Source: Myxococcota bacterium
GTDB taxonomy: Bacteria; Myxococcota_A; UBA796; CAJQPC01
DNA: 64,000 nucleotides
Reading direction: 5' to 3'
Assembly (NCBI GenBank): GCA_036012755.1
Contig: DASCPX010000040.1
Coordinates: forward strand, 1-64,000
The position numbers were made by a program, and so were the translations under genes. The notes beneath the pieces were generated by a model, which saw nothing but the letters and a program-made list of their open reading frames with translations, was not told the DNA's origin and searched no databases. Positions 1 through 64,000 of the stretch are shown one piece after another. Position 1 is the first letter of the stretch; every line of letters begins with the position of its first letter.

Positions 1-784
1 CCAGGTCCCGGGTCAGAGCCTCCACCTCCAGCTCGTAGCAGCCAGAAGGCAGCGCCTCCCACGCCGGTGGACGAGGGTCCCGCAGCCGAGCCAGCCGAGC
101 CCCGAGCTCGCGGGCCTCTGGCGGGCGGGTCTCGCCCAACAGCCGCAGGCCCGTGAGGCCACCAAGCTCGATGCGCTCCGCCAGCCGGCGGAGGTCAGCG
201 GCCCGAAGCCCCCCCGAGAACAACATGGCCGCGGTCATCGCAGAGGCCAGCCCGGGGCTGTGGGGACCCTTGTCGAGCTCGGCGAGCCCCAGGGCGACAC
301 AGGTCCGCGGCGCCGGCTCCACCACCAGGTCGCCGATGGCTGCGATCGCCGCGAGCTTCGAGAGACCGCGCAAGAACACCGCAGAGCCAGGATGCTCCGC
401 CACCAGCCCGCGACAGAGCGCCAGGCTGTCCACCAACCCCGGCGCCGGCCACCCCTCCGGATCCAGGCGCGCGTGGACGACCCCACCCAGCCGAAGGGCC
501 TCGACCACCATGCAGGCCAGCGCGATCCCAGCCGCGCTCCACTCCGAGAGCGCCACCACGCCAGGCCCCCCCCGCCACCGAGCTGCGGACTCGAGGTCCG
601 GCTCGGGCAGGGACGACACCGCCGGGTCCAGGAAGGTGGGCACAGGCGATCGGATCCCCCGGATCGCAAGGATCCTGCGCACCACCGGGGGATACTCGGA
701 GAGGCTGGAGAGCACGTCTTCATCGGGCTCTGCGGCGCTCCAGGTGATCCCCCGGAGCGATGTTTTTCCTTCAACTCGGAGCAT
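1..784 (-). CDS. RecJ-like protein lacking DHH catalytic motifs (partial, runs off window start)
   Basis: Not in the ORF track; translated manually from ATG 784: MLRVEGKTSLRGITWSAAEPDEDVLSSLSEYPPVVRRILAIRGIRSPVPTFLDPAVSSLPEP...LAAIAAIGDLV...RTCVALGLAELDKGPHSPGLASA..., open to base 1. These segments echo the RecJ RG..FL.P and L.A.G.I.D...GL..L....PGL patterns. Confidence 0.55.
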   Translation of the reverse strand, partial: MLRVEGKTSLRGITWSAAEPDEDVLSSLSEYPPVVRRILAIRGIRSPVPTFLDPAVSSLPEPDLESAARWRGGPGVVALSEWSAAGIALACMVVEALRLGGVVHARLDPEGWPAPGLVDSLALCRGLVAEHPGSAVFLRGLSKLAAIAAIGDLVVEPAPRTCVALGLAELDKGPHSPGLASAMTAAMLFSGGLRAADLRRLAERIELGGLTGLRLLGETRPPEARELGARLARLRDPRPPAWEALPSGCYELEVEALTRDL

Positions 785-813
785 CTCGACCGATCGTGTC
801 CCATGGAGTTTGT

Positions 814-2382
814 GTGATCCGACTCGTTCCGACCAGCGAAGGACCCTCGCCGCGACCGGCGACGCTCGATCCGCGCCTCGTCGTCCGCATGGCCATCCGC
901 GACGCGCTGGAGGCCGTAGAGAACAAGGCCGATCCCCAGCTCCACATCGGTCCACTCCTGGCCCTGCAGCCCAGCCTCGTCGACGCGATCCTCGAGGACG
1001 AGCGCATCGGCAGGCCCGAGTCGGTCTCCCGCCTGCGCACCAGCCTGGGCCTGGATCCGGATCCCTGGAGCGAGGTCGTGGAGCGCATCACCGCCCTCGA
1101 TGCTCGCGCATGCGACAGCTCGGAGCGACTCCGACTCGCCGCGACCCTGCTCATCGGCGAGACAGAGGGCCTCCCGGCCGCCGTCACGGCCCTCTGCCAT
1201 CACCCCCACGCCGCGCAGCTCGTCGCGGCCCTCCACGCTGTCGCCCACCACGGGCAACAGCGCCGGCTCCTCGAAGGCCAGCTCATCCGCATGCGGCGCA
1301 ACGGCTGCAGCGTCGAGCCCCCCTTCCTGCTGAACCGCCGGGACTCGGCCTTTCACGACGCCTTCATCGACGGTGACGTGCTGGTGCTGATCTACCGCGA
1401 GTACCCAGGCGTCTTCATCGTCTTCGCGATGCAGGTCGGTGTCGGCATCGAAGACCTCGTCGTGCGGCCCGTGACCTCTGAGCGCGAGCTGAACGAGGTC
1501 CTCGCTGCGCGCCGTCCCGAGCGCCGTGAACCCCAGGGCGCCGACGGCTGCCGAGCCATCGTCGCCGCCGCGATCGCTCGCCTCGGGGAGACGACACCCT
1601 CCCAGGCCTGGCTGTCGCTGGGTCACATCGTCGAGGAGCGCCTCTTCGGCGCCGCCGGAAACACCGACGGCTTCGTCATCGGCGAGCTCCAAGCGCGTGT
1701 CCTCGTCGACCGCTTCGCCCGCGTGCTGACCCGCGGCGAAGAGGAGCTGCTCGTCCAGCTCGTCGCTCCCAGCACGAAAGCCGACACCCTCCTCGACCTC
1801 TTCGGCACCCGCTACCTGAAGCACACCCTGGGTCTGCGAGTGGGCGTCGGCCGCCTCGACGTCTCGATGGAGCAGATCGGCCGCCAGACGGCAGAGGCCA
1901 TCGTCACCGGACGCACGGACGCCGGCGTCGTGCTCACGAGCACCCGCCTGCACCTCGTACAGAGCTCGGACGGCTGGCTCATTCGAGACATCGTCGCCAC
2001 CGGCATCGGCCCAGAGGACCGCATGTATGGCCCCATCTGGGACCGTCTGAGCAACATCCGACCCCTGCCCTTCCGCGACTTCGACGCGCTCTCCGAAGCC
2101 GAGCAGGAGCTCTGCGCCGGCCTCCTCGACGAGGGCTGCCGCCTGGACGAGATCGCCGCCGCCGTGCTCATCTGCCGCGACGCGAACCTCGTCGAGGACG
2201 CAGGCGTGGTCGCCGCCGCCTCTCACGCGGCCTACGAGTACGCCAACGGCAGGCCCTGCGCCCTCCACCCCCTCTGCGAGCGCTACGCCGCGGACCCGGT
2301 CGAGGTCGCCATGCTGCTGGAGCGCATGACCTCGTCCCTGGACCTCACGCCCGAAGACCCGAGGTACGCGGTCCAGGATTGA
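814..2382 (+). CDS. hypothetical protein
   Basis: Long ORF (track 760..2382) with typical coding composition. GTG 814 is preceded by GGAG; the start is uncertain. Confidence 0.7.
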   Translation: MIRLVPTSEGPSPRPATLDPRLVVRMAIRDALEAVENKADPQLHIGPLLALQPSLVDAILEDERIGRPESVSRLRTSLGLDPDPWSEVVERITALDARACDSSERLRLAATLLIGETEGLPAAVTALCHHPHAAQLVAALHAVAHHGQQRRLLEGQLIRMRRNGCSVEPPFLLNRRDSAFHDAFIDGDVLVLIYREYPGVFIVFAMQVGVGIEDLVVRPVTSERELNEVLAARRPERREPQGADGCRAIVAAAIARLGETTPSQAWLSLGHIVEERLFGAAGNTDGFVIGELQARVLVDRFARVLTRGEEELLVQLVAPSTKADTLLDLFGTRYLKHTLGLRVGVGRLDVSMEQIGRQTAEAIVTGRTDAGVVLTSTRLHLVQSSDGWLIRDIVATGIGPEDRMYGPIWDRLSNIRPLPFRDFDALSEAEQELCAGLLDEGCRLDEIAAAVLICRDANLVEDAGVVAAASHAAYEYANGRPCALHPLCERYAADPVEVAMLLERMTSSLDLTPEDPRYAVQD

Positions 2383-2395
2383 TTAGGGGGACTCG

Positions 2396-3196
2396 GTGCA
2401 GCCGCTCATCCCCTGGTTCGAGACCCCTTCGATCCCGATCCCGAACCCCTGGTTCCCCAACCTCGGCATCCACGGCTTCGGCGTCCTCGTCGCCATCGGC
2501 TTCTGGCTCGGGACCTGGCTGGCCGGCCGCAAGGCCCGGCAGGACGGACTCGACAGCGACCTCCCGGGTCAGCTCGTCGGCTGGATCATCATCTCGCTCT
2601 TCGTCGGCGGCCACCTCTTCCACGCCCTGTTCTACGACTGGGAGAGGACCATCGCCGACCCCATGTACCTGCTGCGACTGTGGGACGGGCTGTCCTCGAC
2701 CGGGGGCTTCATCGCCTCGGTCCTCGCGACGATCTGGTTCTTCAAGCTCCACAAGAAGGTGGCCTACTTCCCCCACGCGGACACCATCGCCTACGGCCTC
2801 ATCTTCGGCTGGGCCCTGGGGCGCCTCGGCTGCTTCGTGGCCCACGACCACCCCGGCATGGAGACCAGCTTCTACCTGGGCGTCTACGGCATCTGCCCCA
2901 GCGGTGACCTCTCCGTCGCCTGCCACGACCTCGGGCTCTACGAGGCCCTGTGGGCGATGGCCACCGCCGCGGTCTTCTGGGTCCTGAACCGCACCCCACG
3001 CCGCCCGGGCTTCTTCGTCTCGCTCCTCTGCTTGAGCTACGCGCCCTTCCGCTTCGCCGGCGACTTCCTCCGCCACCCGGACACCGACGACCGGTGGCTG
3101 GGCCTGACGCCGGCCCAGTACTTCACGCTGGCGCTGGTGGTCATCGGAGTCGCCGTGTGGATCGCCTCTCGCCGCTGGAAGCCGATTCGAGGTTGA
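2396..3196 (+). CDS. lgt: prolipoprotein diacylglyceryl transferase
   Basis: Multi-TM protein with LWDGLSSTGG, GRLGCF, HDLGLYE, Y..FRF..DFLR and GLTPAQY motifs. Confidence 0.88.
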   Translation: MQPLIPWFETPSIPIPNPWFPNLGIHGFGVLVAIGFWLGTWLAGRKARQDGLDSDLPGQLVGWIIISLFVGGHLFHALFYDWERTIADPMYLLRLWDGLSSTGGFIASVLATIWFFKLHKKVAYFPHADTIAYGLIFGWALGRLGCFVAHDHPGMETSFYLGVYGICPSGDLSVACHDLGLYEALWAMATAAVFWVLNRTPRRPGFFVSLLCLSYAPFRFAGDFLRHPDTDDRWLGLTPAQYFTLALVVIGVAVWIASRRWKPIRG

Positions 3197-3233
3197 CACT
3201 GTGCTGTCATGGTGTGTATATCCACATACACAC
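3193..3233 (+). promoter_or_regulatory. sigma70-like promoter with GntR/YtrA operator palindrome
   Basis: TTGACA 3193-3198 and TATATC 3217-3222; inverted repeat GTGTGTAT-N6-ATACACAC 3212-3233 directly before the GntR ATG. Confidence 0.6.
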
Positions 3234-3617
3234 ATGCACATCACACTCAGTCAGGCCAGCGGCGTCCCCTTCTACCGGCAGGTCAGCGACCAGGTCACAG
3301 AGCTCGTAGAGAGCGGAGCGCTCGTCCCGGGGCAGCGCCTCCCTTCGGTGCGCGAGCTGGCGAAGCAGCTGCTCGTGTCGCTCATCACCATCCGTCGTGC
3401 CTACGCCGATCTCGCCACCGCCGGACTGATCGTACGGCGGCAGGGTCAGGGGACCTTCGTCGCCTACAACGACAACGGTGCCGCCCGCGCACAGGCTGTC
3501 CGGGCCGAGGCGATCGAGGCCCTCGGCCAGGCAATCGCCAGAGCCCGCCGCGCCGGGCTGGAACCCGACGAGATCGTCGAGGTCGTCAACACCCTGCTCC
3601 AGGAGCCGAAGCAATGA
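3234..3617 (+). CDS. GntR family (YtrA subfamily) transcriptional regulator
   Basis: PFYRQV...G.L.PGQRLPSVRELA..L.VS..TIRRAY..L...G.I..RQGQGTFV; short C-terminal domain; upstream of an ABC ATPase. Confidence 0.92.
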   Translation: MHITLSQASGVPFYRQVSDQVTELVESGALVPGQRLPSVRELAKQLLVSLITIRRAYADLATAGLIVRRQGQGTFVAYNDNGAARAQAVRAEAIEALGQAIARARRAGLEPDEIVEVVNTLLQEPKQ

Positions 3618-4135
3618 TCCGCGTCACCGACCTCCACGTCTCCCGCGGCAGCTTCGATCTGCGAGTCCCCACCTGGTCGCTCGAGCCCGGTCGCGTCGTG
3701 GGCGTGGTGGGCCCCAACGGCGCCGGCAAGACCACGCTCTTGCGAGCCCTGGCCGGTCTGGACGACGACAGCACGGGCAGCCTCGAGGTCCTTGGCTTCG
3801 ACCCGCGCCGGGACCCGGCGAGCGTGCGCCAGCGCCTGGGCTTCATGAGCGACGAGACCCCCCTGTTCCGTCTCCGCGTGGACGCACTGTTGAGGACGCT
3901 GTCCGGCTACTACCCCTCCTGAGACGCCGAGCTCGTCGAGACCGTGCTCGAGGTCGTCGGTGACCCCGAGCGCAGCGTCATCGTGTCCAGCCACCAGCTG
4001 GTCGACCTCGAGCGCATCGCCGACGAGCTCCTCGTCCTGTCAGAAGGCGAGGTCGTCCAGTGGGGCCCGACGGACGATCTCGTCGGCGACGGTCGCACCC
4101 TCGAAGAGGCCCTCGTCGCCTGGGGGGCCGCATGA
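3614..4135 (+). pseudogene. ABC transporter ATP-binding protein, nonsense codon plus internal deletion
   Basis: Walker A GPNGAGKTT; in-frame TGA 3920-3922; the same frame resumes DAELVETVLEV...SSHQL (H-loop), but the ABC signature and Walker B are missing. Confidence 0.8.
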
Positions 4136-5313
4136 TCCGTCACGCCTGGACGACCCTCCGCATCACCTTCCGCCACTGGCCATGGCCCCTGCTGGCGATC
4201 ATCCAGGCAGTCCTCGTCCTCTGCCTGTGTGCGGTGGCGGAGCTCGAACCACTGCAAGCGACTGGCTGGATGGTCGTGTGCTTCAGCATCATCGCGACCA
4301 CGAACGCCCTCGGCACCCTCTGGCGAGACCGTCTCCAGGCGGTGCCCGCGCTGCCCCTGTCGCCGAGGAGTCGTGCCCTGGGTGAAGCCGCTGGTGGCCT
4401 GCTGCTTCCCGTGTCCGTGGCGGTCGGCTTCCTCGCCTGGCGGGAGCCGGAGTACCTGGGGGTGCTCCTGCCGCTGTTGCCCAGCGTGTTCGCGATCACC
4501 CTGCTGCGGCACCTGGTGCGCTCGCTGTCCAGCTTGTCCATCGCCCTGGTGCCAGCCCTGGCCCTGCTGCTGGCCCTGCTCGCACCGTGGGGTCCCCTGG
4601 TCGGAGTCGCGGCGATCGTCCTGGTCCACACCCTCGGACGCCCGCTCGTGCGGCGGACCGAGGGCCTGCGTCTCCCGGTCCGCGCCGGCCCTCGCCACAG
4701 AGCCCTGTCCGGCCCGCTCGACGAGCTCGTGAGCGGCTGGTTCCGGGGCGCGGGCTTCACCCTCGTCGTGCTCAGCCCGGTCTACGCGGTGGTCGTTGCC
4801 ATCGACCTCGCCATGGCCCTGCCAGGTCTCCTCGTCCTCGTCCTGGTCGCCGTGGTCGCGGGACCCCACCTACGCCCAGCGGGTCTGCCCCCGGCCTCCG
4901 AAGGCCCCCCTACGCCGGAGCGCTGGAGCTCCTGCCCATCCCGAAGCACCGCCTCGCCCTGCGCGCCTGGGGCACAGGCATGGTCGCCAACGTCGTGGTG
5001 CTGACCGTGATGGCAGCCGTCACGGGCTCGGGGCCCGCCTTCTTCGTCGAGCTCGTGGTCGCTGGCGGGCTCTTCGCGTGTGCCTTCACGGTCTGGCGGA
5101 TGCTGGAGGCCACCCGGCCGTTCTGGATCACAGTGGCCGCCATCGCGCCTGTACCTCGCGCTCGCCCTCAGTCTCCCCGTCGGCAGCGCGCTGGCGCTCT
5201 ACGACGGCGGGGACGAGGACATCTTCTTCGTGTTCTCTGCCTGGGCACCGCTGGTCGTGCCGCTGGTGGCTTGCCTCAGTCCGCTGCCGCGACTGCTCGC
5301 TCGGCGAGCATGA
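4132..5313 (+). pseudogene. ABC exporter permease-like membrane protein with two frameshifts
   Basis: Hydrophobic coding passes from the 4060 frame to the 4587 frame (near the C run 4905-4910) and then to the 5080 frame (near 5148). Confidence 0.6.
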
Positions 5314-5797
5314 GCCCACAGATGGTCTTGGCGTCGGTGATGTCGCCGTCGACGACCATCTGCAGCGCCTGCTCCAGCGGCATGCGCACTGGTCGGAGGT
5401 ACTCGTCCTCCTCCAGCGCGCTGTCCCCCTCCTCGAGCTCGGTGGCGAGGAAGATGTAGATGCGCTCGTCCGTGAAGCCGGGGGTCGTGTGGATGATGCC
5501 GAGGCGCTTGATGGACCCGGCGGACAAGCCGACCTCTTCCTTGAGCTCCCGTCGGGCCGCGAGGTCCGGGATCTCCCCCTCCTCGAGGACGCCGGCGGGG
5601 ATCTCGTAGATCATGCCGCCGCCTGCGTGGCGGAACTGGTAGACGAGCGTGACGGTGCCGTCTTCGTGCAGCGGCACGATGGCGGCGGCCCCAGGGTGGC
5701 GGACGATCTCGAGCTCGACCACCTTTCCGTTGGGCATCGTCGCTGTCTCGATGCCGAGGTCGACGACGCGGCCCTTGAAGACTGGAAGGCGGTCCAT
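5276..5797 (-). CDS. nudF: NUDIX hydrolase (ADP-ribose pyrophosphatase type)
   Basis: Nudix box GVLEEGEIPDLAARRELKEEVG, plus HPGA, QFRH, TPG and DAKT. Confidence 0.88.
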   Translation of the reverse strand: MDRLPVFKGRVVDLGIETATMPNGKVVELEIVRHPGAAAIVPLHEDGTVTLVYQFRHAGGGMIYEIPAGVLEEGEIPDLAARRELKEEVGLSAGSIKRLGIIHTTPGFTDERIYIFLATELEEGDSALEEDEYLRPVRMPLEQALQMVVDGDITDAKTICGLMLAERAVAAAD

Positions 5798-5814
5798 GTT
5801 TCGGGGCTAACCGG

Positions 5815-6303
5815 TCAGATCATGTGTCCTGCGCGAACCTGCAGCCTCACTCGTCCCTGGAGGTCCTGGGGCCACGGCCAGTCCTCGAGCTTCTCCTGGA
5901 TGCAGGCAGCTCGGGTGCTGTCATCTGCGAGCACCTCCGGGCCGGCCCAGTCTCGCAGGCGGACCTCCACCGTCTCGTCCGCGTCGGCGCCGTAGCAGAC
6001 GTGGAGCTCGCGGACGCGACGCCGCAGCAGGGTCGCCCCGATGTCCCAGTCCCCCTCGCCCACGAAGGTGAGATCGACGAGCTGGATGCTGCGACCGCTG
6101 GCGGGCTCGGACTCGATGAGCAGCGGCCACTCGCAGCCCTCCTCCTCCCGGACCGGCCACTGCTCGAGTCCGAAGGCGATGCGCGTGACGTGCGGTGGCA
6201 GCTCGATCCTGGGGTCGCCGGGCTGCTCGGCCCAGGTGAAGGCGTAGACGACGAAGGCGCCGACCACCGCAGCACAGACACCGAAGAAGGCCCAGAACCT
6301 CAT
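5815..6303 (-). CDS. membrane-anchored protein with AgmX/PglI C-terminal-like domain
   Basis: N-terminal TM; LRRRVRELHVCY...ACIQEKLEDWPWP pattern. Confidence 0.55.
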   Translation of the reverse strand: MRFWAFFGVCAAVVGAFVVYAFTWAEQPGDPRIELPPHVTRIAFGLEQWPVREEEGCEWPLLIESEPASGRSIQLVDLTFVGEGDWDIGATLLRRRVRELHVCYGADADETVEVRLRDWAGPEVLADDSTRAACIQEKLEDWPWPQDLQGRVRLQVRAGHMI

Positions 6304-6779
6304 CGACTCAGGTCCACGCGGGCGACCGCCACACCGTCGACCTCCCAGTGGGTGATCTCGCTCTGGAGACAGCCCCCGGCGCCACCCCCGTTCTCGACCC
6401 AGCGGCCCTCTTCGTTGATGACGAGCTTCAGGCGCACGGTGCCGGGCGTATCGAGGAAGACGCTGCAGGCGGCGAGGGCGTGGCGGTGCTCCTCGGCCTC
6501 TCGCACCATGTCGGCCCGAGCAGGACCCGTGACGACGAGGACACGGGCGCGGCTGCCCGGGGAGGTGTTCCAGCTCGTGAAGACAGAGAGATCCGCGACG
6601 GCCGCCAACTCGGGCTGCTCCACGCTGGAGGCGAGGCCCGGGGTCGCGACGAAGGCCGTCAATGCCGCAAGCACGCCGATCCCGCCGAAGACGAGCTCAT
6701 CGACGATGTGCCGCAGGCTGCGGAAGCCCCGCCGATCGACGGGCGCCTTCAGCGAGTCGTATCGAACAGGTCGTGCCAC
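6300..6779 (-). CDS. membrane-anchored protein with AgmX/PglI C-terminal-like domain
   Basis: 3-prime half of track ORF 6300..7265; TM segment then HRHALAACS..GTVRLKLVINEEG...GCLQSEITHW; GTG 6779 is the inferred start. Confidence 0.5.
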   Translation of the reverse strand: MARPVRYDSLKAPVDRRGFRSLRHIVDELVFGGIGVLAALTAFVATPGLASSVEQPELAAVADLSVFTSWNTSPGSRARVLVVTGPARADMVREAEEHRHALAACSVFLDTPGTVRLKLVINEEGRWVENGGGAGGCLQSEITHWEVDGVAVARVDLSR

Positions 6780-7381
6780 CTCGTCCTTGACAGCACGACA
6801 GAGGTCTGGGTTCCGACGATCGGCTTGTGGTAGTGGGGCTCGTAGGCGTCGACGCGAATTGCCTTCTCGGAGTCGAGCGCGCGCTCGCCGATCAGGCGCA
6901 GCTCGGCGTCCGTGCCTTCTTCGATCGGCCAGTCGCCGACGATCTCGCTGACACAGCGGCCGACCGCCTCGTGACGGGATCGCACCGTCGCATGACCATC
7001 GAAGCGGACCCACACATCGGTAGTGCCACCACCGGCGCAGTCCGACAGCTCCTGCCGGCTGTCGTCGAGCAGCTCCCGCAGCTTCGCCGTGCCAGGACCC
7101 GTGGCGCTGTCGATGTGGACGCCCGGCTGCGGCCTCGGCCTGGGACCCGAGCTGCAGCCCAGCCAAGACTCGCTGGTCACCTGGAACTCCGCGACCCGCT
7201 CCGGGGGCTGCTCGATCAAGAAGTCCGACAGCCGAGCCGCGTAGTCGTCGGGCTGGGCCACCCACACCACTGCAATCAGCGAGACGAAGGCCGAACCGAG
7301 GAAGATCTCGAAGCCGGTGGACAGATCGACGAAGGCAGAGCGATCGACCTCGGGGGGGTCATCGGGAAGACGTTGGGCCAT
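6749..7381 (-). CDS. membrane-anchored protein with AgmX/PglI C-terminal-like domain
   Basis: TM segment then SRQELSDC...VWVRFDG...VGRCVSEIVGDWP. Confidence 0.5.
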   Translation of the reverse strand: MAQRLPDDPPEVDRSAFVDLSTGFEIFLGSAFVSLIAVVWVAQPDDYAARLSDFLIEQPPERVAEFQVTSESWLGCSSGPRPRPQPGVHIDSATGPGTAKLRELLDDSRQELSDCAGGGTTDVWVRFDGHATVRSRHEAVGRCVSEIVGDWPIEEGTDAELRLIGERALDSEKAIRVDAYEPHYHKPIVGTQTSVVLSRTRWHDLFDTTR

Positions 7382-7446
7382 ACGGGCGTCGACGCCGAGA
7401 GAAGCACATGGTTCCGGAGCTCCAGTCGGGACGTAGGACGTCAGAT

Positions 7447-7535
7447 GGCGACGGCGACGGCGACGGCGACGGTGACGAGTGACGAGAACGAGAGACGAGC
7501 CACGAGCAGCGAGCCACGAGCCACGAGAACCGACA
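7447..7535. repeat. short tandem repeats: (GGCGAC)x4 followed by degenerate heptamers (GAGCCAC-like)
   Basis: Directly visible in the intergenic DNA upstream of the tRNA. Confidence 0.85.
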
Positions 7536-7573
7536 GTTGACGCCGCTGCGGAGGGCGAATACCAATCGGGCGC

Positions 7574-7660
7574 GCGGAAGTGGCGGAATGGCAGACGCGC
7601 TAGGCTCAGGACCTAGTGAGGGTAAACCTCGTGGGGGTTCGACTCCCCCCTTCCGCACCA
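7574..7660 (+). tRNA. tRNA-Leu (anticodon CAG)
   Basis: GCGGAAG/CTTCCGC acceptor stem, D-arm, CTAGG-CTCAGGA-CCTAG anticodon arm, long variable arm, GGTTCGACTCC T-arm, encoded CCA. Confidence 0.97.
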
Positions 7661-7662
7661 TC

Positions 7663-7698
7663 GAAGCCGCCCCCTCCCCGGGGCGGTCTTCTCCTTTC
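7663..7698 (+). terminator. hairpin terminator after the tRNA
   Basis: GAAGCCGCCCC...GGGCGGTCTTC stem followed by a pyrimidine tract. Confidence 0.5.
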
Positions 7699-7727
7699 GG
7701 GGCTACCCTCCTGCCACGGAGGTCCCC

Positions 7728-8234
7728 GTGCTGCTCTTCGCCCTGGCCTGCTCGCCCGGGAAGATCGTGCTCACCAACGCCGACGGCGAGCCGATCGGCG
7801 ACGACACCGGAGTAGGCGACAGCGGCGACACCGGCGACACCGGACCCGACGGGGACCCGGACTACAGCGTCTGGTCCGGCGAGCGCGAGATCCAGACCGA
7901 GGACGGCTGCTTCGAGACACTCTACGAGGACGGCTTCGAGCTCGAGTCGGACTGGGAGTACTACGACGAGGTCGTCGACTACTGCCCCGAGTGCCAGCAC
8001 TTCTACTACGCCGAGGTCAGCCCGGAGGTGGTCTGCGAGGTCTCCGTCGCCAACGAGGTGATCCGCGGTGTGGTCTTCGACGAGGACTCCGCAGAGGTCT
8101 GGACCTTCTACCCGGGTGAACCCCGCGCGCTGGACTCCAACGCAGCCTTCGACGGCTGGTCGATCGACTACGACTACGACCTCTACGACGGCTACATCCT
8201 CATCGAAGGCCGGGTCGAGTTCCCCGCCCTCTGA
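7728..8234 (+). CDS. hypothetical acidic lipoprotein
   Basis: MLLFALAC lipobox, DTG-rich linker, Cys-containing domain. Confidence 0.75.
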   Translation: MLLFALACSPGKIVLTNADGEPIGDDTGVGDSGDTGDTGPDGDPDYSVWSGEREIQTEDGCFETLYEDGFELESDWEYYDEVVDYCPECQHFYYAEVSPEVVCEVSVANEVIRGVVFDEDSAEVWTFYPGEPRALDSNAAFDGWSIDYDYDLYDGYILIEGRVEFPAL

Positions 8235-8247
8235 TCGGCCGCGATAA

Positions 8248-9903
<1,656 letters not shown>

Positions 9904-9905
9904 AC

Positions 9906-10742
9906 GTGCTCGTCGAGGTCGACCGCTTCGATCTGGACTCCGCGCCTCGCCCCTGGCATCGCGCGCGAACCGGCGGCGTGGTCGACTTCAGCGGCCTGAA
10001 CCCCACCGCCCCGAGCCGTGGCTGGAGCGTCGTCGCAGCCCAGCGCGTCCACGGCCAGAGAGCGCTGCTCGAAGGGTTGCTGGAGGTCGGAGGGCACGTC
10101 TACGGCGTCCCCGCTGGCGCGCTGCTGTTGGTCGAGGACGGCGACACCATCGAAGAGGGGGCGCTCTTGGCCGAGTGGATCCCCTGGTACCGGCAGATCC
10201 TGGCTCCGGAGCCAGGTCGCGTGCGGATCGACGGCGACACCGAAGAGCGCCTCGACCCGCTCGTCGGGATTCCGATCGTGCGCTTTCCGAAGGGTGGCGC
10301 GGTGCGTCTCTGGGAGCGCCGCTGGGAGCTCCGCCCCGGAGCCGAGCTCTGCGTGAAGCCAGAAGAGGTCGTCGAAGCCGGCGCGCTGATCGCGAGAGAG
10401 GACGCGGCCCTCTACGTGCTGGTGCCGGACGAGCTGCGCCCGGATCCATCGCGCTGGCTGGACGAGGTCCTCGACCGGGTCCCACCGGACGAACCCCTCG
10501 GCGAGGAGCTGGCGGTCGCCTTGCTCAAGTGCCTCTCGGAGACACCACGAGACGCCCTCGCGAGGCGCCTTGCCACCGCGCACCTGCGAGAGCTCGACGA
10601 GCGCACGCACGTCTTCGAGCCGCGCATCCGCATCGGCAGCGGCAGCGCCCGGACGGATCCCCGGATGGGACAGGCGTGGACCATCGCCCAGCAGCGCCTC
10701 GAGGCAGGGGTGAGCGCCTGGAGGGGCGATCACGGAGCGTAG
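9906..10742 (+). CDS. stand-alone protein resembling the RNA polymerase beta-prime SI3 (tandem sandwich-barrel hybrid) insertion
   Basis: 3-prime part of track ORF 8865..10742; YGVPAGALLLVEDGDTIEEGALLAEWIP...GRVR...DPLVG...LRPGAELCVKPEEVVEAGALIAR; GTG 2 bp after the thiC stop. Confidence 0.65.
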   Translation: MLVEVDRFDLDSAPRPWHRARTGGVVDFSGLNPTAPSRGWSVVAAQRVHGQRALLEGLLEVGGHVYGVPAGALLLVEDGDTIEEGALLAEWIPWYRQILAPEPGRVRIDGDTEERLDPLVGIPIVRFPKGGAVRLWERRWELRPGAELCVKPEEVVEAGALIAREDAALYVLVPDELRPDPSRWLDEVLDRVPPDEPLGEELAVALLKCLSETPRDALARRLATAHLRELDERTHVFEPRIRIGSGSARTDPRMGQAWTIAQQRLEAGVSAWRGDHGA

Positions 10743-12079
10743 GTGTAGAGGTCCTCGAGCCAGGTCGTCCGCCCGATCAGCTTGTCCCCGTCGAAGGACA
10801 GGTCCCAGGCCACCTCCCCCTCCGGCGTGATCTCCCGCACCCGCGGGGTCGTGCCCGTGTTGTGCAGGGTGTTGCCACCAGGGAGGCGATGGGCCTCTCC
10901 CGCGTAGCGCGCCGTGATGCCGTCACCCTCGCCGTGACTCCAGACCTCGCGAAGGACCTGGTCGTCCTCGTCGACGGCGTACTCCCGGACGACACCTTCG
11001 TAGCTGGAGCGGTCCACCTGCGACGAGACCAGGAGCGTGCCCTCGGGGGTGTAGGTCACGCCGTGCTGGTAGACGAAGGCGGACTCCGGAGGCTCGAAGC
11101 TCCAGGAGCCGGGGACGTAGCCGAACCACCGAAGCTCCTCGCCGGTCTCCACGTCCACCTCGAGCACGAAGGTGCGAGTGGTTGGAAAAGACAAGACCAG
11201 GGTGTCCCTGGAGCCATCGAGCCAGATCGAGTTCGTGTGACACCAGTCGTCCAGCCCCTGCTCGGCGTAGAAGCCCGCGCAGTCCCAGACGGTGCTCTGG
11301 CTGCCGTCGGTGTCCTGGCGCAGGAGCTTCTCGTTGCCGGTCAGGGCGCTGCCCCACAGGATCGAGCGGTCCGGCATCTCGATGAAGGCGTGGTGCATGC
11401 CGGGCGCGTCGATGGTCTCGGTGACCACCCCGTCGAGCTTCATCCGGTGGATCTGGGAGGCGGCCCCGTCGTCCCAGTTCGACCAGTAGGTCGAGACGTC
11501 CCAGAGGATGTCGTCGTCCAGCGATGTCTGCAGGTAGATGGTGAAGTGGTGCGAGTCCCCGGGCATCGCCCACACCACCCGGCCCTCGCGGTCGATGATC
11601 CACATCCAGTACTCGCCGTCGTTCCAGCCGCCCCCGCGCGAGTTCACGCTCCCGAGCAGCCAGTTGCCGGTGGGCTCCTGCAGCGCCTCGGTGGAGCTCA
11701 ACAGCTCCGGTCGCGGGAAGCCCGCGGGCAGGTCCCCGGTTCGCGCCCGCTGGGTCTCGCTCGTCTCGGGTCCGCTGCCGTCGTCCCGCACGACGCGCAC
11801 TTCGACGCTGTCGTCATAGGGCACCCCCAGCACCAGCTGCTCGACCTCCCCAGCCTCGACCTCTCTGGGCGGAGTGCTCCGCCACAGCCCGTCCACCTCG
11901 TACTCGACATGCACCGTCGCAGGCCTCGGCTGATCCCAGCTCACCCAGATCAGTGACTCGATCTCGTCGTCGAGGCGCCAGCCGAAGGACTCGGCGATCG
12001 AGCTGTCGTCGGAGTCATCCGTGCCAGTCGTCGCCACAGAGGGCGGCTCACAGGCCAGCACCAGGACGAGACCGAGCAT
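10730..12079 (-). CDS. arylsulfate sulfotransferase (ASST) family lipoprotein
   Basis: Lipobox LAC; HHAF, HTNSI, QHG and RLPGGNTL motifs. Confidence 0.75.
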   Translation of the reverse strand: MLGLVLVLACEPPSVATTGTDDSDDSSIAESFGWRLDDEIESLIWVSWDQPRPATVHVEYEVDGLWRSTPPREVEAGEVEQLVLGVPYDDSVEVRVVRDDGSGPETSETQRARTGDLPAGFPRPELLSSTEALQEPTGNWLLGSVNSRGGGWNDGEYWMWIIDREGRVVWAMPGDSHHFTIYLQTSLDDDILWDVSTYWSNWDDGAASQIHRMKLDGVVTETIDAPGMHHAFIEMPDRSILWGSALTGNEKLLRQDTDGSQSTVWDCAGFYAEQGLDDWCHTNSIWLDGSRDTLVLSFPTTRTFVLEVDVETGEELRWFGYVPGSWSFEPPESAFVYQHGVTYTPEGTLLVSSQVDRSSYEGVVREYAVDEDDQVLREVWSHGEGDGITARYAGEAHRLPGGNTLHNTGTTPRVREITPEGEVAWDLSFDGDKLIGRTTWLEDLYTYAP

Positions 12080-12105
12080 GCTCGGCGAAGGATAGCCTGG
12101 GATGC

Positions 12106-13863
12106 ATGGCCTTGCTGTTGTCCTGCATCCTCAAGACCCCGGAGCCTCCTGTCATGCCCGCGGACCTTCCCGACACCGACGCCGTCACGGGTGTCGTCGA
12201 TCCGGGGCTTCGCGCCCTCCTCCACGAGTCCTGGGAAGCCCGGATGCAGCGCCACCCCGTCTGGGCCAGCCGGCTCGGGGATCACCGCTACGACGACCGG
12301 ATCGGGGACAACAGCGCCGAAGCCCACAGGTCCGCCGCGAGGCACGCCGAGCTGCTGCTGGAGCGGGCCGAGCGCCTGTCCGTCGGCGAAGAGGACGAGC
12401 TGACCCAGGAGCTCTTCGTCCACGGTCTGCGGGTCGGAATCGAGGAGGAGGCAGCCTGCAAGAGCTGGACGTGGTCCTTCGGCGCCGGGGACAACCCCGT
12501 CAGCGCCTTCGCGCAGCTCCACGAGCTCCATGACCTCGACACAGAGCAGGGGCGCGCGGACTACGCGGCCCGGTTGGAGCAGGTGCCCACACACATCGAG
12601 CACGAGATCACGAACCTGCGCGTCGGGCTGGACAGCGGTCGCGTCTCCAACGCCGAGTCCACCCGCCGTGTCATCGAGCTCGTCGAGACCGAGCTGGACC
12701 GTCCTGATGACGAGCGCAGCATCATCACATCGTCCGAAGTGGCCGAGATCGTTCATGGACGCATCGATCCAGCCCTGCGGGCATACCGCGATTTCCTCTC
12801 CGACGAGCTGCTCGTGCGGGCCCTGCCTCCGGGTCTGTCCCACATGGAAGGAGGAGCGGCCTGCTACCGGGCTCGCATCTTCGAGCACACGGGGCTGCGA
12901 CACGACCCCGAGACCATCCACGCCGTCGGGCTGTCGGAACTCGCGCGCATCCACCGGGAGATGGCGGTGCTCGGCGAGCAGCTCTTCGGGCTCACCGAAA
13001 TCACCGAGATCGGTGCACACCTGCGCGGCAGCCCGGAGCTCCACTTCTCCACCTCGGAGGAGGTCGAGGACAAGGCGCGAGAGGCCCTCGCCGCGGCCGA
13101 GGCTGCGGTGCCGGCGGTCTTCTCGAGGATCCCAGAGGCCCCCTGCGAGGTCCGGGCGGTCCCGGACCACATCGCCCCCTACACCTACATCGCCTACTAC
13201 GAGCCCGTCGGCGCCGAGGGGATCGGCACCTACTACGTGAACTCCTGGGAGCCGACCACGCGCCCGCGCTGGAGCGCAGAGGCCCTCGCCTTCCACGAGG
13301 CCGTGCCGGGCCATCACTTCCAGTTCGCCATGAGCTACGAGCTCGAGATCCCGGCCTTTCGCCGCCACAGCTACGACACGGCCTACGCCGAGGGCTGGGC
13401 GCTCTACACGGAGCGCCTGGCGGACGAGCTCGGCCTCTACTCCGGGGACCTGGACCGCCTCGGCATGCTCGGCTTCGACGCCTGGAGGGCATCACGGCTG
13501 GTCGTCGACACCGGCATCCACCACTACGGCTGGAGCCGCGAGGAAGCCGTCGCCTTCCTGGCGGACAACACCGTCCTCGCAGAGAACAACATCGACAACG
13601 AGGTCGACCGCTACATCACCTGGCCGGGCCAGGCCCTGGCCTACAAGCTGGGCCAGCTCGAGATGCTGACCCTGCGGCTCGAAGCCCAGGAAGCCCTGGG
13701 TGACGACTTCGATCTGAAGGCCTTCCACGCCCTGGTCCTGGAGGCCGGCCCGATGCCCCTTCCCGTGCTCCGGCGCCGCGTGACGGAGTGGATCTCGCCC
13801 CAATGCCCACCGCCGATTGTTCCGTTTCTCCGGATGCAACCAGGGGTAGGAGACGGGCAATGA
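12106..13863 (+). CDS. DUF885 family lipoprotein (putative metallopeptidase-like)
   Basis: HEAVPGHHFQ, YAEGWALYTE, RASRLVVDTGIH, EVDRYITWPGQALAYKLG; start at MALLLSC. Confidence 0.9.
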   Translation: MALLLSCILKTPEPPVMPADLPDTDAVTGVVDPGLRALLHESWEARMQRHPVWASRLGDHRYDDRIGDNSAEAHRSAARHAELLLERAERLSVGEEDELTQELFVHGLRVGIEEEAACKSWTWSFGAGDNPVSAFAQLHELHDLDTEQGRADYAARLEQVPTHIEHEITNLRVGLDSGRVSNAESTRRVIELVETELDRPDDERSIITSSEVAEIVHGRIDPALRAYRDFLSDELLVRALPPGLSHMEGGAACYRARIFEHTGLRHDPETIHAVGLSELARIHREMAVLGEQLFGLTEITEIGAHLRGSPELHFSTSEEVEDKAREALAAAEAAVPAVFSRIPEAPCEVRAVPDHIAPYTYIAYYEPVGAEGIGTYYVNSWEPTTRPRWSAEALAFHEAVPGHHFQFAMSYELEIPAFRRHSYDTAYAEGWALYTERLADELGLYSGDLDRLGMLGFDAWRASRLVVDTGIHHYGWSREEAVAFLADNTVLAENNIDNEVDRYITWPGQALAYKLGQLEMLTLRLEAQEALGDDFDLKAFHALVLEAGPMPLPVLRRRVTEWISPQCPPPIVPFLRMQPGVGDGQ

Positions 13864-14228
13864 AGATCCTCATCGTGGACGACAGCCGCACCATGCGCCT
13901 CATCCTCAAGCGCGCGCTGCGTCGCGCCGGCTACGGCCGTCACCCCACCATCGAGGCCAGCGATGGCCGCGAGGCGCTGGAGGTCTTCGAGAGCGAGGCC
14001 CCGGGTCTGATCCTGTCGGACTGGAACATGCCCGTGATGGACGGCCTGGAGTTCTGCAAGGCCATCCGAGACAGCGGCAGCCGCGTGCCCTTCGGCTTCG
14101 TCACCTCCGAGCACACTCCGGAGATGCGCGACAGGGCGAAGGAGGCAGGCGCCACCTTCCTGATCAACAAGCCCTTCACGCCGGACAAGCTGGACCAGGC
14201 GCTGTGCGCGGCCCGCGTGACGACATGA
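13860..14228 (+). CDS. CheY-like single-domain response regulator
   Basis: KILIVDDS, SDWNMPVMDG, VT and KPFT motifs. Confidence 0.92.
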   Translation: MKILIVDDSRTMRLILKRALRRAGYGRHPTIEASDGREALEVFESEAPGLILSDWNMPVMDGLEFCKAIRDSGSRVPFGFVTSEHTPEMRDRAKEAGATFLINKPFTPDKLDQALCAARVTT

Positions 14229-14626
14229 GCGCGCCTCTGCCCTTCCCGCATGACGCGAAGATCAAGGGCGTGCTCGAGATGCTCTTCGACAAGAAGGTCG
14301 ACTTCGAGCGCGGCGAGACCCTGCGGGCCCCGACGGTGGCCTGCGTGCTGAGGCGGGACGACGGCACGGTGCACGGCTGCATCGTCGGTGACGCGGCGAT
14401 GACCGCTACCTTCGGGGCGCTGTTGTCGATGAGTCCCCCCCGCGAGGATGACCCTCGCCATCAAGGAAGAGGGCATCGCGGCCCCCAAGGTCACCGCCCG
14501 AAAGGGGCCCGCCGCGGCGCGGACTGGCTTCGACGGCTGGCGCTGAGACGAAGGGAACCCTGGCGACGGGACACTGTCCGATGCGGCAGACCCGCACCCC
14601 GGAGCCCCGAGTGTTTCTCTCCCTGA
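14225..14626 (+). pseudogene. CheX/CheC-like partner of the response regulator, frameshifted or truncated
   Basis: ATGA-coupled to the regulator; protein-like until GALLSMSPP, then low complexity after the C7 run 14435-14441; an alternative frame continues ARMTLAIKEEG. Confidence 0.45.
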
Positions 14627-14850
14627 TCAGCCTCAGTCTCGCCCAGGACCCACCGGTCGTGGACCCAGGCGACGTGCGCTACGCGCCGGTGACCAACATC
14701 GAGTTCGGCTACACCCGCGTCGACGGCAAGCTCGTCGGCCCCGACGGCGTCCTCGTCTCCGAGCGACCGAAGCCCGAGATCACCCCGATGATCACCCTGC
14801 GCCTCAACTTCGACGAGGAGATGGCCCAGAGCGTCAGCGTCGTGAAGTAG
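14611..14850 (+). CDS. CglF/GltF-like small secreted protein
   Basis: Short signal peptide, then Y...T.IEF....VDG.L..PDG..V..R......MI.LR.NF..EM..SV, matching the CglF pattern as recalled. Confidence 0.65.
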   Translation: MFLSLISLSLAQDPPVVDPGDVRYAPVTNIEFGYTRVDGKLVGPDGVLVSERPKPEITPMITLRLNFDEEMAQSVSVVK

Positions 14851-14869
14851 CCGACGATACGTTGCCGCG

Positions 14870-16486
14870 GTGCTCGCACTGATCGCCACGGCTGTCGCCG
14901 GCCTCGCCCCGCCCGATGTCCTCGTGCTCTACAGCAGCGAGGACGTCGTCGCTCTGGAGGTGGCCCGGGCCTACGCCGCCTCCCGCGAGCTGGAGGACCG
15001 CCAGCTCTGCGCCGTGGGCGAGGGCCTCGACCCCAGCGCCGCGAGCGTCTCCTGGGAAGACTTCGTCTCCGGCATCCGCGATCCCTTCGAGACCTGCCTG
15101 GCCGCCCAGCCGGACCCGGACGACATAGACGTGCTGGTGCTCGTCCGGGGCCTGCCCTACCGCGTCACCCTGCCGACCTTCGTCGCCAGCTTGGAGGCCG
15201 TGCTTCAGGTGGGGCACGTCCAGTCCTTCGGCGAGGAGCTCGCCGGCCAGGGCCAGGCCGCCAACTACCAGGGCACGTCCTACGCGAGCATCTCCAACCC
15301 CACCTTCATCGGTGACTGGGACGGCGCGCTCGCACAGTTCGACGTCGGACGAAGCTACCGGGAGATCTACACCGCCAGCCTCACGCTCGTGAACGAAGAG
15401 AGCTGGCCAGTGGGCTTCACCCGGGCCGAGGCCGGCCGCGCCGATGTCTGGAACTTCAACGGCGAGCTCTTCCTCGTCTCCCGCCTCGATGGCTTCGATC
15501 ACGACGACGCGCTGTCCCTCGTGGAGCGCGGGCTCTCGGCGGACGAGACCTTCCCAACCGCCGAGATCCTCTGCATGTACGGAGCCGACGAGGCCCGCGG
15601 CGCTCGGGACGACGAGTGCGAGTTCGTCACGCGCATGCTCAGCGAAGAGGGCTTCGAGGCGACCTGGCTCGACACCTTCGACAGCGCGCTGGAGGGCCAC
15701 GAGGTCGCCGCGTACTTCACGGGCGCCGCCTCCCTCACAGGCGCCATCGACGGCCAGACCTACGCGCCCGGAGCCATCGTCGACAACGTCACGAGCTACG
15801 GCGCTCATCCGAACAACTTCGCCTGCAGCGACGAGGGTGACTGTCCCGAGAGCGAGCAGCAGACCTCGATCGCGCGCTTCGTCCGAGCGGGCGCGACCGG
15901 GGTCCACGGCACCGTCGCCGAGCCGCTGAACAACGTCTTCCCCCACGCATCGGCGCTGCTGTTGTACAGCCACGGCTACACCCTGGGAGAGAGCCTCCTC
16001 TTCAGTCAGCCAGCCACCTACTGGCAGAACCTCCTGCTCGGCGACCCGCTGACAGTGCCCTACGGCGAGCGCCCCACGGTGTCGATGAGCGAAGCCGGGG
16101 GTGTCGTGACCGTCGTCGGCGAACACCCCGACGGCATCTCCGGGCTGACGGTCTACCGGGACGGAGTGCGCATCACCGAGGGCGACGGAGAGACCGTGGA
16201 GGTCGAGCTCGACGAGTCCATCGGCACAGAGGTCGAGCTCTACGCAGTGGCCCGCTCGGGGCCGGTGGAGGTGGGAACGACGGACTGGCCAGCTGGTGTC
16301 GTCACCGCAAACCCCGAGATCGCCGGCTGGTCGAGCGCGGTCGTGGTCGTGAGCGAAGTCTCCGACACGGGTGACACTGGCGAGGAGCCGGGGCCGCCTC
16401 CAGAGGACTGCGAAGGCTGCAGCGCGACCGGCGCGAGCTTCTCCTGGCTCGGGCTCTTGCTGTTGGTCCGCCGCAGGCGCCGATGA
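14870..16486 (+). CDS. TIGR03790-like protein with MYXO-CTERM tail
   Basis: LVSRLDG and RAGATGVHGTVAEP...FP motifs; C-terminal GCSATGASFSWLGLLLLVRRRRR. Confidence 0.7.
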   Translation: MLALIATAVAGLAPPDVLVLYSSEDVVALEVARAYAASRELEDRQLCAVGEGLDPSAASVSWEDFVSGIRDPFETCLAAQPDPDDIDVLVLVRGLPYRVTLPTFVASLEAVLQVGHVQSFGEELAGQGQAANYQGTSYASISNPTFIGDWDGALAQFDVGRSYREIYTASLTLVNEESWPVGFTRAEAGRADVWNFNGELFLVSRLDGFDHDDALSLVERGLSADETFPTAEILCMYGADEARGARDDECEFVTRMLSEEGFEATWLDTFDSALEGHEVAAYFTGAASLTGAIDGQTYAPGAIVDNVTSYGAHPNNFACSDEGDCPESEQQTSIARFVRAGATGVHGTVAEPLNNVFPHASALLLYSHGYTLGESLLFSQPATYWQNLLLGDPLTVPYGERPTVSMSEAGGVVTVVGEHPDGISGLTVYRDGVRITEGDGETVEVELDESIGTEVELYAVARSGPVEVGTTDWPAGVVTANPEIAGWSSAVVVVSEVSDTGDTGEEPGPPPEDCEGCSATGASFSWLGLLLLVRRRRR

Positions 16487-17343
16487 AGCTCTGGGCCATC
16501 AGCGATCTGCACGTCGGCTACCCGGAGAACCGGGCGGCGCTGCAGCGCATCACCCCCCGACCACGGGACTGGCTCATCATCGCAGGCGACGTGGGGGAGA
16601 CCTTCAGCCAGCTGGGCGAGGTCTTCGGGCTGCTCGGCGAGCGCTTCGCGAAGCTCGTCTGGGTCCCCGGCAACCACGAGCTCTGGAGCCACCCGAGCTG
16701 CGACAACAAGGCCCGAGGGGTGCGGCGCTACCTGGCGCTCGTCGAGCTCTGCCGGACCCACGGCGTGCTCACGCCAGAGGACCCGTGGCCGCTGTGGCCA
16801 GGGGACGATCAGCTCGCCATCTGCCCGCTCTTCGTTGGCTTCGACTACTCCTTCTGCCCGGACGGCATGAGCCCGGCACAGGCCCGAGCGTGGGCCGCGG
16901 AGCACGGCATCGTCTCGGCTGACGAGCGCTTCCTGGACCCGGAACCCCACCCATCCCTCGACGCCTGGTGCAGGGACCGGGTCGAGACGACACGGCGCCG
17001 GCTCGACGAGCTCCCAGGGCACATCGACACGGTCCTCATCCATCACTGGCCCCTGCGCGCCGACCTCGTCCGGCTTCCCAGCGTCCCCCGCTTCTCCCCC
17101 TGGTGCGGTACGCGAGCCACAGAGGACTGGCACCTGCGCTACCGGGCGCGGGTGGTCGTAAACGGCCACCTCCACATGCGCGCCACGGACTGGCGGGACC
17201 ATGTCCGCTTCGAAGAGGTCGCCATCGGCTACCCGCGCCACTGGAAGGTGGAGAGGGGAATCGACAGCTATCTACGTGAGATCGTTCCAGGAACTATCAA
17301 GACACCGCCATCTGGCCAGGGCGGTCCGAGGTGGCACCGCTGA
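16483..17343 (+). CDS. calcineurin-like metallophosphoesterase (PptH-like)
   Basis: SDLH, AGD, PGNHELW, WCGT, GHLH, RFEEVAIGYP. Confidence 0.85.
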   Translation: MKLWAISDLHVGYPENRAALQRITPRPRDWLIIAGDVGETFSQLGEVFGLLGERFAKLVWVPGNHELWSHPSCDNKARGVRRYLALVELCRTHGVLTPEDPWPLWPGDDQLAICPLFVGFDYSFCPDGMSPAQARAWAAEHGIVSADERFLDPEPHPSLDAWCRDRVETTRRRLDELPGHIDTVLIHHWPLRADLVRLPSVPRFSPWCGTRATEDWHLRYRARVVVNGHLHMRATDWRDHVRFEEVAIGYPRHWKVERGIDSYLREIVPGTIKTPPSGQGGPRWHR

Positions 17344-18253
17344 GCGCATGGAGGGCTCGCAGCGGGCGGGCGCAGGCCTCGACGTGCTGCTCGTGAAAGC
17401 GGGGGCCGAGGGCTCGGAGACGACCACCGGGGCGTGAGTTCGCCTCGATGACGTGGACGTGGCCGCCGCAGTCCACGACGAGGTCCAGGCCCACCTCGAC
17501 GATGCAGGGATCCTCCAACTGAGCGCAGACCGCCCGGCAGACGGCGTCGGCCTCGTCGAGGGTCGCTGGGCCAAGGGCCTCGTCGACGGGCTCCACCCGC
17601 GCGCCCCTGTCCACGTTGGTGACCGGGTCGTCCTTGCTGATCCGCGCGACACCCCCGGCAAAGGTCCATGCGCCACAGGGCTCTCGCTGCCAGAGCCAGC
17701 GCGACGAGAGCCCCGCCAGTCCCCGCGGCGGGGGCACGGCTCGCTGGAGGAAGCTCGGCTCGCGGACTCCGGCGACAGCCCCATCCACCGCCACGGGAAG
17801 AGGGTCTCCCGGGACCACCCTCCGAACCCCCCGACCGAGCCCCCCGAAGCGGGGCTTCAGGAAGGCGGCCCCCCAGTCCTCCAGCGCCGCTTCGAACTGC
17901 CCCGGGTCCGTGACGATCTCCGGCATCGGCAGCTCGAGGTGCTCCTGGAAGAGCACCTTGTCACGGCACAGGTCCCTGAAAGCGATGGGGTTTCCAAAGG
18001 GCAGCCCCTCCAGGGGCGCCGTCGCCGCCGCGAAGGTGTCTGGCCATGTCCAGGACGGAAATCGGTCGTGCACGGCGGTCGGCTCCGCCTCGACGCGCTG
18101 CCAAGTTCCGCAGATCGCACGTAAAGCCATGACAGAGGTGCCGAAGGCGATGTCCAGCCCCTCATCGGCCAGCTTCAGGGCCGCCCGAGAGACAGGCATG
18201 CTCTCCGGAGGCGGAGGGGCTCCTCGCCGCTGTCGGACGAGGACCAGGATCAC
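17297..18253 (-). CDS. ATP-grasp protein (YheC/YheD-like)
   Basis: CRDK, FLKPRFGGLGRGV, LQRAV, VTNVDRG, GLDL, IEANSRPG. Confidence 0.75.
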   Translation of the reverse strand: MILVLVRQRRGAPPPPESMPVSRAALKLADEGLDIAFGTSVMALRAICGTWQRVEAEPTAVHDRFPSWTWPDTFAAATAPLEGLPFGNPIAFRDLCRDKVLFQEHLELPMPEIVTDPGQFEAALEDWGAAFLKPRFGGLGRGVRRVVPGDPLPVAVDGAVAGVREPSFLQRAVPPPRGLAGLSSRWLWQREPCGAWTFAGGVARISKDDPVTNVDRGARVEPVDEALGPATLDEADAVCRAVCAQLEDPCIVEVGLDLVVDCGGHVHVIEANSRPGGRLRALGPRFHEQHVEACARPLRALHALSGATSDRPGQMAVS

Positions 18254-19551
18254 AGGGTGCTGAGCGGGTCGAGGAAGCAGTCTCCCCCTTGGCTAGCGAG
18301 CTCTGCCTGGCGGGCGTCGAGGCGAGCCTGGCGCACGGCACCCAGCTTCTTGGCCTCGCCCAGGCCCCGGTCCCAGACCGTCGAGATGGCGACGCGCGTC
18401 TTCGTCGCCGTGTACCACTTGCGCCCGTAGCGACGGAGCTGGGACTCGTCGATCTCGAAGCCGAGGCCCGGCCCCGTCGGCAGCTTCAGCATGCCGCGCT
18501 CGTGGGTCCAGGGCTCCATGAGCAGACCGTCCCGCCCCTCTGGGACCCAGCCGGGCGGATCGAGCGGATACTCGAGGAACTTCTTCTCCCGGCCTGGGGT
18601 GGCCGCGAAGATCTGCAGGTTCACGGCGAAGCCGATGCCGTTGGTCCAGGTGTGGGGCGAGTAGGCGGCGCCGGACCGCAGCACGTGCTGCACGATGGCC
18701 CAGGTCTCGGCGATGCCCCCGACCATGATGGCGTCGGGCTGGTACCAGTCGTAGCAGCCACGCGACACCATGTGCTTGAACTCCGGCAGCCCCTGGGCGT
18801 TGAGCTCACCACCCGCCAGGGTCACGCCGGTGGCGGCGTTGAGGCGAGCGATGGCCTCGTAGTCGTCCTGGGGCAGGGGCTCCTCGACCCAGGAGAAGTC
18901 GAGCTCCTCGGCCTCCTTGCAGAAGGCCAGCGCGCGGTCGTAGTCCCACTTCGCGCACTCGGCGATGGCCGCGACTCGCCACGCCTGGTTCGCGTCGACG
19001 CCAAGGACGACGTCGGGACAGCCACGGCGGGTCTCGCGGATTTGGGCGAGGTCCTCTTCCAGGGTGTCGGCGTGGACGCGCAGCTTCACCGCGCCGAAGC
19101 CCTCCTCCATGCGCTTGGTGACCTCCTCGACACGCTCGGCGCCGGTCCTCATCTCGCCGGTCGAGGCGTAGAGCTTGACCTCGCCGCCGGTGCCGCCGAG
19201 GAGCTCGTAGACCGGCTTGTTCCGGGCCTTGCCGACCATGTCCCAGCAGGCAGGCTCGATGAAGCCCCCGCCTCGATGGCCGAGGTAGCACATCTCGCGC
19301 ACCCGCTGGCGGATGTTGGCGAGGTCGTCGGCCCGCTCTCCCAGGAAGTAGCTGCCGAGGAGCTGGGACCAGCCCTCCCGCTCGACACCCATGCTGGGCG
19401 CCGCGCTGTAGCCGACGACACCGTCGTCGCTCTCGAGCCGCAGCAGGTCGAAGCGATTCTCGACCTGCCTGAAGCCGGGAATCCAGCTCGGATGGAAGGC
19501 TGCCGGCAGCGGAACTGCGACGTGGAAGAGGTCGATCCGGGCGATCTTCAT
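18250..19551 (-). CDS. mandelate racemase/muconate lactonizing enzyme (enolase superfamily)
   Basis: Starts MKIARIDLF; WDMVGK..PVYELLGG, KLR, DAN, EEP, GE, QPD, PH. Confidence 0.88.
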   Translation of the reverse strand: MKIARIDLFHVAVPLPAAFHPSWIPGFRQVENRFDLLRLESDDGVVGYSAAPSMGVEREGWSQLLGSYFLGERADDLANIRQRVREMCYLGHRGGGFIEPACWDMVGKARNKPVYELLGGTGGEVKLYASTGEMRTGAERVEEVTKRMEEGFGAVKLRVHADTLEEDLAQIRETRRGCPDVVLGVDANQAWRVAAIAECAKWDYDRALAFCKEAEELDFSWVEEPLPQDDYEAIARLNAATGVTLAGGELNAQGLPEFKHMVSRGCYDWYQPDAIMVGGIAETWAIVQHVLRSGAAYSPHTWTNGIGFAVNLQIFAATPGREKKFLEYPLDPPGWVPEGRDGLLMEPWTHERGMLKLPTGPGLGFEIDESQLRRYGRKWYTATKTRVAISTVWDRGLGEAKKLGAVRQARLDARQAELASQGGDCFLDPLSTL

Positions 19552-19606
19552 GGCCAAGGTGTATCGCCGCCGGAACCGAGCGACCCCTCCTGTGTCCGAA
19601 GGGGGC

Positions 19607-21076
19607 ATGTCCATCCGCCGGGTCACCGCGCGCGAGCTCCGCCGCCACCAGGTCGTCTCCTTCCTCCAGACCGCCCTGGCGCTAGCTCCAGCCGCCCTGG
19701 CAGCGGCCTTCGTCCTGGACTCCATCGACCAGACCGCGGCGATCCCGATCTCGCTCGCCGTGGTCGCCCTGGGCACCGCATGCATCACGCGCATCCGGCG
19801 TCCGAGCCCCTCGACCCTGCTGCGCCGCATCGATCCTTCCGAGTGTCTGCTCGCGGCATGTGCCCTGGAGGAACAAGGGATCCACGAGGGCCTCGCCCTG
19901 TTGGTACACGACCGGGCCGGGTCGATCCCTGTGCACCTGGAGATGCCCTGGCGCATCCCCCGGAAGGGACTCGTCGCGGCCCTGGCGATCCTGATCCTCG
20001 GGGCGGTCCTCCAGCTCTCTGGCAACCCCATCGACGAAGCCTACGCCGGACCTCCGCCGCCAGCCCTGGACGCCGAGACCCGCGAAGCCCTCGCCAGGCA
20101 GGCCGAGCGCATCGAGGAGCTGCAGCGCATCCCTCACCTCTCGGAGGAGGCTCGCGAAGAGCTGGAGCGGGCCAAGGAGCAGCTCGGGCATGCCAGGGCG
20201 AGCACCGACGCTCGAGAAGCCCAGGGAGCGATGTCTCGAGCGGAGCGCAGCCTCTCCCGCCTCAGCGATCAGAGCTCGCGCCTCTACGAGCCAGAGGCTC
20301 TCCAGGAGGCCCCCAGCGAGGCCCTCTCAGCGGCCCTCTCAGAGGCCATGGAGCGAGGCGACTCCGAGCTCGCCAAGCAGCTGGTCGACGAGGCGATGCG
20401 CAGGATGGGCGAGGTCCCGAAGGGCCAGGACCTCGGCGAGCTTGGCGACGCGCTGGACGAGGCGATGAAACAGACCGGCTCCGCTGACGCCAGGGAGCTG
20501 ACCACGCGCCTCGGCAAGCTGGACAAACGCCCGAGCGACGCGCTCGTGCGGGAGATGCTGAGCGAGCTGCGAGAGGCCCGGGCTGACTCCATGGACACCG
20601 AGCGGAGGCTCGCACGGGCAGGCCGCCCCGGCGAGTCCGGTGACGGGGCCGAGCCATCAGAGGGCAAGGATGGCCGCATGGGCCTGGCGAAGGAGGGAGA
20701 CGGCGAGGGCGCCGGTCCTGGCCAACCGGCCCCAGGTGACTCCCCCGGGATGCTCTTCGCCAGCATGGCCTTCGACCCCGGATCCCCGGGCACCAGCCCC
20801 GGTCCCGGCCACGCCGAGCAGAGCGGCGAAGGGGACGCCGGCGTGCGAGGCGCCTCCGCCGCGAAGAGCTGGATCACGGGTCAGTGGGAGCAGGGTCCCC
20901 AGGTGCTGCTCGGCTCACTCGAGGGCCGGGCCCGCGGCTACGACGACCCCGAGACCTGGACAGAGGTCCACCGCAGCTACTCCGCCGTCGCCGAAGAGGT
21001 CGCCGAGCGCGAGCAGCTCCCCCTGTCCCGCCGCGACTACGTCCGCGACTACTTCCACGCCATCGCACCCCGCTGA
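19607..21076 (+). CDS. membrane-anchored coiled-coil protein of the MoxR operon
   Basis: N-terminal TMs, helical region, Gly-rich linker, C-terminal P..RRDYVRDYF. Confidence 0.75.
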   Translation: MSIRRVTARELRRHQVVSFLQTALALAPAALAAAFVLDSIDQTAAIPISLAVVALGTACITRIRRPSPSTLLRRIDPSECLLAACALEEQGIHEGLALLVHDRAGSIPVHLEMPWRIPRKGLVAALAILILGAVLQLSGNPIDEAYAGPPPPALDAETREALARQAERIEELQRIPHLSEEAREELERAKEQLGHARASTDAREAQGAMSRAERSLSRLSDQSSRLYEPEALQEAPSEALSAALSEAMERGDSELAKQLVDEAMRRMGEVPKGQDLGELGDALDEAMKQTGSADARELTTRLGKLDKRPSDALVREMLSELREARADSMDTERRLARAGRPGESGDGAEPSEGKDGRMGLAKEGDGEGAGPGQPAPGDSPGMLFASMAFDPGSPGTSPGPGHAEQSGEGDAGVRGASAAKSWITGQWEQGPQVLLGSLEGRARGYDDPETWTEVHRSYSAVAEEVAEREQLPLSRRDYVRDYFHAIAPR

Positions 21077-21082
21077 GGAACC

Positions 21083-22084
21083 ATGGAACCAGCACTCGAA
21101 CTCGAGCCCGAAGGGGCACGCATCGACGACGCCCTCGAGGCACTGCAGCGCCTGGATGACGAGATCCGGAAGGCCTTCATCGGTCAGGACAAGCTCGTGG
21201 AGGGGGTCCTGGTCGGGCTCCTGGCGCGGGGCAACCTGCTGTTGGAGGGCCTTCCCGGCCTGGGCAAGACCTGGCTGGTGAAGAGCCTGGCAGAGGCTCT
21301 CTCGCTGGACTTCTCGCGCATCCAGTTCACTCCGGACCTGATGCCCGCGGACGTCACCGGCGCAGAGGCCCTCGTCGACACGGATCAGGGCCAGCAGATC
21401 CGCTTCCGTCCGGGGCCGCTGTTCGCCCACGTGGTCCTCGCCGACGAGATCAACCGGGCTACGCCAAAGACCCAGGCGGCGCTCCTGGAGGCCATGCAGG
21501 AGCAGGCTGTCACCGCGGGCGGCGTGCGCCGGGAGCTCGAGGCCCCCTTCTTCGTCATCGCCACGCAGAACCCGGTCGAGATGGAGGGCACCTACCCCCT
21601 CCCAGAGGCCCAGCTCGACCGCTTCCTCTTCAAGCTCGACGTGCCCTTCCCGAGCCTCGCCGAGCTCAGGGAGATCGGTGTGCGCACGAGCGGTCTGGAG
21701 ATGCCGACCCTGGAGCCGGTGCTGGACCGCCAGGGGCTGCTCGATCTCCAAGTCCTCGCCTCGCAGATCGTCGTCGCGCCCTACCTCGCCGACTACGCCG
21801 CCAGGCTGGTCATGGCGAGCCACCCGGCGTGCCCGAAAGCACCAGAGATCGTTCGCAAGTTCGTCCGCTATGGCGCCTCGCCGCGGGCGGTCCAGGCGCT
21901 CCTTCAGGCCGGCCGCGCCCAGGCCCTGGTCCGCGGAAAGGCCTGGGCCTCGACGGAAGACCTTCGGCGCATCGCCCCAGCCATCCTGCGTCACCGGATC
22001 CTCCTGGGCTTCGAAGCCGACCTCGACGGCCTGAGGACGGACGTCATCGTCGCCAAGCTGCTCGAGACGGTGCCAGAGGAGTGA
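21083..22084 (+). CDS. moxR: MoxR family AAA+ ATPase
   Basis: GLPGLGKT, RIQFTPDLMPAD, DEINRA, ATQNP.E.EGTYPLPEAQLDRF. Confidence 0.95.
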   Translation: MEPALELEPEGARIDDALEALQRLDDEIRKAFIGQDKLVEGVLVGLLARGNLLLEGLPGLGKTWLVKSLAEALSLDFSRIQFTPDLMPADVTGAEALVDTDQGQQIRFRPGPLFAHVVLADEINRATPKTQAALLEAMQEQAVTAGGVRRELEAPFFVIATQNPVEMEGTYPLPEAQLDRFLFKLDVPFPSLAELREIGVRTSGLEMPTLEPVLDRQGLLDLQVLASQIVVAPYLADYAARLVMASHPACPKAPEIVRKFVRYGASPRAVQALLQAGRAQALVRGKAWASTEDLRRIAPAILRHRILLGFEADLDGLRTDVIVAKLLETVPEE

Positions 22085-22956
22085 GGGTCGACAGGCAGCT
22101 CCTCCGTCGCGCAGCGCGCCTGCGGGTGGCCAGCCTCGGGCCGGCCCTCGGAAGGCGGGCTGGTGAGCGTCGCTCGCGCCACATCGGTCGTGGCCTGGAG
22201 TTCGCCGACTTCCGTCCCTACCAGCCCGGAGACGACCTCCGACGGGTGGACTGGAAGGTCTACGCCCGGCTGCGGCAGACCCTGGTGAAGCTCTTCCACG
22301 AGGACCGCGACCTGGGACTCCGGGTCGTGCTCGACGCCTCCGCGTCGATGGGCTTCCACGGAAAAGACGACCACGCAGCGAACATCGCCGCGCTCCTGGC
22401 CTTCGCCGGACTCTCGGCCGGAGACACCGTGCGCCTCTGTCTCGTCGGCGAGGGCGCGCCGGCGCTGGAGCCCACGGGCAAGGACATACGAGCCCTCGGG
22501 GGCATGCTCCGCCTGCTGGAGACCTCGACATGCAGGGGCCACGCCCGGCTCGCCGGGACCATCGGTCGGGTCAGAGGCCTGGACCGCGTCATGCTCGTGA
22601 GCGATCTGCTCGTCCCTCCAGGGGACCGCGAAGCCATCCTCCGCGCGCTGGCGAGCTCCTCCAGGGCCCCGATGCTCGTCCACGTCCTCGCCCCCGCGGA
22701 GCGCGAGCCGCGGCTGGATCAGCCGGCCAGGCTCGTCGACGCCGAGACCGGGAAAGAGCTGCTCGTCCGCGGCGGGCGGAAGGCACGCCAGGACTACGCA
22801 GAGGCACTCGACCGCTGGCTGGAGAGCGTCTCCGAGCGCTGCGCGCGCCTGGGCATCCGCTACCTCTCGGCCTTCACGGACATGCCCCTGGAGACCCTGC
22901 TCTCCGACCGCCTCGTGCGCGGGCGCGCCCTCGAGTCCTCGACGGGCGCCTCGTGA
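22081..22956 (+). CDS. DUF58 family protein
   Basis: GLEFADFRPYQPGDDLRRVDWKVYAR, LDASASM; GTG overlaps the moxR stop. Confidence 0.9.
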   Translation: MRVDRQLLRRAARLRVASLGPALGRRAGERRSRHIGRGLEFADFRPYQPGDDLRRVDWKVYARLRQTLVKLFHEDRDLGLRVVLDASASMGFHGKDDHAANIAALLAFAGLSAGDTVRLCLVGEGAPALEPTGKDIRALGGMLRLLETSTCRGHARLAGTIGRVRGLDRVMLVSDLLVPPGDREAILRALASSSRAPMLVHVLAPAEREPRLDQPARLVDAETGKELLVRGGRKARQDYAEALDRWLESVSERCARLGIRYLSAFTDMPLETLLSDRLVRGRALESSTGAS

Positions 22957-24491
22957 GCTGGCTGCTGCTGGGCCTGGCCGTCCCGATCTTCGTGGCCTTC
23001 CTGACCCGACGGGCGACGCGCAAGGACGTCGTGTCGAGCCTCGCCATCTTCGAGGTGCTCACGGCAGAGGTCGAGCCCCGCCGCCGCTTCGCCGTGCCGC
23101 ACCATCTCCTGGCTCTGCTGCTCACGCTCGCCGCGCTGATCGCGGCCACCCTCGCGCTGGCAGGTATCGGAGGAGATGACCGTGACGTCGTCGTCGTGCT
23201 CGACCGCTCTGCGAGCATGGGTGCCGCCGACGGACGCTGGGAAGAGGCCCTGGGGGCGCTGTCCGACGAGGCCGACATCGGCCCTGGAGACCGCGTCGCG
23301 CTGGTCAGCGACGGCCTGGTCGAGCCCTACGGACGAGACGGACGCCGCCTCGATGAGCGAGCTGGCGCCTGGGTCCCCGAAGGAAGCGAAGAGAGCGCCG
23401 CCGACCTCTCGATCGCGAAGGACCTGCTTCCGGACGAGATCGTCTGGATCACCGACGGCGTCGGAACGACAGAGGTCCCAGAGGGTGTCCGGGTGGTCCG
23501 GGTAGGAGCCCCGATCGACAACCTCGGGATCGCCGACGTCGCCCTCAGGCCCGTCGACGGGCTGGGCACCCTCGAGCTCCAGATCGTCGTGGCCAACGGC
23601 ACGGACGAGCCCCGCGCCATCGACGTGGCCGTGGAAGTAGACGGTCTCCTCGTCGAGGTCGTGGGCCTCGAGGTCCCCGCCCGCGGAGAGGGGAGCCGGG
23701 TCATCCGCGGCGCCTGGCAGGGCAAGGTCCTCGATGTCCACCTGCCCGGAGGGGACGGACTCGCCGCGGACGACCACGTGCAGCTGACCCTGGAGGAACC
23801 GGCGCCCCTCGACGTCGTGCTCCGCAGCGACCGACCGCGCAGCTTCCTGGCAGAGGCGCTGTCTGTCCACCCGCGGGTGAGCCTGCACCGCTGCGAACCG
23901 GAGACAGCTTGCGATGACGCCACCTTGGCCTTCGTAGAGGGGGACCTCGAGCTGCCAGAGGCGGACCGGATCGTCGTCTTCGACGGCAGCGGGGCCAGCC
24001 TCTCCGAGCCCCGGGTGCTGCGCTGGGCCTTCGAGGACCCGATCTTCCACTTCGTCGACCTGTCTCGCCTTGGCCTCTCAGAGGCCACCCTGGTGGAGGG
24101 TGTGCCGCTGATCGAGACAGAGGAGGGCGCCATCGCCGCCCAGGACGGTCGCGTCCTGCGCTTTGGCTTCGACCTCGAGAAGTCCGACCTGCCGGTGCGC
24201 ATGGCTTTCTTGAACATGGTCGCCAACCTCGTCGAGATGTCAGCCCCCACCTCGCCGATCGAGCCCGCTGGCCTGATGGACGCACGCGAGTCGCTGCTCC
24301 AGCCCGTCGAGCTCTCGGAGGCGAGCCCGAGCCCGGCCGGAGCGCACTGGACACGCAGGCTGCTCTCGGCTGCGCTGCTGCTGCTCGGGCTGGAGACCGC
24401 CCTGCCGTATCTCCGCCGACTCGCGGAGCGACGACAGCGCCAGCGTCTCGGCACCCGGGCCCCCGATGACGAGGCCCGCCTTGCAGGTTGA
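22953..24491 (+). CDS. BatA-like N-terminal/vWA domain membrane protein
   Basis: BatA-like N-terminus, VVVLDRSASM MIDAS, ITDG, NLGI, C-terminal TM. Confidence 0.8.
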   Translation: MSWLLLGLAVPIFVAFLTRRATRKDVVSSLAIFEVLTAEVEPRRRFAVPHHLLALLLTLAALIAATLALAGIGGDDRDVVVVLDRSASMGAADGRWEEALGALSDEADIGPGDRVALVSDGLVEPYGRDGRRLDERAGAWVPEGSEESAADLSIAKDLLPDEIVWITDGVGTTEVPEGVRVVRVGAPIDNLGIADVALRPVDGLGTLELQIVVANGTDEPRAIDVAVEVDGLLVEVVGLEVPARGEGSRVIRGAWQGKVLDVHLPGGDGLAADDHVQLTLEEPAPLDVVLRSDRPRSFLAEALSVHPRVSLHRCEPETACDDATLAFVEGDLELPEADRIVVFDGSGASLSEPRVLRWAFEDPIFHFVDLSRLGLSEATLVEGVPLIETEEGAIAAQDGRVLRFGFDLEKSDLPVRMAFLNMVANLVEMSAPTSPIEPAGLMDARESLLQPVELSEASPSPAGAHWTRRLLSAALLLLGLETALPYLRRLAERRQRQRLGTRAPDDEARLAG

Positions 24492-26787
24492 CCCCCGGAC
24501 CCTCGCCCACTGCAGCCGAGCGGCGGTGCTCGGCCTGCTGGCCCTGGCGGTGATCGCACCGACCTGGACCCTCGAAGAAGACCGGGTCGACGTCATCGTG
24601 GTCGAGGACCGCAGCCCCTCGGTCGCCGAGCACGGTCTCGACGTGCTGGACCGGGACCTGCCCAGTGGCGCCGTCACCCACCGCATCGGGGTCGGGTCCG
24701 ACCTCGGCGCCGCGCTTCGAGAGGCCGCCGGGCTCGTCCCGGTGGGGGGCGCCGGGCGCATCGTCCTGGTGTCCGACGGCCGCGCCACCGACGAGCTCGG
24801 AGACCTGCCGTTGCGGGTGGACACCGTCGAAGTGCCCACCGTCGAGGGGCCGGCCACTCCCGGGGTCCCCTCTGAGGTCGCCCCCGGAGAGAGCCTCGAG
24901 GTCGCGATCTCCGGCCCGCCGGACGCGGCCACCCTCGGGGCCTCGCCGATCCCTGTGGACACCTCCGTCGACGACCTGGGCCAGCCGGTTCTCCGCGTCG
25001 ATCCGGAGCTCGCCCCCGGCCTGCACGAGCTCGTCCTGAGCTACGGCGAGACCAGGCGCTCGGCTCGCCTCCACGTCCGAGACGCGCCCCGCGTGCTGCT
25101 CCTCGTGCCGGAGACGGAGGCGAGCGTCCCCCTCGCAGAGGCGCTCCGGACCGAGCACTTCGAGGTCGACGTCAGCACCCCGGCCCAGGCCCGACTGGAG
25201 ACCCCGGATCCAGCCAACTACGACCTCGTCGTGCTCGCCGACGTGCCCGCCTACGATCACGTCGGCGGCGACACCACCATCGATCCGGCCTTCCTCCACG
25301 ACCTGCGGCGCGAGGTCAGCGGCGGCCTCGGCCTTGTCGTCTTCGGCGGGACGCGCTCCTATGACCTGGGCGGCTGGGGGGAGTCCGAGCTCGGCCCCGT
25401 GCTCCCGGTGAAGACGAACCAGAGCGACGGGCGCATGGGCGGCCCGGTCAGCGTCGTGGTCGTGCTCGACAACAGCGGGTCCATGGGCCACGTCGTCATG
25501 GAGGACGGCACCAACAAGCTCGACCTGGCCGTCGAGGGCACGCTGGCCGCCCGCGAGCTCCTGCGCAGCTTCGACCGCATCGCCGTCGTGTCCTTCGACG
25601 ACGCCCCCCACTGGTTCCTGCGGCCAGAGAACGTCGACGACCGCGGCAACCAGGCGGCGCGCATCAAGAGCGTGTCGGTGGGCGGCGGTGGAATCTATGT
25701 CTACAGCTCCCTGGCGCTGGCCTACGACGTCCTCGCCGACGAGGACGCCCCGCTCCGCCACGTCATCCTCTTCAGCGACGCCGGAGACTCCGAGGAGCAG
25801 ACCGCCGGCACCATCTTCGGCTGGGGGGCAGGTCACAGCTCCTACGCCCTCGCTCATGACCAGTGGCTGCGCGGAGTGACGACCTCGGTCATCGGCGTCG
25901 GCACGGAGGCGGAGCAGGACGCCGAGTTCCTGAAGATCCTCGCCGCGGAGGGCGGCGGCCGCTTCTACCTCACCAACGACGCGACGGAGCTCCGCGCCCT
26001 GTTCATGAAGGAGACCCGCCGACTGGTCGGGAGCGCCGTCCGCGAGAAGGCCTACAGACCCACCGCCGTGTTGGAGCATCCAATCATCGAGGGCCTCGAC
26101 TTCGATGGGGCTCCCCACCTCGCCGGCTACGTGAAGTTGAAGCCGCGCGCTGGCGCCCAGGTCATCGCGAAGGGTCCCGACCGTGACCCCTGGATGATCA
26201 CCTGGCGCTATGGACTGGGGCATGTCGTCGCCGTCGCCAGCGACGCGGGCACGACCTGGAGCGAGGACTTCTCGACCTGGGACCAGTGGCCCCAGCTCCA
26301 GGCCCAGATCGCCCGCCACAGCGTCCGGGACGAGGTCAGCGGCACCACCGCGCTGGTCGTCGAGGACCTTGGCGCCGAGGTGGAGCTCCAGCTCATGCGC
26401 AGGGACCACGACGGTCTCGCCCGCGACGACGGCCAGGTGGCCCTGCTCCTCGACGGCGAGGAGGTGGTGCTGTCCCTGTCGGAGCCCGGGCTCTACTCGA
26501 CCCGGGTGCCCTGGCCGGACGACCTCGGCCAGCTCCAGCTCGTCATCGACGGCGAGGTGGTCACAGAGAGGACCATCGCCCGGCCGACACCCCTGGAGTT
26601 CGGCGAGGCGAAGCCCGAGCTGCTGCAGCGCGTGGCCACCGACAGCGGCGGCGTGAAGGCCGCGGGTTGGACAGCCTCCGTCGAGGGCGCCCCCTTCGAG
26701 CGCGGAGTGCCCCTGTGGCCCGTCTTCGCCGTCCTGGCGCTCTTGCTGTTGCCGGTGGACGCCTGGCTGAGGCGGTCCATCCGCTGA
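24466..26787 (+). CDS. vWA plus glutamine-amidotransferase-like domain membrane protein
   Basis: DRSPS and DNSGSM MIDAS motifs, YDLVVLADVP, WRYGLG, C-terminal TM. Confidence 0.8.
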   Translation: MTRPALQVDPRTLAHCSRAAVLGLLALAVIAPTWTLEEDRVDVIVVEDRSPSVAEHGLDVLDRDLPSGAVTHRIGVGSDLGAALREAAGLVPVGGAGRIVLVSDGRATDELGDLPLRVDTVEVPTVEGPATPGVPSEVAPGESLEVAISGPPDAATLGASPIPVDTSVDDLGQPVLRVDPELAPGLHELVLSYGETRRSARLHVRDAPRVLLLVPETEASVPLAEALRTEHFEVDVSTPAQARLETPDPANYDLVVLADVPAYDHVGGDTTIDPAFLHDLRREVSGGLGLVVFGGTRSYDLGGWGESELGPVLPVKTNQSDGRMGGPVSVVVVLDNSGSMGHVVMEDGTNKLDLAVEGTLAARELLRSFDRIAVVSFDDAPHWFLRPENVDDRGNQAARIKSVSVGGGGIYVYSSLALAYDVLADEDAPLRHVILFSDAGDSEEQTAGTIFGWGAGHSSYALAHDQWLRGVTTSVIGVGTEAEQDAEFLKILAAEGGGRFYLTNDATELRALFMKETRRLVGSAVREKAYRPTAVLEHPIIEGLDFDGAPHLAGYVKLKPRAGAQVIAKGPDRDPWMITWRYGLGHVVAVASDAGTTWSEDFSTWDQWPQLQAQIARHSVRDEVSGTTALVVEDLGAEVELQLMRRDHDGLARDDGQVALLLDGEEVVLSLSEPGLYSTRVPWPDDLGQLQLVIDGEVVTERTIARPTPLEFGEAKPELLQRVATDSGGVKAAGWTASVEGAPFERGVPLWPVFAVLALLLLPVDAWLRRSIR

Positions 26788-27267
26788 CTACTCGTAGTAG
26801 GCCAGTTCCCAAACCATATCCACCAGTTCCAGACGAACTGGTCCGACACCCTCGCCAAAGGCGTGCTCTCCGGGCAGCCCCTCTGTGACCTCCACCCGAA
26901 CCACCATCGGGAAGGTCCCGTACCAGACCTCCAGCTCGCCGAGGGCGACCACCGTGACGCCATGCTCGCTGGTCTCTCCCTCCTCCAGGCGGTGAGGCAG
27001 CACCTGGTCCTCGCCCACGAAGAAGCCCTCGTCGTTCAGCTCGGTGGCGTACTCGCCAACCACGGTCGCGTCGCTCCAGCGCTCGCCGCGACGAAAGGTC
27101 CAGAGTCCATCCTCGGAGCGTAGGTGAAGGACATCGTTGGACTCTCCTGTGTCCGTCGAGTCCGAGACGAACTCCATCGTGAGCTCGCCAGGCCCCACGT
27201 AGTCCTCTGCGAGGAGACCCGCGCCCCCCGGCACCTCGGAGCCGGTGCAGGCCAGGAGCCAGATCAT
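26788..27267 (-). CDS. hypothetical lipoprotein
   Basis: MIWLLAC; ATGA-coupled to the upstream gene. Confidence 0.7.
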   Translation of the reverse strand: MIWLLACTGSEVPGGAGLLAEDYVGPGELTMEFVSDSTDTGESNDVLHLRSEDGLWTFRRGERWSDATVVGEYATELNDEGFFVGEDQVLPHRLEEGETSEHGVTVVALGELEVWYGTFPMVVRVEVTEGLPGEHAFGEGVGPVRLELVDMVWELAYYE

Positions 27268-28850
27268 GGCGCCCAGACCGGGATGTGGTTGTTGTCGCTC
27301 GTGGCCTGTCCCGGAAGCCAGAAGGCAGGCCAGCTGGGATCCTCTCCCTCCAGGGCTCGCTCCGGGTCGAAACCGGCGACCCAGATCTGGGGCTGGCCCG
27401 AGACCACGTCTCCATACGCGCGCCTGCTGCTGAAGGTCAGCCAGAGCACGTCGTCGTCAGGCAGCGGCCCCCAGCGCGGCCAGCTGTTCGTCAGGTTCAC
27501 GGTCTGGTTCGCAGCATCCAGCGCGATCGGATCGCCCCCTGTCGCCCGCATCACGTAGACCGTCGCGTCGGAGTCGTCGTAGCAGTCCTGGGTGGAGCGG
27601 TTGAAGGCGATCCAGCGCCCGTCGGGGGAGTACTCCGGGTAGCAGACGTTGCCCTCTGGCGGCGCGTAGACCTCTACGACATCGGAGAAGGTGCCATCCC
27701 CATAGACGTCGATGACGCCAAGGCGACCGCCCGAGAACGACCAGTCGTATTCGTGGCCGGCTGTCGTCACGACGAAGATCTGGTCATCGTTGGGGGACCA
27801 CGTCGGCATCGTCACGGGTGAAGACAGGGGGACATCGCCGAGGTACTCGGCGGTCACGCCGTCGTACAGCAGGAGCGCGCCGGCGAGGGTCGTCACGAGC
27901 CACTCACCGTCTGGCGAGTAGGCCTTGAAGTTCCCGTAGACCGTGTTGCTGGCCTCGATGTCACTGAGATCGCCGACGTTCTTCACGCCGAGCGGACCGT
28001 TGCCGCCGTCGTAGGTGAAGGCGATGTGCTCGTTCGCCGAGATGACGTGGCAGCCCACGCAGCGGCCGGTCTGGTTGGCGGTGAGGTACTCGCTGGCCTC
28101 TCCGCCATAGGGGATCTCCATGAGTCCGGAGCCAGTGGTGGTCCAGTAGACGATGGAGCCCTCCGCATCCATCCGGTTCACGCTGAGGCTGCGCACAGGA
28201 GCGGCGACGACGGTGCCAGCGAGGCTCGCCTCGAGCTCGACCTCGACGCTCCCTCCTGCGTTGGTGGCGACGATCTGCTGCCAGGTCGCCACGTCGGCGG
28301 TCCAGCTGGTGGAGGTGGTGTAGACGGACAGGTCCGTGACCTGGGAGCGCAGCCGGAGCCGGTAGGCGGTCGCGCCGAGATCGGACCACATGAAGCGGAT
28401 GCTGGGGGTGTTGCGCGGGAAGTTGACCCCGTCCTCCGGGTAGAGCCAGAACTCCTGCTCGGTGACGACGGAGGAGTCGAACAGGGTGTGGTCGATGCCC
28501 TCTTCGTCCCGCTCGTCGAGCCAGGTCAGGATGATCTCGGAGTCTCCCTCGATGCCGGCCAGGCGCGCGGTCACGTAGCTGAAGCCGCCGTTGTCCGGGC
28601 TCGGCGTGAACAGGCCGAAGGAATCCAGCGTGCCGACTGAGCGATTCGACAGGCTCCACTCGACCGTGTCCAGCGCTGCGATCTCGCCGTCTTCGTACTC
28701 CCCGGTCGCCACGTACTGGACCACCTCCGGCACCTCGAGACCGGTGCTCAGCTCGACGAGATCCGGCTCGACATCGATCGCTACGAGCGCCGGGGGCTCG
28801 ACCTGTTGCGGTCCCGTAGCGGGCTTGCACGCGAGTGCGTAGAGAAACAT
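27264..28850 (-). CDS. lipoprotein with Ig-like domain and TolB-like (PD40) beta-propeller
   Basis: MFLYALAC start; PTWSP, PEYSPDGRWIAF and SWPRW repeats; CVGCH motif. Confidence 0.75.
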   Translation of the reverse strand: MFLYALACKPATGPQQVEPPALVAIDVEPDLVELSTGLEVPEVVQYVATGEYEDGEIAALDTVEWSLSNRSVGTLDSFGLFTPSPDNGGFSYVTARLAGIEGDSEIILTWLDERDEEGIDHTLFDSSVVTEQEFWLYPEDGVNFPRNTPSIRFMWSDLGATAYRLRLRSQVTDLSVYTTSTSWTADVATWQQIVATNAGGSVEVELEASLAGTVVAAPVRSLSVNRMDAEGSIVYWTTTGSGLMEIPYGGEASEYLTANQTGRCVGCHVISANEHIAFTYDGGNGPLGVKNVGDLSDIEASNTVYGNFKAYSPDGEWLVTTLAGALLLYDGVTAEYLGDVPLSSPVTMPTWSPNDDQIFVVTTAGHEYDWSFSGGRLGVIDVYGDGTFSDVVEVYAPPEGNVCYPEYSPDGRWIAFNRSTQDCYDDSDATVYVMRATGGDPIALDAANQTVNLTNSWPRWGPLPDDDVLWLTFSSRRAYGDVVSGQPQIWVAGFDPERALEGEDPSWPAFWLPGQATSDNNHIPVWAP

Positions 28851-28907
28851 GGGCGCGTCGGTGCGGAGCGAAGGTTGTATCATGCTCCACGGCACCCCGG
28901 ATCGGTG

Positions 28908-29786
28908 ATGTTCCTGGCGCTCACACTTGCCTGCAGCGACTACGAGTACTCCGAGATCGGGTACACGGAGTGGTTCCACCAGCCAGAGGTCTCGGACCAT
29001 GCGGACGTGCTGTTCGTCGTGGACGACTCGGCCTCCATGGCCGAAGAGCAGGACCGCCTGGCCTCCAACTTCGACGTCTTCGCCACCGCCCTGGCCGACT
29101 CCTATGCGGACTTCCAGATCGGCGTGACCACGACCGATCCCGACCACCTCGGCGAGCTCTCCGGTCCGATCCTCACCAGCGACACGCCGGACCTCGAAGA
29201 GGCCTTCTCGGCCGCGGTGACGGTCGGCACAGACGGCAACAGGGACGAGCGGGGCTTCCGAGCGGCCATCGCAGCGCTAGAGCAGAACCCGGAGCTCGTC
29301 CGGCAGTACTCACGGGTCCACGTCATCTTCCTCTCCGACGAGGACGACCACAGCGTCGAGCCCGTCGAGGACTTCGTCGAGAGCCTCACCTGGTACGGCG
29401 AGGCCGACTTCCGGGCCCACGGCATCGTCGGCGACCTCCCCTACGGATGCGCCTCAGGTCGCTCGGCTGCCTCCGCCGGGGCCCGCTACGTGGAGGCGAT
29501 CGAGCTCACAGAGGGCTACCGCGACTCGATCTGCGCGGACGACTACAGCGACATCCTCCAGCGCATCGCCCTCCAGGTGATCGGCTGGAACGACACCTTC
29601 GCGCTGGCCAGGCTGCCGGATCCGGAGACGCTGAAGGTCTGGGTCGACACCGTCGCGATGCCCCAGCGCGCAGTCGATGGCTGGACCTACGCGCCGGGAG
29701 ACAACGCCATCCTCTTCCACGGTCGAGCCGTGCCGCGCCCGGGCATGGAAGTGCTCGTCGAATACCTCCCTCTCATGGGGTCCTGA
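28908..29786 (+). CDS. vWA-domain lipoprotein
   Basis: MFLALTLAC; DVLFVVDDSASM, IGVTTTD, IFLSDEDD. Confidence 0.75.
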   Translation: MFLALTLACSDYEYSEIGYTEWFHQPEVSDHADVLFVVDDSASMAEEQDRLASNFDVFATALADSYADFQIGVTTTDPDHLGELSGPILTSDTPDLEEAFSAAVTVGTDGNRDERGFRAAIAALEQNPELVRQYSRVHVIFLSDEDDHSVEPVEDFVESLTWYGEADFRAHGIVGDLPYGCASGRSAASAGARYVEAIELTEGYRDSICADDYSDILQRIALQVIGWNDTFALARLPDPETLKVWVDTVAMPQRAVDGWTYAPGDNAILFHGRAVPRPGMEVLVEYLPLMGS

Positions 29787-30418
29787 TGCTGCTGTTGTTC
29801 GCCTGCACCTCTGGCGAGGTCACCGAGTCCTCGCCGCCGGACTCCGAGTCGACGGAGAACGAGGCTCCATCGATCCCCACCGTGACCTTCGGACCCGACA
29901 AGCCGGACACCACGGACGACATCACCTGCGTCGGCGCATCAGAGGACCCCGAGGGCGGGGACATCACCTACAGCTACACCTGGACCTACTACGACGACGT
30001 GCTCGGCACGGAGCAGGACCTCTCCTCCGAGCTCACCAGCGTGTCGCAGCAGCTGACCTGTGCGGTCGTGGCGACCGACGAGGCTGGTCTGGCCTCCGAG
30101 CCTGGCTCGGCCAGCATCAGCATCTACAACGCTCCTCCGGGGCTCGCGGAGATCGCCATCGAGCCGGCGGAGCCCACGACCAGCGACACCCTCACCTGCG
30201 TGATCGTGACCGAGGCATCGGACCCAGACGATCACCCCCTGACCTACGTCTACTTCTGGATCGAGGAGAAGGACGAGCTGGATCCCGGCTTCGTCGAGAG
30301 CACCCTCGATCCCGACCAGACCTACCCGGGCCAGACGTTGGCCTGCCAGGTCAACGCCTTCGACAGCATCGACTACGGCGAGCCCCAGCTCGTCCAGGTC
30401 ACCATCGCCGCCGACTGA
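29786..30418 (+). CDS. lipoprotein with two Ig/PKD-like repeats
   Basis: MLLLFAC (TGATG-coupled); repeated N..P....I.P..P.T.D..TC...DP....TY.Y.W. Confidence 0.75.
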   Translation: MLLLFACTSGEVTESSPPDSESTENEAPSIPTVTFGPDKPDTTDDITCVGASEDPEGGDITYSYTWTYYDDVLGTEQDLSSELTSVSQQLTCAVVATDEAGLASEPGSASISIYNAPPGLAEIAIEPAEPTTSDTLTCVIVTEASDPDDHPLTYVYFWIEEKDELDPGFVESTLDPDQTYPGQTLACQVNAFDSIDYGEPQLVQVTIAAD

Positions 30419-30439
30419 GACAAAGGCCCGAGACCGGTC

Positions 30440-32515
30440 TCAGCGCTCCGTCAGGTCCACCGACCCACCGACCGTGTGCTCCAGGTCCCCGTCGAGGGAG
30501 ACGAAGACGAGCTCAGCGTCGGTCTCGACCGTCCACCCCTCCAGCTCCAGCTCCGTCGCTCCACCGGTCAGCCACACCAGGTCCCGCCCATCGACGAGCC
30601 AGGCCCCCTGGCCGACCGACTCGACCGACAGACGCTCACCACTGATCTCGTAAGGTGCGATTATCGCGACGAATCCCGGCTCCACAGCGGTCACGACGCC
30701 GTCGATGACACGGTGGTGGCGGGCGTCCTGCTCCCCGTCGATCTCGTGCACGTGTGGGCGCTCGTACTCGACGAACTCCGGCTCCTCGAGGACCAGCCCC
30801 GCCTCGGTGGAGGCGAGGAAGACCTCGACCCCTGCCAGGTCCCGCTCCCAGGCCGCCTTGCTGCCCTCCAGCTCGAAGCTGCCTCCGATGCTCTCGTGAC
30901 CAGCCCAGCCCCCGAGGCGCCAGCGATGCTCCCTCGACGCGGCCTCGCTGTCCAGTCGATCGGCGACGAAGAACCAACGATCTCGCACCATTGCAAAGGA
31001 CCTTACGATCTCCGTGTCCTCGTACACGATGCGGGCCTCGACGTAGTCCAGATCCGCCGACAGGAGCTCGTTCTCCAGGTAGGCGTCCGTGTCACCGAAG
31101 TCCGACAAGAGCCCCTTGTCCGGAGGCCCCTGACCTTCGATGAGGATGAGGTTGTGGGCGTCTCCTTGGGCAGTGACCGCGTTGTTCAGCTCATTGGGTT
31201 TGTAGTACCCGGGATCGATGAGCAGGTACTCGCCGTAGGCCGCCACCTGGAAGCTGGTCCCGTCGACGTGATCGTGCAGGGTCTTCCTCGCCGAGCCGTG
31301 CTCCGCGACCACCAGGGCGTAGATGGCGTCCTCGTCCCAGCTCGATCGGAACACCGCGTTTCCGGCGGAGGGCATCACGCGAGAGGTCCAAGGAGGCGCC
31401 TCGCTCCCAGCGTCCTCGGGCATCCAGGCCAGGTGGTAGGGCGTGAGTTCCATGCTCCCCGTCGTCTTGAGCGAATCGGTGGCGTTGGTGGACCAGTCCC
31501 AGGTGCCGAAGCTGCCGTCGGCGAAGGCCTCAATCAGCGGCCCTCCGTTCGGGGAGCCGAAGCGCCCGTCCGCCAGCGGCGGCCGCTCACCCCAGGGAAG
31601 CCGCAGGGCGACCGACCAGGAAAAGGCGTCAGAGAAGCTCTGCGAGAACAGCGGGTTGTCGAACTCGAAGGACTGGCCCTCCACACAGCCGTGGTCCGCC
31701 CAGGGGTCCACGTCCTGCCGGTTGATGCAGGTGCGGGTGTAGGTCGCCTCTGGCCGCGCCCCCTCATGAGCGATGAAGAAGGCCAGCGCCGCGCCCAGGC
31801 CGAAGTGGTAGTACATCGGCCCTTCGCTGATGCCCCCGTCGGCCTGGACGTACTGGCCATCGGGCCCCCAGAGGTAGTCCAACTCGGAGACCGCGAAGTC
31901 GAGCCACTCCTGCGCGTCCGGGTGCTCTGGCAGCGCCAGCCCCACGTAGCCGATGGCGCTGGAAGTTCGTATCGGATGGTTGTTCTGCGAGAAGCCCAGG
32001 GAGATCTGGCGCATCGTCTCGTTCTGTACGTACATCTCGTAGAACTGTTCGTTGATCGAGCCTAGCGTCTCCTCCAGATAGGCCGCGTCCTCATCGGGAT
32101 ACCAGTCGGTCGCCAGCAGCAGATCGTGTGTGTTGCCGTAGCCCATCAGGGGGTAGGGCATGCGGATGTTGACGTCCCAGTCGCCGTTGTCTTCCCAGTC
32201 GTCGTCGAGATGGTGGATGCCCTCGATGGCGCGCGCCGCCGCATCAGCGTCATCGTTCAGCCAGGCGAGGAAGGCGTTGGCCTGGGCCACGGCGGCGTTG
32301 TGTCCGTGATCGGAAGATGACCAGCCGAAAAGAGAGGTCTCCCTGTAGTCCTCTGCCGCCCGGGCCTCGACGACAACCAGCAGGCTGGCATAGGGCTCTG
32401 ACTCGACCCGCTCCAGGATCTCGGCCTTCTGAGAGGCGCGCACCATCAGGCAAGGATGAACGATCTCCACCGGTTGCGGCTCTGACTCGGTACACGCCAG
32501 CAACAGGATCATCAT
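30440..32515 (-). CDS. heparinase II/III family polysaccharide lyase-like lipoprotein
   Basis: NNH, DGG..EG..YY.F, AVFRSSW, HDHVD, LLIDPG and HN motifs. Confidence 0.8.
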   Translation of the reverse strand: MMILLLACTESEPQPVEIVHPCLMVRASQKAEILERVESEPYASLLVVVEARAAEDYRETSLFGWSSSDHGHNAAVAQANAFLAWLNDDADAAARAIEGIHHLDDDWEDNGDWDVNIRMPYPLMGYGNTHDLLLATDWYPDEDAAYLEETLGSINEQFYEMYVQNETMRQISLGFSQNNHPIRTSSAIGYVGLALPEHPDAQEWLDFAVSELDYLWGPDGQYVQADGGISEGPMYYHFGLGAALAFFIAHEGARPEATYTRTCINRQDVDPWADHGCVEGQSFEFDNPLFSQSFSDAFSWSVALRLPWGERPPLADGRFGSPNGGPLIEAFADGSFGTWDWSTNATDSLKTTGSMELTPYHLAWMPEDAGSEAPPWTSRVMPSAGNAVFRSSWDEDAIYALVVAEHGSARKTLHDHVDGTSFQVAAYGEYLLIDPGYYKPNELNNAVTAQGDAHNLILIEGQGPPDKGLLSDFGDTDAYLENELLSADLDYVEARIVYEDTEIVRSFAMVRDRWFFVADRLDSEAASREHRWRLGGWAGHESIGGSFELEGSKAAWERDLAGVEVFLASTEAGLVLEEPEFVEYERPHVHEIDGEQDARHHRVIDGVVTAVEPGFVAIIAPYEISGERLSVESVGQGAWLVDGRDLVWLTGGATELELEGWTVETDAELVFVSLDGDLEHTVGGSVDLTER

Positions 32516-33621
32516 CGAGCGCTCCCGTCGACCTCGGACAACAGCATCACGACGCTGCCGACCCCCAGGATGATGTCGTCCAGCTGGGCCACCGACACGT
32601 AGTAGTCGTAGTCGCCGGGGTTGGTGCCGAAGCTGGTGCCCTCGACGACCAGGTCCTCTGTGACGCGATCGCCGACCCCGTCGACCGCGGCGGTGACGGA
32701 GACCCGCCAGGCCTCTCCCTCCAGGGCTCCGCTGTCGAGGCCCACCTCGAAGGCGTAGGCGATGAGGGCAGAGCCCGAGGTCTCGGTGTAGTTGCCAGCG
32801 CCAGTCGGCCGGTTGAGCACCGTGTACCAGAGGCCGTCATCGGCCTGAAGACTCCGAGTCGCCTCCGCGTGCTCGAGAAACAGCGGCTGGATCGTGTCCC
32901 AGGCCGGGTCGTCTGGCCCGACGATGCGCAGCATCTCTGCAGCGGAGACCAGCACCCACGAGTTGCCGCGGTTCCAGTAGACCGCGTCGAGGGGGATGTT
33001 CTCTCCGGCGACATCGTCCCAGGCGTGGCGGTAGAGGCCGTCCTCGCCACGGCAGAGCTCGGAGAACAGCAGGTACTGCTCGACCCAGGCCTCGAGGTGG
33101 GCGCGGTCGCCGGTGCGCTGGTACTCGGAGAGGAGGAAGACGCCGAACATGAACTGGGAGTCCACCCAGACCTGGCCTATCTCCCCGAAGGCCGAGCCCT
33201 CCGCCCAGTGTTCGATCGCACCGCTGTCCGTGCGCGGGGCCGCATCCAGGTAGGCATGCGCGGCCTCCGTGATCGGCTCGAGCTCGAGGCTGGGCTCCTC
33301 GACCATCACGCTGGAGGCGAGCAGAGCCGGGGACATCGAGTCGCTGGAGTGGAAGGTCCTGGGGTCGTCGCCGGTGAATCCATCCACGTGGTCCTCCATC
33401 CACGCAGCGTCGAGGCCCAGCCAGGCGTCATCGCCGGAGGCCAGGTGCAGGCGAAGGAGTCCGTAGCCCCAGACCGTCTGCATCCAGTCGAAGGGCAGGT
33501 CCTCGACCGGCCAGGTCTGGGCGCCACGCTCGGCCAGCGCGGCGGCCAGGGCAAGCGTCTCGTGAGCGCCCTCGCCCGTGTCGGCGGGCTCTCCAGTACA
33601 AGCTGTGAGAAACAGGACCAC
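32512..33621 (-). CDS. glycoside hydrolase family 88/105 lipoprotein
   Basis: QVWVDSQFM, GLYRHAW, WNRGNSW, GLWYTVL, ETSGSA; start inferred at GTG 33621 (VVLFLTAC). Confidence 0.82.
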   Translation of the reverse strand: MVLFLTACTGEPADTGEGAHETLALAAALAERGAQTWPVEDLPFDWMQTVWGYGLLRLHLASGDDAWLGLDAAWMEDHVDGFTGDDPRTFHSSDSMSPALLASSVMVEEPSLELEPITEAAHAYLDAAPRTDSGAIEHWAEGSAFGEIGQVWVDSQFMFGVFLLSEYQRTGDRAHLEAWVEQYLLFSELCRGEDGLYRHAWDDVAGENIPLDAVYWNRGNSWVLVSAAEMLRIVGPDDPAWDTIQPLFLEHAEATRSLQADDGLWYTVLNRPTGAGNYTETSGSALIAYAFEVGLDSGALEGEAWRVSVTAAVDGVGDRVTEDLVVEGTSFGTNPGDYDYYVSVAQLDDIILGVGSVVMLLSEVDGSAR

Positions 33622-33622
33622 G

Positions 33623-34054
33623 GTGAAAACGATAACGGTCACGCTTCCGTCTGGCGCGCCTACTGGAGATGTCGGACTCACCCTCGCCCTCGTGGTCTGG
33701 TGGATGGCCTGGTACGGCCGCGCCCCGGGAAGGGCCGTCGTCCCAGGACTGCTCGGGGGCTCGCTGGCATTCGGCGCCCCACTGCTGGCCCGGCTCGGCG
33801 GCTTCGTGTCCCTCGGCTGCGGCGCCACTCCCAGCTGCCTGACCGCTGCCATCGCTGGAGGCGTGGGCGCTGGCGTGCTGGTCGCCCTGATCTCCAGGGG
33901 ACGCTTCCAGGCCCTGCTGTGGGGCCTGGCCGTGGCGGGTGGCCTGGCGGCCCTGACCTGCCTGCCCCTCGGGGGAACCGCGCTGCTCGCTGCAGGAGCC
34001 GCCGCCGCCATCTCCGCGCCCCTCGTGAGGCTGGTTCGCCCAGCCACCGCCTGA
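33623..34054 (+). CDS. small membrane protein
   Basis: Four to five hydrophobic segments; start uncertain. Confidence 0.5.
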   Translation: MKTITVTLPSGAPTGDVGLTLALVVWWMAWYGRAPGRAVVPGLLGGSLAFGAPLLARLGGFVSLGCGATPSCLTAAIAGGVGAGVLVALISRGRFQALLWGLAVAGGLAALTCLPLGGTALLAAGAAAAISAPLVRLVRPATA

Positions 34055-34089
34055 AGGAACTTCCCAGGTAGGATCGCGTCCAAGGCCCC

Positions 34090-34491
34090 ATGCTCCTATT
34101 CGTACTGTCCTGCGGCCCGAAGAAGCCGCCTCCCGTCGCCATCGCAGCCCCCGTCGAGGGATTCGGCCTGTCGAAGGAGGTGCCGGTCCACGTCTGCCTG
34201 CCTGACGGCGAGCAGCTCTACCTGGCCAGCCTGCAGTGCCCTGATGGCTCTCCGCCGAGCTTCGCGCGCGCCGGCAACGTCGGCCCCAGGAACTCGGTGC
34301 CCGACGACCAGATGATGGCGATGATCGACCCCTACTACGTGCTGCCAGAGGGACAGATCGACGGACACATCATCGACCTCTACGAGGTGCTCTGCGCTGA
34401 TGGGTCGCGAGTCGACGTGTACATGGACATGTACCACTGCACAGACCCCCACCCGCTGTTGTCGGTGGACGTGCTCAGTCCTCGAGAGTGA
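34090..34491 (+). CDS. hypothetical Cys-rich lipoprotein
   Basis: MLLFVLSC; YLASLQCPDG...IIDLYEVLC...YMDMYHC. Confidence 0.7.
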   Translation: MLLFVLSCGPKKPPPVAIAAPVEGFGLSKEVPVHVCLPDGEQLYLASLQCPDGSPPSFARAGNVGPRNSVPDDQMMAMIDPYYVLPEGQIDGHIIDLYEVLCADGSRVDVYMDMYHCTDPHPLLSVDVLSPRE

Positions 34492-34500
34492 AGCTCCGAG

Positions 34501-35292
34501 CTACTCCCCGAGCCAGGAGTCCAGGACCAGGGTAGTGGCCTCCGGGCTCCAGCCGTGACCGTTTCCACCCAGCTCGATGCTGTGGAAGACGTACTCGTGG
34601 CCGTGCTCTTCGAGGTCCTCGACGAGCTGCTCGGAGTAGCGGTACGGCACGACCTCGTCGTCCGGGTCGTGCACGACGACGAAGGGCAGCTTCGGGTCCG
34701 GCTCCGGGTCCGGGTAGTCGAAGTAGCCCCCGATGCCAGCGGACATCACCACCGCAGAGGTGATCCCGCGCGGCTCGTAGAGCCCCCAGTAGCAAGCCAT
34801 GTGCCCACCGGCGGAGGTGCCCGCGAAGGTGACTCGCGCCAGGTCGATGTCGTAGCGGCTCGCGGCGTCTGCGATCATCGCCTCCATCTGGGGCACGAGC
34901 TCGAGGGACCATCCGTGCTCCTGGGGGCCCTCGGCGTCCTCCAGGAAGGGCACCATCAGGACGTAGCCGCGCTCCTCTGCCTCGTAGGGCAGCATCGAGC
35001 CCATCGGATCCATCCAGAAGCCGTCCCGCACGGAGCCGGCCTGGTTGCCGCCGTGCCCGAAGAGCAACAGCGGAGCACACTCGGTGGACGCCAGAGGCAC
35101 ATAGAGCCAGTAGCTCTGGCCGTCAGCCTCGAAGAAGTCATAGCCGACCCCACCTCCAGCGCCTCCCGAGCAGTCCGGCTCGACCGTGTCGTCACTGTCG
35201 GGGCTCCCCGACTCGACGATCAGGCTGTCGTCTCCGCCTTGGCGGCCCACGAAGACGGAATCGCACGCGAGAAGGGTCCAGAGCATCGGCAT
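34501..35292 (-). CDS. alpha/beta hydrolase (esterase/depolymerase-like) lipoprotein
   Basis: HGG, GTSAGG nucleophile elbow, DEVVP, GH. Confidence 0.82.
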   Translation of the reverse strand: MPMLWTLLACDSVFVGRQGGDDSLIVESGSPDSDDTVEPDCSGGAGGGVGYDFFEADGQSYWLYVPLASTECAPLLLFGHGGNQAGSVRDGFWMDPMGSMLPYEAEERGYVLMVPFLEDAEGPQEHGWSLELVPQMEAMIADAASRYDIDLARVTFAGTSAGGHMACYWGLYEPRGITSAVVMSAGIGGYFDYPDPEPDPKLPFVVVHDPDDEVVPYRYSEQLVEDLEEHGHEYVFHSIELGGNGHGWSPEATTLVLDSWLGE

Positions 35293-35330
35293 GAAGCGAC
35301 CTTAGCCGGTTAGTCCCGAGGTCCACCGAG

Positions 35331-36632
35331 GTGTTGATGACACTGTTGATGCTGGGCTCGGCGATCGCGTCGGAGCTGACGATTCCTCACGAGATCTACG
35401 AACTGGACAACGGGCTCACGGTCATCCTGGCAGAGGATCACGACGTCCCCATCGTGCAGGTCAACCTCTGGTACCACGTCGGCAGCAAGGACGAGGTCGA
35501 GGGCCGCACCGGCTTCGCCCACCTCTTCGAGCACCTGATGTTCCAGGGCTCGGACAACAACGAGCAGGACTACTTCACCCACCTCCAAGAGGTCGGGGGA
35601 CGCGTCAACGGCACGACGAACCTCGACCGGACGAACTACTTCGAGGGCGTCCCCGCCGAATACCTCCCGCTCGCTCTGTGGTCCGAAGCAGACCGCATGG
35701 GCTGGCTCATCGTCGACCAGGAGCGTCTCGCCAACCAGCAGGACGTCGTCCGCAACGAGCGCCGTCAGCGCTACGAGAATCGACCCTACGGGACGAGCTG
35801 GATCAGCCTCCTGGAGAACGTCTTCCCAGAGGGCCACCCCTACCACCACCCGACGATCGGCAACCACGAGGACCTGGAGGCCGCGACCCTCGAGGACGTC
35901 CAGGCCTTCTTCGACACCTGGTACGTGCCCAACAACGCCTCGCTCGTGATCTGCGGCGACTTCGAGCCCGGCACGGCCAAGGAGCTCGTCGAGCTCTACT
36001 TCGGCGAGATCCCCGCCTCCACCGAGCCGACCCACGCAGTCGCTCCGGAGTACAGCCTCGACGAGGAGATCGTCGTCCGCCAGGTCGAAGAAGGCGTCCC
36101 CCACGACCGGGTCTGGATCGCCTGGCCCTCTCCAGCGCTCTATGCCCCCGGAGACGCCGAACTCGACCTCGCCAGCGCGGCGCTGACCGACGGGAAGGAA
36201 GGCCGCCTAACCAGGGCGCTGGTGATGGAAGAGCAGATCGCCAAGAGCGTCGATGCATACCAGGCCAGCTTTGGGCTGGGCTCGATGTACGTCATCGAGG
36301 CCACCGCGGCGAAGGGACACACCACGGACGAGCTCGTGAAGCGCATCGATGAGATCGTCGCCGACTTCATCGAGCAGGGGCCCACGGCAGAGGAGATCGC
36401 CGTCGGCCAGACCGCCTACGAAGTCCGCTTCATCAAGGGCCTCGGCACGGTGCATGCCAAGTCCAACAAGCTGAACAGCTACTACTACTTCACGGGTGAC
36501 CCGGACTGGGTGGAAGAGGACCTCCAGCGCTACCTCGACGCCTCGGACGAGAGCGTCAAGGCCGCCCTCCAGGAGACCCTCGGCAGCCCTGGCCGCCTCG
36601 TACTCCACATCGGCCCCGGGGAGGTGGAGTGA
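35331..36632 (+). CDS. M16 family zinc peptidase, catalytic subunit
   Basis: LDNGL, GFAHLFEHLMF (HxxEH), DRTNYF, NERR. Confidence 0.93.
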   Translation: MLMTLLMLGSAIASELTIPHEIYELDNGLTVILAEDHDVPIVQVNLWYHVGSKDEVEGRTGFAHLFEHLMFQGSDNNEQDYFTHLQEVGGRVNGTTNLDRTNYFEGVPAEYLPLALWSEADRMGWLIVDQERLANQQDVVRNERRQRYENRPYGTSWISLLENVFPEGHPYHHPTIGNHEDLEAATLEDVQAFFDTWYVPNNASLVICGDFEPGTAKELVELYFGEIPASTEPTHAVAPEYSLDEEIVVRQVEEGVPHDRVWIAWPSPALYAPGDAELDLASAALTDGKEGRLTRALVMEEQIAKSVDAYQASFGLGSMYVIEATAAKGHTTDELVKRIDEIVADFIEQGPTAEEIAVGQTAYEVRFIKGLGTVHAKSNKLNSYYYFTGDPDWVEEDLQRYLDASDESVKAALQETLGSPGRLVLHIGPGEVE

Positions 36633-38068
36633 TGCTGCTCTTCGCCATCATGGTCGGCTGCCCCAAGAAGACTCCAGATGTCGTCCCCGTCGAGGCCCCG
36701 CCCTTCGACCGCAGCGTCCGCCCCGCGCCACTGGACCGAGGCGAGTTCGCTTTGCCAGAGGCCCACACCGGCGCTCTCTCCAACGGCCTCACTGTCATCG
36801 TGGTGGAGAACCACGAGTTGCCACTGTTCGAGCTCCGCATGGTCAGCCGAGCAGGCACGTGGACGGATCCGGAGGGTCGAGAGGGCCTGGCCAACGCAAC
36901 GATGGACATGCTCAACGAGGGCACCCGAGAGCACGACGCCATCAGCCTGTCCGCGGCGCTGCGGGCCCTCGGCTCCTCGGTCGGCTCTTCGGCAGGCCTC
37001 GACTCCTCCAGCGTCTCCGCCTCCGGCTTGAAGAAGAACCTCGAGCCGACCCTGGATCTCTGGGCCGAAGTGCTCCTGCAGCCGACCTTCCCCGAGAGCG
37101 AGTGGGAGCGCATCGAGAAGCAGAGCCTGCAGGCCATCGAGGCCTCGCGAAAGGACCCCAACGACATCGCGGGGCGGGTCTTCGATCGAGTGCTCTACGG
37201 CGAGGTCTACGACGGCCGCTTCCGCACACCGGAGAGCGTCGGGAGCCTCGACGTCGAGCAGATGAAGGCCTGGTACACGGCGCACTTCGTACCCGCCAAC
37301 AGCATCGTGCTCGTCGGCGGCGACACGACCCTGTCGGAGATCACACCTCTGCTCGAATCCCGCATCGGAAGCTGGGAAGCCGGCGATGCCCTCGAGGCGC
37401 CGAGCTTCGAGACCACACAACCAGCGATTACGACCCTCTACGTCGTCCACAAGGCGGACGCCGCCCAGTCGGTGATCCGGGCCGGACGCTTCGTGCCCGA
37501 TCGCGGCAGCGACAGCTGGAACGACCTCTACCTCGGCAACACCGTCTTCGGAGGCATGTTCACCGCGCGCCTGAACATGAACCTACGCGAGGACAAGGGC
37601 TGGACTTACGGAGCCAGATCAACGATCTGGCATGGTTACGGGGCATCCGGGTGGATGGCCTACACCTCGGTGGTGTCCGAGCAGACAGCACCTTCGGTGA
37701 GTGAGATCCTCGCCGAGCTCGCTGGTGTCGGTGCTGAGTCGCCCCTGTCCCCGGACGAGGTCGCCTACATGAAGTCGAGCCGCATCCACGGCTACCCAGC
37801 GCGCTTCGAGAACGTTGGCTCCACCCTCGGCTCGGAGAGCGACACCTGGCTCTACGGCCTGCCGGACGACTTCGCCGACACCTACCTCTCTCGGATGGAA
37901 GCTGTCACCCCAGAGGGGGCGCAGAGTGCGTTCTCCGAGTACGTGAGTACACAGGCACTGTCGATCCTCGTCGTCGGCGACCTCGAGAAGAACCGGGAGG
38001 CGCTCGCCGCCCTCGGCCTTCCGATGGTGGAGCTCGATGTAGAGGGAGACCCCATCTCCAAGGAGTGA
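36629..38068 (+). CDS. M16 family peptidase, non-catalytic lipoprotein subunit
   Basis: LSNGL, no HxxEH, RLNMNLREDKGWTYG. Confidence 0.88.
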   Translation: MMLLFAIMVGCPKKTPDVVPVEAPPFDRSVRPAPLDRGEFALPEAHTGALSNGLTVIVVENHELPLFELRMVSRAGTWTDPEGREGLANATMDMLNEGTREHDAISLSAALRALGSSVGSSAGLDSSSVSASGLKKNLEPTLDLWAEVLLQPTFPESEWERIEKQSLQAIEASRKDPNDIAGRVFDRVLYGEVYDGRFRTPESVGSLDVEQMKAWYTAHFVPANSIVLVGGDTTLSEITPLLESRIGSWEAGDALEAPSFETTQPAITTLYVVHKADAAQSVIRAGRFVPDRGSDSWNDLYLGNTVFGGMFTARLNMNLREDKGWTYGARSTIWHGYGASGWMAYTSVVSEQTAPSVSEILAELAGVGAESPLSPDEVAYMKSSRIHGYPARFENVGSTLGSESDTWLYGLPDDFADTYLSRMEAVTPEGAQSAFSEYVSTQALSILVVGDLEKNREALAALGLPMVELDVEGDPISKE

Positions 38069-38071
38069 GTC

Positions 38072-39010
38072 GTGTCCATCAAGAGTGATTTCATCTGGAT
38101 GGACGGGGATCTGGTCCCCTTCGACCAGGCCACGGTGCACGTCCTCAGCCACACGCTGCACTACGGGCTCGGCGTCTTCGAGGGTATCCGCGCCTACGAA
38201 CAGGCGCCGGGCGTCGGGGGCGTGTTCAAGCTCGACGACCACCTCGAGCGCCTCTTCGACTCCGCGAAGATGTGCATGATCAAGGTGCCCTTCTCCTACG
38301 ACCAGCTTCGCGACGCCTGCCTGGAGACCCTGCGCATCAACAGGCTGACAGAGGGCTACATCCGCCCGCTGATCTGGCTGGGGAGCGGACAGATGGGGCT
38401 CGGAGCTCGCGGAAACCAGGTCCACGTGGGCATCGCGGTCTGGAAGTGGGGGGCCTACCTCGGAGAGGGCCTGACCAAGGGCATCCGGGCCGGAACGAGC
38501 AGCTTCACCCGTCACGCCGTGAACTCGAACCTGCAGCGCGCGAAGGTCACCGGTCACTACGTCAACAGCATCCTCGCCCGCTACGAAGCCAACAAAAACG
38601 GCTACGACGAGGCGATCATGCTCGACCACAACGGCTACGTCGCCGAGGGCACGGGCGAGAACCTCTTCGCCATGCGGCGGGGGAAGATCAAGACCCCCAG
38701 CATCACGAACATCCTGGGCGGCATCACCCGCAAGACCGCCATCCAGATCCTGCATGAGCTGGGCTACCCCGTCATCGAGACCCAGTTCGGTCGGGACCTG
38801 CTGTATGTCGCGGACGAGGTCTTCATGACCGGAACCGCCGCCGAGATCACCCCGGTCATCGAGGTCGATCACCGCGTCGTCGGCGCTCCCAACGAGCTCG
38901 GCGAGGGCAGCCCGGGCGCGCTCACGCTGCAGATACAGGACATCTACCTGCGTGGCGTGCGCGGCCAGGTGGACTGGATGAGGCCCTTCATCACCCGCTT
39001 CGAGGTCTGA
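38072..39010 (+). CDS. ilvE: branched-chain amino acid aminotransferase
   Basis: LHYG.GVFEGIRAY, AKVTGHY, EGTGEN, GITR, GTAAE. Confidence 0.96.
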   Translation: MSIKSDFIWMDGDLVPFDQATVHVLSHTLHYGLGVFEGIRAYEQAPGVGGVFKLDDHLERLFDSAKMCMIKVPFSYDQLRDACLETLRINRLTEGYIRPLIWLGSGQMGLGARGNQVHVGIAVWKWGAYLGEGLTKGIRAGTSSFTRHAVNSNLQRAKVTGHYVNSILARYEANKNGYDEAIMLDHNGYVAEGTGENLFAMRRGKIKTPSITNILGGITRKTAIQILHELGYPVIETQFGRDLLYVADEVFMTGTAAEITPVIEVDHRVVGAPNELGEGSPGALTLQIQDIYLRGVRGQVDWMRPFITRFEV

Positions 39011-39054
39011 TCGGGCGGACAGAATCTGGCAGGTCGCGGCGTTACCCCGACGGG

Positions 39055-40682
39055 GTGAACGCGCTCTCCTCTTTCTCCGAGCCCACCCGAGCCTGGTTCG
39101 AGTCCGCTTTTGCTGCGCCGACGCGGGTGCAGCAGGAGGGTTGGGCGCGCATCCAGGCGGACAAACACGCGCTCTTGTTGGCGCCGACCGGAAGCGGCAA
39201 GACCCTGGCTGCCTTCCTCTGGTCGATCGACCGCCTGCTGCGCCTGCCGGAAGACGCGGAGCCCGGCGTGCGGGTGCTCTACATCAGCCCGCTCAAGGCG
39301 CTCGTCTATGACATCGAGCGCAACCTCCGGGCTCCCCTCGGCGGGATCCAGCTGGCGGCGGAGGGCATGGGCCTTCCGCTTCGTCACGTCACCCACTCGG
39401 TTCGGACCGGGGACACTCCCCAGAAGGCGCGGCGGGACTTCAAGAAGCACCCGCCGGAGATCTTCATCACGACCCCCGAGTCGCTCTTCCTGGTCCTCAC
39501 GAGTGAGGCGAGAGAGGCTCTCCGTACAGTCGACACCGTCATCGTCGACGAGATCCATACGATGGCCGGCACCAAGCGCGGGGCCCACCTCGCGCTGTCG
39601 CTGGAGCGCCTGTCCGAGATCACGAACGTAGAGCCCCGCCGCATCGGTCTCTCCGCGACCCAGCGGCCCTTGGAGACCATCGCCGGCTACCTCGGCGGGG
39701 ACCGGGACGTGGCGATCGTCGACGCCTCAGAGGATCCGCACCTCGACCTGCGCATCGTTGTCCCGGTCCACGACATGGAGCGCCCCTGACTGCGCCCTCC
39801 AGAGTCCCGCCAGAGTCCGATAACCGAAACGATAAACCTTACTTACGAGGGCAAGGACGACAAGAGCATCTGGCCGACCATCCACCCACGGCTCCTGGAG
39901 CTCATCCGGGCTCACCGCACGACGATCCTCTTCACGAACAGCCGGCTCTTGTGCGAGAAGCTGAGCCAGCGCCTGAACGAGCTCGCAGGAGAGGAGCTGG
40001 TCCTCGCTCACCACGGCAGCATCGCCCACCATCGCCGAGCCCACGTCGAGGAGCTGCTCAAGACCGGCCAGCTCAAGGCCCTGGTGGCGACCTCGAGCTT
40101 GGAGCTCGGCATCGACATGGGCAGCGTCGATCTCGTGATCCAGGTCGAGTCCCCCGGCAGCGTCGCTCGCGGACTCCAGCGGGCCGGACGAGCCGGACAT
40201 GGAGTCGGGAGGAGTCTGGAAAGGTGCGCCGTGGTTGGTTCGTCGAAGGACTCAGCGGAGCTCAGTTCGCGATGCCCGGCGGGGTCGACGGGTTGCGCGC
40301 CGCGACCGCCGAGGAGCCGCTGGTCCTCTCGGCGCTGGACCCGGCCAACGCCTGGGGCGCGCTGCTGCCCTGGCCAGAGAGCCCCGGAACCGCCTCCCCC
40401 CGCCGGGCGACGGGATCGGTGGTGGTCCTCCATGGCGGCGAGCCGCTGTTGTGGCTGCCACGCTCCGGAAAGTCGATGGTCACCTTCCCAGCGGCCAGGG
40501 AATCCGAGCGCCTCGCACAGGGACTGCTCCTGTTGAAGGCCCGCCTGAGCCGGTTCTTCGACAGGAGCCTCGTCGTCGCGCAGGTTGACGGCGCCCCCGC
40601 CACAGAGACCCCACTTGTCGAGACCCTGCTGGCCGGTGGCTTCCAGATCGAAGACGGACGGCTTCGGCTCGTCGACTTCTGA
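39055..40682 (+). pseudogene. lhr: Lhr-like ATP-dependent helicase remnant
   Basis: APTGSGKT, TTPES, DEIH, GLSAT; in-frame TGA 39787-39789; resumes with SSLELGIDMG and QRAGRAGH; then jumps out of frame to the C-terminal VRRGWFVEGLSGAQFA and DPANAWGA. Confidence 0.85.
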
Positions 40683-40686
40683 CTCG

Positions 40687-42934
40687 CTAGTTGGGCAGTG
40701 ACTCGGTCAGGTACGCGTCGAAGTGCAGATCAAGGACGAGCTCGTCGTACTCAGGGCAGATGTCAGCTGTACCCACCTCCTCGAGGCCGACCACGTCACC
40801 TGGGGACTCATCACAGTTTTGCTGTAGCACGTCGACGGCGTTGCCGGTCCATGTGTTCCCCGCCAACTCCGCGGTAGAGCCGTGCAGCAACACCCCGGCC
40901 TCAACGGCCCCTGAGATCGTGTTGCCCTCGAGCCGGAGCTCTGAGACCTCGTCCCGGGCCACGATGACGTCCCCGTGCACCTCTGTACCACCCCCGATGT
41001 CCCGGGCGGAGCCAGCGACGAGCGTGTTGTCGATGAGAGGCACGGCGCTCGGGCCCTGCACCCAGACCGCAGCGAGCTCGACATCCGTTACAGATGAGCT
41101 CTCCATCGTCACGACCGACGGCCCGTAGCTGGCCTCCTCGATGAAGACCCCGACCCCTCCCCCCTCGCTCGCGTCCTCGACCACATTCTCTACAGAACTC
41201 GACACGATCGACGCGTTGCAGGCCTCCAGCGCCAGGCCGGCGAAAGCCACGTCGCTCACGGAGCAGTCCGTGCAGGAGATGTCGGCGATGGCGCAGCTGA
41301 TCCCGGGACCCTCTATCGCCTCGACCACCAGGCCATCGATCTCCACCGTGACGTCCTGCTGGACCCCGATGCCAAAGGCGCTGGAGTGCTCGGCGGGTCG
41401 TGTCACGTTGCGGATCGTCGAGTCCTCGATCAGCGCGTATGACTCCTGAGCGACCTGGATCCCAGCGCCCACCGACCCGTCGATGAGGAGATCCCGGGCC
41501 ACCAGGTTCGCGTCGTAGCTGATGGCAGCTCCCCAACCGAACTCTCCGTCTTCCGTGACCTGGACGTCCAGGACGTCGACATCGTCGAGGTTCAGCGAGG
41601 CGCCCCCCTGGAACGCGCCAAGCCCGATGAACAAGGGCCTCTCCACTTTCACGCTCGTAGCGCTCACCGCACAGCCGTTCTGGGCGTGGATGCCAAGACC
41701 TATGTCCCGGCTGCTGGACCCGGTGATGTCCGTGATGTCCACGCGCTCGAAGACCGCAGTCGAGCCCTCGCCGTCGCACAGGACCCCGGCCTCGGCCACC
41801 CGGGCGACGGTCGCATCGGTGAGCACGAACCGACCACCCTGCGCGACCTCGATGCCGTGACCGGTGTCGCTGAGCGCTGCCGGAACGATGTCCTCGACGA
41901 CGATACTCGTCGCCCCATCCGCCAGGAACCCGGTCGCCATGTTGTCGTGAATCCAGCAGTTCCGAATCACGAGCGTGGTGTTCGACAGCGCGTCCAAGCC
42001 GTACCCGCCGACTAGCTGGGCGCGGGTGACCTCGTGGTCAGCTATCTCCACGCCGTCCACCTCGACGGAGAAGCCATTCGAGGTGATGACACCGCCGCCG
42101 TTGTTCGCCAACAGCGCTCCGCCGGTCATGACGAAGGACCCGCTGCGCCCGTCCACGCCCATCGCTGGCGCATCGGTCTCGCTGTAGGTGTTCGAGATCA
42201 CGGAGTCGACCAGGGTGACATCGGACTCACCCGTCACGTAGATGCCGACGTTCTCGTTGTTGTCGACGAGGCTGTCCTCCATGAACACGCTCGAGACGGT
42301 CGCGAAGATCCCGTAGCCGCCAGTGCCGTTGGTGGTCGACACGCCGTCGCGGATGCTGGTGCCGACGAAGGTGACGGTCGACTCCTCGGTCTGCACGTTG
42401 CGGTTCCAGTTTCCGTGCAGGTCGGAGTCGATGACCTCGACTACCGCGCCACCCGAGATGTCCAGCCCATAGCCTCCGGTGGCGCCGCTCCGACGAGTGC
42501 CGAGGACCTCCACGTCGGTCAGCGTCGCTGCTCCGCCCTCGACCAGCACCCCGAAGAGCTCACAGTCCTCTGCCACCACTGATTCCAGCGTTCCGGCGAG
42601 CGAGATGCCGCCGAGCCCCGCGCCCCGTACGGTCACTCCCGACAGCGCGCCAGAGACAGAAAAGCCCAAGCCCTCGGGGGTCCCCTCGAAGACCACCCAC
42701 TCGGGGCACGCTCCGATGATGGCCCCGGGGACATCCAGGCCCGCCGAGTAGGTCCCAGCCTCGACGAGGATCGGCGTCGTCCCTGCCGCCAGCGCAGCAG
42801 AGAGCTCCTCGTCGCTGGAGACGCTCGCCCTCGAGGTCCTCGAATCCGGCGCAGCGCTCGGGCACCTCTGGCTCGTCTGCCGGCTTGGACGGCTGCGGTT
42901 CGTCGCTCGCGCACCCGACCCAGAAAAGAAGCAT
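40687..42934 (-). pseudogene. right-handed beta-helix repeat lipoprotein, frameshift near N-terminus
   Basis: MLLFWVGC start (42934) is in a different frame from the long beta-helix body (track 40687..43827); the switch is near 42820-42830. Confidence 0.65.
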
Positions 42935-42993
42935 CGGTCGAAGTGTAAGCGACCGACCCGAGCCTCGTTGTTTCCAGGAAACCTGGAGTCATC

Positions 42994-43824
42994 ATGTTCA
43001 TCCTCCTCGCACTCCCCGCCTGCAGTGAGCTCGCGATCCCCGTTCGCGCCACCCTCGACGACGGGCAGATCCTCTCCGGCACGCTCGGCACACCGACCCT
43101 GCTTCTCGAGGGGGGACTCGGCACGATCGAGATCCCGATCTACGACATCGGCGAGGTCGTGCCCGTCGAAGGTGGTGACCTCAGCGGATCCGGCGGGCAC
43201 GTGAACGTCTGGCTTCGCAACGGCTCGGAGCTCAAGGGGCGCTGGGCCGAGCCGGAGCTCGAGATCGGCGTCGAGGCGGGGGGCGTGGTCGTCCCAGTCG
43301 ACCTGCCGACCGACGAGCTCCTCCGCTTCCAGATGCTCGAAGGGCAGGTCTGGCCAGAGGGCCTCGTCTACCGCGTCAAGACCAGCCACGGCGACGACTT
43401 CCTCGTCGATCCCGTGCTGACCCAGATCGAGATCGAGAACGAGCTCGGTCGCTTCGCGCCGTTTTTGAGCGAATGCGTGAGCGTCGCCCCCATCCCCGGA
43501 TCCGAGGGCGAGTGGCGAGTCGAGCTCATCAGCGGCACCGTGCTGCAAGGCCCGCTCGTTCACGACGCCATCAACTTCGCGATGCCGATGGGACCGGACG
43601 AGGTCGAGGTCGGACTGGACGTCCTCGTCAGCCTGGAGCGGGAGAACTGGAGCGACAGTCACTACTACCGGGACGTGCTGGCTCCTGCGGAGTCCAACGC
43701 CGAGCCCATGTCCATGGGATGGGACGCGGACGATGAAGAGCAAGGTGCGGGTGCCGCGGACACCGCCGACGGCGTGTGGTTCAGCCGCCGCTCGATGGAC
43801 AACTACAAGCAGCAGACCCACTGA
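42994..43824 (+). CDS. hypothetical lipoprotein
   Basis: MFILLALPAC; repeated V.L..G..L.G units. Confidence 0.72.
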   Translation: MFILLALPACSELAIPVRATLDDGQILSGTLGTPTLLLEGGLGTIEIPIYDIGEVVPVEGGDLSGSGGHVNVWLRNGSELKGRWAEPELEIGVEAGGVVVPVDLPTDELLRFQMLEGQVWPEGLVYRVKTSHGDDFLVDPVLTQIEIENELGRFAPFLSECVSVAPIPGSEGEWRVELISGTVLQGPLVHDAINFAMPMGPDEVEVGLDVLVSLERENWSDSHYYRDVLAPAESNAEPMSMGWDADDEEQGAGAADTADGVWFSRRSMDNYKQQTH

Positions 43825-43831
43825 CAAGCCC

Positions 43832-43940
43832 GCCCCGGTCGCTCCTGCGGGCCAGTTCTTGCGGCACAGGTACCGACGCGGTCGGAAGCCTGCCGATGGG
43901 AACTACGGCGCGCGAAAGAGGCCGCGGGGGGAGCCGGGGC
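43832..43940. other. long imperfect intergenic hairpin (candidate structured RNA)
   Basis: Nested complementary blocks GCCCCGG/CCGGGGC, GCTCC/GGAGC, AGTTC/GAACT, CGGCA/TGCCG, CCGAC/GTCGG. Confidence 0.5.
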
Positions 43941-43943
43941 AAT

Positions 43944-44753
43944 CTAGTCGGGCATCCGAATGAGCCGCAGAGCGACGCGCCGCAGTCCATCGGCGCGGTT
44001 GACGATGCGCATCTCGCTGCCGCCCGGCAGAGCGCAGCCCCCCTCGACGATGTCGGTCTCCACCCAGGTCCCACAGCTGTCGACTTCGACGGTGACGGGG
44101 GCGTCCGAGCGCAGCGTCCAGGCCCAGACACCGGGGCGGATCGGCACGGAGGCGATGCTGCCCTCTGCGACGGCCACAGCCTCCACCGAGACGACCGCGC
44201 CCACGACGACAGGGATCTCGACCTCTTGCTCTCCAGCACGCACGCGGAGGGTCGTCCTGCCCGGGGCCCGAATCTCCAGGACACCGCCAGGCCCGACGGC
44301 GACGACGTGATCGTTCTCCGACCGGACGTGCACCGGCACGTCGATGGTGTTGTCGACCTCGTCGAAGACCTGGATCAGGAGAGGGTCCAGCTCGACCGGC
44401 TCCTGCACACCCTCGACGAGCTCCAAGACGACCTGGAGGTTGCGCGGTTCGACCTCGATTCGCCCGACCAGCTGGCAGACGACCTCGACTGGCTTGCGGA
44501 ACTCCTGGACCTGCAGCGTCACGACGGCCACACCGCTCCGCTGGCACGTGAAGCCCGCGTCCCCGACCGCGACCATGGTGGGGTCCGAGCTCTCGACCGG
44601 CGCGACCACGAGATCGGGCAGCAAGCGCCCCCGACCATCACGCGCGGGCGCGTCCGGGCGCACCTCGCGCTGGTCATACAGGGTGACCTGCTCGACATAG
44701 TCGATCTGCTCGGGGCCGCTCGAACAGCCCCCCATCCACACGAACAGGACCAT
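43944..44753 (-). CDS. hypothetical lipoprotein with Ig-like domains
   Basis: MVLFVWMGGC; SSDP..V.V...G and G.TTLRV.AG (Big_2-like). Confidence 0.68.
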   Translation of the reverse strand: MVLFVWMGGCSSGPEQIDYVEQVTLYDQREVRPDAPARDGRGRLLPDLVVAPVESSDPTMVAVGDAGFTCQRSGVAVVTLQVQEFRKPVEVVCQLVGRIEVEPRNLQVVLELVEGVQEPVELDPLLIQVFDEVDNTIDVPVHVRSENDHVVAVGPGGVLEIRAPGRTTLRVRAGEQEVEIPVVVGAVVSVEAVAVAEGSIASVPIRPGVWAWTLRSDAPVTVEVDSCGTWVETDIVEGGCALPGGSEMRIVNRADGLRRVALRLIRMPD

Positions 44754-44754
44754 C

Positions 44755-46074
44755 TCAGTCAGCGGCCGCCAGGTCGAGATCCTGCCCGGTGGCGCTGGTG
44801 GCGCCGGTCGGGAACTTGCCGGCGTCGTTCTCTCCGCCGGAGGCCACGTGCTCGCCGGGCTCGTTCACGATGCCGTTGCTGTCGTTGTCGGCGTAGGCCC
44901 AGAGGTACACGATCGTGTTCGCTGGAACGTCCAGGCTGTATGGAATCGAGGTCTGGCCAGAGATCTCTGCGGCGGTCCAGGACACCATGTCGTAGGCCTC
45001 GCCTTCGAGCGTCGAGACCGCGATCTCATGCGAGGGCCGGTACTTCAGGGCGGTGACGTAGACACTGGAGCCCGGGTCCAGATCGTCGAAGGTGCCGCCG
45101 GTGACGGAGACCTCACCGCTGATGGAGATGAACGGCACGATGTCGAAGGGCGAGCCGCCGTCCCCGAGAGGAACCTGGATGTCCATGCCCGTGAGGTCGG
45201 AGGTGCCGACCGTGATCGGGTTGCCGTCCACGTCCGGTTCGCTGATGTATGCGCCCCACCGGTCCATGGGGGTGATGAGGGTGTCGCCATCCCGGTCGTG
45301 GGCGCCGACGAGGTTCATGCTGCCGTAGCTCGCGCAGCTCGAGAAGGAGTAGGCGCCCGTGGCCCCGGAGCCGTTGGTCATCGGGGTCGTGTAGTCCCAG
45401 TGGTAGGGGCCGTTTCCGTTGGGGTCTAGCAGCATCGCCACCGCGACGCCGCCGGCGTAGCCCGCGGTAATGAGGACGTCGCCGCTGATGCTGACGGGGT
45501 CCATGCCGCACCACGCGCTGCCGTCTCCGCCGCCCGAGTCGAAGTCGTAGTAGGGGGCGAGAATGCTGATGTCGAGGTCGTCGTGGCTGTCGCCGTGCTG
45601 GACCAGTACGGCGTCGGGGTAGATGCCCATCGGCTCGCCGGAGCCGAGGATGCCGTCGCCCCAGTAGTCGACCTGGGCGTAGAGCCGGAGCTCCCGAGCG
45701 GTCTCGAGATCGACGCTGATCTCGTACTCGTTGGGACCGGTCTGCGGGCCGAGGATGGCGTCGGACCCATGGTAGATCTCACCGCCGCTGCCGTTGTCCT
45801 CGTAGGCGGTCACCCAGATGCCGCCGAAGCGCCACGTGTCGTCATAGGCGTCCTCCCAGGAGAGGTACTCGAGCTCACCATCGTCGTCGTAGGTGTAGAG
45901 CTGAACCGTGACCGTGCCGCGAAGCTCCCCGTGGACCTCGCCGCTATTGCCAGTGTCGTCACCAGGCTCGCCCGACTCCCCGCCGCCGGGGGTCGAGTCG
46001 TCCGGAGACGACGAGTCGTCCGAGCCGGGGTAGCCATTGCAACCAAGGGACAGGGCGATAAGGATCATGATCAC
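44755..46074 (-). CDS. acidic lipoprotein, paralog of 46083..47387
   Basis: LSLGC lipobox; three beta-rich modules with Dx[DN]xDG-like loops. Confidence 0.8.
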   Translation of the reverse strand: MIMILIALSLGCNGYPGSDDSSSPDDSTPGGGESGEPGDDTGNSGEVHGELRGTVTVQLYTYDDDGELEYLSWEDAYDDTWRFGGIWVTAYEDNGSGGEIYHGSDAILGPQTGPNEYEISVDLETARELRLYAQVDYWGDGILGSGEPMGIYPDAVLVQHGDSHDDLDISILAPYYDFDSGGGDGSAWCGMDPVSISGDVLITAGYAGGVAVAMLLDPNGNGPYHWDYTTPMTNGSGATGAYSFSSCASYGSMNLVGAHDRDGDTLITPMDRWGAYISEPDVDGNPITVGTSDLTGMDIQVPLGDGGSPFDIVPFISISGEVSVTGGTFDDLDPGSSVYVTALKYRPSHEIAVSTLEGEAYDMVSWTAAEISGQTSIPYSLDVPANTIVYLWAYADNDSNGIVNEPGEHVASGGENDAGKFPTGATSATGQDLDLAAAD

Positions 46075-46082
46075 TCCAGGAT

Positions 46083-47387
46083 TCAGTCTGCGGCTACGGC
46101 CAGCGACAGCTCATAACCCGCGCTGTCACTAGTCCCCGTGGGGACGCGACCGCTGGATTCGCCAGCGGCAGAGCCGACGGGCTCATCTGGACCGTTGACG
46201 ACGCCGTCGCCTTCGGAGTCCACATAGGCCCAGAGGTAGGTGATGGTGTTGCCCGGAACGGCCAAGCCGAACGGTGCCTCGGTGGCACCGGCGAGCTCGG
46301 AGGCAGTCCAGGACTGGGTGCTGTAGGCGATGTCGTCGAAGCTCGAGACGGCGATCTCGTTCGAGGGGCGGTACTTCAACGCCGTGACATAGACCATGGC
46401 GCCCGCGTCCAGGTCATCGAAGCTGCCCTCTGCCATGCCGACGGTGCCGGAGAGCGTGACGAAGGGAACGACGGCGATGCCGGCTTCGTCGCCGAGCGGG
46501 ATCTGGATGTCGTGCCCCGTCAGGTTCGTGGACCCGAGCATGACGGGGTTCGCGTCGACGTCGGGCTCTGTGTAGTAGGTGCCCCAGCGGTCGAGCGGAT
46601 CCGCGAGCTCGTTGCCGTTTGAGTCCCAGCAGCCGATGAGCCGGGCCGTGCCGTAGTTCTGGCAGATCGTGAGGTCGTAGGGCGCCTCGGCGCCCCCACC
46701 GGTGGAGACGGGGTTGTCCCAGGTCACGTGGTTCCCCATCGGGCCTTCGCCAGCTTCGTTGACGAGCAGGACCGCCGACTCACCACCAGCGTAGGAGACC
46801 GTGATGACCACGTCGCCGCTGATCCCCATGGTGTCGCAGCTGCCGCCGCCGCCGTAGCACTCGGGGACGAGGATGTTGATGTCGAGATCCTCGAGGGTGT
46901 CCCCGTCCTTCAGCGAGATGGCCTCCGGGTAGGTTCCGACGGGATCGTCGCTGCCGATGACGCGGTCGCCCCAGTAGTCCACCGCCGCGTAGAGGTAGAC
47001 GTCCGAGTTCGTCTCCAGCTTGACGTCGACGCTGTAGTCGTCCCCATTGGTGGAGGGAGAGTCGACGGTGTCCTGGCCGACATAGCGGCGGCCACCCTCC
47101 TCGTTGAGCGTGTACGCCGCGACGAAGACCTTTCCGAAGGAGTAGACCCCCCCGCAGGTCGAGTCTGCCCAGTCGATGGTCTCGCGCTCTCCGTCCTCGC
47201 CAGCCGTGTAGAGCTGGACGGTGACGTGGCCCCCGAGCTCCGCCTCGACCTCGCCCCCCTCCTCGCTGTCATCTGTCGCCTCGGAGTCAGGGGCGCTCGA
47301 ATCAGGCGTCTCGCTGTCGCCGGGGACGTGGTCCTTCCAGTCGCAGCCACTGGTCAGGAAGATTGCAAACAGAGTCCAGGTGCCCAT
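46083..47387 (-). CDS. acidic lipoprotein, paralog of 44755..46074
   Basis: LTSGC lipobox; shares VTVQLYT, VDYWGD, DRWG.Y..EPDVD.NP, VYVTALKYRPS and YLWAY with its neighbour. Confidence 0.8.
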   Translation of the reverse strand: MGTWTLFAIFLTSGCDWKDHVPGDSETPDSSAPDSEATDDSEEGGEVEAELGGHVTVQLYTAGEDGERETIDWADSTCGGVYSFGKVFVAAYTLNEEGGRRYVGQDTVDSPSTNGDDYSVDVKLETNSDVYLYAAVDYWGDRVIGSDDPVGTYPEAISLKDGDTLEDLDINILVPECYGGGGSCDTMGISGDVVITVSYAGGESAVLLVNEAGEGPMGNHVTWDNPVSTGGGAEAPYDLTICQNYGTARLIGCWDSNGNELADPLDRWGTYYTEPDVDANPVMLGSTNLTGHDIQIPLGDEAGIAVVPFVTLSGTVGMAEGSFDDLDAGAMVYVTALKYRPSNEIAVSSFDDIAYSTQSWTASELAGATEAPFGLAVPGNTITYLWAYVDSEGDGVVNGPDEPVGSAAGESSGRVPTGTSDSAGYELSLAVAAD

Positions 47388-47528
47388 CTCGCCCTCCGAA
47401 GGGATCAATCATAGCCCGCGCGGCCCAGTAATAGGACTTTTTACACCTCGGTCCCGTGACCGATTGTGTTGACAAGTCAAGTCCATGCATGTGAATCTAC
47501 TTGAGCTGTTCTTGCTGAAGTTGGACAT

Positions 47529-48401
47529 ATGCAGGCTGTTGTTGCTGTTGTTGGACCGGACGAGTCCGTCCCCAGGGTGGTCGCCCGTCCGTTCTTGAAG
47601 TGGGCTGGTGGCAAGCGCAGAATCGTGCCGAGGCTGCTCGAGCGACTCACGCGCCCGATCGGGCGCTACCACGAACCCTTCGTGGGCGGGGGGGCGCTGT
47701 TCTTCTCGCTCGCCCAGCGGCTGGAGGACAGGGCAGAGCGCTGGGCGACGCTCACCGACATGAACCTCCGACTCGTGCGCGCATACCGGGGCATCAAGAA
47801 CGACTTCGACGGCGTGGTCGAGCGCCTCGACGCCTACCGGGCCGGTCACTGCGAGACGCAGTACTACGCGACGCGAGGGAACGACATCGACGCTTGCTCA
47901 GAGGACGCCGATGTCGCTGCCTGGATGATCTACCTGAATCGGACTGGCTTCAACGGGCTCTACCGCGTCAACAAGAGCGGCGGGTTCAACGTGCCGCTGG
48001 GGCGTTACGACAACCCGACGATCCTCGACGAGGGCAACCTCCGAGCCGTGAACCGGGTGCTGCAGAACGTCGAGGTCCGCCACGCCGACTTCACGAACGT
48101 GTTCTTCGAGGCACAACGGGGAGACGCGGTCTACTTCGACCCGCCCTACGTGCCGCTGTCGAAGACCTCGAACTTCACGGCCTACACCAAGGGCGGCTTT
48201 GGACCAGTGGATCAGCTGCGCCTCCGCGACATCGCCTGGGAGCTGAAACGGCGCGGCGTCGACGTCGTGCTCTCGAACCACGACACGGCAGAGGTCCGCG
48301 AGCTCTACCGGGACTTCCACATCGAGAGCGTGCTGGTCGGGCGAGCGATCAACTCGAAGGCTGGCGGTCGCGGCAAGGTCGCCGAGGTCATCATCAGCTA
48401 G
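47529..48401 (+). CDS. dam: DNA adenine methyltransferase (Dam/D12 class), orphan
   Basis: FLKWAGGK, EPFVGGGA, YLNRTGFNGLYRVN..GGFNVP.G, DPPY. Confidence 0.9.
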   Translation: MQAVVAVVGPDESVPRVVARPFLKWAGGKRRIVPRLLERLTRPIGRYHEPFVGGGALFFSLAQRLEDRAERWATLTDMNLRLVRAYRGIKNDFDGVVERLDAYRAGHCETQYYATRGNDIDACSEDADVAAWMIYLNRTGFNGLYRVNKSGGFNVPLGRYDNPTILDEGNLRAVNRVLQNVEVRHADFTNVFFEAQRGDAVYFDPPYVPLSKTSNFTAYTKGGFGPVDQLRLRDIAWELKRRGVDVVLSNHDTAEVRELYRDFHIESVLVGRAINSKAGGRGKVAEVIIS

Positions 48402-49414
48402 TCGAGGCAGCCCTCGAGGTAGTCCCGGGCGGGCTCGGCCAGGCGGCGAGGGCCCCGCTCGATGACGATGCGGTAGCTGGTCATCGCCGCCCCGCAGTCC
48501 TCGAGCCGGTCACGTAGGAGCGTCGCGCGCAGGTAGTGGACCTCTGCGAAGCGGGGGCTGTGGGCGTGGACCTCGAGCCAGGCCTCGACCTGCGACAGCG
48601 CGTCCTCGGGGTCGACCTCTTCGGCGAGGCGCTCCAGCCGCATCACGCTGGCCTCGTGCGCGAAGGGCGACTCCGGGTACTCGGAGAGGAAGGTCTCGAC
48701 GTCGGCGAGCATCAGCTGTCCCGCATCCCGCGAGTTCATCAGGACCACGAAGGCCGGCACGTCCGGAGCGGGATCGACCCTCGGAGGCCGCCTCGGCAGG
48801 GGCCCCCAGGGCTGGATGGAGGCCACAGCGTCGACGTCCTCGACCTCCACGCGCTGTGCGCGCACACCCTCCACTTCGGCCTGTGGCTCGGCGGGGAGCG
48901 GACGTCGCCAGGACGTGCCGGCTGCCAGGAGCACGGTCCCATCTCCGGTGCGCACCTCTGCCTGCCCGGTGAAGACCTCGATGCGCACGTGGCCCCCATC
49001 CAGCAGGATGCTGACCCTGGCGCTCTCGAAGTCGACGTCGACCTCTCCCGCGCGCACCACGACGCGCCGGTCTGCCCGGAAGTTGGCGAGGCCATCCCGG
49101 AGCTCGATCACCAGCGCGTCCTCGTCGACTATTGCGGCATGAGCGCTGCCGTAGACCTCGACCCCAGGGGCGAGGTGGCGGGGGGCGTCAGGCCGTGGAA
49201 ACAGCACGAACGACAGCAGGACGGCGGCTACGGCGAGCAGCCACACGGGAGATCTCCGGCGAGCCTCCCGAGGCCGGAGTCGGGCCAGCTCCGCCGCGCT
49301 CGGCTCGGTGGCGCTCGAGAGCCCCGCCAGCAGTCCAGGCGACAGCGGCTCGACAAGGCGCGCGAGCTCGTCTTCGCTGGGCTCGAGGGCCTCGCGCAGC
49401 TCCGGGGGGATCAT
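48398..49414 (-). CDS. FecR-like anti-sigma factor with C-terminal TPR
   Basis: Starts MIPPELRE; one TM, FecR-like beta region, TPR-like FLSEYPESPF..EA; coupled to the ECF gene. Confidence 0.7.
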   Translation of the reverse strand: MIPPELREALEPSEDELARLVEPLSPGLLAGLSSATEPSAAELARLRPREARRRSPVWLLAVAAVLLSFVLFPRPDAPRHLAPGVEVYGSAHAAIVDEDALVIELRDGLANFRADRRVVVRAGEVDVDFESARVSILLDGGHVRIEVFTGQAEVRTGDGTVLLAAGTSWRRPLPAEPQAEVEGVRAQRVEVEDVDAVASIQPWGPLPRRPPRVDPAPDVPAFVVLMNSRDAGQLMLADVETFLSEYPESPFAHEASVMRLERLAEEVDPEDALSQVEAWLEVHAHSPRFAEVHYLRATLLRDRLEDCGAAMTSYRIVIERGPRRLAEPARDYLEGCLD

Positions 49415-49944
49415 CCGCAGCTCCGGAGCAACAGGGAGTTGTCGTCGTCGACTCCGATGCCCTCCGCCTCGATCGCGTCTCGAAGAGCGCGACGGGCGGC
49501 GTGGAGACGGGAGTAGACCGTGCCGACGGGGATGCCGAGCATCGCCGTCACCTCCGGCGCGGTGCGGCCCTCGAGATCGCAGAGCACGACGACCTCGCGG
49601 TGGTCGTCCCGCAGTCGCTCCAGCGCGTACTGGACGGCACGCCGGCGGCGGAGGCGAGCCGCCTCCTCGTCGGTCTGGACCGGGCTCACCGGCTCGGCGA
49701 TCTGGTCGAGACCAAGGACCTTGCGGAAGGAAGCGCGGCGCCGCTTGTTCGCCAGCACCCGGCGCGTGATGCCATAGAGCCAGGTCGTGATGCGGCTCTC
49801 GCCACGGAAGCTGCCCAGCCGCTTCAGCGCGACCTCGAAGACCTCCTGAGCGCAGTCCTCCGGGTCGAGGTGGGGTCCCCCGAGCCGGATGCACCAGCCA
49901 AGGACGAGGCGGGCGTGCTCCCGGTAGAAGGTCGCCGGGTCCAT
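49411..49944 (-). CDS. ECF-type RNA polymerase sigma-70 factor
   Basis: EDCAQEVF, F.GES..TTWLYGI, VVLCDLEG, LGIPVGTVYSRLH.AR. Confidence 0.92.
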   Translation of the reverse strand: MDPATFYREHARLVLGWCIRLGGPHLDPEDCAQEVFEVALKRLGSFRGESRITTWLYGITRRVLANKRRRASFRKVLGLDQIAEPVSPVQTDEEAARLRRRRAVQYALERLRDDHREVVVLCDLEGRTAPEVTAMLGIPVGTVYSRLHAARRALRDAIEAEGIGVDDDNSLLLRSCG

Positions 49945-50801
49945 CAGCTGCGCCCCGCTTCGCGAGCGACGTGGAACTCGAGCTGGGCGGTGACGGGCTC
50001 GAAGTAGAGGGTGTCGCTGGAGCCGACCCGGAAGACGCGATCCGAGAGGAACACGGTGCCCTCGACCGTCACCGCGATGCCGATGCCGACAGCCACGGCG
50101 CCGGGCTGGAAGGAGTCGCCCCACCAGCGGAGGCGCGCGGTCGCGCCGGGGACGACCAGGCTGAGCACCTCGTCTCCAGCCTCGTCGGCGTAGTGGAGGA
50201 AGCGTGTCTGGGTCGCGAGCGCGGGCTCGATGGCACCGGCGGGCAGCGGCAGGTACAGGCCGACCTGGGCCCCGACTCCGAGGCGACGTCCAAACCACGT
50301 CGGTGAGTCCGCCGACTCGAGCTGCTCGGCCAGGTCCGCGAGCACGACCGCCGAGGCGCTGAGCGAGCGTACCCTCACGCCCACCTCCCCGGCCAGCCGC
50401 ACGGGGGGGCCGTGCCAGGGCAGCCCGGGCCCGCCGGTGAGGCCGACACGGAGTATCGGAGGGCTGGTGTCGGCCAGCTCCGGGCGGGGAACAGGGTCGG
50501 GCCTGGGTTCTGGGAGCCAGCCGCTGTCGCTGGGCTCGAGCTCGGTCGTCCAGCTGCGAACGAGGAGGACCTGCGTGAGCACATCGGGGCTCACGACCTC
50601 CACGCGCGAGCTGTCCCCATCCACCAGGTGCAGCTGTCCCTCTTCGTACCAGACGCCCTGAGTCCCCACCGGACCGACCAGGACGTGGATGTCCGAATCC
50701 GGCCAGTGCGTTTCGAGGGCCCGGGTGATCTCGACCGCCTCGTCGATGTCCTCGACCCACCAGTCGATGGCCGACGCCATGGAGCAACACAACAGCAGCA
50801 T
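49944..50801 (-). CDS. secreted, possibly outer-membrane beta-rich protein
   Basis: Short signal peptide MLLLCCSMASA; amphipathic strands in the C-terminal half; coupled to the ECF gene. Confidence 0.65.
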   Translation of the reverse strand: MLLLCCSMASAIDWWVEDIDEAVEITRALETHWPDSDIHVLVGPVGTQGVWYEEGQLHLVDGDSSRVEVVSPDVLTQVLLVRSWTTELEPSDSGWLPEPRPDPVPRPELADTSPPILRVGLTGGPGLPWHGPPVRLAGEVGVRVRSLSASAVVLADLAEQLESADSPTWFGRRLGVGAQVGLYLPLPAGAIEPALATQTRFLHYADEAGDEVLSLVVPGATARLRWWGDSFQPGAVAVGIGIAVTVEGTVFLSDRVFRVGSSDTLYFEPVTAQLEFHVAREAGRS

Positions 50802-50883
50802 GACAGAGGTGTACATCGGGCTTACCCCGATTGGTGTCCCGACCGGACCGATCCCTTCGCCGCGCCTGCCTCGGAGCGCCCGC

Positions 50884-51714
50884 GTGAGAGCCCTCGAGCA
50901 CGTCCTCAGCCAGGATCCACCGGACTCGCCGAGCTCGGTGGAGCAATGGTGGGAGGGCTATCGCGCGCTCCCCTGGTCCGATTCCTGGGAGCTCGCGCTG
51001 GTCGGCGGCTGGTCCTCGGCGTGCATGGGCTACGCCTTCGCCAGCGGCTACCAGGGTGCCGCGCGCGCGCTCTTCGCCGATCCCACCGAGCTCTGGGCGC
51101 TCTGTGCCACGGAGACCGCCGGCAACCACCCCCGAGCCATAGAGACCCGCCTGGATGCCGGGCGGCTCTACGGAGAGAAGAGCTTCGTCACCCTCGGCAT
51201 GGCGGCGACTCGCCTCGCGGTGGTCTGCCACGAGGGCACCGTAGCGGGACGCAAGCGGATCCGAGTCGCGCTCGTCGAGGCGGGGGCGGTGGAGATGCAG
51301 GCGATCCCGCCGCTATCGGTGATCCCCGAGATCGGTCACGCGCGCTGCGTTCTCGACGGCGTGGAGGCCGCAGAGGTCCTCGACGGGGACGGCTACCTGC
51401 GCGTGCTCAAGCCCTTCCGCACCATCGAGGATCTGCACGTCCAGATTGCCTTCTGCGGGCTCGTCCTTCGCCACCTCGAGGAGCGCTCCGATCGAGCCGA
51501 GGTCGTCGCCAGGGTGACGGCGCTGGCCGCGCTGACCCGTGAGGATCCCCTCGATCCCTCGGTACACATCGCCCTCGGCGGTCTGCTGGAGTGGGACATC
51601 GAGCGCCTGGGCACGGCGATCCCGAACTGGGAGCGTGACCGCGCGCTGCTGGGGGTCGCGGCGGGGGCCCAAGCACGGCGCCTGGAGCGCGCCTGGGATC
51701 AGATGTCCTTGTAG
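50884..51714 (+). CDS. acyl-CoA dehydrogenase-like protein (short form)
   Basis: AFASGYQ.A, ALCATE, L.GEKSFVT, KPFRTIED; start inferred. Confidence 0.7.
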   Translation: MRALEHVLSQDPPDSPSSVEQWWEGYRALPWSDSWELALVGGWSSACMGYAFASGYQGAARALFADPTELWALCATETAGNHPRAIETRLDAGRLYGEKSFVTLGMAATRLAVVCHEGTVAGRKRIRVALVEAGAVEMQAIPPLSVIPEIGHARCVLDGVEAAEVLDGDGYLRVLKPFRTIEDLHVQIAFCGLVLRHLEERSDRAEVVARVTALAALTREDPLDPSVHIALGGLLEWDIERLGTAIPNWERDRALLGVAAGAQARRLERAWDQMSL

Positions 51715-52883
51715 GAGGTCTTCCGGCCCCGCAGCTTGACGCCCGCGAAGGCAAGCAGCGCGAGCACCACCAGGACCGGCCCGAAGACGATGGGGTCGGC
51801 CTTGCGATAGCTGACCAGGTAGTCGACCCAGAACGCCAGGCCGATGGGATGCAGCGCGCCGTCGGGGCCGTCGAAGCGCATGGCGTCGACCGAGCCCCGG
51901 ATGGCCGTGTCGACCTGGGAGAGGTCGCCGTCGCCCTCGCCCTTGGGGCGCGTCACCGCCCAGGTGAGCACCTGGCCCTGGTCATAAGGCGCCACGGCCA
52001 TCTCTATGAAGCGATCCTGGATCTCGGGGAGGGTGTAGAGGAAGGCCAGGCGCTCGTCGGCACCGGTCGTGACCCTGGACGCGCTCTTCACGGTCTCGGC
52101 GCTGGCGCCGAAGAAGTGCTGGCGGATGCCGAGATCCTGGCCCTCGAAGCTGTGCTCGTCGATGACGCCGATGTAGAGCGGATAGGCGCCGCAGCTCAGC
52201 ATCAGCGCGGCCTCACCGTCGGGGTAGGGGTGGACCGCGACCCAGCAGGTGTCCGGTTCGATCTCGTGCTTCAGGAGCTCGCTGGCCAGGCGACGGGTCT
52301 CGCCGAGTTCCGTCTTCAGCGGGTTCCGCCAGCCCGGCGGGAGCTGGGTCTCGTAGCCGGCGGGCGCTCCGAAGTCGTTCAGGGTGGAGGTGTCCTCTGC
52401 CGGCTTGCCGATCTCGAGATGCTCGTCCCAGGTGTCGAGGGCGTCCTCGGCCCGTGACCGATTGCGGGTCACGGCCATCGCCGAGACGTGCACCGTGCGC
52501 CCGCTGACCGGGAAGCTCCGCTGGAGCAGCAGCGCCTGCTGCTGCCCGTTGAAGCGGTAGGAGAGCTCGATCTCGGCGCGCTTGGTGCCGTCGACGTCGA
52601 CGACCCCGGTCGAGACCATCTCGACCTTGTCGTGCCCCTCCTCGCGCAGCCGCTCCGCCGCCAGCCCCGCCCAGATCCGGGCGCTGTCATCGTCGATGTC
52701 GACCTGCCACATCGTGTAGCCCACGTGGACCGAGACCGTGTTGCGATCGTCCACCGCGTCGAGATCCCAGTCGCTCCAGCGGGGCACCGACCATTCATCG
52801 GGCAGCGTCGCCGTGATCCCTACGTCGCCGATGTAGAGTTCGTCGTCTTCGGCCATCGCCAAACCGGCCAGCAACCACATCAT
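51699..52883 (-). CDS. secreted protein with C-terminal membrane anchor
   Basis: MMWLLAGLAMA signal; C-terminal TM plus basic tail. Confidence 0.72.
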   Translation of the reverse strand: MMWLLAGLAMAEDDELYIGDVGITATLPDEWSVPRWSDWDLDAVDDRNTVSVHVGYTMWQVDIDDDSARIWAGLAAERLREEGHDKVEMVSTGVVDVDGTKRAEIELSYRFNGQQQALLLQRSFPVSGRTVHVSAMAVTRNRSRAEDALDTWDEHLEIGKPAEDTSTLNDFGAPAGYETQLPPGWRNPLKTELGETRRLASELLKHEIEPDTCWVAVHPYPDGEAALMLSCGAYPLYIGVIDEHSFEGQDLGIRQHFFGASAETVKSASRVTTGADERLAFLYTLPEIQDRFIEMAVAPYDQGQVLTWAVTRPKGEGDGDLSQVDTAIRGSVDAMRFDGPDGALHPIGLAFWVDYLVSYRKADPIVFGPVLVVLALLAFAGVKLRGRKTSYKDI

Positions 52884-52953
52884 TCGACAAGCCCTCTCGG
52901 TGTGGCAGGTCTATAGCCCCTGATAGACTCGGCTGTCGCACCCCCCACGGGAC

Positions 52954-54450
52954 ATGGCACCCCGAAACCACCGTCTCCGCGTGCTCGTGATCGAAGACGA
53001 CCTCACGAGCGCGACCCTGATTCGAAAGGTCCTTGAGAGCCGAGGCCACGAGGCGGTGGTCTGCGAGACCGCCGAGGATGGGCTGGAGGCACACGAGCGC
53101 ACGCCGTTTTCCTTGATGGTCGTCGACTGGTTGCTGCCCGGAATGAGCGGGGTCGAGTTCTGCGAGGAGGTCCGCACCGCCGCCGCGAACGTCGACGTCG
53201 TGATCCTGATGGTCACGGGACGCGACAGCGCAGAGGACCTGGCGACGGTGCTCGCCGCCGGAGCGTCGGACTTCCTCGCCAAGCCGCTCCCACCGAGCCA
53301 CCTCGCGACCCGCCTGGCCGTCGCCGAGCGGACCGTGGGCGAGCGACACCGGCGGCGTCAGGTCGAGACCGCCCTGTCAGTGGCCAAGGCGGAGTTCGAG
53401 ATCATCTTCAGGTCGATCCCGGACGCGGTCGTCTTCACCGACGGCGACGAGCTCATCCAGCGGGTGAACCCGGCGTTTTCCCAGCTCTTCGGCTTCGACC
53501 AGGACGAGGTCATCGGAAAGAAGGTAGGCGTCCTGGTCGCCAGGCGGTCGGCCCTTCCGGTCGCGCGCTTCGACGCAGAGGACCGCGGGACCACCGCCGT
53601 CCTCGCCCGCAAGGAGGGGAGCCAGTTCGTCGCGGACATCACCAAGGCAGAGGTGCGCGACGGCGAGGGGCGGGTCACCGGCGACCTGACGATCTTCCGA
53701 GACATCACCGAGCAGAGGCGACTCGAAGCGCGCCTGCAGGTCGCAGATCGCATGGCTTCGATGGGCACCCTCGCCGCCGGCGTCGCCCACGAGATCAACA
53801 ACCCCCTCACCTTCATCATGGGGAACCTGAACTACCTCGGCGCCGAGCTGCGCGAGATGGCGCAGGTCGACACGTCCCCGCGGCTCAGGGAGCTCGAGCA
53901 GACCGTGAAGGAGGCGCTGGAGGGCAGCGACCGTGTCCGGCGCATCGTGCGCGAGCTGAAGGCCTTCGCCCGTGGAGACGAAGACGAGGTCGGGCCTGTC
54001 GACGTCCACGAGGTGCTGGAGAAGACGCTGTCCCTGGCCAAGAACAACATCCGCCACAAGGCCCAGCTCGTGCGCGACTACGGCGAGGTGCCGCCGGTCC
54101 ACGGGAACCCCTCGAAGCTCGGGCAGGTCTTCCTGAACCTCCTCGTCAACGCCGCGGAGGCCTTGCCCGCCGGCCGCGCCCCGGAACACGAGATCCGACT
54201 GAAGACCGGCTTGGCAGAGGACGGCCGCGTAGTCGTGAGCGTCAGCGACAGCGGTCCCGGGGTTCCCCCAGAGGTCCGCGCCGAGATCTTCAACCCCTTC
54301 TACACGACCAAGCCGGTCGGCCAGGGCACCGGCCTGGGCCTGGCGATCTGCCACGGCATCGTGACGAGCCTCGGCGGAGAGATCATGCTCGACTCCCAGG
54401 AGGGCCACGGCGCCACCTTCACCGTCTGGCTGCTGACCGAGGCAGCGTGA
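52954..54450 (+). CDS. hybrid receiver-PAS-histidine kinase
   Basis: REC (IEDD, VDW.LP, KP), PAS, H-box AHEINNPL, N/G1/F/G2 boxes. Confidence 0.93.
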   Translation: MAPRNHRLRVLVIEDDLTSATLIRKVLESRGHEAVVCETAEDGLEAHERTPFSLMVVDWLLPGMSGVEFCEEVRTAAANVDVVILMVTGRDSAEDLATVLAAGASDFLAKPLPPSHLATRLAVAERTVGERHRRRQVETALSVAKAEFEIIFRSIPDAVVFTDGDELIQRVNPAFSQLFGFDQDEVIGKKVGVLVARRSALPVARFDAEDRGTTAVLARKEGSQFVADITKAEVRDGEGRVTGDLTIFRDITEQRRLEARLQVADRMASMGTLAAGVAHEINNPLTFIMGNLNYLGAELREMAQVDTSPRLRELEQTVKEALEGSDRVRRIVRELKAFARGDEDEVGPVDVHEVLEKTLSLAKNNIRHKAQLVRDYGEVPPVHGNPSKLGQVFLNLLVNAAEALPAGRAPEHEIRLKTGLAEDGRVVVSVSDSGPGVPPEVRAEIFNPFYTTKPVGQGTGLGLAICHGIVTSLGGEIMLDSQEGHGATFTVWLLTEAA

Positions 54451-54953
54451 TCCCGGCCGCGGCGACCCTGGTCGTCATCCTGGCGACCAACTCGGTGGGT
54501 GAGGAGCCGATCGGCACCTGGGATGGCGCAGGTGACGCCGCCCACGACGGCTTCTTCCGCTACGACGACACCATCGAGGGCGAGGTGTGGCAGTCCTTTC
54601 GCCTGCGCAACGAGGGCGACGAGGACCTCGTCATCAGCCTGTTCGAGACCTGGACGGACGGAGGCCTCGACTGGGACTTCGACTCTTGCGGGGCCGCCGT
54701 CGACCTCGCGCCTGGAGAGGACTGCGAGATCCGCTCCACCTACGACGCCGCCAAGTCCGTCGAGGGCTACATGGAGGCGGAGTTCGTCGTGCACAGCGAC
54801 GACGAAGAGCGCCCCGAGCTGTCGATCGTCGTGTCCGCCAAAAAGCAAGGAGAGGGCTGCAACACCGCCGGCCCAGGAGGCTCCTTCTGGCTGCTCGGGT
54901 TGGCTCTCTTCGGCCTCCGGCGACGACTGGGAACGAACCGTGACCCAAGGTGA
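54447..54953 (+). CDS. small Ig-like protein with MYXO-CTERM tail
   Basis: LRNEG..DL.I, LAPGEDC; C-terminal GCNTAG...WLLGLALFGLRRR. Confidence 0.7.
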   Translation: MIPAAATLVVILATNSVGEEPIGTWDGAGDAAHDGFFRYDDTIEGEVWQSFRLRNEGDEDLVISLFETWTDGGLDWDFDSCGAAVDLAPGEDCEIRSTYDAAKSVEGYMEAEFVVHSDDEERPELSIVVSAKKQGEGCNTAGPGGSFWLLGLALFGLRRRLGTNRDPR

Positions 54954-54992
54954 CACGCGCACGCGCGATGGTGCTCTCTTCGGTGGGCGAGA

Positions 54993-55541
54993 TTGGCCCA
55001 CGTGCTCGACATCAGCCGGACCGTCTCGCCGCTGGCGCTGATCGCCGAGGTCCGGGAGCGTCCATGGGATCTCTGGCGTCCGGGCTACCTCGTCCACCAA
55101 TGGGGCAGCCGCGTGCGCGTCCTCCAGCTGGAGGATTCAGAGGCCCGAGCTCGGGATGTCGACCTTCAGCGCTGGAGCTGGCAGCGCTCCGACCGCAACG
55201 TCCTCGCTGACTGGCTGCGGGCACTCAGGGACCTGACTCCGGCGCGGCGGACACCTGACTACGCGGTGGCCAAGGCCGCCCGTGAGGCCGCGCAGACGGC
55301 CCTGGCAAGACACGACACGGCGATGGCCGTCGACATGATCCGAGGCGGACTGGCGGCGGAGGGGCGCGACGAGCTGCTCCGGGTCCTGGAGATCCGGGCT
55401 CTCTACGCTCACGAAGAGCTCTCTCGGCTCGAGGCCGACTTCGCCTTGAAGGCCCTCCCCCTGGTCGGGCGTCGCGCCAGGGGCATGGCGACCCAGGTCA
55501 AGGCTTCACTCGCTCCCGTAGTGTGGCGATCTGCCTGCTGA
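54993..55541 (+). CDS. hypothetical protein
   Basis: ORF fills the gap before argH; start uncertain. Confidence 0.5.
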   Translation: MAHVLDISRTVSPLALIAEVRERPWDLWRPGYLVHQWGSRVRVLQLEDSEARARDVDLQRWSWQRSDRNVLADWLRALRDLTPARRTPDYAVAKAAREAAQTALARHDTAMAVDMIRGGLAAEGRDELLRVLEIRALYAHEELSRLEADFALKALPLVGRRARGMATQVKASLAPVVWRSAC

Positions 55542-56865
55542 TCTCACTCCAGGCGGTGCCGCCGAAGCTCGTGCGCCGCTCCACGGAGGCCTCGGCGTCC
55601 AGCCATGACAGGGCCTCCTCGTCGAAGAGGGGGTGGTGCTCTCGCAGCACGTCGACGTCGAGGATCTCGAAGCCGGCGCCGCGGTCCTCGCAGTACTTCA
55701 CCAGCGCGCCGGCGATGTGGTGGGCCTCGCGGAAGGGCACGCCCCGGGCCGCCAGGTAGTCGGCGAGCTCGGTGGCGAGCGAGAAGTCCCCGACGAGGCG
55801 CTCCGAGTAGGCGTCGTCGATGCTCAGGGTGCGCCACATGCCGGCGCAGATGCGCGCACAGGCCGTCGTCGTGCGCACCGCGTCGAAGAGGGCCTCGCGG
55901 TCCTCCTGGAGGTCGCGGTTGTAGGCCAGCGGCAGACCCTTCACCATCACCAGGAGAGCGTTGAGCGAGCCGATGACACGCCCGGACTTGCCCCGGACGA
56001 GCTCGGCGGCGTCGGGGTTGCGCTTCTGCGGCATGATGCTCGAGCCGGTCGAGTAGCCCTCGCCCATGCGCACGATGCCGAACTCGGGGGTCGACCACAG
56101 CACGAGCTCCTCGGCCATGCGCGAGAGGTGGGTCATGGCGATGGCGCAGAGGCTGGCGACCTCGAGCTCGTGGTCGCGGCTGGCGACCGCGTCCATGGCG
56201 TTGTCCATGGGCTCGCCGAGATCGAGGAGCTCGGCGGTGCGATGTCGGTCGATGGGGTGCGGAGTCCCGGCCATCGCGCAGGCCCCGAGCGGGCAGCGCC
56301 GCACCCGCGCGAGCGCATCTGCGAGGCGGCCCCGATCCCTCTCGAGCATCCAGGCGTAGGCCAGCAGGTGGTGGGCGAGCCAGATGGGCTGTCCTCGCTG
56401 GAGATGGGTGAAGCCCGGCATCAGGGTGCGCCCGTCGGACTCGGCGCGGTCGACGAGCGCGAGGACCAGGCCGCGGAGCGCGTCGTCGAGGTGGGCGAGG
56501 TTGTCGACGAGCCAGAGGCGCACGTCGGTGGCCACCTGGTCGTTCCTCGAGCGGGCCGTGTGGAGCTTGCCGCCGGCCTCGGTCAGCTGGGTGAGCCGAG
56601 ACTCGACGGCCATGTGGACGTCCTCGAGCTCCATGCCCGGTGCGTAGGTCCCGTCGGAGAGCTCGGCGGCGACCCGGGCGAGGCCCTCCTCGATGGCAGC
56701 GAGCTCCTCGGCGCTCAAGAGCCCGACCTCAAAAAGCATGCGCGCATGGGCCCGCGAGCCACGGATGTCCTGGTCGGCCATCTGCAGATCAACGCCGAGG
56801 GACTCGCTGAAAGCCTGCATCTCGGCGGCGGGGCCACCCTCGAAGCGTCCGTCCCAGAGAGGCAT
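55498..56865 (-). CDS. argH: argininosuccinate lyase
   Basis: [53 protein letters not shown]. Confidence 0.97.
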
Positions 56866-58094
56866 CAGGCCTTCTTGCGCTTCTTGAACTCCGGCTGGCC
56901 CGTGCGGCGGCGGACCTCGGCGATCGTCTTGTAGGGCAGTCCATAGAGCGCCATGAAGCCCTCTGCCCGGGTGCGGTCGAAGGTGTCCCCGTCGCTGTAG
57001 GTGGCGAGGCCCTCGTCGTAGAGCGAGTAGGGGCTGCGGCGGCCGGTGATGCGGGCGAGCCCGGCGCTCACGCGAACCCGGACCTCGCCGGTCACCGTGC
57101 GCTGGGACTCCTCGAGGAAGGCCTGGAGGCACTCGCGCAGCGGGCTGAACCACAGGCCGTCGTAGATCAGGTTCGCGAAGTCCTGGGACAGCTTGCGCTT
57201 GGTGTTGAAGGTGGCGCGGTCCATGCAGATCCGCTCGAGCTCCGTGTGGGCCATGTGGAGCAGGGTCGCCGCGGGGGCCTCGTAGACCTCGCGAGACTTC
57301 AGCCCGACGACGCGGTTCTCGACCATGTCGATGCGTCCGACGCCGAAGTGACCGGCGGTGTCGTTGAGGAACCCGACGATCTTCGTGGGGCTCATCGCGC
57401 GCCCGTCGATGCTGCAAGGGGTGCCCTGCTCGAAGCCGAGGATCAGCTCGACGCTGCCCTTGGGAGCGTGGCTGGGGTCCTTGGTCATGATCCAGGCGTC
57501 CTCTGGAGGCTCGACCCAGAGATCCTCCATCTCGCCGCACTCGATGGCGCAGCCCCAGATGTTCTGGTCGATCGAGTAGGGCTTCTCCAGGGTGATGGGG
57601 ACGGGGATGCCGCGCGCGGTGCAGTACTCGACCTCCATCTCCCGGGTGAGGAGCTCCCACTCGCGCAGGGGCGCGATGATCTTCAGCTGCGGCGCGAGGC
57701 TCTGGATCGCGACCTCGAAGCGGACCTGGTCGTTGCCCTTGCCGGTGCACCCGTGGGAGACGGCGTCCGCGCCGTTGGCGAGCGCCACCTCGACGAGCTT
57801 CCTGGCCAACAGCGGTCGGCCCAGGGCCGTGTGCATCGGGTACATGCCCTCGTAGACCGCCGATGCGTGGAGGGCGGGCACGATGTAGTCGTCGACGAAC
57901 TCCTCCGTGAGGTCCTCGACGACCGCCTTGACGGCGCCGGTGTTCAGGGCCTTCTGCTTGATGGCGCCAAGGTCTTCGTTCTGGCCGAGATCGCCCGTGA
58001 AGGTCAGGATCTCGGCGCCGCCGTAGTTCTCTGACAGCCAGGGGATCATGCAGGAGGTGTCGAGACCTCCGGAGTATGCGGTGACGATCTTCAT
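56865..58094 (-). CDS. argG: argininosuccinate synthase
   Basis: AYSGGLDTS, HGCTGKGNDQVRFE, ENRVVGLKSREVYEAP. Confidence 0.98.
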   Translation of the reverse strand: MKIVTAYSGGLDTSCMIPWLSENYGGAEILTFTGDLGQNEDLGAIKQKALNTGAVKAVVEDLTEEFVDDYIVPALHASAVYEGMYPMHTALGRPLLARKLVEVALANGADAVSHGCTGKGNDQVRFEVAIQSLAPQLKIIAPLREWELLTREMEVEYCTARGIPVPITLEKPYSIDQNIWGCAIECGEMEDLWVEPPEDAWIMTKDPSHAPKGSVELILGFEQGTPCSIDGRAMSPTKIVGFLNDTAGHFGVGRIDMVENRVVGLKSREVYEAPAATLLHMAHTELERICMDRATFNTKRKLSQDFANLIYDGLWFSPLRECLQAFLEESQRTVTGEVRVRVSAGLARITGRRSPYSLYDEGLATYSDGDTFDRTRAEGFMALYGLPYKTIAEVRRRTGQPEFKKRKKA

Positions 58095-58558
58095 AGGGCG
58101 CTCACATCTGCGAGGACTTCGAGCTTGCGGATGTCGTCCGCGAGCTCCGTGATCTTGGAGGGTTCGACGGGGATCAGCAGCACCGTGTCATCCCCAGCCA
58201 CGGTGCCGAGGACGTTGTCGTGACCCCAGTGGTCGAGGAAGCCCGCGACGCCCTCGGCCCGCCCGGCGAGGGTGCGGATCACGACGAGGTGCCCGTTGTG
58301 ACGGACGTTGAGGATCTCCATTCCGACCATGCGGCGAAGCACCTCGATGTAGCCGGCGCTCTTGTCTGCCTTGTAGAGAGGACCGGCCGGGGTGTTGCGG
58401 CGGATGATGCCCATGTCACGCAGGTCGCGGGAGAGCGTCGCCTGGGTGCAGTGGATCGCCTCCACCGCGAGCAGCTTGACGAGCTCCTCCTGGGAGCCGA
58501 TCCGGTATTCATGGATCAGGCGCTTGATGGCGCTACGGCGGAGGTCACGGGCTGTCAT
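58091..58558 (-). CDS. argR: arginine repressor
   Basis: SQEELV..L, TQATLSRDL, VIRT..G.A, GTVAGDDT. Confidence 0.95.
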   Translation of the reverse strand: MTARDLRRSAIKRLIHEYRIGSQEELVKLLAVEAIHCTQATLSRDLRDMGIIRRNTPAGPLYKADKSAGYIEVLRRMVGMEILNVRHNGHLVVIRTLAGRAEGVAGFLDHWGHDNVLGTVAGDDTVLLIPVEPSKITELADDIRKLEVLADVSAL

Positions 58559-58609
58559 CGGCCGCGCATATACACCGACGTGCATGACCATGCAACGCAT
58601 ATTCATGCG
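58559..58609 (-). promoter_or_regulatory. arg operon promoter with ARG boxes
   Basis: Minus strand TTGCAT-17-TATATG; palindromes TGCATGACCATGCA 58581-58594 and CGCATATTCATGCG 58596-58609. Confidence 0.7.
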
Positions 58610-58614
58610 TCAGC

Positions 58615-59985
58615 TCAGAGGTCGGCCTTGTCCCAGCAGAGCGACAGGATGTTGTCCGCCTCCGGCTCATAGGTGATGCCATCGATCACCGGCATCGGAG
58701 TCGTGTCGAGCACTATTTCCTTGCACGCGCGGGTCTCCCTCTTGGAGAACTCCAGGTCCTCTGGGGCCGGGCCCGTGCCCGCGACGCTGCCGTCCGGCCA
58801 ATAAACCGGGATCGTGCCGCTCTCCACCGTCGGCCGCTCCGCCCCGAGGCCGACGAGGATCGTGTCGTCGGCGAGGGGCTTGATGCGAGCGGGCTGCACT
58901 GTCACGAGGTGAGCCGAGCAGTTCGTCTTCACCACCGCGCCCGTGCGCTCCATGCCCTCGAACTCGTAGATCTCCCCGATCCGGAAGGCCTGGCCGATGC
59001 GGCTGGAGTCGTAGCCGGGGATCTTCACGGGACCGGCGAGGGTGACCCCGACGCCTCCGCTCGAGGTGGGCTGGACGACCTGCTCTGATTCCACCGGCGG
59101 CCTCGCCTCGCTCAGGCCGTAGCCGAGGCCAACCGAGCCCTTCGGAAGGGCGGCGTCGAAGAGGAAGTCCCCCGTGTCCGCGCGCACGACGAGCTCGGAG
59201 TCGGCGATCCGCGTCTTGCCATCGAGTGGGTAGATCGCGACCCCCGCGTCGACCGTGGTCGATGTCTCGTCCGAGTAGGTCACCTCGAAGGTCCTCGGCA
59301 CCACAAGCGCGAGATCCTCCTTCGCCACCCAGAGATCGAGCACGTAGCCGTCGAGGCCGTTGTTCGGCAGCGCGTGGCAAGCGCCGCCGGGACTGCCGAG
59401 GGTGCGGACGTGGAGGAGGTCCCCGTCCTCGATGACCTCGACCGGCATCAGATCGACGCCCGGCTCGCGAAGCGCGGCCTGCATGCGGACCGGCGACGCA
59501 TCGTCCGACGAACGGAGCAGCGGCGCCCCGGCCCAGACCAGCACGACCTGGTTCTTGTCGAGCTTCGAGGTCCGGGTATCCGTCATCCAGTCACGCCCAG
59601 CCCAGCCCCACTCCGCCTCGACGGACCAGTCGAGCAGCTTCAGCTTCGTCCCGCCGTCATCCTTGACGCCGCGCGGCGCGCTCGTGGTCGAGGTCTTCTC
59701 CCGGCGCTCGTCCGGGTTCAGGAGCAGCGAAGGCGTCGCGATCTCGACCTCGTCGACCGGATCGCCCTTGAAGACGTGCACGAGGACCTCGGCCTTGCGG
59801 CCCTCGTGCTTCGCCTCGACGAAGACCACGTAGTCGGTCTTTCCGAGTGTCATGGGGAAGTGCTGCTCGTAGGGCAGCGCGACAGACTCATCGACGAGCG
59901 CGTGGCCCAGAGGGTCGACGACCTTCAGGTCCATGGCGAGGTCGTGATCGGCAGCAAGGGACAGCGACGACAGCAGCGCGAGCAC
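58615..59985 (-). CDS. hypothetical secreted protein
   Basis: GTG start after AGGAGG; signal peptide VLALLSSLSLA. Confidence 0.7.
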   Translation of the reverse strand: MLALLSSLSLAADHDLAMDLKVVDPLGHALVDESVALPYEQHFPMTLGKTDYVVFVEAKHEGRKAEVLVHVFKGDPVDEVEIATPSLLLNPDERREKTSTTSAPRGVKDDGGTKLKLLDWSVEAEWGWAGRDWMTDTRTSKLDKNQVVLVWAGAPLLRSSDDASPVRMQAALREPGVDLMPVEVIEDGDLLHVRTLGSPGGACHALPNNGLDGYVLDLWVAKEDLALVVPRTFEVTYSDETSTTVDAGVAIYPLDGKTRIADSELVVRADTGDFLFDAALPKGSVGLGYGLSEARPPVESEQVVQPTSSGGVGVTLAGPVKIPGYDSSRIGQAFRIGEIYEFEGMERTGAVVKTNCSAHLVTVQPARIKPLADDTILVGLGAERPTVESGTIPVYWPDGSVAGTGPAPEDLEFSKRETRACKEIVLDTTPMPVIDGITYEPEADNILSLCWDKADL

Positions 59986-60033
59986 GGGGAGCCTCCTGGA
60001 AGGCAGCTGCGATAACCCGGTTAGTCCCGCCCG

Positions 60034-61413
60034 ATGCTCGAGCCCATGAACCGGCGCTGGTTGACTGTCGCCGCTGGCATAGGCACCCTCACCGCCTTCG
60101 GCGCCGGTGGAGTCCTCCTCAGAGCGCCATCGGGGCATGGGCCGGTGACCGTAGAGGCTCGTCCCGACCGGCCCGACCTCGTCGTCGATGAGCTCGAGAC
60201 GCGTCCGCCGCGGACGACACGCCTCGGCGCAGAGGTCTTCGGCGTCAACGAGGGCCTGTCCCTTCCACAGCACGGCCTGACCCGGGCGATGAGCCCTTCC
60301 GACCGGCGCACGCTGCAGACCAGGGCGCAGCTCCTCGATCAACTCGGCACCAGCTGGGTCCGCGTGAACTCACACGGCTTCGGCGGACTCAACATGATGC
60401 AGGTCCAGGATGACTGGGCCGACTCTGATGCCCTGCTCTCGGAGATCGGGGTCGCGGGGTTCTCCGCCGTGGTGGTCATCGGACCGTGGCCGGGGACGAA
60501 GACCGGGAACTACACGAGCCGCTACCTGCCAGAGGACCTGGACGCCTACGCCGCCTGGGTCGAGGCCACCACCCGGCGCTACCAGGGCGAGGGCTGGCCC
60601 GAGATCGTCTGGGAGGTGGACAACGAACCCGACCTCCACAACAGCGAGCCGCCGCGCGGCGCGAAGACGAAGGTCAAGCCCGGTAGCTTCGAGACCCCCG
60701 CCGAGTACGCCACGGTGTTGCTCGTCACCGCCGCCGCCATCCGTCGAGCGGATCCCGACGCCCTGGTGCTCTCCGGCGGAATGTACCGGGCGATGACGCC
60801 GAAGGGCCGGACCTACCTGGAGCGAACGCTGGAGCAGCCCGGGGTGCGCGACGCCATCGACGGCATCTCGCTCCACTGCTACTTCGCGGAGTCGGAGCTC
60901 GATCCGCTCTACCGGCTCATGGCCGTCAGCAGGCAGGTGGCCCCGGACAAGCCGGTGTGGATCACCGAGACCAGCGTGCCCAGCGACGCCGCGCGAGCCG
61001 AGATCGCCAGCGAACAGTGGCAGGCGGAGATGGTCGTCGCCATCCACGGCGCCCTGTTGGCCGAGGGGGCCGATCACATCTTCTGGCACACGCTCTTCGA
61101 CGCGCCGGCGCCCGTGGGGGGCGGTCCCAGCGGAATGCGCACCAACAGCCTGTACCGGCTCGTCGGCGACGGCGTCTCCCACATCGAAGCCAAGCCCTCC
61201 GCCGAGACCTACCGGCGCCTTGCCCACCACCTCGCTGACCAGCCCCTGGACACCATGCAGCCCGAGGAGGGCTTCCTGCGCTTCCGCGACGGCGTGCTGG
61301 TCTACGAGGGAGTCATCGAGACCCCCGCGGACATCACCACCGTAGAGGACCTGCGGACCGGCGAGCAGCGAGGCGCCACCGAGCAGATCGAAGCGCCGGC
61401 CTGGGCCTTCTGA
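60034..61413 (+). CDS. clan GH-A glycoside hydrolase (GH39/GH5-like)
   Basis: WEVDNEPD acid/base, ISLHCY, KPVWITET nucleophile; N-terminal RR plus hydrophobic segment. Confidence 0.78.
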   Translation: MLEPMNRRWLTVAAGIGTLTAFGAGGVLLRAPSGHGPVTVEARPDRPDLVVDELETRPPRTTRLGAEVFGVNEGLSLPQHGLTRAMSPSDRRTLQTRAQLLDQLGTSWVRVNSHGFGGLNMMQVQDDWADSDALLSEIGVAGFSAVVVIGPWPGTKTGNYTSRYLPEDLDAYAAWVEATTRRYQGEGWPEIVWEVDNEPDLHNSEPPRGAKTKVKPGSFETPAEYATVLLVTAAAIRRADPDALVLSGGMYRAMTPKGRTYLERTLEQPGVRDAIDGISLHCYFAESELDPLYRLMAVSRQVAPDKPVWITETSVPSDAARAEIASEQWQAEMVVAIHGALLAEGADHIFWHTLFDAPAPVGGGPSGMRTNSLYRLVGDGVSHIEAKPSAETYRRLAHHLADQPLDTMQPEEGFLRFRDGVLVYEGVIETPADITTVEDLRTGEQRGATEQIEAPAWAF

Positions 61414-62903
61414 TGGGCCCCTGGCTGGCCGTCGCCCTGGCCGCGGAGCTCGGCATCTGGTTCCTCGCCAGCGAGCTCCCCGACGCCCACTTCGCCGGCT
61501 TCCGTGTCCTCGGCCGCCTGGGCACGCTCGGGCTCGCCGCCGCGCTGGCCGCTGGCGTCACCGCGGGCTTGGCCGTGCCCCGCCTCCCGCGCGGTCTCGC
61601 CCCCGTTGCGGTGGTGGTCCTGGCCCTGGTGGTCCAGGCCCTGGTCTGGGACCTCCCCCAGGCCCAGCCGGACGCGCTGACCTACTTCGTGCACGCCCAG
61701 GCCTTCGCCCGCGAGCCCCTGGAGACCCTGGCCTCGTGGCCCACAGAGGTCTGGGGGTCGGAGGAGGGACGCTTCCACAAGCCCTTCCCCCTGATCCCGG
61801 CTGTCTACGGGGCGGCCTTTGCGCTCTTCGGAGAGACCCGGCTGGTCGCGGAGATCGTGCGCACCGCCCTCTCCCTCGCAGTGCCCTTGGCGACCTGGCG
61901 GCTCGCTCGGGCCCTGGGCAGAGACGGTCTCGGCGCCGCCGCGCTGGTCGCCACGTTCCCGCTGATGGCCGCCCAGAGCGCCTGGATCCTGGTCGACCTG
62001 CCGCTGATCGCCTTGCTCGCGGCGTCCTGGACGGCCTGGCTGGAGAAGCGCTGGCGGCTCTTCGCGCTCCTCGCTGTGCTCACGCTGAGCGCCAAGTTCT
62101 CGGCTCTGCTGTTCCTGGCGGCGCCGATCGCCGCGTTCGAGTCCCGCCGGCTCCACCCTGCGGTGGCGGCCGCCCTGGCGGCCCTGGCCTTCGGAGCGCT
62201 CCTGGCGCTGAAGCCCCCCTTCTGGCGCGAGGACTGGACCAGCTACGGCTTCGCCGCCGGCGCGCTGTTCCTACACCTCCGGCCCGCCCTGCTGTTGGCG
62301 AAGCCCGACCGCTTCACGCTGGGCGCGCTCCTGACCCTCCCGCTGCTCGTCCTCTACGCCCCCGCCGAGCACGTGGCCCGCTATGCGCTGCCGCTGGTGC
62401 CGCTGTTGGCCATCTCCGCGGCTGCGATCCGGTGGCGGCCCCTGGTGCCCGCGCTGTCGGCAAGCGGGCTCGTGCTGTTCGCCTGGGGCTACCGCCCGAT
62501 CCTCGTCCACACCCAGGCGGCGAACCTCCAGCAGGCCGCTGCCCGCCTCGGCGGGTTCTCGAAGGTGGAGGTCTGGGGCGATCTGCCGAGCACGACCTTC
62601 CCCACCGCGGCGCTCGTTGGCCTCGTCGACCTCGAGACAGAGGTCCCCGTCGTGCTCGGCGGGACATACGGGCAGGGCGCTCCAGAGGCCAAGCGGCACT
62701 GGTGGGAGTTCTACGAGCCGCCCCCCTGGCACGCGCCCGAGGCCGGCGCCGACGGAGCGCTCTTGATGCTCTATGGCGGCTCGCGCGTGACCTTCGAGCG
62801 AGACCACCCGGACGCCGTAGAGGTCGACTCGATCTCCGAGTACACCTCTTCTTCCTGGCTGCTTCCGCGAGGGGTCGTGGTCTACCGCCTCAGAGCCCGT
62901 TAG
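61413..62903 (+). CDS. polytopic membrane protein, GT-C (ArnT/PMT-like) glycosyltransferase
   Basis: More than 10 TMs; PDALTY, HKPF, VDLP, AK and RY motifs. Confidence 0.6.
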   Translation: MGPWLAVALAAELGIWFLASELPDAHFAGFRVLGRLGTLGLAAALAAGVTAGLAVPRLPRGLAPVAVVVLALVVQALVWDLPQAQPDALTYFVHAQAFAREPLETLASWPTEVWGSEEGRFHKPFPLIPAVYGAAFALFGETRLVAEIVRTALSLAVPLATWRLARALGRDGLGAAALVATFPLMAAQSAWILVDLPLIALLAASWTAWLEKRWRLFALLAVLTLSAKFSALLFLAAPIAAFESRRLHPAVAAALAALAFGALLALKPPFWREDWTSYGFAAGALFLHLRPALLLAKPDRFTLGALLTLPLLVLYAPAEHVARYALPLVPLLAISAAAIRWRPLVPALSASGLVLFAWGYRPILVHTQAANLQQAAARLGGFSKVEVWGDLPSTTFPTAALVGLVDLETEVPVVLGGTYGQGAPEAKRHWWEFYEPPPWHAPEAGADGALLMLYGGSRVTFERDHPDAVEVDSISEYTSSSWLLPRGVVVYRLRAR

Positions 62904-62924
62904 CGGCATGGGCTTGGAGGAGAC

Positions 62925-63374
62925 ATGACACTCGCATTGGCGCTGCTCGGATGCGCCAGTTGGGTCGACGGGACCTGGCTCTTCGAGATCGATCAGAACG
63001 CAGACCTCGGCGGCACCTGCGCCGAGGACGCGACCTTCGGCCAGACGGCCATCGGGTCGAGCTACCAGTTGGTGGACATCTTCGAGGCCGCGGACGGCAG
63101 CGTCATCGTCTTCCTCGACGAGCTGCTCGACGGCACCAGGGACGGCAGGCACCTGACCGCCGACTGGGAGCGCACCACCGACTTCGACGACGGGAGCTCC
63201 TCCTGGGACGCCGTCGAGGTCAACGGCGACTTCGCAAAGGGCATCCTCACCGGCCAGATCACCGACTCCAGCCGCGACATCGACGCGGACGGAAACGAGA
63301 CCAGCTGCGTGTTCAAGTTCAGCTTCGAGGCCGAGCAGATGGCCTCGGACGACGACGCTTTCGTGGGGGACTGA
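62925..63374 (+). CDS. hypothetical lipoprotein
   Basis: GGAGG SD; MTLALALLGC; DGTWLF. Confidence 0.75.
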   Translation: MTLALALLGCASWVDGTWLFEIDQNADLGGTCAEDATFGQTAIGSSYQLVDIFEAADGSVIVFLDELLDGTRDGRHLTADWERTTDFDDGSSSWDAVEVNGDFAKGILTGQITDSSRDIDADGNETSCVFKFSFEAEQMASDDDAFVGD

Positions 63375-63377
63375 GAG

Positions 63378-63905
63378 ATGAAACGACTGACACTGGCGAT
63401 CTTGGCCGTCGGCCTCACCACCGGCTGCACCGTCACAAAGTACGACGGCACCTACATCATCTTCCACACCCTGACGAAGAACACCGTCGACCCGGATGAC
63501 ACCGACATCGGCAAGGAGGAGCGTGGTCTCGCCACCATCGCGACGACCACCGAGGGCACCCTGGTGATGGACTGGGGCGGCGTCGTGATGGTCGGAGAGA
63601 TGGGAGACAAGAAGGCCTTCAGCGTCGAGCGCGAGGTCGGGCTCGATACCTCCGACGAAGACTGCGCGACCCGCGTCGACAAGCAGACCATCTCCGCCGA
63701 CGGCCTGTTCACGAAGGACGGCGGTGTCACCGCCACCATCGACGACCTCGCCAAGTACACCGTCAAGGACTGCGACCCCCAAGACGACGTCGACGAGACG
63801 TGGGAGTACTCCTGGGACCTCACGGGCGTGCAGATCAACGCCAACGACGGCAACCACCTCGGTGACGACGCGAACTGGGGCTACGCCCCCAACCCGGTGT
63901 ACTGA
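63378..63905 (+). CDS. hypothetical lipoprotein
   Basis: MKRLTLAILAVGLTTGC; DGTYII. Confidence 0.75.
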   Translation: MKRLTLAILAVGLTTGCTVTKYDGTYIIFHTLTKNTVDPDDTDIGKEERGLATIATTTEGTLVMDWGGVVMVGEMGDKKAFSVEREVGLDTSDEDCATRVDKQTISADGLFTKDGGVTATIDDLAKYTVKDCDPQDDVDETWEYSWDLTGVQINANDGNHLGDDANWGYAPNPVY

Positions 63906-64000
63906 TGCTCGTGCTCTCGCTGATCGGCTGCCTCGGCGGCGGCCCCTGGGACGGCACCTGGCTCATCCGCGAGGAGTACCCGGGCACCCAGGAAAACGAC
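63905..64000 (+). CDS. hypothetical lipoprotein (partial)
   Basis: TGATG-coupled; MLVLSLIGC...WDGTWLI, similar to the 62925 N-terminus. Confidence 0.6.
   Translation, partial: MLVLSLIGCLGGGPWDGTWLIREEYPGTQEND

Follow-up and report, generated by a model that had tools for sequence, protein, structure and literature searches.

A free-standing homolog of the RNA polymerase SI3 domain encoded behind thiC in a Myxococcota bacterium, tentatively read as an orphan Rhs-toxin immunity protein

Results

The SI3-like gene and its locus

The window, i.e. the whole stretch of 64,000 nucleotides of Myxococcota DNA that was analyzed, carries thiC, preceded by a decayed TPP riboswitch and followed by a gene for a two-domain protein (Table 1). 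The preliminary description of this DNA reported an ORF of ~278 aa starting 2 bp after the thiC stop, and exactly such an ORF was confirmed: it begins with GTG 2 nt past the thiC stop codon (9901-9903), and all four motifs quoted in that description occur in its translation (residues 19-31, 66-107, 117-121 and 142-164). The ORF is a genuine gene. The nearest homologs of its product begin at the same Met, its GC3 of 0.86 is ordinary (29th percentile of 3952 long ORFs in the host genome G000), and a second assembly (L026) contains the same 16.8 kb with four differences, none of which lies inside the SI3-like gene. A 625-aa open frame from 8865 was rejected: its GC contents at the three codon positions (0.95/0.66/0.44) mark it as a shadow frame of thiC. 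A convergent gene of 449 aa on the minus strand (10730-12079) shares 13 nt with the 3' end of the SI3-like gene; it had no NCBIfam match, its homologs were found on three other contigs, and other genes stand in its place in the near relative L025.

Table 1 Features of the thiC/SI3-like locus with their positions in the window.
Feature	Position	Strand	Basis or content
Two-domain protein gene (P0002)	9906..10742	+	278 aa + stop; SI3-like module and helical C-domain
Two tandem sandwich-barrel hybrid motifs (SBHM), RpoC SI3 homolog, residues 13-168	9942..10409	+	VIA, Foldseek, hhalign
beta-ribbon tip, residues 117-122	10254..10271	+	conservation; best match at RpoC hairpin (z 5.6 among 378 offsets)
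Family-specific alpha-helical C-domain, residues ~170-275, five helices	10413..10730	+	secondary structure; leave-one-out profiles
thiC, upstream, host locus	8332..9903	+	named from sequence; no terminator-like site before the SI3-like gene
Decayed TPP riboswitch ahead of thiC	8252..8342	+	23.7 bits vs gathering score 54.3

Homology to the RpoC SI3 insertion

A structure model calculated from a 7-sequence alignment (pLDDT 81.7) is beta-rich up to residue ~166 and continues with five helices. Comparison of this model with 48,161 chains by VIA gave as top match the isolated E. coli SI3 4iqz (Z 14.4, rmsd 2.9 A, 140 residues aligned); the isolated SI3 2auk scored Z 14.0 (rmsd 3.4, 148 aligned), and next after E. 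coli SI3 came cyanobacterial and plastid SI3 with Z between 7.0 and 11.9. The preliminary description had named generic biotinyl/lipoyl or HlyD barrels as the competing assignment, and these reached Z 5.4 (biotinyl, 2d5d) and Z 4.4 (HlyD, 5c21) in the same search. Every match listed by Foldseek was a beta-prime chain or an isolated SI3 (best E 2.3e-9), and an hhalign comparison between the family and 33 RpoC segments returned a probability of 99.2 (E 2e-19). In searches by sequence, PF21668 (RPOC_hybrid) matched with 18.6 bits (E 0.0017), which is below its cut-off of 27, rpoC2 models matched weakly, and the best 11 of 44 PDB matches were all beta-prime (best E 4.4e-4). The SI3 homology proposed in the preliminary description is thus upheld far beyond chance by Foldseek, VIA and hhalign.

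The protein shares with RpoC SI3 (beta-prime i6; 4iqz, 2auk, PF21668) the two tandem SBHMs, their order and the beta-ribbon tip. Unlike RpoC SI3, it is not inserted in a trigger loop and has none of the trigger-helix motifs, whose absence had already been pointed out, it carries four deletions of 5-6 residues which shorten loops, and it is fused to a helical domain. Furthermore, a charged stretch that is more than 90% conserved in RpoC is replaced in the stand-alone family. Twenty positions, beta-ribbon tip included, are conserved in both the family and RpoC; most of the common residues are Gly, Pro, Ala or fold-core residues. Within the tip D117, T120 and G121 are the majority residues of the family and also occur in RpoC, and position 120 is V in the window protein; judged from the alignment, the tip would correspond to the D1051 loop of E. 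coli beta-prime. An SI3 insertion separates the two trigger helices of the beta-prime chain in which it lies, whereas the module described here lies in a stand-alone ORF of 278 aa, and for this reason the protein has the SI3 fold but is no SI3 insertion. The Phe pocket with which SI3 binds the jaw is specific to gamma-proteobacteria according to the available text of 10.1101/2021.01.27.428476 and is therefore not expected in the window protein.

As stated in the preliminary description, no other rpo gene is present in the window; matches to the Rpb1_5 family were located on the G000 contigs C39 and C80 only. Together these two contigs contain the intact rpoC of the host: its reading frame runs from the end of C39 into the start of C80, across an assembly overlap of 104 nt, and the gene retains its own SI3. 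A biological split of the host rpoC was rejected accordingly, since the overlap marks an assembly break.

The helical C-terminal domain

Residues ~170-275 form a separate conserved domain, which had not been mentioned in the preliminary description. It is common to all eight family sequences, and leave-one-out profiles recovered it in all five lineages with E between 1e-3 and 1e-12. Profile and fold searches gave no significant match of the C-domain to a known family or structure, and an Atlas search scored 0.80 or less. The single-sequence model of the domain is poor (pLDDT 49), so that the fold searches made with it (best Z 6.2) are uninformative.

Two proposals for its origin were considered. 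A resemblance to FliG was not significant, with 3.6 bits against the FliG of the host; the FliG/MgtE-type repeat gave a single ungapped match of 36 residues to the C-domain (~1e-4 per position). For a kept trigger helix 2 or post-jaw helices of RpoC we obtained an hhalign E of 0.27 and segment ranks chosen post hoc only, and the trigger helix 2 segment did not rank in the first five, either for residues 179-196 or for residues 181-195. Weak C-domain matches on the G000 contigs C149 and C166 read like shadow frames. As a side observation, G000 contains a single full-length fliG-like gene (C47:102201-103238; PF01706, E 1.9e-30), because of which the lineage may have a flagellar motor.

Family, selection and phylogeny

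In the protein collection clustered at 90%, four of 8000 scored candidates belonged to the family, i.e. the query and three proteins of 70-71% identity. An exhaustive search added P0006-P0008 (33-37%), and the genome search added P0024 from genome G050 of the same order, a protein which is 25% identical to the window protein. A search free of length limits gave 16 matches, consisting of four full-length family members and 12 that cover the SI3 part only; ten of these 12 were examined and look like RpoC pieces (P0009 and P0016 are outside those ten). Family proteins have a length of 278-326 aa, and the identity between lineages amounts to 21-36%.

Purifying selection, whose absence the preliminary description took as the mark of a decayed rpoC fragment, was evident from the comparison with the L025 ortholog: by the Nei-Gojobori method, in which dS is underestimated at this GC content, dN/dS was 0.30 (bootstrap 0.21-0.41); the SI3 part alone gave 0.34 and the C-domain 0.25. 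These values are similar to that of thiC (0.27), and four other neighbours gave 0.24, 0.25, 0.37 and 0.60.

In a tree with 34 RpoC SI3 sequences the eight family rows lie on one side of a branch (98/99), at which long branches meet; a single origin of the family would be compatible with this tree, which does not demonstrate it. The SI3 of the host itself falls inside the clade of its order, and the family lies outside the host clade at the end of a long branch, with an identity of at most 32% to the RpoC SI3 sequences sampled. This long branch and the low identity point to an old recruit rather than a recent piece of the host rpoC. Independently of the family, genome G039 was found to have two rpoC-like loci on contigs C264 and C65 (L040 and L061) with a DNA identity of only 72%; L061 groups outside the clade of the order, which indicates contamination or a second rpoC.

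A literature search, light on subscription journals, turned up no described stand-alone SI3 family, in agreement with the remark in the preliminary description that none was known. Judged by the sequences collected here, the proteins represent a rare, free-standing family of SI3 homologs under selection, not previously described.

Distribution

The stand-alone gene was detected in 2 of 154 genomes of the order and in 2 of 182 genomes of the class (13-15 candidates scored per genome). All other matches in the order genomes, 13 in number (E 1e-14), were frames of 1061-1761 aa covering the SI3 part only. Two genomes of the same genus, 73% and 100% complete, did not yield the stand-alone gene, and the single positive among the 401 genomes of the phylum sample was G000 itself (6 candidates scored per genome). 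G000 contains no paralog, its sole other match being rpoC, and no family member was found in viral contigs, plasmids or phages. A search of genome contigs gave no relatives of the window protein, and with P0007 as query it gave four rpoC genes only. The genome search with the C-domain profile was insensitive, as it missed the known positive G050; it gave one weak match, in an 850-aa frame.

The thiC neighbourhood

The SI3-like gene and thiC are probably co-transcribed. In the near relative L025 the gene also stands behind thiC, with which it overlaps by ATGA, amid wide shared synteny. Another gene follows thiC in all five other relatives examined, and in G050 the homolog and thiC are on different contigs. 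The coupling to thiC put forward in the preliminary description is therefore seen here and in L025 and does not extend to a general rule. Since the gene after thiC differs in those five relatives, thiC is a landing site and not a fixed partner.

The TPP riboswitch of the window has lesions in P2, in the CUGAGA junction (changed to CUGCAA) and in P5, and the same lesions are present in L026. It is intact in L025 (62.8 bits); five relatives scored 37-66 bits, with CUGAGA kept in the aligned five. With changes in these three elements, the thiC operon of the window may no longer be thiamine-responsive. A tRNA gene for Leu (7574-7657, plus strand; anticodon CAG, read by eye) also lies near thiC, as it does in several relatives.

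An Rhs locus in G050

In G050 an Rhs gene (TIGR03696, E 6.3e-19) ends just ahead of the homolog P0024, which is encoded on the same strand, starts 16 nt past the Rhs stop codon and is preceded by a GGAGG ribosome site. The Rhs core has a GC3 of 0.85 and five downstream genes have 0.84-0.92, compared with 0.67 in the C-terminal tip of the Rhs protein and 0.70 in P0024. Because this low GC3 is common to both, tip and P0024 look co-acquired. The tip was below its own core in GC3 at 14 of the 17 distinct Rhs loci examined; low-GC tips are thus usual, and the telling point is that P0024 carries the same signature. Furthermore, only 5 Rhs-core matches occur in the 9.8 Mb of G050, which makes the slot behind an Rhs gene a rare one in this genome.

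In the tip an HExxE motif is followed further on by a His; the single homolog detected (G065, 30% identity over 114 aa) has retained both. By motif only, we take HExxE...H to be metallopeptidase-like; neither Pfam nor the PDB sequence search gave a match for the tip. No immunity family of Pfam or NCBIfam was matched by P0024. Co-folding of P0024 with the G050 tip resulted in a median score of 0.51 (runs 0.51, 0.32 and 0.68), and the best of three controls scored 0.00; at least 50% of contacts recur between runs, the partner pLDDT is at least 68, and no interface was given. Of the solved pairs 116 of 157 came up to the co-fold mark, as did 2 of 215 mismatched pairs, and in the range up to 0.60, in which 0.51 lies, there are 18 solved pairs together with both mismatches, so that the co-fold speaks weakly for binding.

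Only two tips were found in the 182 genomes, a search among proteins of 242-772 aa returned only the query tip itself, and a tip profile, used with no positive control, matched in 0 of the 401 genomes of the phylum sample. G000 (96% complete) gave no match to an Rhs core or to the tip, and the other Rhs loci from G002, G050 and G065 had no family member within the flanks examined. G065 has as its sole family match a long RpoC-type frame, and the ORF that follows its homologous tip was rejected as a C-domain homolog (1.6 bits, shuffles reaching up to 9.5).

Contig C339 of G065 (L053, frame to 6170; L052:1837-2338) encodes an Rhs protein of 2056 aa, which bears a second tip of the HExxE type. 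The ORF behind it, of ~170 aa, has no clear start site and ends helix-turn-helix-like as judged by eye; this ORF is a candidate for a different immunity gene. In G065, 13 Rhs-core matches (L062-L084) have varied tips, one of them with HExxH (L077), and constitute a large uncharacterised polymorphic-toxin set.

Discussion

Rhs C-terminal toxin/immunity cassettes, including ones with metallopeptidase tips (Rhs-CT1, MPTase4), are described in PMC6730261. In the portions of PMC12136450 and PMC6730261 that bear on this, immunity genes usually sit after their toxin and orphan immunity genes are known as well. The G050 locus resembles these cassettes in the order of Rhs core, low-GC tip and close low-GC gene, and differs from them in that the partner is built from an RNA polymerase domain and in that the HExxE...H tip is outside Pfam. 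On this basis we tentatively regard the window protein as an SI3-derived Rhs-toxin immunity protein which is an orphan in a host genome without Rhs, and assign a probability of roughly 45% to this reading. An ancient copy of the beta-prime SI3 would have escaped from the trigger loop, gained a new helical domain by fusion and been taken up as antidote against a polymorphic Rhs toxin with an HExxE...H tip. The immunity protein would bind the tip, as the co-fold hints, and neutralise what we infer to be a toxin, so protecting the cell. In G050 the gene would still stand behind its own toxin tip as a cassette, and in the lineage of the window the orphan immunity gene would have landed behind thiC and would be expressed from the thiC transcript by translational coupling.

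The patchy spread of the family (2 of 182 class genomes) together with the low identity between its lineages fits a gene of conflict better than a core transcription factor. Several points count against a role in immunity. Gene contexts were seen for two of the five lineages (window, L025 and L026; G050), the Rhs context is one locus, and no toxin adjoins the gene in the window or in L025. The homologous tip of G065 has an unrelated ORF as its neighbour, and the co-folded protein was that of G050, not the window's own. Rare horizontally acquired genes can also gather behind Rhs genes without being immunity genes, and the gene of the window is fully ameliorated and no less conserved than thiC, which fits a resident cellular role as well. 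The proteins are moreover larger than the immunity proteins of Cpe1 toxins, for which the section of PMC12136450 concerned gives 79-239 aa.

In an alternative reading the protein is a generic binding scaffold, in which the SBHM pair and the helical domain do a job unrelated to RNA polymerase or toxins and both neighbourhoods are accidental. SBHM folds are found in many unrelated proteins, the gene has different neighbours at the two loci known so far, what comes after thiC varies, and the C-domain is conserved at least as well as the SI3 part. We consider this somewhat unlikely, as it leaves to chance both the low GC3 common to P0024 and the Rhs tip and the co-fold pass. A regulator of transcription, the role suggested in the preliminary description, is unlikely, too. 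Here a free SI3 would bind the jaw/shelf or rim-helix site of RNA polymerase in competition with the enzyme's own SI3, or would soak up DksA/TraR/Gre-type factors. The positions conserved with RpoC include the beta-ribbon tip, which in the E. coli enzyme fits in between SI1 and the rim helices, as set out in the accessible text of 10.1101/2021.01.27.428476; a direct contact of SI3 with TraR in E. coli is documented in PMC6970531, as far as its text was available, and G000 holds two DksA/TraR-finger and four Gre-family matches. However, given its low RpoC identity and its long branch off the host clade, the protein is not tuned to the host enzyme, four deletions shorten its loops and the charged stretch is replaced, and the shared residues mostly serve the fold or are Gly, Pro or Ala. 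A tethered SI3 should also outcompete a free one, and the G050 cassette is left unexplained.

The arrangement at thiC, i.e. the 2-nt gap in the window, the ATGA overlap in L025, the lack of a terminator-like site between the genes and the intact riboswitch of L025, could be taken for a thiamine-linked factor, either a partner of ThiC or a link from thiamine status to transcription. This is very improbable with regard to the other genes that follow thiC in the remaining relatives, the G050 homolog, which is not near thiC, the decayed riboswitch of the window and the many further neighbours which are likewise common with L025. Hardly credible at all is a decayed fragment of a duplicated rpoC. 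Two C-domain segments, chosen post hoc, did find their best and second-best match at collinear post-jaw helices of RpoC (rank 1 of 376 and 2 of 374), from which the ancestral piece may have been longer; against decay stand the intact frames in all eight sequences, the dN/dS of the gene, the position of the family on one side of the branch (where long branches meet) and the C-domain common to the family.

If the protein is an immunity protein, a more specific version suggests itself, which we regard as rather doubtful. The HExxE tip would attack the SI3 of RNA polymerase, and the immunity protein would be a domesticated copy of the target, a substrate decoy locked on by the helical domain. Cpe1-Cpi1 provides a precedent for a protease toxin directed at essential enzymes with immunity by substrate competition: this interbacterial protease cuts GyrB and ParE, and Cpi1 confers immunity by competing at the substrate-binding site, as reported in the relevant part of PMC12136450. 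Cpe1 is a papain-like cysteine protease, and that part of the article does not describe Cpi1 as a substrate homolog. Since a viable E. coli strain without SI3 exists, as noted in the accessible text of PMC11077087, the decoy idea is directly testable.

SI3 has been studied solely while attached to RNA polymerase, and according to the available text of 10.1101/2021.01.27.428476 its origin, like its partners outside E. coli, has yet to be established. A natural, selected family of free SI3 proteins, as put forward here, demonstrates that this domain can be exported from the polymerase and put to use again. If the decoy idea were true, it would amount to an interbacterial toxin aimed at RNA polymerase together with immunity by target duplication, and a toxin decoy of this kind would be a new route of evolving immunity.
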